UHGV virus genome: UHGV-1354519
From: a virus
DNA: 41,558 nucleotides
Direction: 5' to 3' (one strand)
Part shown: one piece after another, positions 1 to 41,558 of the stretch
Position numbering within the stretch: the stretch's first letter is position 1
Layout of the letters: each line of letters begins with the position of its first letter
Notes under the pieces: generated by a model
Database searches by the model: none
What the model saw: the letters and a program-made list of their open reading frames with translations, nothing else
What the model was told of the DNA's origin: nothing
Translations under genes and position numbers: made by a program

Positions 1-46
1 TTACCATACATTATCCTCAAAATATATAGTAGAAATTTAATTTATT

Positions 47-358
47 CTATACTAGGTAATCATATACTTCCCATGCCTTATCGGTATTCAGCGATTTTGC
101 ATGAAGTAATGCACCTTTTTCTGTCCAGAGATAAAGCGTATGAGCATATTTAAGGTTACCTTGAATTTCAAGGTCAGCTTTAAATTTCTTTAATTCTTCT
201 CCCTGTAATGCGATATAATGTTTTCCTTCCGTATATCTTTTCTTATTATAAGAAAAATTATATTGCAAAATTTTAGGCTGCGTTCCGTAATTTCTTGCTA
301 GTTGCTCTGTTGTTAAAACTCTTATTCCATTTATTTCTATTACTTGTGGCAATTTCAT
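47..358 (-). CDS. ORF6N-domain protein (KilA-N-like DNA-binding, phage accessory)
   Basis: 103 aa. The C-terminal signature ...LYLWTEKGALLHAKSLNTDKAWEVYDYLV and N-terminal INGIRVLTTEQLARNYGT match my memory of the ORF6N family common in Clostridial phages. Confidence 0.55.
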   Translation of the reverse strand: MKLPQVIEINGIRVLTTEQLARNYGTQPKILQYNFSYNKKRYTEGKHYIALQGEELKKFKADLEIQGNLKYAHTLYLWTEKGALLHAKSLNTDKAWEVYDYLV

Positions 359-474
359 TTCATAATACCTCCATTTTCTGATTTGCCAAAACAGAGGTAC
401 AGTGCTATAATATTTATACCTCTATTTGGGGGTCGGGTAGTCGATTTCACTTTCTCAGGGTGCCGACTACCCTT

Positions 475-645
475 TTACTTTTTTAATTCTTCATATACCT
501 TTCTAATCCCTAATCTAATTATATCGGTACGTTTTTTTCCGGTAATTTCACAACAATAGTCCAGCATTTCTTCCTCTTCCTGTGAAGTTCGTATTTCAAA
601 ACGTCCTTTTTTAGGATTATCCGTTGGTCTACCTTTCGGACTCAT
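475..645 (-). CDS. ribbon-helix-helix (CopG/Arc-like) transcriptional regulator
   Basis: The track ORF starts at 675 inside its own promoter. The second ATG (MSPKGR...) has the RBS AAAGAGGTGA. A beta-strand RFEIRTSQEE followed by helices is the typical RHH fold. Confidence 0.5.
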   Translation of the reverse strand: MSPKGRPTDNPKKGRFEIRTSQEEEEMLDYCCEITGKKRTDIIRLGIRKVYEELKK

Positions 646-665
646 CAAATCACCTCTTTCTTTTT

Positions 666-709
666 GTCCGTACATTTATCATAATACATTTTGTACGGAC
701 ATTTGTCAA
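666..709 (-). promoter_or_regulatory. sigma-A type promoter (TTGACA-17-TATTAT) with 9-bp perfect inverted repeat GTCCGTACA/TGTACGGAC overlapping spacer and +1
   Basis: Read directly on the minus strand upstream of the RHH gene. The inverted-repeat arms are at 666-674 and 692-700. Confidence 0.45.
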
Positions 710-759
710 GAGGTAATTTTAAAAAGGACAAGTGAATTTCACTGCTCCTTATGTTCTTC

Positions 760-1458
760 TTAAAACTCATCTACCAACATCTTCACGTCTTGATATATTT
801 CCTTGTAAGGCGTCTCCTTTTCTATAAGCTTGCGAATTCTCATCTTAACCAGAGTTTCCAAAGACTTTAACTCCATGAGCGTTTCCTGTGACAGTTCATC
901 ACGTTTTCCACTCTGAATTCCCATCTTACTATTTATCAGCTTTGTAAATAGCACGTAGTACCTATCTGCATTTTTACTCCCCTGCTCTTTTGCATACTCC
1001 ACAAAGAGTTTAATCTGGTCTGTTTCATATCGTCTTGCCTCTTTGGATTCGTTACGAATTCCAAGCCACTTTTTATCTTTTTCGGAAGTTATGTAATAGC
1101 CATTCTTTTTAATTGATTGAATAATGTCGTACACCCAATCAAAGTATTGGTCAGCTATCTCTGTTGTTGACCATCTTATTACATCTAAAATGCCTCTTTC
1201 GTCATACATAAAAATACTTGTCTTTTTTCCTAAATCTCTTGGCCTCGGGGACAAATTGTCACCCACCACTTCTACATAGCGTTGCTGTAATTTTTCGTAA
1301 TGTCTTAAATGAATTTTCTTTATCGCATCTTGTGGATTTTTATACTGTAGCGCATATCCAATCTGTGTTCTGCTCATATAGATGTTGTTTTCCTCATCTA
1401 CATAAAAATCACATCTAGTCCCTAAAAATTCTCCTTGCTTTACAAGTTTCAGTTTCAT
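760..1458 (-). CDS. phage antirepressor-like protein (Bro-N-like N-terminus, KilA-C-like C-terminus)
   Basis: 232 aa. The N-terminal segment FLGTRCDFYVDEENNIYMSRTQIGYAL...PQDAIKKI resembles the Bro-N/AntA domain. Confidence 0.5.
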   Translation of the reverse strand: MKLKLVKQGEFLGTRCDFYVDEENNIYMSRTQIGYALQYKNPQDAIKKIHLRHYEKLQQRYVEVVGDNLSPRPRDLGKKTSIFMYDERGILDVIRWSTTEIADQYFDWVYDIIQSIKKNGYYITSEKDKKWLGIRNESKEARRYETDQIKLFVEYAKEQGSKNADRYYVLFTKLINSKMGIQSGKRDELSQETLMELKSLETLVKMRIRKLIEKETPYKEIYQDVKMLVDEF

Positions 1459-1570
1459 AATTCCATATCCTTTCTATTTTTATGCATCAAAATAGGACGC
1501 AGCATTCGCTACGCCCTCCAGCTTTCCGGGGAGATCAGGAACATATCCTGAAAGGACTCCTCCCCTATTT

Positions 1571-2746
1571 TCAATTTTCTTCATTTTTCACACGCTCCCC
1601 TGCCAAATCAGAAAGCAGGTCTTGAATCTTACTATAATTTTTCGTCATAAAGTGCTGGTTTGCCCAGTCTTCTTCAATTTTCGGTTTTCCGAGCACTTCC
1701 AAAATGTCATTGATCGTAAATGCTCCGCTTGAGATCAGCTTGTCTACTGGAGTTGCAATATCAAAAATATCAATATGCTTGACTGCCAGAGTCTCTATCT
1801 TCACATAATTTCCAGCTTTAAATCCTGTGTATCCGTTTCTCTTTCTGTTGATCTCCTGCTGCAGCATCTTAATGAGCGGATCTATCACAAAGGTCAGAAG
1901 TTCATCAATCGCTTTCCCTGTATCCTGTACATCTCCTTTGGCCAGACTCGGTGGGAAAGAAAATGCTCTTGCTGTAAATTCAAAGATGTCATCAGCTAAA
2001 GACTTGATATCTCGTGTTGACTCTGTAGAATACGTCTTTCCGCTTTCTGAAATATCCTGATATTCGTATCCGTCAAACAATGGCAACACCGCACTGTCGC
2101 TTTCAAAGAAGTTCTTAAAATGCGTGCTCATCAACTCCTGGAATGTTTCATCGAAATTCTCACTTTCCTGTGCAATTGCTCCAATATTCAGGATTCCTTT
2201 TTTTCCTCTTGATTTTTTATAGGCATCCTGCGCATATATCAGTAATTTTGAATACGTTTCATACATCCCATTTGTGAGATTCCTCATATTCTCTGAATTT
2301 AATTCGAAAAACATGACTTCCGACATTTCCCGTGTTTCAGACAATTCGTAACCGTCAAATGTGATCCCGCTGAATCTGTACTCCTTCAATGCCAGCACCT
2401 CTTTGCTGTAACTGTCTGCCACATAAATGTGATTGTTTACTTCTACCACAAGGCATTCATTGTTCCGGTACAGCTTGCCAATCAGCTTATTCATGAATGA
2501 TGTTGCATTCTGGTTCTGATTTGGTTCGTAATTCCAAAGATAATACTCCTGTCCTTTTACTTCTTTCTTCTTGATATACGTTTTAAATTCGCATTTGCTG
2601 ATGGCATTTGCAATTTTATTGACACAAGTCCAGAAAGCCAGCTCTCTCAGATACACTTCGTACATAGCACTCTGTACATCTTTATCTTTCATAATGTCAT
2701 CCACTGTGATCCTTGTGGTACTGCTGCCTCCAAGTTTTTTGATCAA
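1571..2746 (-). CDS. portal protein (HK97-family size class)
   Basis: 391 aa. It lies immediately downstream of the large terminase. Size and position are typical of a portal. Confidence 0.55.
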   Translation of the reverse strand: MIKKLGGSSTTRITVDDIMKDKDVQSAMYEVYLRELAFWTCVNKIANAISKCEFKTYIKKKEVKGQEYYLWNYEPNQNQNATSFMNKLIGKLYRNNECLVVEVNNHIYVADSYSKEVLALKEYRFSGITFDGYELSETREMSEVMFFELNSENMRNLTNGMYETYSKLLIYAQDAYKKSRGKKGILNIGAIAQESENFDETFQELMSTHFKNFFESDSAVLPLFDGYEYQDISESGKTYSTESTRDIKSLADDIFEFTARAFSFPPSLAKGDVQDTGKAIDELLTFVIDPLIKMLQQEINRKRNGYTGFKAGNYVKIETLAVKHIDIFDIATPVDKLISSGAFTINDILEVLGKPKIEEDWANQHFMTKNYSKIQDLLSDLAGERVKNEEN

Positions 2747-2782
2747 CCAGTCTTTAATACTTAATTTCCTACATTCACCCCC

Positions 2783-4495
2783 TTAATAACTGTAAACCTG
2801 TATTTTCGGTGTTGGTTTTGCCCGTTTCTGCGGCAGCACGTTTTCCACAGTCATCGCTGCTACAAATGCCATAAATGGGTCTGTTTTTCTGCTTTTTCCT
2901 TCTATTTTTCCGTATACATAATTTCCCATATCGGCATCATCCTCTTTTCCTGGTTTTCTTCCATGCCGGATTAGTTTTGCATTATTGGTGGCCCACCTTA
3001 ATTCTGGAGCATCTCCCCACCGCAACCATTGATTTACAAAGCAGCTATCAATCAGAGGTGCCACTTTCATAATGTCTGATGGCCGGATCAGCTTCAGATT
3101 CTTATTCACTTTCATATCAAATCCTATTTCCTGCAGATATTTTCCGATCAATGCAAAACGGAAATCATCCAAGGCCAAAGCTTTGATATTGTATGTGCGT
3201 TTTGCTTCCTGTATATAATTTGTAAGCAATGACGGATGTATTTCCACGTCATCTACAAGCGTCAGTCTTCCGGAATCCGCCCATTCTTTCCATGGAGCCT
3301 TGATCCTCGGAATATCTTTCGAATTTAGGCACATCCATGAATGGCTGATATCAAACCGTTCATCTCCATCTCGGAAATGAAGATCTACGGAAGCCCAATC
3401 TGTTAATTTTGTATAGTCAATTCCACATACACAGCTCCATCTTTCCAGATCCGGCAGTAAGATGTTGGTCGCTTTGATATTGTCCCACTCCGTTACACTC
3501 ATTTCTTCCGCATTTTCCGGAATATTCATTCGTTTTGTCATAAATGCCGGAAGTCTTCTCGGATTTTTCTTCCATTCCCTGTATTCTTTCCTGATCTCTT
3601 CCATAAGACTTGGCAGATATGGCAACGATGGATTTGCCATTGGCCAGTTTTCTTCCTGATCCACATCTTCCTTTTTATTCAGTTTACAGATAAATGGTAA
3701 TAACCCATTATCCGGTTCGCCACCCCGTAATATCTGTTCGGAAGTTTCCAGCAGATCATCCAGCGGTCCTTCCCGCACATCACCATTTGTCGTGTAGTAA
3801 GAACGTCTTGGATGTTTCTTCTTACCAAGTCCTGTCGTAAAGACGTTTATATTCTTATAGTCTTCATATTGATGGATCTCATTAAAAATACAGATTCCAG
3901 AACGAAGACCGTCTTTTCCTTTCGGACTGTTTGTTCTTCCCTTCATAATAGACTTTGTTTTCAAGCATAAAACCTGTTCTTTCGTCCATCGGAAGAATTT
4001 CTTTAATTTCTTTATCACAGACGGTCGTTCAAATGCGTTTATCACGTCATGGACTGGACGCATTGCCTGGTCCTCATTATTGGCGCAGATATCTACATCG
4101 TACTCTCTGATTCCATTATGCGGGGACATTAAACACACTGATTCGAGCGCAATTGTACCATCTTTTCCCGCTCCTCTCCCCAACATACAGAATAAATCCG
4201 GCCATCTTGGAAGCCCGGATTCTCTCCAATATGTGCAATCGTGTAGTCCGATCACAAACTTCTGCCAGGGAAATATTTCTTCAAACGGGAAGTATTTTGA
4301 CATCCCGATATATTTCTCCAACTGATCACAATCTATATAAATATCTTCATGCTCAAAACACCATTTTACATGCGCGACAAGCAGCTCCTGCTCTTCGCAT
4401 ACTGCATAGATTTTTTTCTCAACTATGTCGATCCATTCCTGAATATATGGATGTATGTTACAGCTCATCTTCATCATCTCCCGAATCATCGCCAA
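2783..4495 (-). CDS. terL: terminase large subunit
   Basis: 570 aa. It has the Walker-A-like motif LGRGAGKDGT and a Terminase_1-like layout. It overlaps the terS end. Confidence 0.85.
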   Translation of the reverse strand: MAMIREMMKMSCNIHPYIQEWIDIVEKKIYAVCEEQELLVAHVKWCFEHEDIYIDCDQLEKYIGMSKYFPFEEIFPWQKFVIGLHDCTYWRESGLPRWPDLFCMLGRGAGKDGTIALESVCLMSPHNGIREYDVDICANNEDQAMRPVHDVINAFERPSVIKKLKKFFRWTKEQVLCLKTKSIMKGRTNSPKGKDGLRSGICIFNEIHQYEDYKNINVFTTGLGKKKHPRRSYYTTNGDVREGPLDDLLETSEQILRGGEPDNGLLPFICKLNKKEDVDQEENWPMANPSLPYLPSLMEEIRKEYREWKKNPRRLPAFMTKRMNIPENAEEMSVTEWDNIKATNILLPDLERWSCVCGIDYTKLTDWASVDLHFRDGDERFDISHSWMCLNSKDIPRIKAPWKEWADSGRLTLVDDVEIHPSLLTNYIQEAKRTYNIKALALDDFRFALIGKYLQEIGFDMKVNKNLKLIRPSDIMKVAPLIDSCFVNQWLRWGDAPELRWATNNAKLIRHGRKPGKEDDADMGNYVYGKIEGKSRKTDPFMAFVAAMTVENVLPQKRAKPTPKIQVYSY

Positions 4496-4847
4496 CCGGC
4501 TTAATTCCTAGGCTGTCCAGTATTTTAAGCATTTGAGCATTGACCTTAATCCTCTGATCTATCGAGTCATTTTTCTTTTGCCCTTTTTGACCTCCTCCAT
4601 TATTATATTCAACGATAGCGCCTCTCTTTTTAATGTCTGCGATCAGTTCGTTCTCCAGGTCCCAGAAGTCCATATATTTATCGACCAAGTCGATGTAATA
4701 TTTCCCTGTGGTTCCATTCCGGGCCAGCTGATCAAGAAGGTCCTCTTTAATTTCCACTCGCAATAATTCTTTTCTTGTTTTTCTCGCCCTTATACCACCC
4801 CCTCCGTCACGCGCGCACGAGAAATTTCTTTTGTCGGGAGCACCCAC
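4458..4847 (-). CDS. terS: terminase small subunit, P27 family (start uncertain)
   Basis: The sequence KYYIDLVDKYMDFWDLENELIADIKKRGAIVEY is P27-like. The track start is a GTG inside a GC-rich element; the true start is probably a downstream TTG/GTG near 4775. Confidence 0.6.
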   Translation of the reverse strand: MGAPDKRNFSCARDGGGGIRARKTRKELLRVEIKEDLLDQLARNGTTGKYYIDLVDKYMDFWDLENELIADIKKRGAIVEYNNGGGQKGQKKNDSIDQRIKVNAQMLKILDSLGIKPVGDDSGDDEDEL

Positions 4848-4916
4848 CGGTCTCTACGGGGCATATTAAAACCCGATTTTTTTCGACCGGGGGTATCCTG
4901 ACAATTTTATTTTTCT

Positions 4917-5255
4917 TTACCATCTTTCTTCTGTCAGCGGTTCTTTTTTCTTTGGCTGTCGATATCCATGAACCTCTTCATGACAATCATGGCACAGGCT
5001 GATTAGGTTTCTCCGCTTCTCGCCTCTGAAGCTGTACCAGATTTCCAATGCCTTGTCTGGATGCTTCTTTACATAATTCACATGATGAACCGTCGTTGCC
5101 TTTGTATACTTTCCGCGTTTCTTACATAACTGGCATTCATATTTATCAAGCTGTAGTACCTGTTCTCTTAATACTTTCCACTTGCCCCATGTATAGAATC
5201 TGTGGATATTTTCTCTTATGCATTTCTTTACAAATGCAATCTCATGTTCTGTCAT
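4917..5255 (-). CDS. HNH endonuclease (terminase-associated)
   Basis: 112 aa. It has the CxxC...HHxxxxxxH...CxxCH HNH motif and sits directly upstream of terS, as in HK97-like cos phages. Confidence 0.8.
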   Translation of the reverse strand: MTEHEIAFVKKCIRENIHRFYTWGKWKVLREQVLQLDKYECQLCKKRGKYTKATTVHHVNYVKKHPDKALEIWYSFRGEKRRNLISLCHDCHEEVHGYRQPKKKEPLTEERW

Positions 5256-5268
5256 ATTCTCACCTCAA

Positions 5269-5340
5269 TTGCAGGAGAAGGAATCGAACCTCCGACCTTC
5301 AGCTAAGGAGACTGACGAGCTTCCACTGCTCTATCCTGCT
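5269..5340 (-). tRNA. tRNA-Arg (anticodon CCU, reads AGG)
   Basis: The minus-strand cloverleaf was folded by hand. D arm GAGC/AGTGGAA/GCTC. Anticodon arm TCAGT-CTCCTTA-GCTGA. T arm GGAGG-TTCGATT-CCTTC. Acceptor 6/7 pairs, with A1:A72 unpaired. Confidence 0.55.
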
Positions 5341-5441
5341 ATATTTGTGCGATGTCGCACAGTGTAGGCTTTTGCCCAGAGCCTTTTATCGTCTTTGCTC
5401 AGGACGCAGAAAAGCATCCGGCTTTCGCCAGATGCTCTCTG

Positions 5442-5648
5442 CTATTTTCCATTATTCACTTCTTCTACAAATTGCTTCATCAGCTTTGTAAGCTGTGTTC
5501 CCATCGCAACACCAGATTCTTTGCAGGCTTCCTTGAACTCTTCTGCTACTTTCTTGTTAATCTTATATGTTTTTGGAACTAACCCTGCTTTCTCATCCCA
5601 CTTATCTTGTGGTCTCTGTTTCCTTTCTTCATTACCGAGCATGCTCAT
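5442..5648 (-). CDS. small RHH-like DNA-binding protein
   Basis: 68 aa. The segment TYKINKKVAEEFKEACKESGVAMGTQLTKLMKQFVEEV has a beta-strand plus two-helix pattern. Confidence 0.35.
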   Translation of the reverse strand: MSMLGNEERKQRPQDKWDEKAGLVPKTYKINKKVAEEFKEACKESGVAMGTQLTKLMKQFVEEVNNGK

Positions 5649-5789
5649 CCCTCACTTTCTTTATGAGGCAATAAACCAGCTTTGCTATTCCTATAGCAAT
5701 GAAGAATATTCCTAACTTCCACAACATCCTTTACACAAATGAGCTTTCATGTTATATTTATTTTGAAGAAGGGCTTTCGCCCCTCTTAG

Positions 5790-5909
5790 CTAATTAAATA
5801 GCTTGTCGAGAATCATTAAAAGGATTCCAACGAATAAGTCCAGAATCGCACTGACCGCCAATGTCTTTATATCGATTTTGGACTTTTTCTTTTGTTTCTT
5901 TTTGCTCAT
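5790..5909 (-). CDS. 39-aa lysine-rich membrane peptide (MSKKKQKKKSKIDIKTLAVSAILDLFVGILLMILDKLFN)
   Basis: It falls below the ORF-track cutoff. It has the RBS GGAGGTGAG, one predicted TM helix and a stem-loop after the stop. Confidence 0.3.
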   Translation of the reverse strand: MSKKKQKKKSKIDIKTLAVSAILDLFVGILLMILDKLFN

Positions 5910-5985
5910 TTGTATCTCACCTCCTTACAACTATATAATACCACATACGTATACGTATGTCAACACTTTTCTCAGAGGTTTTTAA

Positions 5986-6059
5986 TCCGGACAACGGGAA
6001 TCGAACCCGTGACACACAGCTTATAAGGCTTCTGCTCTAACCGACTGAGCTATGTCCGA
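5986..6059 (-). tRNA. tRNA-Ile (anticodon UAU, reads AUA), tentative
   Basis: The cloverleaf was folded by hand. D arm GCTC/AGTCGGTTA/GAGC. T arm ACGGG-TTCGATT-CCCGT. Acceptor TCGGACA/TGTCCGG. Anticodon loop CTTATAA. The anticodon stem is weak (A:G mismatch). Confidence 0.45.
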
Positions 6060-6068
6060 TCAACATTT

Positions 6069-6099
6069 ATACAAAAAACGCCCTGCATTTTCATGCAAG
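6069..6099 (-). terminator. intrinsic terminator after the late-activator gene (CTTGCAT-GAAA-ATGCAGG + GCGTTTTTTGTAT)
   Basis: Stem-loop plus U-run on the minus strand. Confidence 0.4.
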
Positions 6100-6200
6100 A
6101 CGCCCTTTTGTAATTTGTGTGTGGTTTTACTGGTTGTCTTTAGGAGGAAAACTAAAAACACCTTAGCCGTCCAGCTTGTTCCTTTCGGCTTTATACCATA

Positions 6201-6704
6201 TTAGCATTTTAAAACCGTCGTTTCCGTCGTTTTCTCAAATTTTTCTAAATATCTGTTATGTTTGCATCGGCAACTGTCCTCTGTATATGCTTTCCTTTTC
6301 TTTGGGAATACTTCATTCATCCTATGTGAGACCTGTACCCAACTTAGATCATCAATATAATAAAATCTGAGAATCATCCGGATTTCGCTTTTTTTAATTT
6401 GTCCTATATATTCCTCTACCTGTATCTGTTTCTCCAGAAGATCCGTCTCCAACATCTGCAGCTTTGCAATGCGCTTTTCAAGTAAAAACTCACGTTTTTC
6501 ATATTCTCTTTGTGGGAAGCCTGTTATTTTCACTGTTCGCAATGGTTTGTTGCCTTTCTTTCCACATGCAACAGAATCTTGCACAGTAATCTTGTTCAGT
6601 TGCTCTATTTTCTTTTTATCCTCTGCAATCCTACGTCTCAGATCTTTTATCTCTTCTTTCATGTCTGCATACTCAATCAGTATCTTCTTGTCCACTGGCA
6701 ACAC
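6201..6704 (-). CDS. putative late-gene transcriptional activator (ArpU/RinA-like, sigma-70 region-4-like)
   Basis: 167 aa. The C-terminal SEIRMILRFYYIDDLSWVQVSHRMN looks like a sigma region-4 HTH. It sits upstream of the tRNA/HNH/terminase block. Confidence 0.45.
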   Translation of the reverse strand: MLPVDKKILIEYADMKEEIKDLRRRIAEDKKKIEQLNKITVQDSVACGKKGNKPLRTVKITGFPQREYEKREFLLEKRIAKLQMLETDLLEKQIQVEEYIGQIKKSEIRMILRFYYIDDLSWVQVSHRMNEVFPKKRKAYTEDSCRCKHNRYLEKFEKTTETTVLKC

Positions 6705-6879
6705 TCCCTTTCGTATCTACTCCCCATTTTCTTAAGCAGTCTTCCACAGAGTACGCACCTCTTTGCATCCACTTCTTGGCATTCTCTGTTGGTTCATGTT
6801 CAGCCAGATCAGCAAAATGATCTTCTCGATCCCGTTTCATTTCCTTTGCGCTGCATCTGTGCTTTAAGGTTCCTCTCAT
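6673..6879 (-). CDS. hypothetical protein
   Basis: 68-aa ORF in an operon context. Confidence 0.3.
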   Translation of the reverse strand: MRGTLKHRCSAKEMKRDREDHFADLAEHEPTENAKKWMQRGAYSVEDCLRKWGVDTKGSVASGQEDTD

Positions 6880-7478
6880 GCCGTCACCTCGATCTCTTCT
6901 CCTGTCAGCTCTTCAAGCTTCTGTCGCATTTCCTCGATGGTCATTTTCTTTGTTTCGGTGCGTTCCCAAATGAGTTCAAGGTTGCTTTTAATAAACACAT
7001 CTTCTATGCATCCGAGTGATTCCGGAGTAATCCTATAGACTTTAACGATGTCTCCTCCTGTATACCCTTCCCATTTCAAGTCATCAGTGTAACCGTCTAT
7101 ATGATTGCATCTGCCTTTTCTTACTGCCTTCCCAGCCAATACAAGATACATGTTGCCATCTCTTTGTTCAACTACCATCCCGTCTTCCAGATCCGCCTTT
7201 GTAAATTCTTTCTGCATGTAATCACTCCATTCTAAGATTTCGTATCCTTCGCTATTGTAGTACCGATACGATGAGAGCATTCCGGATCCTGTATAGCATG
7301 TTTCTCCTTTGCACTTTTCATAATTCGTCTTTTCCATATAACTTTTGCCTGTGCACCATTTCATTCCATGTCCGTGCATCTGCCTGCAGAAATCTTTTGC
7401 TTCTTCCTCAGTCTTACAATGCATCACAATCTTATTGTCTTTATTTTTAAATTCATCCCAGTTAAATTTTTTCATCAT
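6876..7478 (-). CDS. hypothetical phage protein
   Basis: 200 aa. The start overlaps the stop of the upstream gene. Confidence 0.4.
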   Translation of the reverse strand: MMKKFNWDEFKNKDNKIVMHCKTEEEAKDFCRQMHGHGMKWCTGKSYMEKTNYEKCKGETCYTGSGMLSSYRYYNSEGYEILEWSDYMQKEFTKADLEDGMVVEQRDGNMYLVLAGKAVRKGRCNHIDGYTDDLKWEGYTGGDIVKVYRITPESLGCIEDVFIKSNLELIWERTETKKMTIEEMRQKLEELTGEEIEVTA

Positions 7479-7479
7479 C

Positions 7480-7671
7480 CTACCTCACTATCTTTCGCAC
7501 AATCCAATCTAAAAAAATCACAAATAACAGTATCGGAAACCCTCCAGCCAGAAGATAATCTGCTCCTTCTAGCTCTACTTCCTCTTCGATTCCTGTCTTT
7601 AAAGTAATCACTGTTCCAAGCCCCAGGATATAGTACAGGGCTAGGAATGCGATTGTGATTATGATGTCCAT
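7480..7671 (-). CDS. small membrane protein
   Basis: 63 aa with two hydrophobic helices. Confidence 0.4.
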   Translation of the reverse strand: MDIIITIAFLALYYILGLGTVITLKTGIEEEVELEGADYLLAGGFPILLFVIFLDWIVRKIVR

Positions 7672-7672
7672 G

Positions 7673-7807
7673 TTATTTCTCCTTGTATGGTTCTATCTGT
7701 TCTTTCGGCATCCACGCTGTCACGACATCGTACACTATTTCCTTATCTGTCCCAAATTCTTTGTCGCAAGCGTAGACCGAACCTCCATCATCACAAAATT
7801 TCCACAT
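7673..7807 (-). CDS. 44-aa small protein (MWKFCDDGGSVYACDKEFG...), in frame with the preceding gene after its TAA
   Basis: The frame stays open for 57 codons directly after the stop of 7847..8179. It falls below the track cutoff. Confidence 0.3.
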   Translation of the reverse strand: MWKFCDDGGSVYACDKEFGTDKEIVYDVVTAWMPKEQIEPYKEK

Positions 7808-7846
7808 ACCCACTCTATCTATGTATCCGTCGTCCACATTGCGCTC

Positions 7847-8179
7847 TTACGGATGGTATGTCTTTTCTTCTTCTGGGACCCAGTATGAATAATAGTCTCC
7901 AATCCATTCAGATGAGTGTACAGTAACTTTTACCATTTTTCCGACTTCCGGCAATTTCTCGCTTACCGGAATCCAACCGTCATTTTTCTTCCCATCTTCA
8001 TATCCTTGCATATAAAATTTTCTTCGGCTGCATTCTCTGCACTTCGGAACATCGCCCATATGAGAACGGATAATGTCTTTTGCCCAACCAACACTTACAT
8101 AATCATCACACATTCCGAATGATTCAAACTCTATCGCATGATCTTCAATCTCTTCCAAGATCTTCTCTAGTACGTTCAT
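7847..8179 (-). CDS. DUF551-like phage protein
   Basis: The segment GWIPVSEKLPEVGKMVKVTV...W matches the DUF551 signature as I recall it. Confidence 0.45.
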   Translation of the reverse strand: MNVLEKILEEIEDHAIEFESFGMCDDYVSVGWAKDIIRSHMGDVPKCRECSRRKFYMQGYEDGKKNDGWIPVSEKLPEVGKMVKVTVHSSEWIGDYYSYWVPEEEKTYHP

Positions 8180-8367
8180 TCCACATTCTCCTTACCCACA
8201 TATTTCTCCACAATATCTACTGCACAGGTCAAGCCATAAAGATAGCTTTCCAGCTCTTCTGCTGTTTTGCTCGCTCCATGTCTTTTCTTTTCTTCCTTCA
8301 GTGTTTCGTAGGCGTCATTTTTCATGGATTCGATTTCTTCCACGATCTTCTCTAATGCGTTCATCAC
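8176..8367 (-). CDS. hypothetical protein (N-terminus paralogous to 7847..8179)
   Basis: MMNALEKIVEEIE compared with MNVLEKILEEIE. Confidence 0.35.
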   Translation of the reverse strand: MMNALEKIVEEIESMKNDAYETLKEEKKRHGASKTAEELESYLYGLTCAVDIVEKYVGKENVE

Positions 8368-8774
8368 TCCACCTCCAACATCTCTTGATTGTCAAAAATA
8401 TTGCCAATGACTTCATTTGTGTTCGCTTCGAAAAATAAAGATCTATCTCCATTTATGCAGTATGTTCCATTTAAAAATTCAACGCGATTCAGTTTGTGTC
8501 CTAAAAGGTCATTCTCCCAAATCTTCTTACCATTCTTGTCGGTAAGTCCGGTGTACTGGCAGAGGGTGTTTATATCAATCTCATAAAAATCAATGCCAAC
8601 TACATTCCATTTGTCGCATGCTGTACCTTCATACGGTTTAACGATTATCCCGCCAATAAAATAATGTTTCGGTTCTGGCATTCCATCATCAAATAAATAT
8701 CCTTCAACCCACCATTCCTCTTTCGGAAGTTCTTTCCAGCTTTTTCTCTTTGCTTTAAAAAGGTCTCTATTCAT
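8364..8774 (-). CDS. YopX-family protein
   Basis: The signature CQYTGLTDKNGKKIWENDLL...EVIGNIFDNQEML is classic YopX. Start is taken at MNRDLF, with the RBS GGAGGAAAAGAAG. Confidence 0.7.
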   Translation of the reverse strand: MNRDLFKAKRKSWKELPKEEWWVEGYLFDDGMPEPKHYFIGGIIVKPYEGTACDKWNVVGIDFYEIDINTLCQYTGLTDKNGKKIWENDLLGHKLNRVEFLNGTYCINGDRSLFFEANTNEVIGNIFDNQEMLEVE

Positions 8775-9087
8775 CTTCTTTTCCTCCGTTCTGTCGCATC
8801 TGCTCAATGTAAATATCTGTAGCACACCTTACAATTTCCTGTTTCATCCCATCGTAATCAGTGCCTTTGTAAAAATTCTTGTCGCACGATCTTTTAATCA
8901 TATACAGGATATCTTCAAATGCTCGCTCTTCCACTTCATTGTCGTATTTCATACACTTTCCATCCTTGTACGCTACACATTTCTCTTTAATACACGGATG
9001 TAACACTGGTCTAACAAAATCTCCATTCCCAATAAGCATTGCTTTTACCTCTTCTTTTCCTGTTAAATCTGGACAAAATAAAATCAT
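8767..9087 (-). CDS. hypothetical protein
   Basis: 106 aa. ATGA coupling to the upstream small ORF. Confidence 0.4.
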   Translation of the reverse strand: MILFCPDLTGKEEVKAMLIGNGDFVRPVLHPCIKEKCVAYKDGKCMKYDNEVEERAFEDILYMIKRSCDKNFYKGTDYDGMKQEIVRCATDIYIEQMRQNGGKEDE

Positions 9088-9233
9088 TGCTCCTCCTCAT
9101 ATTCCGGACACTCCACACAATACTCATATCTGTCCTTATCTACACACTGTATATTACAAATATCGTTGTCCGGACATTCTATGCAGCAATAATCGTGTCC
9201 GCATATACTTGTTAATTTACATCTTCCCATCAT
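9084..9233 (-). CDS. 49-aa cysteine-rich peptide (10 Cys; MMGRCKLTSICGHDYCCIECPDNDICNIQCVDKDRYEYCVECPEYEEEQ)
   Basis: Below the track cutoff. Its stop overlaps the next start (ATGA) and its start overlaps the upstream stop. Confidence 0.4.
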   Translation of the reverse strand: MMGRCKLTSICGHDYCCIECPDNDICNIQCVDKDRYEYCVECPEYEEEQ

Positions 9234-9603
9234 GATATTCCTCGCTCCAATCTAATCTCTGGCCGCACTTCAGACAGCATTCGTGCTCTTCTGCATGTCC
9301 ATCAATAAAACATATTGACTCTCTGCAACTTGGGCAAACGAAATAACCTAATTCATAGTCTACTTCTTCTGGCTTTTTCGCCGTATCACGCTCTTTCAGT
9401 TCCTGCATCTGCTCCAGCAGCTTTGCGCAATTGTTATATTGGTTCAAAATATCGCACACAAACCGTCCCATCTTGCACTCTGCGCATTTATCTTCCAGTT
9501 GCTCTCCGCTTAGCTGGTTCGGATACTTACACAGGTTGTCGCAGATATGCTCCATCATTTCCGTTGTGATCCCGTCCATCCATGTTTCTTCTGTTTTTGG
9601 CAT
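9217..9603 (-). CDS. cysteine-rich hypothetical protein (multiple CxxC pairs)
   Basis: 128 aa. Contains CAECK, CPSCR and CCLKCG clusters. Confidence 0.4.
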   Translation of the reverse strand: MPKTEETWMDGITTEMMEHICDNLCKYPNQLSGEQLEDKCAECKMGRFVCDILNQYNNCAKLLEQMQELKERDTAKKPEEVDYELGYFVCPSCRESICFIDGHAEEHECCLKCGQRLDWSEEYHDGKM

Positions 9604-9606
9604 TAG

Positions 9607-10587
9607 TCATTCCTCCGCAATAAAGTCTTCCATGCTCATTTGCCCTGGTATGTTTTCGTCTTCCATCCACCAAAGAAATACCTCTTCCCCTGTCGTCCAC
9701 TTACATTCTTTTCCTCTTCGTTCACGTTCTTTCAACATCCTGTCGAAAGCATTTATATACAATTGCTTATACTTTGGAAAATCTGCAAACTCTTTGTAAC
9801 GCTTCTTGCCTGCCATCGGACATCCGATGCAACCAACACGGTCATATCCGCACTGGTACAGATCGCACGTCTCTATTTTCTCGGAATTTATATATCCCCA
9901 GATATCACTATGCGTCCAATCTATGATAGGATTTACAATCATTTTTTTCTGCTGCATACATAGCTCACTCATCCGTCTTCGTGCATCGTTATCCTCCATC
10001 AGCATTATCTTCGTAAATTTTTCTTTCTCTTTTTGGGTTTGTCCGAGCTTTTCAAACTCTTCCCTTTTCAATCTGGAAGTACTTTCGTCCCATCTTACTC
10101 CGGTTGCGATATACCGGTTTGCACATCCAGTTTCTTTCAGCGTAGAGCAACAGTATCTTACAATTCTTGTCGGCGGGATAAGCTTTTCTGGAATTAAGCT
10201 CCACATGCTAATCAATTTTCCTTTATAGCGTGGTTTTTCTATTTCGCACCTAATTCCATGCAGTTCCAGTTCTCGGAATACCTTCCGGATATGCCGAACT
10301 GTCTGTGGCGCATCTGCCGTTGTATGGCTGTTATGCACTTCAAACGGGATTCCGGATCGCTTAAAAATCTCTAACATCACATCACTATCTTTTCCTCCGC
10401 TGTATGTGCAAATAAGCGGTCTACCATAGTGATGCAGACTCATTTCACTTGCCATTTTAATTCTTTCGATTGCTTTTTTCTCTTTATCCATTTTCTCAGA
10501 AGCCCGGTATACCCTTGCCCCGGCCGGAGGCTGGCTCCTTTCTATTTTTCGCTTATTTTCTTCTTTTCCTCTCCGTGTTTTCCTCAT
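9607..10587 (-). CDS. PAPS-reductase-like PP-loop ATP pyrophosphatase family protein
   Basis: Has the PP-loop ICTYSGGKDS and the C-terminal cysteine cluster CGYDRVGCIGCP. The basic N-terminal ~32 aa may lie upstream of the true start. Confidence 0.7.
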   Translation of the reverse strand: MRKTRRGKEENKRKIERSQPPAGARVYRASEKMDKEKKAIERIKMASEMSLHHYGRPLICTYSGGKDSDVMLEIFKRSGIPFEVHNSHTTADAPQTVRHIRKVFRELELHGIRCEIEKPRYKGKLISMWSLIPEKLIPPTRIVRYCCSTLKETGCANRYIATGVRWDESTSRLKREEFEKLGQTQKEKEKFTKIMLMEDNDARRRMSELCMQQKKMIVNPIIDWTHSDIWGYINSEKIETCDLYQCGYDRVGCIGCPMAGKKRYKEFADFPKYKQLYINAFDRMLKERERRGKECKWTTGEEVFLWWMEDENIPGQMSMEDFIAEE

Positions 10588-10604
10588 CCATTAATCTTTT
10601 TCCC

Positions 10605-10967
10605 CTATCGCTTCGCCAACTCCCGAACCAGTTCATCATTTCCTTTTTTCGTAAGGCCTTCATTACATGTGCAATCCGGATATACACAGCGGAAACAATC
10701 CGGATATTTACAGAGCGGCTTTGAAATTTTCGTTCGATTCATTTCCAGTTTTCTCTTGGTCTCTAGCAGATCCGGTACCTGGACCTGTCTTCTGCTGCCC
10801 GCTTCCGCAAACCAGATCAATCCCGATCTCTCCAGATATGCCCGAAAACAAATCTCATTTTTCTCAATCTGGAACATAACTTTCATGTACACCCACACCT
10901 CATGCACATCCATCCCGTCAAATAAAAGTTCCTGTATCCTGGATGCGTATTTCTCGTAACCTTCCAC
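10605..10967 (-). CDS. hypothetical protein
   Basis: 120 aa. Confidence 0.35.
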   Translation of the reverse strand: MEGYEKYASRIQELLFDGMDVHEVWVYMKVMFQIEKNEICFRAYLERSGLIWFAEAGSRRQVQVPDLLETKRKLEMNRTKISKPLCKYPDCFRCVYPDCTCNEGLTKKGNDELVRELAKR

Positions 10968-11554
10968 TACTCAATCACTTCCATTTCTCTTATTGAGACT
11001 TCATAAGCTGTTCTCTCGCTGTCGCCTTTTACATAAATCCTGCTCTGTATCATTCCCATGGCTCTCACTTTTGTTCCGACTGGAAGCCCTGCTGCCAGCC
11101 TTGCGTTCGAATACCAGCAAATTGCCGGGAGATAATCACTTTTTCTGTGTTTCCTGTTCACTGCAATTAAAATATCCGTGATTTCTTTTCCGAGTGGTGT
11201 CTCTCGATAGAGCGGCTGTTTACAGATATATCCAATCAGATCAATTCTGTTTTGATCCGCTTCACCAGCTTCGCTGATTCCTTTTACAAATACATACAAT
11301 TTCAAATGATTTCTTTCTCCATCCTTTTCATTGTATGATCGGTATTCTCCAAAGAGCGTGATTCTGCCTCCTACATGATCCCAGATCTCTCCTGCCAGTT
11401 CTTCCGGTACCTGGATCGGTATCACATCCAGCACTCCGCTAGTCCGCATAATTTCTATAACCGATGTATAAATTTTCCTGCCGCCCCTTGCAGTCAGCAA
11501 ATATGTTGGTTCCTCTACGATTTTTCCTGTGATCTTTACGTTGTTCTCTTCCAT
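10967..11554 (-). CDS. hypothetical protein (possibly tandem OB-fold/SSB-like)
   Basis: 195 aa. Two repeated beta-rich halves; weak resemblance only. Confidence 0.35.
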   Translation of the reverse strand: MEENNVKITGKIVEEPTYLLTARGGRKIYTSVIEIMRTSGVLDVIPIQVPEELAGEIWDHVGGRITLFGEYRSYNEKDGERNHLKLYVFVKGISEAGEADQNRIDLIGYICKQPLYRETPLGKEITDILIAVNRKHRKSDYLPAICWYSNARLAAGLPVGTKVRAMGMIQSRIYVKGDSERTAYEVSIREMEVIE

Positions 11555-11557
11555 CTT

Positions 11558-12121
11558 CTACTCCATTTCCAGCCCGGCTAATGCTTTTAAAATCTTCCCG
11601 CCATTGCTCTCTTCATCTGCCGGTGTTTTTACAGTCAATAACATTCCAGTCTCATTTACCCACAGGACGAAATATCCCATTCCCATAGGTCCTGTCGGAA
11701 AGTCTTCATACTCACCTGTTTCGGATAGGCTTACCAATTCCAGAATTTGATCTGGTATGTAACTCATCTCTTTTGTCTCTACATTCTGTAACACTGCCAT
11801 TCCCCTGTATTTGATTTCTGTATCCTCATACCGGTCTCTGGCTGATAACCATTTCTTGTATTCCCACTCATCCCTTACTTTTAGTTCATACTGCTTTTCT
11901 CCTTTTTCATAGGCTCTGTATACTTCGCCCTCTTCCGGAAGATCCCCCACAAGTTCAATGACTGCTGCCTTATTCTTGCTTGTAAAGTCCTTCTCATATA
12001 CAAATAATATCCAATAGGCTCCCTGTATGAAGTACATTTCCTCTTTCTTTCCTACAGTGAGTCCTGCACCTTTCCATGCATCCTTCAATATTCTCTTAAA
12101 TATGCTCGTCTTAATAAACAT
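11558..12121 (-). CDS. hypothetical protein
   Basis: 187 aa. Confidence 0.4.
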   Translation of the reverse strand: MFIKTSIFKRILKDAWKGAGLTVGKKEEMYFIQGAYWILFVYEKDFTSKNKAAVIELVGDLPEEGEVYRAYEKGEKQYELKVRDEWEYKKWLSARDRYEDTEIKYRGMAVLQNVETKEMSYIPDQILELVSLSETGEYEDFPTGPMGMGYFVLWVNETGMLLTVKTPADEESNGGKILKALAGLEME

Positions 12122-12227
12122 GATGCTCCTTTCCTCTCCCAGAGTTATCTGGGAGATAATGTAATGGCTTACGACAGGTTTTGTGACGTACCTGCTGTTG
12201 TATCTTCACGGCACTTGGCCGGAGATG

Positions 12228-12665
12228 CTATAAAAATTGGAATCCTGGATGTCCTTCTTTCTGCTTTTCATTTTGCGGTTCTTTCATCAACTCTTGCTGA
12301 TCCAGATAATTTTTCTTGCTGATCTTCATCCAGTCTTTCCGTGTGTGTGACTTTTCATATTCCCTCTGTGCGATCTCGCAAAGCAGTTCTCTTGTCTTTC
12401 TGCAATTATGTACAGCTTCTTTCCCGCTTTTATGGTGCGGTTCACACAAATACACTTTCAATCCCTCGGCTTCCGATAGAATTCTCATCCCGGATCCAAA
12501 CAATACATGGTGTTCCTCGGTATACTGCTGCCGATAGTCTCCATACAGATTGGCACAGAGATAGCACACGCCCTTTTCTGTGTTCAAAATGCTTTTCGGA
12601 TGGCTGATTCTCTTTTTCTTCTTTTTCGGCTTAGGAAACGCCATATCACTATAATCAATACTCAT
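12228..12665 (-). CDS. putative zinc-binding HNH-like nuclease
   Basis: Has the CYLC...EEHHV...CEPHH pattern. Start is taken at MSIDYS, in ATGA coupling with the upstream stop. Confidence 0.3.
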   Translation of the reverse strand: MSIDYSDMAFPKPKKKKKRISHPKSILNTEKGVCYLCANLYGDYRQQYTEEHHVLFGSGMRILSEAEGLKVYLCEPHHKSGKEAVHNCRKTRELLCEIAQREYEKSHTRKDWMKISKKNYLDQQELMKEPQNEKQKEGHPGFQFL

Positions 12666-13810
12666 AAAGTAATCACTTTCTTTTTCCAGTTGTCCCATCC
12701 GCCTTTTGGCCAGGCAAATTCTTTCTTCAGAAGCTGCATGATTTTCTCCGGATCCCCGGATTTTAAGATGTCTTCTATGACTTCTCCTTCCTGGACCACC
12801 TCTTCTGTGATCTCATGTACCTGTTTTTCTTCTTCCGGAAGATTCATAACCGGAGCATCTGGCATCAGTTCCGGATAATCTTCCACTTCCATCTGTCCTG
12901 GAATCTGTTCTTCTGTTTCTTTTGGCTCTTCCAAAGTTTCCTGTGCTTTTGCAGGTTCTGCCTTTTTCTTTAATGGTTCCGTCTTTAAGACTTCCCTCTC
13001 TTTCTTTTCTCTCAGCGGCATCTGATAAACTCTTTCATAGGCTTCTGAATCAGAAGTCTTCCTGCCTTCCGGATAAAAGGTCTGTTCAAATGTTTTGGCC
13101 AACTCCAGATAGCTGATCTCTTCTGGTTCTCCCCTGCCGTTGTATGGCATGATCCGAATCTGAAATTCACTGAATAGTGCATTTGCTGATGGCATTTGCA
13201 ACATTCGGAATTTTGTTGGAGCTACAATTCCCATGATCTCCCGGTTAATCGTACTTTCTCCTTTTGGCTCGTCTTCCCATATCCATTTAGCCATTTTTTC
13301 AAAGCAGCCTTTTCCCTCTCCTTTGAAAAATTCATACACTAACGTTTCCGTCCAGCTTCCATGGTGTTCTTCTGGTGCGATGTCGCACAGGCTCATCTGC
13401 GGCGAATAACGATCTTCTGTTTCCCGGATGACTTCTTTTACCTCCCGGATTTCCCGTACCGTGGCATCTCTTGGTACCACTTCCCGCACTTCTTCCGGCA
13501 GTGCCAACATTTCAGACAGCTTACTGCTGCCATATCCCCGGTATTTCTCCTGAATTTCCGGGCTGTTCCCATCAATACTGTATGTATCATTGATCTGCAT
13601 GAACCGAATTGCCCACGTCCTGCTGATATTGAAGGTTTCCTTTGCAAACTCAAAAACATCTGCATACCCCTTCTCTTTATAAAACTCTGCATCTCTGGTC
13701 TTTTTTAAGAGATACCCGACTTTAATGTATCCCTCTGCTATATGTTCCAGTTCTTTTCGTAATGCAATTTCTACTCCCTGCAGTGTACTGATTGTCTGTA
13801 ATTCCTCCAT
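12662..13810 (-). CDS. hypothetical protein with acidic C-terminal half
   Basis: 382 aa. Confidence 0.45.
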   Translation of the reverse strand: MEELQTISTLQGVEIALRKELEHIAEGYIKVGYLLKKTRDAEFYKEKGYADVFEFAKETFNISRTWAIRFMQINDTYSIDGNSPEIQEKYRGYGSSKLSEMLALPEEVREVVPRDATVREIREVKEVIRETEDRYSPQMSLCDIAPEEHHGSWTETLVYEFFKGEGKGCFEKMAKWIWEDEPKGESTINREIMGIVAPTKFRMLQMPSANALFSEFQIRIMPYNGRGEPEEISYLELAKTFEQTFYPEGRKTSDSEAYERVYQMPLREKKEREVLKTEPLKKKAEPAKAQETLEEPKETEEQIPGQMEVEDYPELMPDAPVMNLPEEEKQVHEITEEVVQEGEVIEDILKSGDPEKIMQLLKKEFAWPKGGWDNWKKKVITL

Positions 13811-15775
13811 CTATCCTGCTTTCCTTTCTGTGCTCCTGAGCTTCTTTTTTTGGAACAGCTCGACAAATTCTTTCACTTCCTCTGTCATAGGTCCGTTATA
13901 TTTTGCCCTGCACTGTATCATGGCTCCATTGTTTACCTCCATCGTGTAAAACGGTGTTTCCGGATTCTGCTTCTTTCGCAGGAACAGAATCGTTGTCTCC
14001 CCTTTGGCCACCCGGTCAATATACGTGGCAACGCAATGATGCATGGCATTTCCCTCCTGCCGGATTTCATGGATCCGTTTCGGAAGCCTCAATAAAAATT
14101 GTTCTGTTTCCATTTCCAGATAGCTGTCCCGTTTTCTGTATTGCTCGTACTTTTTGTCTTTTTTATTGTCCAAATCTTCTTTGGCTTTTATTTCTCGTTC
14201 TCTGCTCTCTTCAATCAACTCTTCATGACGCTGCTTCAAATTCTTCGGGAATAAGATCCACGGCTCTCGCATGTTGTACCCCAGTTCCTCTGCCATCTTC
14301 AGATAATCGTGATAATCCACGGCTTGTCTCTCATCTTCTCCTAACACTTCTTTGATGTACCGTTCCATCTTGTGAATGGTGGTATACCGGATATACCTGG
14401 TGAAATTCCTCGGAAACCTTGCAAAAAACTGAACCTGCTGCCATGTTGGATGCAATCCCTTTTCCTGCATTTTATAAGTGGTGTTGTATTCCCTTGTGCT
14501 TGGATTCTTTCCAGCCAACAGCTGGTAGTATTCCCCGTTTAGCCCCAGTATCTTTTTACAAGACCTCTCTTTCTTCTTTAAGTTTCCTGTGTTGTACCCC
14601 TGCATTTTTTCTTTGACAATTCTGTAAAACCCACACTTTACCAGCTGTTCGATTCCAGGCATATGCCGGTATCCCTCCAGATATTGATCCAAATACATTT
14701 TTTCCCGATATTTCCCATGTTTCACAAAATATTCCATTGCAGAATACTGAAACGGTGTTCCTTTTAAGATCTGTTTGAGATTCCGGTTATATAGGACCGC
14801 TTCATTTTCTACCACTTTCGCATAATACCGGCCCACCCTGTAACACCATCGAACCCAGTCTGTCTGCTTATACTGTTCATATTCAAATTCATGAATCTTT
14901 TTTAAATTCCGGTCATACGTGATCCGTATCAGCTCCCAGTACCCGCCATCTCCCTTTTGTCCATTCCTGAATTTCCGATAGCACTCAAAATATCGGTATA
15001 CATATCCCTCTTTTGTTTTCTGCAGGAGCCCTGCATACCCTCTTGCATTGACATTTCCGCCTTTCTTTCGGCTTCTGTAGGTAACAGGATGCTTGCAGGA
15101 TGGGCATTCTCCCGCGTCTCCATAGTGTGGATTCCGGATTTTCACTTCTCTTCCACAATGTGTGCAATGCCCTTTTGTTACTTTTCTTCCGGCATCATAA
15201 AACAAGTACTGGGGAAGGACTTCCCTGTCTACAAAATCATCAAAATCTTTCGGCAGTTCCGGCACCAGCGCCATCTCAGAATCAATTTCATCAATCTCTT
15301 TTCGTCCTTTACTATAGCTTTGCCATCTTGCGATTGCTGCACGTGGCTCTTCCTTCCCGTTGTGACAAAATTCTGTGATCCGTTTTCGGTCCCCTTCTCG
15401 TATCCATACTTTTCCACTACTGTACCAGTATCCTTCTTCTATCTCTCCCCATCCTTCCCAATAACTTAAGTTATCTATTTTTGCCGTTCTCCACTTCTCA
15501 CACAGATTGTCGTAAGTGTAGTACTTGTTTTCTCCCAAAAGGAATACCCGGTATTTTGGATATCTTGTGTCATTCAGGATCATATCTCTTGTAAATACAT
15601 CGATCTCTAAAACCGTGCCTGTCTTCTTCGCACGATAGAACCAATAATATGTTGCGCTCCACACAGGCGCTCTTCCACATCTTAGTACCTGATGTCCTTG
15701 ATCTTCCCCGACTGTCTTTCGCATCGTTTCCGTTACTTTTAACTCTGGAAGCTTTAATAACTCTCCTCGTCTCAT
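13811..15775 (-). CDS. PcfJ-like protein
   Basis: The C-terminal RQEGNAMHHCVATYIDRVAKGETTILFLR matches the PcfJ signature. The track ORF extends to 15901; the Met at 15775 gives ATGA coupling with the upstream gene. Confidence 0.6.
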   Translation of the reverse strand: MRRGELLKLPELKVTETMRKTVGEDQGHQVLRCGRAPVWSATYYWFYRAKKTGTVLEIDVFTRDMILNDTRYPKYRVFLLGENKYYTYDNLCEKWRTAKIDNLSYWEGWGEIEEGYWYSSGKVWIREGDRKRITEFCHNGKEEPRAAIARWQSYSKGRKEIDEIDSEMALVPELPKDFDDFVDREVLPQYLFYDAGRKVTKGHCTHCGREVKIRNPHYGDAGECPSCKHPVTYRSRKKGGNVNARGYAGLLQKTKEGYVYRYFECYRKFRNGQKGDGGYWELIRITYDRNLKKIHEFEYEQYKQTDWVRWCYRVGRYYAKVVENEAVLYNRNLKQILKGTPFQYSAMEYFVKHGKYREKMYLDQYLEGYRHMPGIEQLVKCGFYRIVKEKMQGYNTGNLKKKERSCKKILGLNGEYYQLLAGKNPSTREYNTTYKMQEKGLHPTWQQVQFFARFPRNFTRYIRYTTIHKMERYIKEVLGEDERQAVDYHDYLKMAEELGYNMREPWILFPKNLKQRHEELIEESREREIKAKEDLDNKKDKKYEQYRKRDSYLEMETEQFLLRLPKRIHEIRQEGNAMHHCVATYIDRVAKGETTILFLRKKQNPETPFYTMEVNNGAMIQCRAKYNGPMTEEVKEFVELFQKKKLRSTERKAG

Positions 15776-16227
15776 TTCTCCGCCTCCAGATAGTATTCTT
15801 CTGCCATGGCAAATACTTCCAGATCCGGCATTGCCACCATTTGTGCCCCTCTTCTTTCTTTGACTCTTTTTTCCGCTTCTTTTCGGATATTCTGCAGACA
15901 TTCTTTGAGTGTCCGGTTCTTTCTTCTTACCGCTCTGGCCAGAATTTCTTTTTCAAAACATCTCATAGACAGATACGACACGATCTCTCCTGCCGGCATC
16001 CCGTCTGTTTCCTCCTTTAACTCAACCTGCAGCTTTCCGATGGCCGCATTTACTGAATCTACCAGTTCTTCTGACAGATGCTGCTCATATACTTCCCGGA
16101 TTCCATCTGGAATCCCGTTTTCCTCTGCCAGCACTTTTAAATGCTCCAGATCCTGCTCCTCCAAAAGTCCTTTTGCACATGCATTTAATTCTTCTACGGA
16201 ATCAAAATTCCCAAATACATCAAACAT
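15772..16227 (-). CDS. PcfK-like protein (tentative)
   Basis: 151 aa, acidic. It sits immediately upstream of the PcfJ-like gene, as in the pCF10 pcfK-pcfJ pair. Confidence 0.35.
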   Translation of the reverse strand: MFDVFGNFDSVEELNACAKGLLEEQDLEHLKVLAEENGIPDGIREVYEQHLSEELVDSVNAAIGKLQVELKEETDGMPAGEIVSYLSMRCFEKEILARAVRRKNRTLKECLQNIRKEAEKRVKERRGAQMVAMPDLEVFAMAEEYYLEAEK

Positions 16228-16657
16228 GCTGTTTTTCCTCCAGTAATCCCTCTAATTTTTCCACGTAATCGTGATGTTTACTAAATCTGACAGCTATTTC
16301 ATGCCGCTCTGACAACGTCTGATACTGCTGCCACAATTCCTGGTTCTTCACCTCTTCCCCGGACGGTTTTCTCCATTCCGCCCGCTTCCACTGCTCCGGC
16401 TTCCCGTTTTCGATCATGTTCTTGATAAAAATACAGTCCGTATACAGGGTCGCATTGCACGGCGCATTTAGTATTTTCAAGGATTTCACAATTCCAAGCA
16501 GCACCAGGCGATAATAGGTCGTCTCCTGTTCTTCCCCGCAAATTCCTTTGACCGCCGGTCCTTTGCTTGTCTGACATTCCATTGCGGCCGCCCATCTTCC
16601 ATCTTTGATACATGGACCTGTCAGACTTGTCCTTATGTAAATATTTACCTCTTTCAT
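16220..16657 (-). CDS. RNase HI-like protein lacking two catalytic carboxylates (probable pseudo-nuclease)
   Basis: It aligns by eye to E. coli RNase HI. IYIRTS aligns to IFTDGS (D10 to R). TTYYRLVLL aligns to TTNNRMELM (E48 to V). D70 is kept (LYTDC). The WK...LWQ and H..V..KHH blocks are conserved. Confidence 0.55.
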   Translation of the reverse strand: MKEVNIYIRTSLTGPCIKDGRWAAAMECQTSKGPAVKGICGEEQETTYYRLVLLGIVKSLKILNAPCNATLYTDCIFIKNMIENGKPEQWKRAEWRKPSGEEVKNQELWQQYQTLSERHEIAVRFSKHHDYVEKLEGLLEEKQHV

Positions 16658-16658
16658 A

Positions 16659-17381
16659 TCAAATTCTCCTGTTCAAACGGATCAGGATGTATCTTCGGTA
16701 TTTATATCCTGTTACCGGATTGATTCCCTCATGGTACGTCTCTTTATCTAGGTAGTATCCTTTTGGTGGCTTCGGCTCATCTTTCCATGTTTTCCTTTTG
16801 TAAATCTTCACTTCTGCCACCGGAATCTTTAAATTCCTGCTACAGGAGTACCGGCTCTCTTTCAGCTTGTTTTCTTCATCCGGCGTTTTACTTAAATACT
16901 CAGCCAGTTTCCGCAAGCCTCCCTCGTCATACAACAGATCGATGTGGACGCCTCCCTTTTCCCATGCTCTGCGCATGATCAGATCTGCATCCGGAATCCG
17001 GTTGATGACCAGATGGTGATGGACCCCTCCCCGACTTCCAATCTCGGTATGCAGCATCCATTTCAACTCCACTTCCTGTTTTTTGTATTGTGTGCGTACT
17101 TTCTGAATCCACTTTCGGATGTCTTTGGCCGCTTCTTTCATGTCCTGTGGCCGGTTCTCCAATTTATAAGTTAATGTCACCCAGTAGTCATTCTCCCGGA
17201 AATTCAGCTTCATCTTTCTCCAGCACTGCCGTTCTTTATTCCACTGATTCGTCTTCCTGATCTGCTCCGGTGTGGCTTTCTTCTTTTTCATTCTCGGCAT
17301 TCCCGGAGCACCATATCTCCCGTTGTGATACTCCATCACTTCTCTGATGTCTCCCAGGTCATAACTCTTTTGTTTATACAT
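16659..17381 (-). CDS. rep: rolling-circle replication initiator (HUH endonuclease, Rep_1/pC194-like)
   Basis: Motif 1 WVTLTY, motif 2 GVHHHLVI (HUH) and motif 3 LAEYLSK (YxxK). RBS AGGAG. Confidence 0.6.
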   Translation of the reverse strand: MYKQKSYDLGDIREVMEYHNGRYGAPGMPRMKKKKATPEQIRKTNQWNKERQCWRKMKLNFRENDYWVTLTYKLENRPQDMKEAAKDIRKWIQKVRTQYKKQEVELKWMLHTEIGSRGGVHHHLVINRIPDADLIMRRAWEKGGVHIDLLYDEGGLRKLAEYLSKTPDEENKLKESRYSCSRNLKIPVAEVKIYKRKTWKDEPKPPKGYYLDKETYHEGINPVTGYKYRRYILIRLNRRI

Positions 17382-17409
17382 CCTGTTTTGCTCCTAAGTT
17401 TAATATACT

Positions 17410-17416
17410 TATCAAG
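17410..17416 (-). promoter_or_regulatory. candidate double-strand-origin nick motif CTTGATA (pC194/pUB110-type)
   Basis: The minus strand reads TTCACTTGATAAGTATAT 29 bp upstream of the rep ATG. The pUB110 nick region is CTTGATACATATA. Confidence 0.35.
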
Positions 17417-17454
17417 TGAAAAACGGGAGCTTTTCGCTCTCATTTTCTTTGACA

Positions 17455-17512
17455 TTTTGCCAATACAGGTGTACAATATAAATGTGTTTTTATTTTGTTT
17501 GTATTGGCAAAA
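17455..17512. repeat. 13-bp perfect inverted repeat TTTTGCCAATACA / TGTATTGGCAAAA separated by 32 bp
   Basis: Seen directly. It lies upstream of rep. An adjacent imperfect inverted repeat GGTGCATCTG...CAGGTGCAC lies at 17517-17544. Confidence 0.5.
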
Positions 17513-17542
17513 TATCCGGTGCATCTGTTTGCGGCAGGTGCA

Positions 17543-17827
17543 CTAATTTTTTACGCTTTTTTCTATGTACCTGCAGCTAAGTTCCAATCCTGCTGTCATG
17601 ATGATCATCCCTATCCATAAGGATCCGGTTCCCATCAGCATGACCGCACAAATTCCGAATGCTGCTTCCAGGATCCGCAGCAATTCCTCTGCATACCGAA
17701 GCTGTCTTCTCTTCCGGAAACTCATACGATGATGTACTCTCCCCCGATTTCTTCTGCTACCTGTTTCGCTTCCTGGTACGTCCCATACTCGCTCCGGATC
17801 TTTCCGGATTGCCAGCGAATGATCCAT
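17543..17827 (-). CDS. hypothetical membrane-anchored protein
   Basis: RBS AAGGAGAGG. C-terminal hydrophobic helix. Confidence 0.4.
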   Translation of the reverse strand: MDHSLAIRKDPERVWDVPGSETGSRRNRGRVHHRMSFRKRRQLRYAEELLRILEAAFGICAVMLMGTGSLWIGMIIMTAGLELSCRYIEKSVKN

Positions 17828-17848
17828 ATCTGTTTCCTCTCCTTCTCT

Positions 17849-18007
17849 TCATTCAAATCCAAGTTCTTTGATCCTTTCTTCGATTAGCTTCAACTCTGCA
17901 ACAGCTCCTTCCTCTTCCGGAAACTGCCGCAGTTCCTCTCTTCTGCTGACAAGCCTGCTGTACTCAATGACTTGTCCTGCCGTCATGTTCAAGATTCTCT
18001 GGTCCAT
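17849..18007 (-). CDS. 52-aa hypothetical protein
   Basis: RBS AAAGGAG. Its start overlaps the 3' end of the upstream ORF by 44 nt. Confidence 0.3.
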   Translation of the reverse strand: MDQRILNMTAGQVIEYSRLVSRREELRQFPEEEGAVAELKLIEERIKELGFE

Positions 18008-18188
18008 TGGTCGCTCCTTTGATTTTTACTGATTTTCTTCCTTGATACTCCAACTCCCTGCAGTAATTGTTTAAGCAGGCAATCGCATGCTGTTTCTGCT
18101 GTTCCGAGTAGCCATTTACTCTTTCGGTCAAGCTTAGTTCCTTTATAAACTTATCGATTCGCTGTATGGTTAATCTTTTGTTTTTCAT
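17964..18188 (-). CDS. hypothetical small protein
   Basis: Start is taken at the ATG after GGAAGGTGG. Confidence 0.3.
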   Translation of the reverse strand: MKNKRLTIQRIDKFIKELSLTERVNGYSEQQKQHAIACLNNYCRELEYQGRKSVKIKGATNGPENLEHDGRTSH

Positions 18189-18212
18189 ATGTTTGTCCAC
18201 CTTCCCCCGCCT

Positions 18213-18371
18213 TCAGGCGGTTTTCTCTTTTCGTAATAATGCTTCCTGGATGATCCTGCTGCATCCATCTATCAGGCTTTTCACCTCTTCCTCTGTTCGT
18301 TCTGCATAACAGTCATCGTGTACCCGGATTGTTGCATTTTTTACTTTTACTGTTTCTACGATCAAAATCAT
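18213..18371 (-). CDS. 52-aa hypothetical protein
   Basis: RBS GAGGTGATG. Below the track cutoff. Confidence 0.25.
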   Translation of the reverse strand: MILIVETVKVKNATIRVHDDCYAERTEEEVKSLIDGCSRIIQEALLRKEKTA

Positions 18372-18425
18372 CACCTCGCTATTATGTATGCAGGTTGATT
18401 GTCCAAGGTATGTTGTCCATTACCT

Positions 18426-18611
18426 TTATTTCCGAGTTGTTCCGAATCTATCAGCCAGCATATTTACAACATCTCTGACAAAATTTAAGTTCATTTTAAA
18501 CACTCTATCCGCTTCATCTCGCATAATATTCAAAGATTCCCTTGCGATAATAAGGCTTGTTGCAATTGATGCTATGATTGAGCAGATAACGCTTGCTATT
18601 ACAATTTCCAT
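18426..18611 (-). CDS. small membrane protein (N-terminal TM helix)
   Basis: RBS AGAGAGGAG. Divergent from the plus-strand promoter at 18660. Confidence 0.35.
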   Translation of the reverse strand: MEIVIASVICSIIASIATSLIIARESLNIMRDEADRVFKMNLNFVRDVVNMLADRFGTTRK

Positions 18612-18659
18612 CTTTTCTCCTCTCTATGTTTAATCGCCATCGTAACCTCCGTGGCTGGA

Positions 18660-18730
18660 TTGCTTTCTTTTGGTTTATCTCCTATACTGTTAATACAGGC
18701 ATCTGCCAATGCCAAGTATTGTGAAAGGAG
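18660..18730 (+). promoter_or_regulatory. promoter TTGCTT-17-TATACT plus conserved operator/leader (copy 1)
   Basis: About 54 bp is near-identical to copy 2. An imperfect palindrome AATACAGGCAT-N6-ATGCCAAGTATT lies just downstream of the -10. Confidence 0.45.
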
Positions 18731-18740
18731 AAAAAACAAA

Positions 18741-19046
18741 ATGGCTAAAATGAAACTGCAAAAAATTGCAGATCTATCTTTAAAAAACATGATTATTACC
18801 TATCATGATACTAATCGCACTAGATTTGATATGGATTTCTTCACAACCTTATTTACAGAAGAAACTCAAGATCATATTACAAACGCTCTGCAAGTTTTAG
18901 AGAGTGATGGTTTAGTTGATGTTTTCATAGCAGACACAATAGCTTATATGACCACGCTCCATCCAAGTGCAATTAGAGATTTTGAAGAAGATACCCTGTT
19001 GAAAAAGGGATACAAATGCATTAAAGAAATCAGGTCTTTAATTTGA
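18741..19046 (+). CDS. hypothetical protein, lysogeny-side plus-strand gene
   Basis: 101 aa from MAKMKLQ. RBS GAAAGGAGA. The track start at 18651 lies upstream of its own promoter. Confidence 0.45.
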   Translation: MAKMKLQKIADLSLKNMIITYHDTNRTRFDMDFFTTLFTEETQDHITNALQVLESDGLVDVFIADTIAYMTTLHPSAIRDFEEDTLLKKGYKCIKEIRSLI

Positions 19047-19268
19047 TACAATCCAATCATCAGCCATTAAGTCATCCGCTGTTGGACTCCACATCTTACA
19101 GTGGTTGACTTCTTTTCCATTTTTATCAAATGTATAGGCAATACAGGATTCACTACTATTTGTCGGTCTAATCTTCAACTCTCTGTATGCTGTCTTGTTT
19201 TCGAATAATTCTCTTTCTATGTATTTTCTTTCTTCTAATGCCTGTTTCACTGCTTCCTGTATGTTCAT
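19038..19268 (-). CDS. DUF2829-family protein (Tad2-like candidate Thoeris anti-defence sponge)
   Basis: 76 aa. The N-terminal MNIQEAVKQALEERKYIER and C-terminal W-PTADDLMADDWIV match the DUF2829 pattern as I recall it. Confidence 0.5.
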   Translation of the reverse strand: MNIQEAVKQALEERKYIERELFENKTAYRELKIRPTNSSESCIAYTFDKNGKEVNHCKMWSPTADDLMADDWIVSN

Positions 19269-19285
19269 CTTCCTTGCCTCGCTTC

Positions 19286-19468
19286 CTACTCCAAAAAATA
19301 ATCCACTGATACACCGAAGTAATCAGCTACCTTTTTCAGCTTATCCACACTTGGAGACGATTCTCCCCACTTCTTAATTGTTCCGTTTCCAAAGCCCAGA
19401 GTTTTCTCAAGACAACTGATTGAGATGTTGTTCTTCTCTGCCAGCTTTAAAATTTTTTTAAGTATCAT
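19286..19468 (-). CDS. short XRE-family HTH regulator (Cro/CI-like)
   Basis: 60 aa. ILKKILKLAEKNNISISCLEKTLGFGNGTIKKWGESSPSVDKLKKVADYFGVSVDYFLE is a canonical HTH_XRE sequence. Confidence 0.75.
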   Translation of the reverse strand: MILKKILKLAEKNNISISCLEKTLGFGNGTIKKWGESSPSVDKLKKVADYFGVSVDYFLE

Positions 19469-19487
19469 AATTCCCTCCTTTTGTTTT

Positions 19488-19794
19488 CCATCTTGTAGAC
19501 AACTGCATATATATCTGTTACAATAACCTTGTTACACTTAGATAATTTTCTAAAGGTCATAAATGGCTGGAAAGGAGTTGCCGAGGAGTAACAATCTTAA
19601 GGATACCTCCGCAAAAGGAGGTGAGACTTAAGGGAATTAATCCAAATAATTCTAGAATGTATTGTGTGCATTTTTGAAATTGTTAGATTTCTAGAAGACC
19701 ACGATATGTAATAGTCTCTCCCCGTGATTATCATCCAACGATAGTTACGTGGAATCCTTTTTTCCGTACATACATGCAGTTGTCTACAAGATGG
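19488..19794. repeat. 21-bp perfect inverted repeat (CCATCTTGTAGACAACTGCAT at 19488-19508 and ATGCAGTTGTCTACAAGATGG at 19774-19794) bracketing a 265-bp ORF-free region
   Basis: Seen directly. The interior carries CTTAAG x2 and TTCTAGAA x2 palindromes and a GGAGG/CCTCC hairpin. Confidence 0.6.
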
Positions 19795-19815
19795 AAATCT
19801 TTATCTTCACATCTG

Positions 19816-19887
19816 TTGTCTTTTACCCTTTTGTCTCCTATACTGTTAATACAGGCATCTGCCAATGCCGAGTATTATGAAAGGAGA
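19816..19887 (+). promoter_or_regulatory. promoter TTGTCT-17-TATACT plus conserved operator/leader (copy 2)
   Basis: Duplicate of the 18660 unit, with 3 mismatches over about 54 bp. Confidence 0.45.
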
Positions 19888-19895
19888 TAACGTAA

Positions 19896-20075
19896 ATGGA
19901 TCATATTTCTGACATCTCTCAATTACGAGAATTATTAAACGAATCCAGCCGAGAAATTCAGGAAAACATAAGTTCTTCCACTATTGATTTTGGTACAAAA
20001 TCCCTTCTTGATTCTATTGCTCAACAAAATCATTATGTTCTGTCTGGAATTATCGAGTATCTTGAGAACAAGTAA
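19896..20075 (+). CDS. 59-aa hypothetical protein (MDHISDISQLRELLNESSREIQ...)
   Basis: Below the track cutoff. RBS AAAGGAGA. It converges on and overlaps the 20050..20244 gene. Confidence 0.35.
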   Translation: MDHISDISQLRELLNESSREIQENISSSTIDFGTKSLLDSIAQQNHYVLSGIIEYLENK

Positions 20076-20244
20076 TTTTTTCTTCTTCATCGCACTCTTC
20101 CACAACTACTTTTATCTGTGTAGGAGTGCGATAAAGAATATCTCTTGCTTGATCTATAAGCCTTTCTGCTTTTTCTAAATTATTTAATACTTCATTTTTC
20201 CCTTCCACTTTAATGCGCATGCTCTTTACCTCACTTTCTTTCAT
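20050..20244 (-). CDS. 64-aa hypothetical protein
   Basis: Strong RBS AGAGGAGG with a 7-nt spacer before the ATG (MKESEVKS...). Confidence 0.4.
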   Translation of the reverse strand: MKESEVKSMRIKVEGKNEVLNNLEKAERLIDQARDILYRTPTQIKVVVEECDEEEKITCSQDTR

Positions 20245-20335
20245 TTTGTTCCTCCTCTGCAAAATCCATCGGGTTCACTCCAAGAAATTTACATATAATA
20301 ATTGCTTCATCCATAGATAATAACGGTCTACATAT

Positions 20336-20380
20336 CCGAAGATATGCTATTGAAATCCACGAATATTGTATCATCTTCGG
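20336..20380. other. imperfect 45-bp palindrome (CCGAAGAT...ATCTTCGG arms), attP candidate A
   Basis: Seen directly, 90 bp upstream of int. Confidence 0.3.
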
Positions 20381-20469
20381 AAACAGCTTGCAATCCAGAA
20401 CATTCGTTCATGTGCTGGCTGTTATTTTTGTACCCAAATTTAAATACAATAACATAGGAGTGTGATACA

Positions 20470-22002
20470 ATGTCTTATTTTATCTACGCCAGAAAATCCA
20501 GAAAAGACGCCGAACTGGAAGCGCTAGGGATTGATGTTCTGGAACGCCACATTACTACCCTGTTAGAGTTGGCAAAGACTCTCTCTCTTCCGATCGGTGC
20601 GATTTACCGGGAAGTTGTGTCCGGAGACAGTATCGATGCCCGCCCAGTCATGACGCAAGTCCTCTCTGAGGTAGAAGCCTGTATGTGGGATGGCGCCCTC
20701 GTAATGGACGTAGATCGTCTGGCCAGAGGTGATACGATCGATCAGGGGCGTGTGCAGCGTGCATTTTTTTATTCCAACACCCGGATTGTAACACCGAATA
20801 AAACCTACGATCCTGCAAATGAGTATGATAATGAGTATTTTGAGTTCAGTTTATTTATGAGCCGCCGTGAGTACGCCACAATCAAGCGCCGGATGCAGCG
20901 TGGCAGGGAACGTTCCAGTTCTGATGGTTATTACGTTGGCAATGTTGCCCCTTATGGATGGGAGCGTGTCATTGCACCGGATGGAAAGCACTACTCTCTC
21001 GCCCCACATCAGACCGAAGCACCAGTCCTTGATCTGATGTATGATCTGTGCGGAAATAAGCAGTACGGATACCAAAAAGCCTGTACCTATATGTCCAATA
21101 TGGGAATCCTTGCAAGGAGCGGAAAGCCTTTCGCTCCCTCCACTTTAAAAGGAATTATCTCAAATCCGGCAAACATCGGAAAAGTCCGTTGGGGATATCG
21201 TAAGACAGTCAGAGCTGTAAAAGACGGTCGTGTGGTAAAGTCCCGTCCAAACGCCACGGATTACATTCTCGCAGACGCAGCATGGGCGCCACGTATCAAC
21301 ATAGACTTATTTGAGCGTGCGAATCAACCAAAAGGATGCTTCTCTGCTCCGATCAGAAGTGATCGGCCGATACAGAATCTATTTGCAGGTCTGGTCAGAT
21401 GCTCGCAATGCGGCCGGCTTATGGTCCGCAAGAAAGCACAAACAAAAACACCCTATGATTTTCTGATTTGCCAGTATGCAGAGTGTTCCACGGTCGGAAT
21501 ACGGATTGATGAACTGGAAGAAGCTCTTCTGGGGTGGCTGAAAGACTACATAGCCAAGTATGAATTTTCTGACACTCATGAGGAAGATACTGCTGCCATT
21601 GCCGCAAAAGAATTGATCGTCACAAATTTTGAGACTGAACATCAGACGCTTTTGAAACAGAGAGAATCCTTATTTGATTTTTTAGAGCAGGGAATTTACA
21701 CAAAAGAAATCTTTATTGAGCGTTCGAATGCACTGGAACAGCGGATCAGAGACTGCATGAATAACATCACTGCTGCCCGTGAAGATTTGTATGTCACAAT
21801 CGCAAGGCAGGCAAACCGAAAGAATTTTGTCCCGAAGTGCAAGAACTTATTGAGTGAGTGGGGCTCTCTGACTGTCCCGGAAAAGAACAGTGCCTTGAAA
21901 CAGCTGATTGACAGGATTGTTCTGACTAAAACGAAACGAAATAAGAAAAACCAGAAAAACTCTGAATTCACAATCGATGTGTACCCGAAAGTGCCGAAAT
22001 GA
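20470..22002 (+). CDS. int: large serine recombinase (phage integrase)
   Basis: 510 aa. N-terminal resolvase-like FIYARKSRKD (Ser nucleophile), a recombinase domain, the zinc ribbon CSQCGRLMVRK...CQYAEC and a coiled-coil C-terminus. Confidence 0.9.
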   Translation: MSYFIYARKSRKDAELEALGIDVLERHITTLLELAKTLSLPIGAIYREVVSGDSIDARPVMTQVLSEVEACMWDGALVMDVDRLARGDTIDQGRVQRAFFYSNTRIVTPNKTYDPANEYDNEYFEFSLFMSRREYATIKRRMQRGRERSSSDGYYVGNVAPYGWERVIAPDGKHYSLAPHQTEAPVLDLMYDLCGNKQYGYQKACTYMSNMGILARSGKPFAPSTLKGIISNPANIGKVRWGYRKTVRAVKDGRVVKSRPNATDYILADAAWAPRINIDLFERANQPKGCFSAPIRSDRPIQNLFAGLVRCSQCGRLMVRKKAQTKTPYDFLICQYAECSTVGIRIDELEEALLGWLKDYIAKYEFSDTHEEDTAAIAAKELIVTNFETEHQTLLKQRESLFDFLEQGIYTKEIFIERSNALEQRIRDCMNNITAAREDLYVTIARQANRKNFVPKCKNLLSEWGSLTVPEKNSALKQLIDRIVLTKTKRNKKNQKNSEFTIDVYPKVPK

Positions 22003-22024
22003 CGGTGCTTTCGGAGCATATTTA

Positions 22025-22076
22025 TTAGTTGCATCTTCTACGAGCGTATTCTTTCGCACATCCAAGATGCAACTAA
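22025..22076. other. 52-bp palindrome with perfect 13-bp arms TTAGTTGCATCTT / AAGATGCAACTAA, attP candidate B
   Basis: Seen directly, 22 bp downstream of the int stop. Confidence 0.35.
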
Positions 22077-22131
22077 TCCACATTAAATAAGTAATACCTT
22101 TTTGATAAAAATAAGATTGATACAATATTCA

Positions 22132-22164
22132 CCCCTCAGAGAGCTAATCTCCGAGGGGGTTTTA
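22132..22164. terminator. bidirectional intrinsic terminator CCCCTCAGAGAG...TCTCCGAGGGGG TTTT between int and the amidase gene
   Basis: GC-rich stem with a T-run on the plus strand and a U-rich tract on the minus side. Confidence 0.5.
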
Positions 22165-22902
22165 TTAAATAGATTTAACCGGTTCACGATACAATGGGTT
22201 CATCAGTCTCACATGCCATGGTGCATTTTTGCCCCAACTGTAGCACGGCATATCATGCCCAAAGTTATCCTTATAGACCTGCTGAATGATTTTTAACTCG
22301 TCTGGATGTGCTAAAGCTGTCACAACTCCATCATGCATCCAATAAACACATCCTTTTCCTTCTACTGTAAACATACACTGCATAGTCTCTTCTCCTTCCT
22401 GATCTTCTGTTGCGACTTGATTTCCATTCATCAGTTCGCTGATACGTTTAATAAAATACGTTTTTGTCGCTGTCGCACCACCGTGAATCTCCACTGATCT
22501 GTGCGGACAAGCAGTGGCAAACACCTCCTGATGTAACATAATCGTGCTTGCACTTGGTGTAATTCCGTACTGCTTACATTTCTGCGCTGCTAACTGCAAT
22601 GCTTTTTCTTCGTTCGCCTTAAAGGTATCCAAGTCCCCCATGCTCTGGCAGACCTCTATACTCAAGAAATTGAGATTTCCGTTCAAGTATCCGCAGTGCC
22701 AAGCGCAATTTTCGTCATCTTCCGCCTGTAAGATTCCATCGCTGCACACATAATAATGGGCAAATCCGTTTTCCAAGTTTGCGTTTTGTAAGTAATTCCT
22801 GTAATACGCTGTCGTAGCATTCTGACCGTCTGCCCCATTATGAATAAAAATACCGACAGGATTTTTACCTCTCCTGCCGGCAATTCCTCTACAAATACTC
22901 AT
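22165..22902 (-). CDS. N-acetylmuramoyl-L-alanine amidase (Amidase_2/PGRP-type) lysin with an uncharacterised C-terminal domain
   Basis: GIFIHNGA, HQEV and TACPHRS are zinc-amidase motifs. The C-terminal ~85 aa may be a wall-binding domain. Confidence 0.75.
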   Translation of the reverse strand: MSICRGIAGRRGKNPVGIFIHNGADGQNATTAYYRNYLQNANLENGFAHYYVCSDGILQAEDDENCAWHCGYLNGNLNFLSIEVCQSMGDLDTFKANEEKALQLAAQKCKQYGITPSASTIMLHQEVFATACPHRSVEIHGGATATKTYFIKRISELMNGNQVATEDQEGEETMQCMFTVEGKGCVYWMHDGVVTALAHPDELKIIQQVYKDNFGHDMPCYSWGKNAPWHVRLMNPLYREPVKSI

Positions 22903-22997
22903 TATTTCTCCTCCTGTTCTTCCTCCTGCTCTTCTGCTTCAAATACTTTTTCCAGTTCCTCTGCTGTTGTTCTTCCAAATTCGTTCTGTTCACTCAT
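22902..22997 (-). CDS. 31-aa highly acidic peptide (MSEQNEFGRTTAEELEKVFEAEEQEEEQEEK)
   Basis: Its stop TAA overlaps the amidase ATG (TAATG). Below the track cutoff. Confidence 0.25.
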   Translation of the reverse strand: MSEQNEFGRTTAEELEKVFEAEEQEEEQEEK

Positions 22998-23065
22998 GTT
23001 CTCACCACCTTTTTGCATAATACGCACAATAAAAGAGAGCCTGTTTACAAGCCCTCTTTTCACTA

Positions 23066-23923
23066 TTATAAGATTCCGCCTCCATCAACAGATTTTAAAC
23101 TGTTGATATTGATAATCTGATAATAGCCCTCTCCGATTGGTCTCATGTAAAAACGCTGCGCATCTGAACCATTTGTATCATAAATATCAATATTTGTATG
23201 GTTGTCTACTCCATTTCCAAACACATCCAAACGCTTATTTGTATTGATTTTCGGAGCGAGTTCAAACGCAAAATTCCCTAATATTGAATCATTTACTGGG
23301 ATTATCTTCCATTTCTGAGCATTTGTTCCATTCCTTTTATAGGCTACAACATTCTGTCCATTCTCATCTTTACCTTCATGTACATCCAAAAACAGACCAT
23401 TTCCTTTGCACTGCATTTCATAGAATCCATCTGTGTCCTTTATCAGCTTCCACCACTGATTATCTCCCCCGTTCCATTCATATAAATGTACATTCTTAAT
23501 TTCTTCCGTTTCTGTGTTGCCTTTATATCTCAAAATACAATCCCACGGGAAATTATAATACCCATGCACACTCGCTTCTTTTCCACTGCTGTCCCCTGAA
23601 GCTCCATCGTAATCAGAAGAAAATTCAGCCAGCTGGTTATTACCTACATATAATGCCACATGATTCACTTCATTTAGAAGAATATCTCCTCTGTTCAATG
23701 AAGTGCCAACTGGCAGCCTTGTCCATCCTCTCGCACAAAGCTCTGCTGCCATATTCCCTGTATATGTAGCTGATCCAGTATCAAATCCAGCATTTCGCAA
23801 TGCTGTTATGATGGAGCTTGCACAATCGTAATCCTTTGGCCCCCATCCTCCGAGACGATAACCATATGAATTGTCATTACACATATTTACCATATTTTGA
23901 ATGAATTGTTCTAAATTTGCCAT
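23066..23923 (-). CDS. endolysin: NlpC/P60-like peptidase plus ricin-B (beta-trefoil, QxW repeats) domain
   Basis: The N-terminal GPKDYDCASSII...GDILLNEVNHVALYVG has a Cys-His dyad. The C-terminus has QWWK/QKWK/QRFY repeats. Confidence 0.7.
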   Translation of the reverse strand: MANLEQFIQNMVNMCNDNSYGYRLGGWGPKDYDCASSIITALRNAGFDTGSATYTGNMAAELCARGWTRLPVGTSLNRGDILLNEVNHVALYVGNNQLAEFSSDYDGASGDSSGKEASVHGYYNFPWDCILRYKGNTETEEIKNVHLYEWNGGDNQWWKLIKDTDGFYEMQCKGNGLFLDVHEGKDENGQNVVAYKRNGTNAQKWKIIPVNDSILGNFAFELAPKINTNKRLDVFGNGVDNHTNIDIYDTNGSDAQRFYMRPIGEGYYQIININSLKSVDGGGIL

Positions 23924-24012
23924 AAAATAATACCTCCATAATCTATTCTTTACTTATTTACGAGTTTCTATATTTATACACACATTGGAACCACCCCCCA
24001 TTCCATAAACAT

Positions 24013-24483
24013 TCATTGTTTAGTATTATCGTCTTTATTTACCAACTTATCTGCAACTTCTAATCCTTTGATAAGAACAACTGGCACATTTAATCCAGCT
24101 TCTACAAAATTTTCCAAGATCGATCTAATCTCGTTAATAAGCAAGCTTGCAAGTACAAACCATCCAAGTAATGTTGTAACCTGTAAATCTACTCCGATAG
24201 TCTTTCCTATTTCTATGAATACTGCACTTGCTCCAAATGCTACCATAATCATCAACCAGTACCCTAATTTCTTTAATACGCCTTTCCATCCTTTAACAGA
24301 ATTTTCTTTCTTAGCCATTCTGCTCTTCATCCATCCTGTTAGCCAATCAGCAATATTTAAAAGCAAAAATGCTACAAATAAAATCCAATGTTCTCCGAGG
24401 ATGTACGAGAGAACAGCAACGACCGTTCCTACAATCGCATTATAAACATCAATAATTGGTTCTGCATAATTCATTTTCTTCAT
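24013..24483 (-). CDS. holin (TcdE/phage_holin_4-like, three TM helices)
   Basis: 156 aa. Three hydrophobic helices and a charged C-terminus, located immediately upstream of the lysins. Confidence 0.7.
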   Translation of the reverse strand: MKKMNYAEPIIDVYNAIVGTVVAVLSYILGEHWILFVAFLLLNIADWLTGWMKSRMAKKENSVKGWKGVLKKLGYWLMIMVAFGASAVFIEIGKTIGVDLQVTTLLGWFVLASLLINEIRSILENFVEAGLNVPVVLIKGLEVADKLVNKDDNTKQ

Positions 24484-24540
24484 ATCCTCACTTTCCTTCC
24501 TGTATTCGAATTGTAAAATAAAATGTGTACAGACTCTCTC

Positions 24541-25131
24541 TTATTGCACGATTACCTCTCCATAACACTCATACGTAACAGGATTGTTATATTCTTCTGC
24601 AGACAATGTAACGTTTCTGTTTGTTCTGAATTGTATATTTCCCGTTCCTACAATTTGCTGTGCAACATTCATTAACATCACTAACCTTTGGTCTCCATCT
24701 GGAGTAAATGGGCATCCACTCATAATTAGTCTGTCTTTGTTATCGTGCGATCCATTTTTGTCTGTATAAATCACTCTTACCTGATACCGTTTGTATCCGC
24801 TTTTCCGATATTTTAGTTCCCAGTTATTTTCGTTATAAATCTTCCATTCCGTCTCTACACTCATGTCTTCGCTTAACTCTCGGCCCATATTTGCACTCAG
24901 TGGTGCATCACCTGCCTGTGACGTCAAATTATCCACAATATCTTTTTTCTCTACAAAGGATGATAATGCACTCTTTATTTCATTTATTGCATACACTAAA
25001 TTCTCTTTCGATGCTGTCGCAAGGTTTCCTAAGTTTCCAATGCTTTTCTTAACATTCTTTAACTGTTCATTCAGATTTCCAATGTATTTGCTGTAAAAAT
25101 GCTGCAATCCTGTCCAACTTAAATATTTCAT
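24541..25131 (-). CDS. fibre-module protein (shares the N-terminal KYLSWTGLQHF motif)
   Basis: 196 aa. See the fibre-module finding. Confidence 0.4.
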   Translation of the reverse strand: MKYLSWTGLQHFYSKYIGNLNEQLKNVKKSIGNLGNLATASKENLVYAINEIKSALSSFVEKKDIVDNLTSQAGDAPLSANMGRELSEDMSVETEWKIYNENNWELKYRKSGYKRYQVRVIYTDKNGSHDNKDRLIMSGCPFTPDGDQRLVMLMNVAQQIVGTGNIQFRTNRNVTLSAEEYNNPVTYECYGEVIVQ

Positions 25132-25145
25132 TTAACCACCCCACT

Positions 25146-25877
25146 TTACATGGTAAACAACGAATCTATCTCTTCGTTTGTAATACTTTCCACGTTTGCA
25201 TCCGAGCCTGCCGGACCCTGTGGTCCCATTGGTCCAATGTCCCCTTTCTCACCCTTTAATCCCTGAGGTCCTTGTGGTCCCGTTTCTCCCTTTTCGCCTT
25301 TTGCTCCTGCAGGTCCTTGAATCCCCTGTTCACCTTTTGCTCCTGCCGGTCCTGCTGGTCCAGCAGCCCCCTGCAATCCCTGAGGTCCCTGTGGACCTGT
25401 CATACCGGTGGCTCCTGATAAGTCTGTGATGTATGTGTAAGATGACGCACCTTTAACATATAACTTGGCGTTGTCAGCATCCTCTACATTTCCTGTGTCA
25501 ATCATGACAAACTGCCCAGTCTTTACTCCATCTGTCGCAAACCCTTTGTTCATCGCATCAACGGAAGCAAATGTCTTAGCGATTTTAAACGCTTCCCCAG
25601 CCGGACCTTGTGGCCCCTGCAATCCCTGAGGTCCCTGTGCACCCGCAGCTCCTGCCGGTCCTGCTGGTCCCTGTGCTCCAGCTGCGCCGGTTTCTCCTCT
25701 GTCTCCTTTATCTCCCTTAAATTCTCCACTTTTAATTGCTTCATCCAGCGATTTTCCCTTATACGTAACATCAGTAGAAACTACTTTGTCAGTTTTCTTT
25801 CGAAATGCACCATTTGCCCATTCCTGCATTTTCTCTTTAAATGTTCCAAGTCCTGTTAAATCTAAAAATTTTGCCAT
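25146..25877 (-). CDS. collagen-like (G-X-Y) tail fibre protein
   Basis: Two G-X-Y tracts (GDKGDRGETGAAGAQGPAGPAG... and GPQGPQGLQGAAGPAGPAGAKGEQG...). Confidence 0.7.
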   Translation of the reverse strand: MAKFLDLTGLGTFKEKMQEWANGAFRKKTDKVVSTDVTYKGKSLDEAIKSGEFKGDKGDRGETGAAGAQGPAGPAGAAGAQGPQGLQGPQGPAGEAFKIAKTFASVDAMNKGFATDGVKTGQFVMIDTGNVEDADNAKLYVKGASSYTYITDLSGATGMTGPQGPQGLQGAAGPAGPAGAKGEQGIQGPAGAKGEKGETGPQGPQGLKGEKGDIGPMGPQGPAGSDANVESITNEEIDSLFTM

Positions 25878-25897
25878 GTTCTTCTCTCTCCTTTTCT

Positions 25898-26092
25898 TTA
25901 AAACAATCCATTGATCTCATCTTCTGTGATGATCTCGTTTCCGGTGCCTGCCTCCAGTTCACCGATTTTCTGCTCTACAGTTTTTCCTTCCGCAAGCTGC
26001 ACGCTTTCCGCCATGCACAGCGGATAATTTCCATTATTCTTTGTGGATAAGGTGTTGACGATTACAACACCACCTTCAATGCTCTGTGCCAT
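25898..26092 (-). CDS. small fibre-module protein with the shared C-terminal motif
   Basis: 64 aa, ending IITEDEINGLF. Confidence 0.4.
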   Translation of the reverse strand: MAQSIEGGVVIVNTLSTKNNGNYPLCMAESVQLAEGKTVEQKIGELEAGTGNEIITEDEINGLF

Positions 26093-26105
26093 CTTTCAAG
26101 CCTCC

Positions 26106-26876
26106 TTATTTTACTGTGACTGCTGTAGACCCCAGTCCTGCGTTTACAGACATCCATACGTCATAGCTCTGCTTATATCCGGATGCGTTGGTAAACTCCA
26201 ATGTCTGCGCTTTTGTAAATCCGCCGTCAAATCCACCGACATTAAAAGTCGGAGTTCCAAATGATGTAGGGATTGCATACACGATCTTCTCACCTGCTCC
26301 GGCATTTACTGTAAAACTGCGTCCTCTGCCGCCTGCAAGCGCAGAACCCTCTAACGCAAGGATATCCGCATTTGCGAGTGATGCTTTGTTAGTCTTGCCC
26401 CAGTATACTTTTGGCTGGAATGCGATTGTCACGGTTCTGGATACAGACGCATCTCTTTCATCTGTAACAGTAAGAACGATATTCGTATTTGCTTTCACTG
26501 TCTTTCCTGTGTATGATTTCTTACGGATGCTCTTATCCAGATTTTCGGCAGCTTCGCTTGCAAACTGGATTTTCTGGGTCTTAGGTTCTTTATTTAACGC
26601 CCATGCAATATCAGATGCAGTAACTGTCGCACCGATTTCGTTGCTGCTGTTCGTGGCAGTCAGACTGTTGATTGCAATCTTGGTGTACGCCAGGTCATCG
26701 ATTTTTTTCTTGTACTCATCCGAAAAATCATTGCTGGATAAACCTTTTCCCACCTCCTTCTTTACGTATCTCTCATCATTCTTCTGTACCAGGTGTGCAA
26801 GTCCATCCTGATCCAGGTACTTCTTTTCTGCAGCGATCACTGCTGCTTCTGTTGCTTTTTTTCTTGGCATTTTCAC
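26106..26876 (-). CDS. tail fibre protein
   Basis: The N-terminal KKYLDQDGLAHL...GKGLSSNDFSDEYKKKIDDLA is a motif typical of phage fibre N-termini. Confidence 0.5.
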   Translation of the reverse strand: MKMPRKKATEAAVIAAEKKYLDQDGLAHLVQKNDERYVKKEVGKGLSSNDFSDEYKKKIDDLAYTKIAINSLTATNSSNEIGATVTASDIAWALNKEPKTQKIQFASEAAENLDKSIRKKSYTGKTVKANTNIVLTVTDERDASVSRTVTIAFQPKVYWGKTNKASLANADILALEGSALAGGRGRSFTVNAGAGEKIVYAIPTSFGTPTFNVGGFDGGFTKAQTLEFTNASGYKQSYDVWMSVNAGLGSTAVTVK

Positions 26877-27412
26877 TCTGCTCCTTTCATAATCTCGTCA
26901 ATCTCCGAATTGGTGATCGACTCTATCTCCACAGTCCCGCCGCTGTTTGACAGATTTACGGAACTGATTGTATCCTTACCAGACAAAAGCTGCAGTTGAT
27001 TCCCCTCTAACTGCAGCCCGTCTCCTTTTTGCTTTAACCGCTCCACGATCTGTTCCAGTGCATGTTTATCCGCTGGGGCCTCATAATCTTCTGGCTTTTT
27101 TCGTGCTTTTACACTTAACCGAATTTCAAATATGGTCTTTCCTTCTCCCGGAATAGTCTTATATACATATGCCTGGATTGTTCCACTTCTTTTCAGTAAT
27201 TCATTTGGAATGTCGACTGTGATGTCACCGTCTTCCACTTTCCCAAGTACCACCAATGCACCATTCGTACATTTGTCAGTGAAATGTACTTGTATTTGTT
27301 CTTCTTCTACTTCCATTCCGCAGATCTGTAAAACCTGTCCGTAATCCCATTGTGTAAGTTTTCCATCGATATCCACACGCCTGGAACATTCATCAAATAC
27401 TGCAATTATCAT
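26873..27412 (-). CDS. baseplate upper-protein-like (BppU-N-like) protein
   Basis: 179 aa. The N-terminus is paralogous to that of 27415..28512. It has the C-terminal ESITNSEIDEIM motif. Confidence 0.4.
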   Translation of the reverse strand: MIIAVFDECSRRVDIDGKLTQWDYGQVLQICGMEVEEEQIQVHFTDKCTNGALVVLGKVEDGDITVDIPNELLKRSGTIQAYVYKTIPGEGKTIFEIRLSVKARKKPEDYEAPADKHALEQIVERLKQKGDGLQLEGNQLQLLSGKDTISSVNLSNSGGTVEIESITNSEIDEIMKGAE

Positions 27413-27414
27413 TC

Positions 27415-28512
27415 TTATGCGCCTCCTCCAAGCGAATCGATATCCGAATTCGGAATCCCCTCTATCCCTGTTACTTCTCCGGAATCACCCCGGGGAATTT
27501 CGAAATCAAATACCGCCTCTGTTTCTGTACCCGAATTTTCAACAGACGCCTCTGTTCCTGCCTCCCCGGTCGTAGTAGTTCCGATCCGTATTGTTGCTGC
27601 TTTTCCTGCCGGTCCTTCCGGACCCTGAATACGTCCTACATTTTTCCACTGGCCAGATACGTTGTCCCATACATATAGATTTCCATCTACCAGATAGGAT
27701 TCACCCGCATTTCCTGTTGGATGTTCTCTGTTCAATTCCTCTTCTGTTTTATAGGAGCCCAGTATAGTAACACCCGTTCCATCTTTCCCAGGCTCCCCCT
27801 GAATCCCCTTTTCTCCTCTTGGACCAGGATCTCCTTTCTCTCCTTTAGCCCCTGTTGCACCGGATAAATCTACCATGTACTCATATCCAGTTGCGCCCTT
27901 TCTATAAACCTTGGCATTATCTGCATCATCCGGGTTACCGGTACTTATCATCACAATCGCATTTTCCGGAAGACCATCGGTTTCAAATCCTGCATTCATC
28001 TGTCCTACAGAGGCATAAATCTTTTGCACGTTTAAAGCAATGCTTCCACTTTCTATGGTTCCTGACTGCAGAGAATCAATTTCAATCGTTGTAATTTCAA
28101 TCGGATCATACTTCTCCAAACGATTTAGTATATCTACGAGCGCCTGATATTCATTAGTTGACTGTATTTCGGATACAGCCACTAAGTTTTCTCTGACCTC
28201 CATCTTCACTTTGAATGATGTGACAGCATTGCTACCATCAATCAAATGTAGCTGGCATTCCGTATTTCCCACTTCTGCAACCATTTGCGGCGTCAAACTG
28301 AACAGGACGCAATAATTGCTTATCACGGTTCCTTCTGTGTAAGTTTCTGATCCGCTTGGTTTCTTACAATAAATCCTGGCCTTACTGATTGTCTTTGCCA
28401 TTCCGGAAATCATACAGCGCAGAAGTCTGCCCGAATCGTACTGTACTGCATAGATTGTTTGCATAATTCCCGGGTTTCTCGCGTCAATGTATAAAGTTGT
28501 CGTTGTTTCCAT
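27415..28512 (-). CDS. BppU-N-like baseplate/receptor-binding protein with a collagen-like G-X-Y segment
   Basis: 365 aa. Contains GAKGEKGDPGPRGEKGIQGEPGKDG and a second tract GPEGPAGKA. Confidence 0.6.
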   Translation of the reverse strand: METTTTLYIDARNPGIMQTIYAVQYDSGRLLRCMISGMAKTISKARIYCKKPSGSETYTEGTVISNYCVLFSLTPQMVAEVGNTECQLHLIDGSNAVTSFKVKMEVRENLVAVSEIQSTNEYQALVDILNRLEKYDPIEITTIEIDSLQSGTIESGSIALNVQKIYASVGQMNAGFETDGLPENAIVMISTGNPDDADNAKVYRKGATGYEYMVDLSGATGAKGEKGDPGPRGEKGIQGEPGKDGTGVTILGSYKTEEELNREHPTGNAGESYLVDGNLYVWDNVSGQWKNVGRIQGPEGPAGKAATIRIGTTTTGEAGTEASVENSGTETEAVFDFEIPRGDSGEVTGIEGIPNSDIDSLGGGA

Positions 28513-28527
28513 ATCACACCTTCTTTC

Positions 28528-29526
28528 TTATCCTGGTATCCACCTAACGAGGTAAACGTCTCCCGGCAACACACCTCCACCGCTTTTGTATCGCAGCACA
28601 CAGTCCCACGGATAGTTATAGTATCCGGTTGTCCAAATTTCCTCTCCTGTCTGATCACCAGTCTGGCCGCCGGTTGTTCCGCCAAATTCATTTTGGCTGG
28701 CCTGCACAACCTGTCCATTTCCAATTCCCATTGCAGTATGGTTTACGATGTTCAGAAGGATATCCCCTCTTTGTACACCGGATCCTGTTGCCAGATTTAT
28801 CTGCCCTGTCACATCCGTAAAACCGCAATTCAAAAATATTTCCCGCATATTGCCGGTGTAGGTTGCCCCATTGCTTTTTACCGGAACCCCGGCATTTTCC
28901 CACGCCTGAATCAATAACGAGGAGCAATCGTAATCCGGTCCCCAGCGGTTTGTCTGATCATATCCGTGGCTATTATCATTTGCAATTTGAATCGCCCAGT
29001 TTACCGCAGCTTCTATTTTTTCAGATCCTCCTGCATATTGACTCAGGTAGTTGTACCAATATCTTGCCTGCTGCCGCCTCTCGGCTTCCACTTCTACGCC
29101 TGCACGTTCAAAGTTTTTCAAAAATGCAGATGCCAGATATTCCGGTGATTCTCCGCTGACCTTAAACTGATCAAACGACAGCGGATATGCATCGGTTGCA
29201 ATCCACTGACCAAAAGAAACTGTAACAGAATCTATCCACGTAAGCTGACCGTTTGGATCCGTAATTCCATATCCGTTCGCACCTGCCCAATTTGTATAAT
29301 TTGTTGCCGGTGTCCACTGTACCAGTCCAAAACCTCCACTATAGTTTCCCTCCTGCAGGCTTTGCCAGATTCCGGGATTGATGTTCGATTCACTTTGCAT
29401 GTTGCCGCATATCCCAGCAATAGCATTCAGCGACCATCCTTTTTGTTCAAAAAAACTTAGTACTTCTCTTGCATTCCCCTGCATCTGCTCTGTGGTCAGA
29501 TAAAAGTTTCCTATCGTCCATGACAT
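28528..29526 (-). CDS. virion-associated lysin: phage tail lysozyme domain plus NlpC/P60-like peptidase
   Basis: The N-terminal GICGNMQSESNINPG...GGFGLVQWT resembles a phage tail lysozyme domain. The C-terminal GPDYDCSSLLIQ...GDILLNIVNHTAMGIG is the same peptidase type as the endolysin N-terminus. Confidence 0.65.
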   Translation of the reverse strand: MSWTIGNFYLTTEQMQGNAREVLSFFEQKGWSLNAIAGICGNMQSESNINPGIWQSLQEGNYSGGFGLVQWTPATNYTNWAGANGYGITDPNGQLTWIDSVTVSFGQWIATDAYPLSFDQFKVSGESPEYLASAFLKNFERAGVEVEAERRQQARYWYNYLSQYAGGSEKIEAAVNWAIQIANDNSHGYDQTNRWGPDYDCSSLLIQAWENAGVPVKSNGATYTGNMREIFLNCGFTDVTGQINLATGSGVQRGDILLNIVNHTAMGIGNGQVVQASQNEFGGTTGGQTGDQTGEEIWTTGYYNYPWDCVLRYKSGGGVLPGDVYLVRWIPG

Positions 29527-31379
29527 CAGAAATCACCTTCTTTCGTGATTCCGCCCACAAGAAATCCTTTTTCAAATCTTAGATTTGTCCCATTCGAAAA
29601 AACTGCAGTTCCAGTCTTTCCATAAACTCCGGGTCCAACGTTTTCCGCATCTAACAGAACCGCATCCTTCGTGATCCTTAGTAAGTTTTTGCTGTCTTCT
29701 TTGTTTCCATCGGTGAATAACAGTGCATTTCCAACATACGTCATACAAAGAACGCCCTCATCCTTTTTGTTTGAAAATGATATTGTTCCGTCCTTTATTG
29801 TCACACGCCGATTATCGCTCAAAGAATCGCAGATATATTTCCCTTCTGCGTAAATTCCATCTTTATCCAGTCTGACTATTTCTTTCCCGCTTGCATCCAG
29901 CACCCTTGCAATGCCACTATTATTGTCAAATCCTCCGATTTCCAATGTTCCACCTCTGATCCGATCAGCCAGCATTGTTCCTGCTGTGATAAAATCAGCA
30001 AAGAATCCCTGTCCTGTTCCAAAGGTGGACCAGTCCCAGTCTCTTCCATCTGCAGTTCTTTTACTGGCAATCTCGAACCCCATTGTACCAAGGCACATTG
30101 CTCCAAACGTTTCCGACTCCGGATTCAAATCTTCAAATAAAACAGCGCGTACTTTCTGTTTTTGTGCGATGTCGGACTGCGCCCGAAACTGTGCTTTCAC
30201 TCCGTTTATGATGCCGTTGACCTGTGCTCCTATCACAGTGCCATCCGGTCGGATTGCACTTTCTATCCGATTTGACATACTTGATACATCCGCAATGAAA
30301 TTATATTGAAAGTCTCCCAACACAACAGATGCAACCTCTTCATTGATGCAATCCCATTCCAGTTCTATGACACGTGCATCTGTTACAATATCCAGTTTGC
30401 TGTGACGACAATGTACCGTGTCTCCGATAGAAACTTCTTCCAGTTCCCGGATATCCGCGTACAATTCCGTATCATGCAGCATAACCATATCAGCGGATAT
30501 CGTAACCTTCGGCTTGTCAATTCCAGCTTCAAACTGTTCCTCGCATTTTTCTTTTAACGCATTGTTCAGTTCTTCCTGTGTATTGCAGATCACGATTCCG
30601 TTCTCTTCGTCATCTTCCGCAGCATCGGCCTTCATCTTCACATCTTCAAATGTGATCACTCCGTATTTTATTGTTGGATATTTATCAATCAGTGGTGAGT
30701 CCACCCACGGTTCATTCCCCTCTATCATGTATCCGTTATATGCCTTTGGTACAATCCTTGTAATGACCTCGCTGGTATCAATCTCTTCCTGCAGCCCGTT
30801 TTCCGCAATATTTTTTCCATATAAAACCTGCACCCCATGATCGATTCCAACTCGGTCATTGACGGTGATCGTATAATTATCAAAAAGAACCTCACCGCCC
30901 CATCTGTTCAGGAAGGAGTTCTCCTCTTCTCCGCAGATTGCTTCGATCAGGTTCTTTGTCTGGTAATATGCTGTTGATATTATTTTGATATTAGATTTTC
31001 CACTGTACTTTTTATTTGGTGCGGTCATGATGTCCAGTGCCTGCTGCCCGTTTTTTTCCGTTGGACGTATATCCAACAGAAAACAATCATCAATCGCATC
31101 CATAAAAACCGGTTCCAGTTCTGCACTCACGCCAGCATCTGATTTTGCTTTCTTTTTGATCCGAAATAACTGTGTTCCATTGAATGACTCCAGTTTTACG
31201 ACTGCGTCCTCTTCTATCCACTTCCAACGGCCCTCTTCATCGATCGGGTGCTGAATCTCCGCTTTCCAACTTCCGTTTAGTATTGCTTTTACAGAAGCGC
31301 TCTCCGGAAGTAATGGCATATCGCCGTTATGTTCATAATCCGTATTTTCTGTTTTATAAAGTTCTATCCTTATAAGCAC
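29526..31379 (-). CDS. tail-associated protein Tal (tail endopeptidase/tip attachment family N-terminus)
   Basis: 617 aa. Positioned after Dit. Confidence 0.65.
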   Translation of the reverse strand: MLIRIELYKTENTDYEHNGDMPLLPESASVKAILNGSWKAEIQHPIDEEGRWKWIEEDAVVKLESFNGTQLFRIKKKAKSDAGVSAELEPVFMDAIDDCFLLDIRPTEKNGQQALDIMTAPNKKYSGKSNIKIISTAYYQTKNLIEAICGEEENSFLNRWGGEVLFDNYTITVNDRVGIDHGVQVLYGKNIAENGLQEEIDTSEVITRIVPKAYNGYMIEGNEPWVDSPLIDKYPTIKYGVITFEDVKMKADAAEDDEENGIVICNTQEELNNALKEKCEEQFEAGIDKPKVTISADMVMLHDTELYADIRELEEVSIGDTVHCRHSKLDIVTDARVIELEWDCINEEVASVVLGDFQYNFIADVSSMSNRIESAIRPDGTVIGAQVNGIINGVKAQFRAQSDIAQKQKVRAVLFEDLNPESETFGAMCLGTMGFEIASKRTADGRDWDWSTFGTGQGFFADFITAGTMLADRIRGGTLEIGGFDNNSGIARVLDASGKEIVRLDKDGIYAEGKYICDSLSDNRRVTIKDGTISFSNKKDEGVLCMTYVGNALLFTDGNKEDSKNLLRITKDAVLLDAENVGPGVYGKTGTAVFSNGTNLRFEKGFLVGGITKEGDF

Positions 31380-32068
31380 CTCCAGTTCGGAATCACTTTC
31401 AGATCAAATCCTCTTGAGATATACACGGTATTCTCTCCCGGTAAAAGATGCAGTTCTGCATAATCTCCATACACAGATGTGTTCATCAATTTTCCATCTT
31501 TTCTGTATGCCATCAGCCTGTCTGTATCAATCACCAGATTCTGGCCAACATTCGCTTTCATTTGACTTCCGTTTACCTGCAGGATGCACTCACCTTCACC
31601 TGTGATCAAATAGACTGGTCTTGATCTGTCATATGGATTGTAAAACACCTCTTCGGGTGTATATTCTGCTTTTCCATCTGTTCGATATCGGTATCCTTCA
31701 CACGTAAATTCTACCTCAAACTCTCCGACCTCTTTTACTTGCCGTTCTGCCGCATTGATCTTAGTATGTTTTACATGATAGAAGTACTCCAGTTCATCGC
31801 TTAAAATCAGTTCTGTATCATCTTTTCTCATAAGCCATCTTCTCGCAGTCCGAAATCGTTCCTGCCATCTTTGAGGATTTTCTGCAAATGTAAAAGGAAC
31901 TGTGATTGTAATGTCGCTCACAGTTCCATCTTCTTTGAATATGCTCCCATCTCTTCCCGGTATGTTCAATTCCGTATAGTTATACTCTGCCGAAGGGATA
32001 GACGGTCTTTCTCGTACAAGTATTCCTATTTCTGTATTTGTATGGCCGTTTCTGATAATTTCATACAT
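31370..32068 (-). CDS. distal tail protein Dit
   Basis: 232 aa. It directly follows the tape measure. Confidence 0.65.
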   Translation of the reverse strand: MYEIIRNGHTNTEIGILVRERPSIPSAEYNYTELNIPGRDGSIFKEDGTVSDITITVPFTFAENPQRWQERFRTARRWLMRKDDTELILSDELEYFYHVKHTKINAAERQVKEVGEFEVEFTCEGYRYRTDGKAEYTPEEVFYNPYDRSRPVYLITGEGECILQVNGSQMKANVGQNLVIDTDRLMAYRKDGKLMNTSVYGDYAELHLLPGENTVYISRGFDLKVIPNWRCL

Positions 32069-35000
32069 TTACCGTCTCCCCTTTCCTCTTTTTGCGTGAT
32101 GTACTTGAGATGTAAATCCTTTTTGGGCTGTTTCTACAATGTAAGAATCAAGCTTTTGATTTCCAATTTGCACACCGACATTATTGTTCAAAACAATGTT
32201 AGTCTGTGTAGCACTTGCCAGAGCCGGAGTTCCTCCGTACATGCTCTCACTCATCGTCTTGGCAACTCTTTTTACCGCATTGGAAACCTTGTACACATTC
32301 TCATTGATTCCTTTTACCATTCCATCGATAAAATCCGGCATCCATGTTTCATAATCTCTCAAAGGACCTTCATCCGGTCTTGAAAAATGCAGGAAAGAAC
32401 GAATCTTGTCTCCAATTCCTCTTACTGCATCTATAATCCCATTTACTCCAGATAAAATTCCTTCTGTTAATCCGTGAATGAAATCAGCACCCCACTCCTT
32501 CGCGTTGTCTATCCACCCGGAAATCGTAGATCCTATTTTGTCAAAAATATTACTTACAATTTGTGGTAGTTCCTGAATTGTATTTTTGATTCCATCACGC
32601 AATGCCTCAAACCCACTGATTGCAGAATTTCTCGCGTTGTCCACCGTAGTTTTTATTGTATTTTGAATATTGTTCCATATATTCGACATGGATTCCTGAA
32701 TATTGCTTCCTATTCTTTCAGCTGTATTTTGTATGCTGTTCCAAATATTTTCTAACTGTGTTTTCAATGCATTCAGCAATGTAGATACAATTTCATTTGT
32801 CATCTCTACTTTGGTTAAGATTACTGTTTTTATCGCATCCCAGAAATTTTCCGTAATGCTTTGAATTGCAGTCCATATATTTGTAAATGCATTTTTGATA
32901 TTGTTCAGAATATTCTCAAGATCGGATTTTAATCTTTCAAAATCTCCGGTCACAAGATCAATCAAAAGAAGAACTGGAGCCAATGTTGCATTTTTGATAA
33001 ATTCCCAAGTATTCTCAGCCAACATTTTTATTCCAGTCCAGATTCCACCTAAATCTTCTTTTAGCCGTTCGAAAGAATCTTTGATAATCGATGTCAATTC
33101 TTTGATAATCGGAATTTCCATGATACTTGTCCATACAGATTCAAACTTTGCCTGTACACTATCCCATATACCACTCCACCATGCCGGTATTCCTTGAAAG
33201 AACGATACCATCTCATTCCATGCATTGGGAATCGTTTCTGTAAAAAATTCTACAATTCCATCCCATGCTGCAAAAAATCCGTCTTTGATTGCCTTTAAAA
33301 TCCCGTTCACACCATCCCGGAACCATTCGCATTTATTGTATAAAGCAACCAATGTCACTATAATTGCCGTTATAGCCGCAATTACAGGATGTGCCGTTAT
33401 TATTCCAAGTAACCCCGTTACTGCCGTTTTAATTCCACCGATCAGATCTGTTACCACTCCTCCAATTCCAGATAATTTCGACAGCGTACCTGCTACCGCA
33501 GATATCCCGAGTGATATCTGGCCGATTACCATCAGTAGTGGTCCTAATGCTGCAACCAGAATTCCGACTACTACAATCACCTGTTGCACGCCTTCCGGTA
33601 GTGCTGAAAATTTATTGACAAGTGCGGTAATAAGTTCTGCTACCTTCTGGACAATTGGTGCCAGTGTATCTCCAATCTGAATCGCTGCGGTTTCCAGAGA
33701 TCCTTTTAATTCCTCGATTGCTCTTGATCCATCACTCATCTGAGAATTTGCCAGCCTTTGTGCTGCCTCCTGATCATTTGCCGCATCGATATATTTTTGA
33801 AGCCCCTCAGTCCCGCTATCCATCATCACAGTAGCAGCACGCATTGCATCGGACCCGAAGATTGCTGATAATGCTGCATCCCTCGAAGCAGCATCCAATC
33901 CGCCCAGTTTGTCTTGCAATTCTTGAGCCATTTCAGCAGCTCCCAGAAGATTTCCACTGGCATCTCTCGTTTTAATGCCCAATGTTTCTATTTTTGTTGC
34001 TGCTGCTTCCGATGTTGGTGCCGCCAGCCTCTGGAGCATGGTTTTTAAAGATGTTCCGGCATCGCTTCCCTCGATTCCGGCATCTGCAAAACGAGCCAAA
34101 ACCGCTGTTGTTTCCTGTATAGACCATCCTGCGTTTTTTGCTCCTGCAGAACACTGTGCCAGTGCCTGTGTGAGAGGTTCTACATCCGTAGAAGATGCAG
34201 CTGCTGCCCCGGCCAAAGCGTTTGCCGCTTCTGCAGACTCATTCGCAGACAGACCAAACGCTCCCATTGCCTGTACAACAACATTTGCTGCCTCTCCAAG
34301 ATCCATCCCGGAAGATGCCGCAAGGTCCATTGTAGTTTTTAATGCCCCTGCTTTAATATCGGCTTCTGTCAAACCACCTTTTGCCAGTTCTGTGATCGCA
34401 TTTCCTGCATCAGTTGCAGAAAAGACTGTATCCTGTCCGGTCTGGATTGCAAGCTGTCTTAGATCTTCCATTTCAGACATGGGCTTATCAAGTGCTCCTG
34501 CCGCCTGACTCATTGCATCGTTGAAATTATTTGCCATAACAGTGGATGCCGCCCCTACACCAGTCAGTGCCCCCGTTACCGGCAGCAAGGATTGTCCCAC
34601 TCCTTTGACCTTATTTCCAAACTCTCCGGATACCGCAGATACTTTTGCCAGATCAGCATTTGCACTTCCTACCTCTTTTCGCAAAGCTTTATAATCATTC
34701 GTTGTTTCAATGATTTCTCTTTGAAGCGCATCCATTCCTTCTGGACTGATCGGATGTCCAAACTCATCATCTACCTGCTTTTTCTGTGTCTTTAATTCTT
34801 TTAATCTGCTGGAAGATTCGTCTATCTCTGTCTGTAACTTTTTATATTCTTCTGTATCGATCTGACCACTTTCTTCCATGGACTTCATGCTCTTTTTGAG
34901 CTTGTCCATTTTTTCGTTGGTCTTTACAATCTCCTCTTGAATCGGAGTATACGCTTCTTTCCAAGCATCATAATTTCCGGCGGTTTTTGCTGCCTGTTCG

Positions 35001-35110
35001 CTTGCCTGTTTTAAAGTTTCCAGCCTGTTTTTCGTTTCACTGATCGACTGCTGCAGCAACTTCTGCTTCTGATTCAGCAATTCCGTATTCGTGGGATCCA
35101 GCTTCAGCAA
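32069..35110 (-). CDS. tape measure protein (N-terminus probably extends upstream to about 35224)
   Basis: 1013 aa from a TTG start. The frame upstream to 35251 encodes the conserved TMP N-terminus ITIEIGGDTSKLEKAL. It has a central hydrophobic segment. Confidence 0.85.
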   Translation of the reverse strand: MLKLDPTNTELLNQKQKLLQQSISETKNRLETLKQASEQAAKTAGNYDAWKEAYTPIQEEIVKTNEKMDKLKKSMKSMEESGQIDTEEYKKLQTEIDESSSRLKELKTQKKQVDDEFGHPISPEGMDALQREIIETTNDYKALRKEVGSANADLAKVSAVSGEFGNKVKGVGQSLLPVTGALTGVGAASTVMANNFNDAMSQAAGALDKPMSEMEDLRQLAIQTGQDTVFSATDAGNAITELAKGGLTEADIKAGALKTTMDLAASSGMDLGEAANVVVQAMGAFGLSANESAEAANALAGAAAASSTDVEPLTQALAQCSAGAKNAGWSIQETTAVLARFADAGIEGSDAGTSLKTMLQRLAAPTSEAAATKIETLGIKTRDASGNLLGAAEMAQELQDKLGGLDAASRDAALSAIFGSDAMRAATVMMDSGTEGLQKYIDAANDQEAAQRLANSQMSDGSRAIEELKGSLETAAIQIGDTLAPIVQKVAELITALVNKFSALPEGVQQVIVVVGILVAALGPLLMVIGQISLGISAVAGTLSKLSGIGGVVTDLIGGIKTAVTGLLGIITAHPVIAAITAIIVTLVALYNKCEWFRDGVNGILKAIKDGFFAAWDGIVEFFTETIPNAWNEMVSFFQGIPAWWSGIWDSVQAKFESVWTSIMEIPIIKELTSIIKDSFERLKEDLGGIWTGIKMLAENTWEFIKNATLAPVLLLIDLVTGDFERLKSDLENILNNIKNAFTNIWTAIQSITENFWDAIKTVILTKVEMTNEIVSTLLNALKTQLENIWNSIQNTAERIGSNIQESMSNIWNNIQNTIKTTVDNARNSAISGFEALRDGIKNTIQELPQIVSNIFDKIGSTISGWIDNAKEWGADFIHGLTEGILSGVNGIIDAVRGIGDKIRSFLHFSRPDEGPLRDYETWMPDFIDGMVKGINENVYKVSNAVKRVAKTMSESMYGGTPALASATQTNIVLNNNVGVQIGNQKLDSYIVETAQKGFTSQVHHAKRGKGRR

Positions 35111-35251
35111 TTTATTGACATCTTTTAATGACTGTTCTACACCGTACAGTTTTTTGTCAACACCGGACAGTGCCTTTTCCAGCTTGGAAGTATCGCCGCC
35201 AATCTCTATGGTAATTCCTTTTATTCTGCTCCCTGCCCTTACATCCCTCCT

Positions 35252-35446
35252 TTACAGTGCATCAATATCCGCCTGTGTTGCAATTTTCGGATAATCATAC
35301 TCATCATTCTTCATTTCGATAAACATATCGTTGATCATTCCAATGCTTAACAGGTCTAAATCAGAAATAGAAATACCGCACTGTGCACATCGAAGCATGA
35401 ACAATGCGGTATTGACCTCACGATCTATTTCCCTCTCTTTTTTTTT
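35252..35446 (-). other. T extension of the G/GT chaperone reached by a -1 frameshift on the A9 tract (35438-35446)
   Basis: The -1 frame reads KKKEREIDREVNTALFMLRC...ADIDAL and stops at the TAA at 35252-35254. Confidence 0.55.
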
Positions 35447-35844
35447 GGAACTGACATCTGTTTATTTTCTGACTTCCACATTTCCATGATTTCCGGCAGA
35501 ATCTCATAGATATCAAATGTCTCGAACTGATCCAACCACTCGTTGATATCGTCCGGCTGGTCAGGATCGCCATGTTTATGCATCAGAAAGGCAATGTTTT
35601 CAAACATTTCCAGTGATTCGATCGGGATTCCACTTTCAAACTTACTTTCATCAAATTCTGTACCTTCTTTTTCGCATTTTTTCTGCATCTCGTCTTTGAG
35701 TTTTTCCTGGATCTTGATCTGCTTTTCAATTTTCTGCATATCTACAAAAATATCTCTCCCAAATTTCAGTCGATAAATCCGTGGGATTGCGGCAGAACTT
35801 TTGAATTTATATTCTGTTCCATTGATTGTGATCGTCTTTCTCAT
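35425..35844 (-). CDS. tail assembly chaperone G
   Basis: 139 aa, ending in the slippery sequence CCAAAAAAAAAG. Confidence 0.65.
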   Translation of the reverse strand: MRKTITINGTEYKFKSSAAIPRIYRLKFGRDIFVDMQKIEKQIKIQEKLKDEMQKKCEKEGTEFDESKFESGIPIESLEMFENIAFLMHKHGDPDQPDDINEWLDQFETFDIYEILPEIMEMWKSENKQMSVPKKKRGK

Positions 35845-35856
35845 CCTGTTCTCCTT

Positions 35857-36393
35857 TTATGCTGCAACTTCCTGATCTGGAATGTACACCTTATCAAACC
35901 ATTTTTCGTATAAGTCATCTGTTGTATCTGCTGTTGTCTTTGCCCGAACTGCCATTTTCTTAGCTGTTCCAAGCTGTACAGCGGATGCAGAAACTGTGAC
36001 AGTGTCAGTTGTAGGTTCAATCGCGTCCTCTGTTGTGCTGGATTCTGTTGTAGGACGTGTAGAGGTACAGCAATAGAACCAGAACCGTGTTCCCCTCACA
36101 TCGCCGTCAATTTCAAATCCCAGCGCAAACCGTTTTACTTTTGCAGTCGCTTCTTCCAGCATGACTTTGTTCTTGTCAATGTATTCACTTAAAATCTTTT
36201 CCCGGAACTCATCCGTGATCAGCGCCATTTCCCAGTCTCCCTCATATCCGCTATTGGAAGAAGAAACATAATACTTGATTCCATCCGCATAAAACGGTGT
36301 CAGTTCTCCCTGTGCTTCCAGTGAAAGCGATACGGAGCCAGGTACCGCAAACGGTGTGTCAAATGTAATTTCTCCCGTCTCACTCTCCTGCAA
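35857..36393 (-). CDS. major tail protein
   Basis: 178 aa, positioned immediately before the chaperone and TMP. The Thr/Ser-rich C-terminus is typical. Confidence 0.6.
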   Translation of the reverse strand: MQESETGEITFDTPFAVPGSVSLSLEAQGELTPFYADGIKYYVSSSNSGYEGDWEMALITDEFREKILSEYIDKNKVMLEEATAKVKRFALGFEIDGDVRGTRFWFYCCTSTRPTTESSTTEDAIEPTTDTVTVSASAVQLGTAKKMAVRAKTTADTTDDLYEKWFDKVYIPDQEVAA

Positions 36394-36465
36394 AAGCGCA
36401 ACATGCGCATTATGGATATTGAATTTGACTTTATCCTTTTTTGTTGCCTGTCTTTTTTCCCTTAC

Positions 36466-36783
36466 TTAGCCCTCCACTTCATATAATACTTCATACATAT
36501 TTTCTGATTTAATATACTGTTCACTTTTCTGCCAGAAGAGATCTGCTGCATCAAGTGCCGCTTCTACACGTTCCTCCAGTTCAAAGTCCTTTTCATCTGT
36601 GTACAGTTCAATATCAACTTTGTCTGATTTAAAATATACCTTCCCATCTGCGGAAAAATTTCTCGTTTCCGGAATCAACCAGCAAATAAAAGGAGGATTC
36701 ACCGCCTCACGTTCTTCGAAATGATGATACCGATATTCAATTTCCAGTACATCCAGAATTGCTTCTATCCTCTCCTTTGTCAT
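36466..36783 (-). CDS. putative tail completion/terminator-like protein
   Basis: Called by position only. Confidence 0.3.
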   Translation of the reverse strand: MTKERIEAILDVLEIEYRYHHFEEREAVNPPFICWLIPETRNFSADGKVYFKSDKVDIELYTDEKDFELEERVEAALDAADLFWQKSEQYIKSENMYEVLYEVEG

Positions 36784-37163
36784 AAATATCGTTCTGTCCT
36801 TTCCTGTAGAATTTCCTTTGCGTGCTTTTCTGCAATTTTGATATGCGGGATCCCGTCCACTCTTCCACCATTCCTCTTTGCGTGTCCTTTTTCCAGCAAA
36901 TGTGTAAGCCGGTATTCCGGCTTTTGGGAATATACCACCATATCATAGCGGTGCCTTCCACTCAAATTTTCGTCTCGTTTATAGCTCCAGTGCTTTGCAT
37001 ATTCACCGGTATCTCCTTCCGGTGATATGGAACGTAATTCCGCAGCTGTCTGCTTCGCCGTCTCTTTCACTGCTTTTTCCACTGCTTCCTGTACATCCTC
37101 ACGATACGCATCTAACTCCTGCATGACTTCGATTGCGAACTGATCAATATTAATTTTCGGCAT
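36780..37163 (-). CDS. HK97 gp10-family neck protein
   Basis: The segment HRYDMVVYSQKPEYRLTHLLEKGH looks like HK97 gp10. Confidence 0.55.
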   Translation of the reverse strand: MPKINIDQFAIEVMQELDAYREDVQEAVEKAVKETAKQTAAELRSISPEGDTGEYAKHWSYKRDENLSGRHRYDMVVYSQKPEYRLTHLLEKGHAKRNGGRVDGIPHIKIAEKHAKEILQERTERYL

Positions 37164-37506
37164 GGTTTCTCACATCCTCATAAGTCGTTACTACTCTTTC
37201 CAGAGAAAGCAGTAAACAAGGTGGCGCTGCATCATATTTATTCTGGATCTGTATGATCTTGTACTGCTTTTCTCCGATTATGCAGATGTCCATCGTAGAA
37301 ATGTCTTCTACTGGCAGAATTGCAACTACTTCGTCAATCTGATTGGATAATACCTTTGCCTCATAGAACCGTTTGATTCCAACTGTACGAAATCCGAATC
37401 GAATTCCAGCTTGCCTGGTCTCTACAATCTTCCGGCCTTTTACGCTACATATATCCAGTGATCCATCGTTAAATGTGGTAAACTTTGTATCCTTACGTCT
37501 CGGCAT
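37150..37506 (-). CDS. head closure (head-tail joining) protein
   Basis: SPP1 gp16-like. The YKIIQIQN block is typical. Start is taken at MPRRKD. Confidence 0.5.
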   Translation of the reverse strand: MPRRKDTKFTTFNDGSLDICSVKGRKIVETRQAGIRFGFRTVGIKRFYEAKVLSNQIDEVVAILPVEDISTMDICIIGEKQYKIIQIQNKYDAAPPCLLLSLERVVTTYEDVRNHAEN

Positions 37507-37789
37507 TGCATCCACCCGCTTTTCTTCGAAAACTGCGCATCTGCAGTGATATGATTTCTGATTTATAATTTTGAATAAACTCATCTACCTGACCGGCTCT
37601 TGCATACATGCAGTAATTTAAGAGCAGCTCTTTTTCTTGTGTTTCGCTTTCAAAATCACAAAATCCTATTTTGCCCTCAAGGTACGCTTTTCCTCTCTCT
37701 ACGATACCAGAGAGCTTTTTACGCTCCCTGATATCCATATCCCATGTAATATCCAGAAAATTCTTCACATCTTCTAACAGATCGCTCAT
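37493..37789 (-). CDS. head-tail connector (gp6-like adaptor)
   Basis: 98 aa, immediately after the capsid gene. Confidence 0.5.
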   Translation of the reverse strand: MSDLLEDVKNFLDITWDMDIRERKKLSGIVERGKAYLEGKIGFCDFESETQEKELLLNYCMYARAGQVDEFIQNYKSEIISLQMRSFRRKAGGCNAET

Positions 37790-37791
37790 GA

Positions 37792-39237
37792 TTATGCCTC
37801 ATTCTTTGTTACAGTCACCTGATATGTCTTGGTTGTCTTTCCATCTGTCACTTTTGCTTTTACTACATTTCCTGCGCCGGAAGCCCATGTAACTCTGCTG
37901 CCGTTTGCAATCGGTTTATCATTGTAGGTCAATTCCAGTTCTGCAGTGCTGTCTGCGATTACCGCCTGCACCGTGTTTGATGCGTCTGTTGTTGTCAAAG
38001 TATATGTCAATGTTCCTTCTGCGAACTCCGGTGTCAGTGTATGTCCCCCTACCTTGAAATCTGCAAGATTTGCATTTTCCACATTTTCTACACTTGGAAC
38101 AACTTCCACTTCATAATGTGCTGGCTGCAGATCACTGATGTCCAAAAGCATGAAGGCATTATCATCTACTGCAAATCCATGACCATACATTTTGATCAGG
38201 TAAACCCTTTCATCTTCCAGGAATCTGTAATCATCTGAATACAGGATTCTTCCGTTATTTTCGATTCCAGATCCCATGAAGTAAAGCTTTGCCATACCAA
38301 ATACAGCCTTTCCGACTCCTACCGCCGGAGACTGGATCACATCGATCGGGAATGGTAGTGTACTTACATATCCACCGCCCGGCGCTGGTCTCTGTGTTGC
38401 CGGAAGGACTTTGCTGAAATAATCTGACGGATTTACCACCAGAATCAGTGTGTCTACGGTTCTTGCCTGTCCTTTTTCATTGATTGCCAGAACAGCCGCC
38501 AGTTTTCCAAGCTGCACATCATTAAACTTTGTAACCTTTACTGCTTTTTTATCCGGATATACTCCACCCTTGATCGTAACAGAGTCTCCCACCTGTTTTG
38601 TCATACCGATTGGCATGTCTTTTCCAGTTCCATTAATGATGCCGTCTTCCAATCCATTTGCAAGCGCTTCATACAGGACCTGTCTCACATAAGTATCCAA
38701 CCATTCTGGCCCCAGATCCAACATTGCTTTACACACCGGAAGAAATGCGGACAGTTTACTCAGTGTCACATCTACCTCTTTAAATCCGGATGTCAGCTCC
38801 TGGATGATCTCTGCGCAAAGTTTTCCCCATGCTGCTTTCTGATATCCATTCGTATTCATCATCATTCGTGTCAACCCTGTTACGGATGTAAACTGGATTT
38901 TGGACAACAGCGGATGATCTGTTTTCAAATCTTCAAATACTTTGTCAATTACGGTATATGGCATTACCACATCCAGATTTTCTACCGCCTGTTTCGGATT
39001 CGGTGCTTTCATGGCTTCTGCCAGTTTCTGATAATATTCTTTTTCTTTGGATGTCAGCTGTCTTACGCCGCGCTCAGACAGAATTCTCTGATCTGCTTCT
39101 TCTACGATTCCCCGTGCCTGTTCGATGACACTTTCCTGAATCTTATCGCACAGCTCCACAAACGCTGCCTGGAACTGCTCTGCATCTCCGGCTGTGATCG
39201 CCTCATTCATCTTCTGTACGATTGCTGTTTTTTCCAT
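37792..39237 (-). CDS. major capsid protein (HK97 fold) with N-terminal delta/scaffold domain and C-terminal Ig-like domain
   Basis: 481 aa. Helical N-terminal ~100 aa. The C-terminal ~90 aa is a beta-rich Thr/Val repeat. Confidence 0.8.
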   Translation of the reverse strand: MEKTAIVQKMNEAITAGDAEQFQAAFVELCDKIQESVIEQARGIVEEADQRILSERGVRQLTSKEKEYYQKLAEAMKAPNPKQAVENLDVVMPYTVIDKVFEDLKTDHPLLSKIQFTSVTGLTRMMMNTNGYQKAAWGKLCAEIIQELTSGFKEVDVTLSKLSAFLPVCKAMLDLGPEWLDTYVRQVLYEALANGLEDGIINGTGKDMPIGMTKQVGDSVTIKGGVYPDKKAVKVTKFNDVQLGKLAAVLAINEKGQARTVDTLILVVNPSDYFSKVLPATQRPAPGGGYVSTLPFPIDVIQSPAVGVGKAVFGMAKLYFMGSGIENNGRILYSDDYRFLEDERVYLIKMYGHGFAVDDNAFMLLDISDLQPAHYEVEVVPSVENVENANLADFKVGGHTLTPEFAEGTLTYTLTTTDASNTVQAVIADSTAELELTYNDKPIANGSRVTWASGAGNVVKAKVTDGKTTKTYQVTVTKNEA

Positions 39238-39260
39238 TTCTAATACATCTAAATTTTTCC

Positions 39261-39986
39261 TTAAATCATGCCTCCTCTAAAAAGATTTAATACGTTGTTT
39301 TTTCTTGGTTTCTTGTCTTCCTGTGATTTCTGCATTGCTGCAATCTGCTGCCGGAAGCTCTCCTGACTGTTTAACTGTCTTTGCATATCGGACAGCTTCT
39401 CCAGAATCTCTTCTGTGTTTACCGGTTCTGCTGTCTTTCCCATGATCTCATCAATGAGTCCATATTCCAGCGCCTTTTCCGGAGTGAGGTAAGTCTCATT
39501 TTCCATTAACTCAATCAACTCACTTTCCTCAATCTTCGCCCTTTCTAGAAAAACTTGCCGGTTTGCTTCCATCATGTCATCCAGATCATCTGCATATTTT
39601 CTCAGTTGTGTTGCATTGCCTGAGCAATACATCCACATATTGTGTATCAGTGCCGTTGTACCTAAACACATTTTTCTTGTGTCACACGCCTGTAGAATCA
39701 AAAACGCAACACTGTGTGCTACGCCATCCACAATCCCGACTTTCTGGTTTTGTTTTTGCTTCAGTAAATTGTAAATAGCAACGCCCTCTTTTACGGATCC
39801 GCCATTTGAGTTGATATGCAGCTCAATTGTCTGTCCTTCTGGAATTTCACTCAGTTTCTCTGCAAAATATTTTGCAGAAGTCTCCGAGTTCTTATATTCC
39901 CATGCGTTCCAGTCAAATTCTCCATATTCTGTCACATCATCATAAATGTACAGAAGTGTTTTGTTCTCTGCCTGAACAGGCTGCAT
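39261..39986 (-). CDS. ClpP-like prohead protease (S14) with a coiled-coil scaffold-like C-terminus
   Basis: The segments IELHINSNGGSV and GIVDGVAHSVAFLI are ClpP-like. Confidence 0.8.
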   Translation of the reverse strand: MQPVQAENKTLLYIYDDVTEYGEFDWNAWEYKNSETSAKYFAEKLSEIPEGQTIELHINSNGGSVKEGVAIYNLLKQKQNQKVGIVDGVAHSVAFLILQACDTRKMCLGTTALIHNMWMYCSGNATQLRKYADDLDDMMEANRQVFLERAKIEESELIELMENETYLTPEKALEYGLIDEIMGKTAEPVNTEEILEKLSDMQRQLNSQESFRQQIAAMQKSQEDKKPRKNNVLNLFRGGMI

Positions 39987-40088
39987 TCTCCAGTTTGTTA
40001 TGTTTTTCCTTGTCTCACCTCTTTCCTGGTTTGATTTATAAAAAGAGCACCTACCATTTCTGATAGATGCTCTGATTACTGTATTTGG

Positions 40089-40295
40089 TTATTCAATATT
40101 ACGTTTCATCTTTTCTGCTAAAATAGAAAGTGTGGCCAATTTAACAGTCTTACTGTTACTTTTTCTAAAACTTTTCTCCATAGCATCTAATGCTTCAATA
40201 GGAACTTTCTCTACTACAGATATGAAATATGGAGCAATATCGAAAGTCTCTTTTGCATCCTGTTTTTCTATTGACACTGACTTTGTTTCTCTCAC
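40089..40295 (-). CDS. hypothetical protein
   Basis: 68 aa, between the transposase and the protease. Confidence 0.3.
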   Translation of the reverse strand: MRETKSVSIEKQDAKETFDIAPYFISVVEKVPIEALDAMEKSFRKSNSKTVKLATLSILAEKMKRNIE

Positions 40296-40370
40296 TACTG
40301 GAAGTTTCTCGCCCTCTTTTACTCTGAAATAGAAATCAACTAGTATAACGAATATTAAATAATTGCTATA

Positions 40371-41537
40371 TTAAATTGATACTGCTTCCTCTTCACTGAT
40401 TTCATCCATTTTATACTTCCAGTGATAAACCACGGGTTCACGGTTCACTTCGTCAAAGTACTTGTAAATTCGTTCTTCCAACTCCTGTTTGGTATTGACA
40501 CGAATTCCTCGAAGCATCTGTCTGGTCATCTTGCTGAAGAAGCTTTCAATCATGTTTAACCATGAGCCATGTTTTGGTGTAAACACAAATTTAAAACGTC
40601 CCTTTGGCATAGTATCCAGAAAGCGCCGTGTTTCTTTGGAAGTATGTGCAGAATGATTATCCAGGATGATCCGAATGGTATCCTGTGATGGATATTTTTT
40701 GTCCAGTATCTTTAAAAACTCAATAAAATCAGAACTCTTATGGGTCTCACTTACTAACGGAATTGCTTCTCCAGTGAGTAAATCAATGCCAGCCAGTAAA
40801 GAGAGCGTTCCCAGACGTTTGTATTCTGCATCACGATATACTTCCCCATGTTCTGATGTCGGGCGTAAATCCGGTGCCGTATTGGAGATTGCCTGAATGC
40901 CCGGCTTCTCATCATACGATACCGTAATCGTCAGTTTATAATCGTCTGGAACAATGAGATCACCATTTTCATCAAACTGCATTTCAATCTGCTTATAAAC
41001 CAACAGAACCTCATGCATTTTTGATTCAAAATCAGGATCCCGTTTTTCACAGTAATATTTGATTTTAAAGGGTTTCATATCCTGTTCCTTAAGAAATTTC
41101 TGGATATACGGTTTGGTAACGGTTGAAAGCCTTGGATATCCCGCTTCTTCTGCATGTTTCTGAATGTATTTGTGGAGAGAGGTCAACGTCCACAATTCCT
41201 GTGCATAACCGAGTTCTGTCGGTCTCTGACACGCAATATGAATCATCCATGCTTTTGCATCATCAGTGATTTCCGATGGACGTCCAGGACGCTGAACATC
41301 AAACAGTGCAGCATCTAAACCGCCTTTCTGAAACTTCGAAATACAAAGGCGTACCGTTGCAGTACTAATGGCAAGTTTATCAGCAATTTGCTGGAATGTC
41401 ATTCCATCGGCTTTATATAAAAGGATTCTGGCACGGTCCACAACTTGTGCCTGAATGGTTCTCTTTTTGGATAATGCTTTAAGGTAATCTCTGTCTTCAT
41501 CTGACAGAGGAAGATATGTTTTTCTCATAGTGTTCAT
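40371..41537 (-). mobile_element. IS630/Tc1-mariner family transposase (DDE_3) gene; element termini not identified
   Basis: 388 aa. An N-terminal HTH. A DDE region with ILDNHSAHTS and HGSWLNMIESFF. Confidence 0.8.
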
Positions 41538-41558
41538 CCTTTCTTAGATAACACTATT

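Follow-up and report, generated by a model that had tools for sequence, protein, structure and literature searches.

A candidate portable promoter-leader cassette for accessory genes of temperate Lachnospiraceae phages

Results

A short unit consisting of a promoter, a leader hairpin and a strong Shine-Dalgarno sequence (SD) occurs twice in the window, i.e. the whole analysed stretch of 41,558 nucleotides of the virus genome UHGV-1354519, each time upstream of a different small gene. With modest confidence, we lean towards reading the unit as a portable expression cassette of temperate Lachnospiraceae phages for accessory ('moron') genes, which also acts as a recombination joint. The cassette is widespread and not private to this phage.

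A duplicated unit upstream of two plus-strand genes

The two units and their genes have the following parts:

18660..18740, plus strand: unit 1 (sequence reading, repeat search, folding, family alignment, pair counts)
18660-18665, plus strand: -35 element TTGCTT of unit 1, then a 17-nt spacer ending in TCTCC
18683-18688, plus strand: -10 element TATACT of unit 1
18694-18718, plus strand: leader hairpin of unit 1, UAC-A-GGCAU-CUGCCA-AUGCC-AA-GUA
18694-18696 and 18716-18718, plus strand: UAC and GUA of unit 1
18698-18702 and 18709-18713, plus strand: stem GGCAU / AUGCC of unit 1, with the loop CUGCCA at 18703-18708
18723-18730, plus strand: SD GAAAGGAG of unit 1; ATG at 18741
18741..19046, plus strand: cargo gene 1, 101 aa, predicted all-helical, orphan family
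19816..19895, plus strand: unit 2 (sequence reading, repeat search, promoter scan, folding, family alignment)
19816-19821 and 19839-19844, plus strand: -35 element TTGTCT and -10 element TATACT of unit 2
19850-19874, plus strand: hairpin of unit 2, identical to that of unit 1
19879-19886, plus strand: SD GAAAGGAG of unit 2; ATG at 19896
19896..20075, plus strand: cargo gene 2, 59 aa, orphan family

The copies form a direct repeat of 61 nt (18674-18734 and 19830-19890) with 57 identical positions (93%) and 4 mismatches, and their starts lie 1156 nt apart. Within it, a core of 36 nt is perfectly repeated (18678-18713 and 19834-19869), and the 31-mer TATACTGTTAATACAGGCATCTGCCAATGCC occurs exactly twice in the window against 0.00 expected occurrences (100 shuffles). 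The features of unit 2 are offset from those of unit 1 by +1156 through the SD and by +1155 at the ATG. A preliminary description of this DNA had reported a duplicated promoter-leader unit of ~54 bp with 3 mismatches; the duplication is confirmed with these wider bounds, and so are, by their coordinates, the -35 element, 17-nt spacer and TATACT that it had placed in both units. Its view of the units as modules of promoter, leader and SD for two different plus-strand genes antisense to early/lytic genes is likewise supported, whereas its interpretation overall is supported in part.

Occurrence of the unit and conservation of its promoter

A profile search with nhmmer brought the number of unit copies to 230 in the window and 164 other loci, with 1-5 copies per locus. 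These loci lie on gut viral contigs, in Lachnospiraceae genomes and in a cultured Ruminococcus gnavus phage. The pattern TCTCCTATACTGTNNNTACNGG matches at least 117 IMG/VR contigs and 44 species genomes, nearly all from Lachnospiraceae or other Clostridia, and the unit-bearing matches are Lachnospiraceae phages or prophages with integrases. In every locus with several copies, these share one strand. A strand census of flanking ORFs was dropped, as greedy ORF calling proved too noisy. In the cultured phage phiRgPS_6 the unit lies upstream of gp25 (plus strand) and is flanked by cro gp23/gp24 and early genes, all on the minus strand. The paper on the R. gnavus phages (PMC10072058) makes no mention of promoters or hairpins, and a search of the literature on Lachnospiraceae morons returned nothing relevant. 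A known RNA family was rejected: neither unit matched an Rfam covariance model at gathering score or even at E <= 10, and two tRNAs alone reach gathering score in the window. The pattern used for most copies fixes TCTCCTATACTGT, TAC and GG, so that the conservation of these bases is inflated and the unbiased sample comprises only the ~20 distinct diverged copies found by profile.

Across different contexts homology starts at the TTG of the -35 element, and the sequence 5' of it as well as most of the spacer differ. The TTG is found precisely 17 nt from the -10 element in 224 of 229 copies, and the -10 element itself reads TATACT in 212, TATAAT in 8, TATTCT in 4 and TGTACT in 4 of 230 copies. 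Such exact spacing amid varying surroundings supports a housekeeping sigma-A-type promoter TTGnnn-17-TATACT, which is conserved by comparison and would presumably be active. A generic promoter scan reports unit 2 only (9/12), because TTGCTT of unit 1 falls under the scan threshold. Immediately 5' of the -10 element TCTCC is near-invariant, with TCCCC in its place in 20 copies; a model of promoter and hairpin gives no explanation for this.

Covariation in the leader and the question of an operator

Comparison among the copies points to an RNA hairpin on the plus strand. The -10 element always lies just upstream of the hairpin motif (198/198), the base of the stem is found 10 nt past it in 212 of 230 copies, and GAAAGGAG is conserved as a strong SD ~10 nt beyond the hairpin. 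Pairing in the inner stem amounts to 94%; six pair types are seen at each of 43:54 and 44:53, and none of the 288 cells of pairs 41-44 is unpaired. The covariation score of 0.353 is reached by 0 of 500 shuffles (0.122) and compares with at most 0.097 in slid registers, and RNAalifold independently recovers the same structure. The 55 distinct hairpins among 212 copies contain 234 Watson-Crick, 26 G·U and 5 A·C pairs and one other, and 25 distinct variants carry G·U as opposed to 5 with A·C (binomial p = 1.6e-4). It is this excess of G·U over A·C in a covarying stem that argues against a repressor operator and for a hairpin formed in the plus-strand RNA. The hairpins are short throughout the family (4-6 bp, -3 to -10 kcal/mol). 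Those of the window fold at -9.0 and -10.7 kcal/mol with weak single-sequence z-scores of -0.6 and -1.4, so the evidence for the structure comes from comparison among copies and not from energy; the RNA starting at the promoter of unit 1 has a different structure as its MFE fold.

The palindrome had been taken for a classical XRE operator in the preliminary description. A double-stranded DNA operator over the start, bound by XRE60 (see below) or CI and co-repressing or co-activating both genes, would agree with the position of the dyad, which covers about -5 to +25 from the expected start and thus overlaps promoter and start in the classical manner, and with the invariant UAC/GUA. An XRE gene is also found between the two units, and in L042/L100 a palindrome GTAATTA...TAATTAC reaches the base directly after the -10 element, which would not be transcribed if the start is standard. 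However, we consider such an operator clearly unlikely. The substitutions are strand-asymmetric in the G·U and A·C counts given above, unlike the strand-symmetric half-site substitution of CI/Cro operators (p = 1.6e-4), at least 15 different inner stems maintain pairing rather than sequence, and the loop is not palindromic in the stem register. The core is identical in L008 and L007 despite different CI-type repressors (a 209-aa S24/LexA-like protein and a 151-aa protein, respectively, 32% identical in the HTH only); that is, the sequence does not track the cognate repressor. Single phages mix units with different stems and loops, and L007 alone has three hairpin variants. The lambda OR/OL operators are similar in that an imperfect dyad lies over the expected start of a gene in the lysogeny/early region, but the dyad described here covaries like an RNA stem, varies within one phage and ignores repressor type.

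A better candidate for an operator is found between the two units:

19286..19468, minus strand: XRE/Cro-type HTH protein, 60 aa (XRE60)
19485..19797, no strand: 28-nt inverted-repeat arms (19485-19512 and 19770-19797) around a 257-nt non-coding spacer
19496-19524, plus strand: promoter-like site TAGACA-17-TGnTACAAT, reading toward unit 2

This inverted-repeat region, which went unmentioned in the preliminary description, is likely the operator/switch region of XRE60. Unit 2 is flanked by a 28-nt arm that has no counterpart at unit 1, which also speaks against a shared operator and leaves the two units in non-equivalent regulatory contexts. An invertible promoter switch formed by the arms and the 257-nt spacer was considered and rejected; the spacer is collinear with its flanks in all ~12 related loci, which gives no evidence of inversion.

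Proposed role of the hairpin

As an expression cassette, the unit would combine four parts: the sigma-A-type promoter TTGnnn-17-TATACT, a short RNA hairpin with its base ~10 nt after the -10 hexamer, a strong and fixed SD GAAAGGAG ~10 nt further, and any one of many unrelated small genes as cargo. If transcription starts at the standard distance of ~7 nt after TATACT, the hairpin would begin at about +3/+4, right at the 5' end of the mRNA. Its most probable job, together with the strong SD, would be to shield this end from 5'-dependent decay, so that the cargo would be expressed stably from its own promoter on the prophage strand, opposite to the early lytic genes. We take GAAAGGAG to resemble the STAB-SD GAAAGGAGG. 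The 5' stabilisers of Bacillus subtilis (aprE, ermC, cryIIIA STAB-SD; PMC3997798) likewise have a stem-loop at or near the 5' end, as we presume here, and a strong SD close to this structure; the aprE leader combines a 5' stem-loop with ribosome binding (PMC3997798). They act whatever coding sequence follows, in line with a unit that precedes many unrelated cargos. A gene-specific cis-regulatory leader such as a riboswitch or autoregulatory site does not agree with 59 unrelated cargo families.

In contrast to these stabilisers, the bases of loop and flanks are conserved here beyond the needs of stabilisation. The loop C-Y-G-N-C-A is conserved above the stem (0-1.24 bits/position vs 1.74-1.86 bits), and the flanks UAC and RAGUA are near-invariant. 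A plain stabiliser does not predict this conservation, which suggests a sequence-specific reader or a role at the DNA level; we infer that the hairpin is either a 5' stabiliser of the mRNA or a site for some such reader. A trans-acting factor (RNA-binding protein, RNase or complementary RNA loop) that reads the hairpin and co-regulates all cassettes, for example by shut-off in lytic growth or by mRNA processing, would leave the roles of promoter and cassette unchanged. It would account for a loop far more conserved than stem positions 3-4, for the near-invariant flanks and for the fixed distance between hairpin and promoter. Furthermore, the UGCCA and UGGCA loop classes are mutually reverse-complementary and UGCA loops are self-complementary, so that loop-loop pairing is possible. 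Still, this explanation appears rather unlikely to us: loop classes vary within single phages, and the diverged units at L042 position 1148, L104 position 7643 and L053 position 2715 have quite different hairpins at the same place, which argues for shape over sequence. No more than 61 of 120 viral loci and 10 of 44 genome loci have any of the seven early genes of the window that were tested, and with such patchy sharing no one of these genes can be a universal partner.

Several other functions were considered and rejected. An intrinsic terminator would require a T-run that the hairpin lacks, and the units are absent from the terminator-like sites found in the window. A divergent minus-strand promoter could underlie the loop conservation, as the loop reads xTGNCA on that strand, 16-17 nt from TATAGG; however, its first T varies, the hexamer TATAGG is missing a final T, and in tandem arrays there is no gene on the minus strand for such a promoter to serve. 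A rolling-circle origin for the Rep protein (ORF2/G2P-like) disagrees with a motif that occurs up to five times per genome and always upstream of an ORF, and Rep is common to just 34 of 120 viral loci.

Fold-back inhibition of translation is known from IS10, and by analogy the cassette might insulate its gene: read-through RNA would fold the pyrimidine tract with TCTCCU onto the SD and block translation, and only RNA from the cassette's own promoter would be translated. Such insulation would add to the expression cassette and not replace it, and the read-through could come from tandem cassettes or from the promoter-like site at 19496-19524. Over 134 distinct units, the predicted probability of an unpaired SD is 0.60 in promoter-initiated but 0.06 in read-through RNA, in which about half of the SD pairing goes to the TCTCCT region. 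Folds of 101 nt and 380 nt from the window pair the SD with UCUCCU (z = -2.2, -3.1 and -4.5), no terminator-like site was found between the four tandem units of L147, and the near-invariance of TCTCC would also fit. However, with shuffled upstream sequence the SD is still only 0.13 unpaired, which makes the masking mostly an effect of composition, and the TCCCC variant weakens the pairing. As each of the two pairing segments is also under other constraints, covariation is no test of the masking. Overall, we regard insulation as very unlikely, and fold-back onto the SD was rejected as the main function because the predicted masking is largely a composition effect.

Cargo genes and their neighbours

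Copies of the unit precede 118 distinct proteins, which form 59 mutually unrelated BLASTP families; ten of these families sit behind one single left flank. Annotated cargo includes Abi_alpha (PADLOC PDC-S47, E 1.6e-88) and DUF4145 (PD-T7-4, E 4e-6) and, in addition, DUF2513 and DUF2321. Most cargo, both genes of the window included, is without annotation and a few families are defence-like, in keeping with the accessory-gene role that had been suggested before. The surroundings of the two window genes contain:

18426..18611, minus strand: 61-aa protein with an N-terminal hydrophobic helix, divergent from unit 1
19038..19268, minus strand: Tad2-like protein (Thoeris anti-defence 2 domain), 76 aa, convergent with cargo gene 1 and overlapping its end
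20083..20138, no strand: hairpin with 22-nt arms and without T-run, between the convergent 59-aa (plus) and 70-aa (minus) genes

The ORFs of 101, 59 and 61 aa are present as previously noted, and the earlier statement that neither cargo gene has a recognisable domain holds for the databases searched. The 101-aa protein has no Pfam match above threshold and none in NCBIfam or PADLOC, and matches two PHROG families only, both of unknown function (one is phrog_3675); for the 59-aa protein no match was found in Pfam, PHROGs, NCBIfam or PADLOC. A PDB profile search with the cargo proteins returned matches at chance level only, and an AlphaFold2 model of cargo 1 from a 6-sequence alignment reached a pLDDT of 59.5, too low for a fold search. 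The cargo 1 family has 9 homologue clusters, whose members begin at the second ATG (18750), and cargo 2 has 18 clusters, one labelled Blautia sp. The 101-aa gene ends without its own terminator and runs into the Tad2-like gene (PF11195, E 2e-12, 47.9 bits at a cut-off of 25; also phrog_643). In other phages, the unit is most often flanked on its left by the leader of the 61-aa gene. The 59-aa gene had been placed upstream of int, but it is not contiguous with int: the hairpin at 20083-20138 and the minus-strand ORFs 20050-20262 and 20231-20374 intervene.

Recombination between copies

L008 corresponds to the window minus 1,156 bp, with both flanks 99.1% identical and overlapping in a single hybrid unit. 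The missing piece, which is also absent from L002, consists of one repeat copy and the following segment:

18735..19829, no strand: inter-repeat segment

It contains cargo 1, the Tad2-like gene, XRE60 and the inverted-repeat region. In L007, L010 and L009 homology to the window stops just past the hairpin. That a near-identical phage is missing precisely these 1,156 bp indicates that the repeats also act as recombination joints, a role they can serve because a core of 40-60 nt is shared. Homologous recombination at this core would allow cargo to be inserted, deleted or swapped. The present/absent segment bounded by the copies had been missed in the preliminary description.

Discussion

PeSL (promoter-early stem-loop) elements serve T4-type phages as mobile regulatory cassettes (Arbiol et al. 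2010, PMC2839356; Comeau et al. 2014, PMC4122927). Both systems repeat a composite of sigma-70-type promoter, stem-loop and SD directly upstream of small ORFans in the most plastic genome regions, and recombination between copies accounts in both for the insertions, deletions and replacements seen among close relatives. The -35/-10 elements of the unit are sigma-70-like, with TATACT or TATAAT in 220 of 230 copies. However, PeSLs belong to lytic T4-like myoviruses of Gram-negatives, whereas the unit is found in temperate siphophage-type elements of Gram-positive Lachnospiraceae, and the two have no sequence relationship. The PeSL stem-loop is G/C-rich, varies in position around the promoter and is an effective terminator; excised mini-circles between neighbouring copies count among the PeSL characteristics. 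In contrast, the stem of the unit has 4-6 bp, lies always ~10 nt after the -10 element, lacks the T-run of a terminator or attenuator and evolves like a plus-strand RNA leader. The likeness is one of function and not of membership, with PeSL as the closest analogue.

The morons of lambdoid prophages, reportedly described by Juhala et al. in 2000, are said to be extra genes with their own promoter and terminator that are expressed from the prophage. Similar to these, the genes discussed here are present or absent among otherwise near-identical phages, have their own promoter, are oriented against the lytic operons or independent of them, and are in some cases of defence type. The difference is that each classical moron has a promoter of its own, whereas here at least 59 cargo families on different phage backbones share a single conserved promoter-leader family; moreover, cargo 1 has no evident downstream terminator, and the 22-nt-arm hairpin after the 59-aa gene lacks a T-run. 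An integron attC site was rejected, as the window's sole recombinase is a large serine integrase, each cassette has its own promoter, and the unit contains no RYYYAAC/GTTRRRY boxes.

A more far-reaching proposal is that the units form a previously undescribed RNA/promoter motif family, an 'accessory-gene regulon', in which a dedicated phage or host factor, or else loop-loop pairing, would recognise the hexaloop CYGNCA and the flanks UAC...RAGUA and switch the cassettes jointly, and the core would drive PeSL-like shuffling. We think it rather improbable that all of this applies. If it did, the motif would represent a new class of regulatory RNA and a sequence flag for defence and anti-defence genes of gut phages.

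Gut Lachnospiraceae such as R. gnavus, Blautia, Dorea and Roseburia carry many poorly understood prophages. At least 59 families of prophage accessory genes are preceded by one and the same short motif, which offers a direct way of listing these genes; at least two of the marked families belong to known or candidate defence systems. As cassettes, the units would explain why the Tad2-like, XRE and 101-aa genes of the window travel as one insertable and deletable block. The covarying leader hairpin adds an RNA-level component absent from Rfam, and the motif is experimentally testable, as it occurs in cultured, lysogenising R. gnavus phages. In conclusion, our reading would extend the concept of mobile regulatory cassettes, so far described for lytic T4-like phages, to temperate phages of Gram-positive bacteria.

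Two copies of the unit in the window

The window, a temperate phage-like genome, carries a 61-nt direct repeat (18674-18734 and 19830-19890; 93% identity; start-to-start spacing 1156) with a perfect 36-nt core. A 31-mer across the -10 and hairpin is found at exactly two places, where shuffled sequences give an expectation of 0.00. The duplicated unit reported in the preliminary description is confirmed, and the ORFs named there are all present; where that description gave an extent of about 54 bp with three mismatches, we find 61 nt and, counting by hand, four mismatches. The promoter part of each unit reads TTGCTT or TTGTCT, a 17-nt spacer ending in TCTCC, and TATACT; the leader part consists of the dyad UAC-A-GGCAU-CUGCCA-AUGCC-RA-GUA, GAAAGGAG and ATG. 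We refer to the ORF directly 3' of a unit as its cargo.

Selected features of the window
5269-5340 (-) and 5986-6059 (-), a pair of tRNA genes within the early region (Rfam RF00005; 54 and 60.8 bits)
18426-18611 (-), 61-aa gene, divergent from unit 1
18741-19046 (+), 101-aa gene, cargo of unit 1
19038-19268 (-), Tad2-like gene (Thoeris anti-defence 2; PF11195, E 2e-12)
19286-19468 (-), 60-aa XRE gene (XRE60)
19896-20075 (+), 59-aa gene, cargo of unit 2
20231-20374 (-), 47-aa ORF beside the integrase
20470-22002 (+), large serine integrase

The early and replication genes (Rep ORF2/G2P-like, RNase H, PcfK, PcfJ, SSB, Bro-N) lie on the minus strand, as do the ORFs from 22165 upward. In the early region 13811-17381 (-), the Rep ORF2/G2P-like protein and RNase H are encoded alongside PcfK- and PcfJ-like proteins, families whose usual setting is conjugative plasmids. 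Between the units lie the 101-aa, Tad2-like and XRE60 genes. Inside the repeat-bounded segment, the Tad2-like gene and the 101-aa gene converge, their ends sharing 9 nt. A hairpin inside the first codons of the 101-aa ORF (CTGCAA-AAAA-TTGCAG, 18756-18771) is terminator-like on both strands with a U-rich tail on the minus strand, and could end the XRE60/Tad2 transcript before unit 1. A second hairpin (20083-20138; 22-nt arms, 86% complementary), situated between the convergent genes for the 59-aa and 70-aa proteins, has a T-run on neither strand. The related locus L009 has an intact 76-aa XRE protein (12262-12492, minus strand) of which the 47-aa ORF represents the C-terminal portion; judged by this, the junction with the integrase appears to bear a recombination scar.

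Distribution of the unit

The exact 22-nt hairpin core matched 13 viral contigs, some of which repeat the two-copy layout of the window. Loci L008 and L002 have a single hybrid copy with the left flank of unit 1 and the right flank of unit 2. In L007, L010 and L009, the same promoter and hairpin precede other genes and homology to the window stops just 3' of the hairpin. A looser pattern, TCTCCTATACTGTNNNTACNGG, matched at least 117 viral contigs and 44 species genomes, nearly all of Lachnospiraceae or other gut Clostridia, and a profile search of the window and all 164 loci yielded 230 copies, 1-5 per locus. Wherever a locus holds several copies they share one strand; L007 has four within 2.3 kb, each directly 5' of a different plus-strand gene. 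In L147 (a 3.8-kb MAG contig) and L140, 4-5 units follow one another in tandem at intervals of about 440-1,360 nt, again on one strand, and a search for a terminator-like site in the L147 array found none. The unit is also present in cultured R. gnavus phages, in phiRgPS_6 directly 5' of gp25 (+), which is flanked by cro gp23/gp24 (-) and early genes (-); the paper describing these phages does not mention it (PMC10072058), and the family is absent from Rfam. No more than 61 of 120 viral loci carry even one of the seven window early genes tested, and one left flank, the leader of the 61-aa gene, precedes ten cargo families, so the unit is wider spread than any one backbone. These distributions indicate a family of cassettes rather than a private duplication of the window phage.

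Promoter and leader hairpin

Homology between differing contexts starts at TTG, which lies exactly 17 nt from the -10 in 224/229 copies. The -10 itself is TATACT in 212 of 230 copies (TATAAT 8, TATTCT 4, TGTACT 4). The search pattern behind most copies specified the -10 and left the -35 with its distance from the -10 open. Directly before the -10, TCTCC is near-invariant (194/230). A sigma-A promoter should show just this combination of hexamers fixed in sequence and spacing, a 5' flank that is free to vary and a spacer that is largely so, and the TTG-17-TATACT pattern across 230 copies supports the promoter and leader reading proposed before.

Neither window hairpin stands out when folded alone (-9.0 and -10.7 kcal/mol; z = -0.6 and -1.4), so that all structural claims depend on comparison among copies. 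A 72-sequence alignment shows 94% pairing in the inner stem, with two pairs each present in six pair types and with 0/288 unpaired cells in pairs 41-44. The covariation score of 0.353 compares with 0.122 in shuffles (0/500 as high) and a maximum of 0.097 in slid registers, and RNAalifold independently recovered the same structure. The 55 distinct hairpins among 212 parsed copies comprise 234 Watson-Crick, 26 G·U, 5 A·C and 1 other pairs, with G·U in 25 distinct variants versus A·C in 5 (p = 1.6e-4). This excess points to plus-strand RNA, since a double-stranded protein site has no cause to favour G·T over A·C on one strand; single-stranded plus-strand DNA is a less likely source of the preference. 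The hairpin base lies 10 nt 3' of the -10 in 212/230 copies, and no hairpin lacks a -10 just upstream (198/198).

The preliminary description had taken the palindrome for a DNA operator of a phage repressor. Besides the strand-asymmetric substitutions, an identical core in phages with unrelated repressors speaks against this: those of L008 (209 aa, S24 type) and L007 (151 aa) are 32% identical, over the HTH only. In the window, no CI-like repressor adjoins XRE60 at the place where L008 and L007 have theirs. Stems and loops are mixed within single phages, and diverged units hold a hairpin at the same place despite quite different sequence. An immunity operator is hence not supported, and the substitution pattern indicates that the dyad behaves as a plus-strand RNA hairpin.

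With an assumed standard start about 7 nt after TATACT, the mRNA 5' end would lie at or beside the hairpin base, with a strong SD about 10 nt 3' of the hairpin. Hairpin and SD would then most likely act as a 5' stabiliser of the mRNA, a role that suits a cassette serving any cargo. The loop C-Y-G-N-C-A (18703-18708 and 19859-19864 in the window) is more conserved than the stem family-wide, and UAC and RAGUA beside the stem are near-invariant. As this conservation misfits a plain stabiliser, we allow for a sequence-specific factor reading the hairpin, which we nevertheless consider unlikely. The loop classes UGCCA and UGGCA are mutually reverse complementary, and roughly a dozen phages, L014, L036 and L092 among them, have both; a UGCA loop is complementary to itself. 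In read-through RNA from upstream, strong masking of the SD is predicted (0.06 unpaired versus 0.60 in promoter-initiated RNA), but shuffled upstream sequence still yields 0.13, making this largely a composition effect.

Recombination and the inverted-repeat region

L008 matches window 16000-18731 and 19830-20269, each at 99.1% identity, with a single hybrid unit of 58 nt where the matches overlap. L008 therefore differs from the window by exactly the repeat-bounded 1,156 bp, through either deletion or insertion, and in both cases the crossover falls within the identical core. In cassette arrays, units are found with a truncated remnant of the XRE gene directly 5', namely its last ~60 nt (encoding ...ADYFGVSVDYFLE; L007 3574-3630, 5110-5166, 5953-5996; also L045, L064, L113, L076), and this segment seems to be a second conserved recombination joint.

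Between XRE60 and unit 2 we found a 28-nt inverted repeat (19485-19512 / 19770-19797, 96% complementary) enclosing a 257-nt non-coding spacer (19513-19769), which had gone unmentioned. In L009, L101 and L048, conservation is almost 100% over the arms and the initial ~95 nt of the spacer, versus ~77% identity with a 76-nt indel in the remainder. Within the conserved part lie two TGTTACA repeats and a site on the plus strand that strongly resembles a promoter, TAGACA-17-TGnTACAAT (19496-19524). A predicted 380-nt RNA running from the promoter-like site into unit 2 folds with z = -4.5. It is this region that is likely to be the real operator and switch region, and it may also give rise to a non-coding RNA; an inverted orientation of the spacer was seen in none of ~12 loci.

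Cargo genes and comparison with known systems

The ORFs behind the copies encode 118 distinct proteins, which BLASTP groups into 59 families. Annotation is limited to a few: Abi_alpha (PADLOC PDC-S47, E 1.6e-88), DUF4145 (matching PD-T7-4, E 4e-6), DUF2513 and DUF2321. Several cargos have hydrophobic, membrane-anchor-like segments as judged by eye. The two window cargos belong to small orphan families; searches gave no useful match, and for the 101-aa protein the quality of the AlphaFold2 model was too low for use. Their expression in the lysogen and a role in defence are plausible.

Among described systems the PeSL cassette of T4-type phages comes closest; in it, a sigma-70 promoter, stem-loop and SD upstream of ORFans mediate modular shuffling (PMC2839356, PMC4122927). 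Both share promoter, stem-loop and SD before the cargo and shuffling between copies. However, phages and hosts differ, and in our family the stem-loop keeps a constant distance from the -10 upstream of it, lacks the features of a terminator and changes in evolution as an RNA leader does. On this analysis the family resembles PeSL in its working without being a member. Compared with morons, it represents a special case in which one conserved promoter-leader is common to many cargos.
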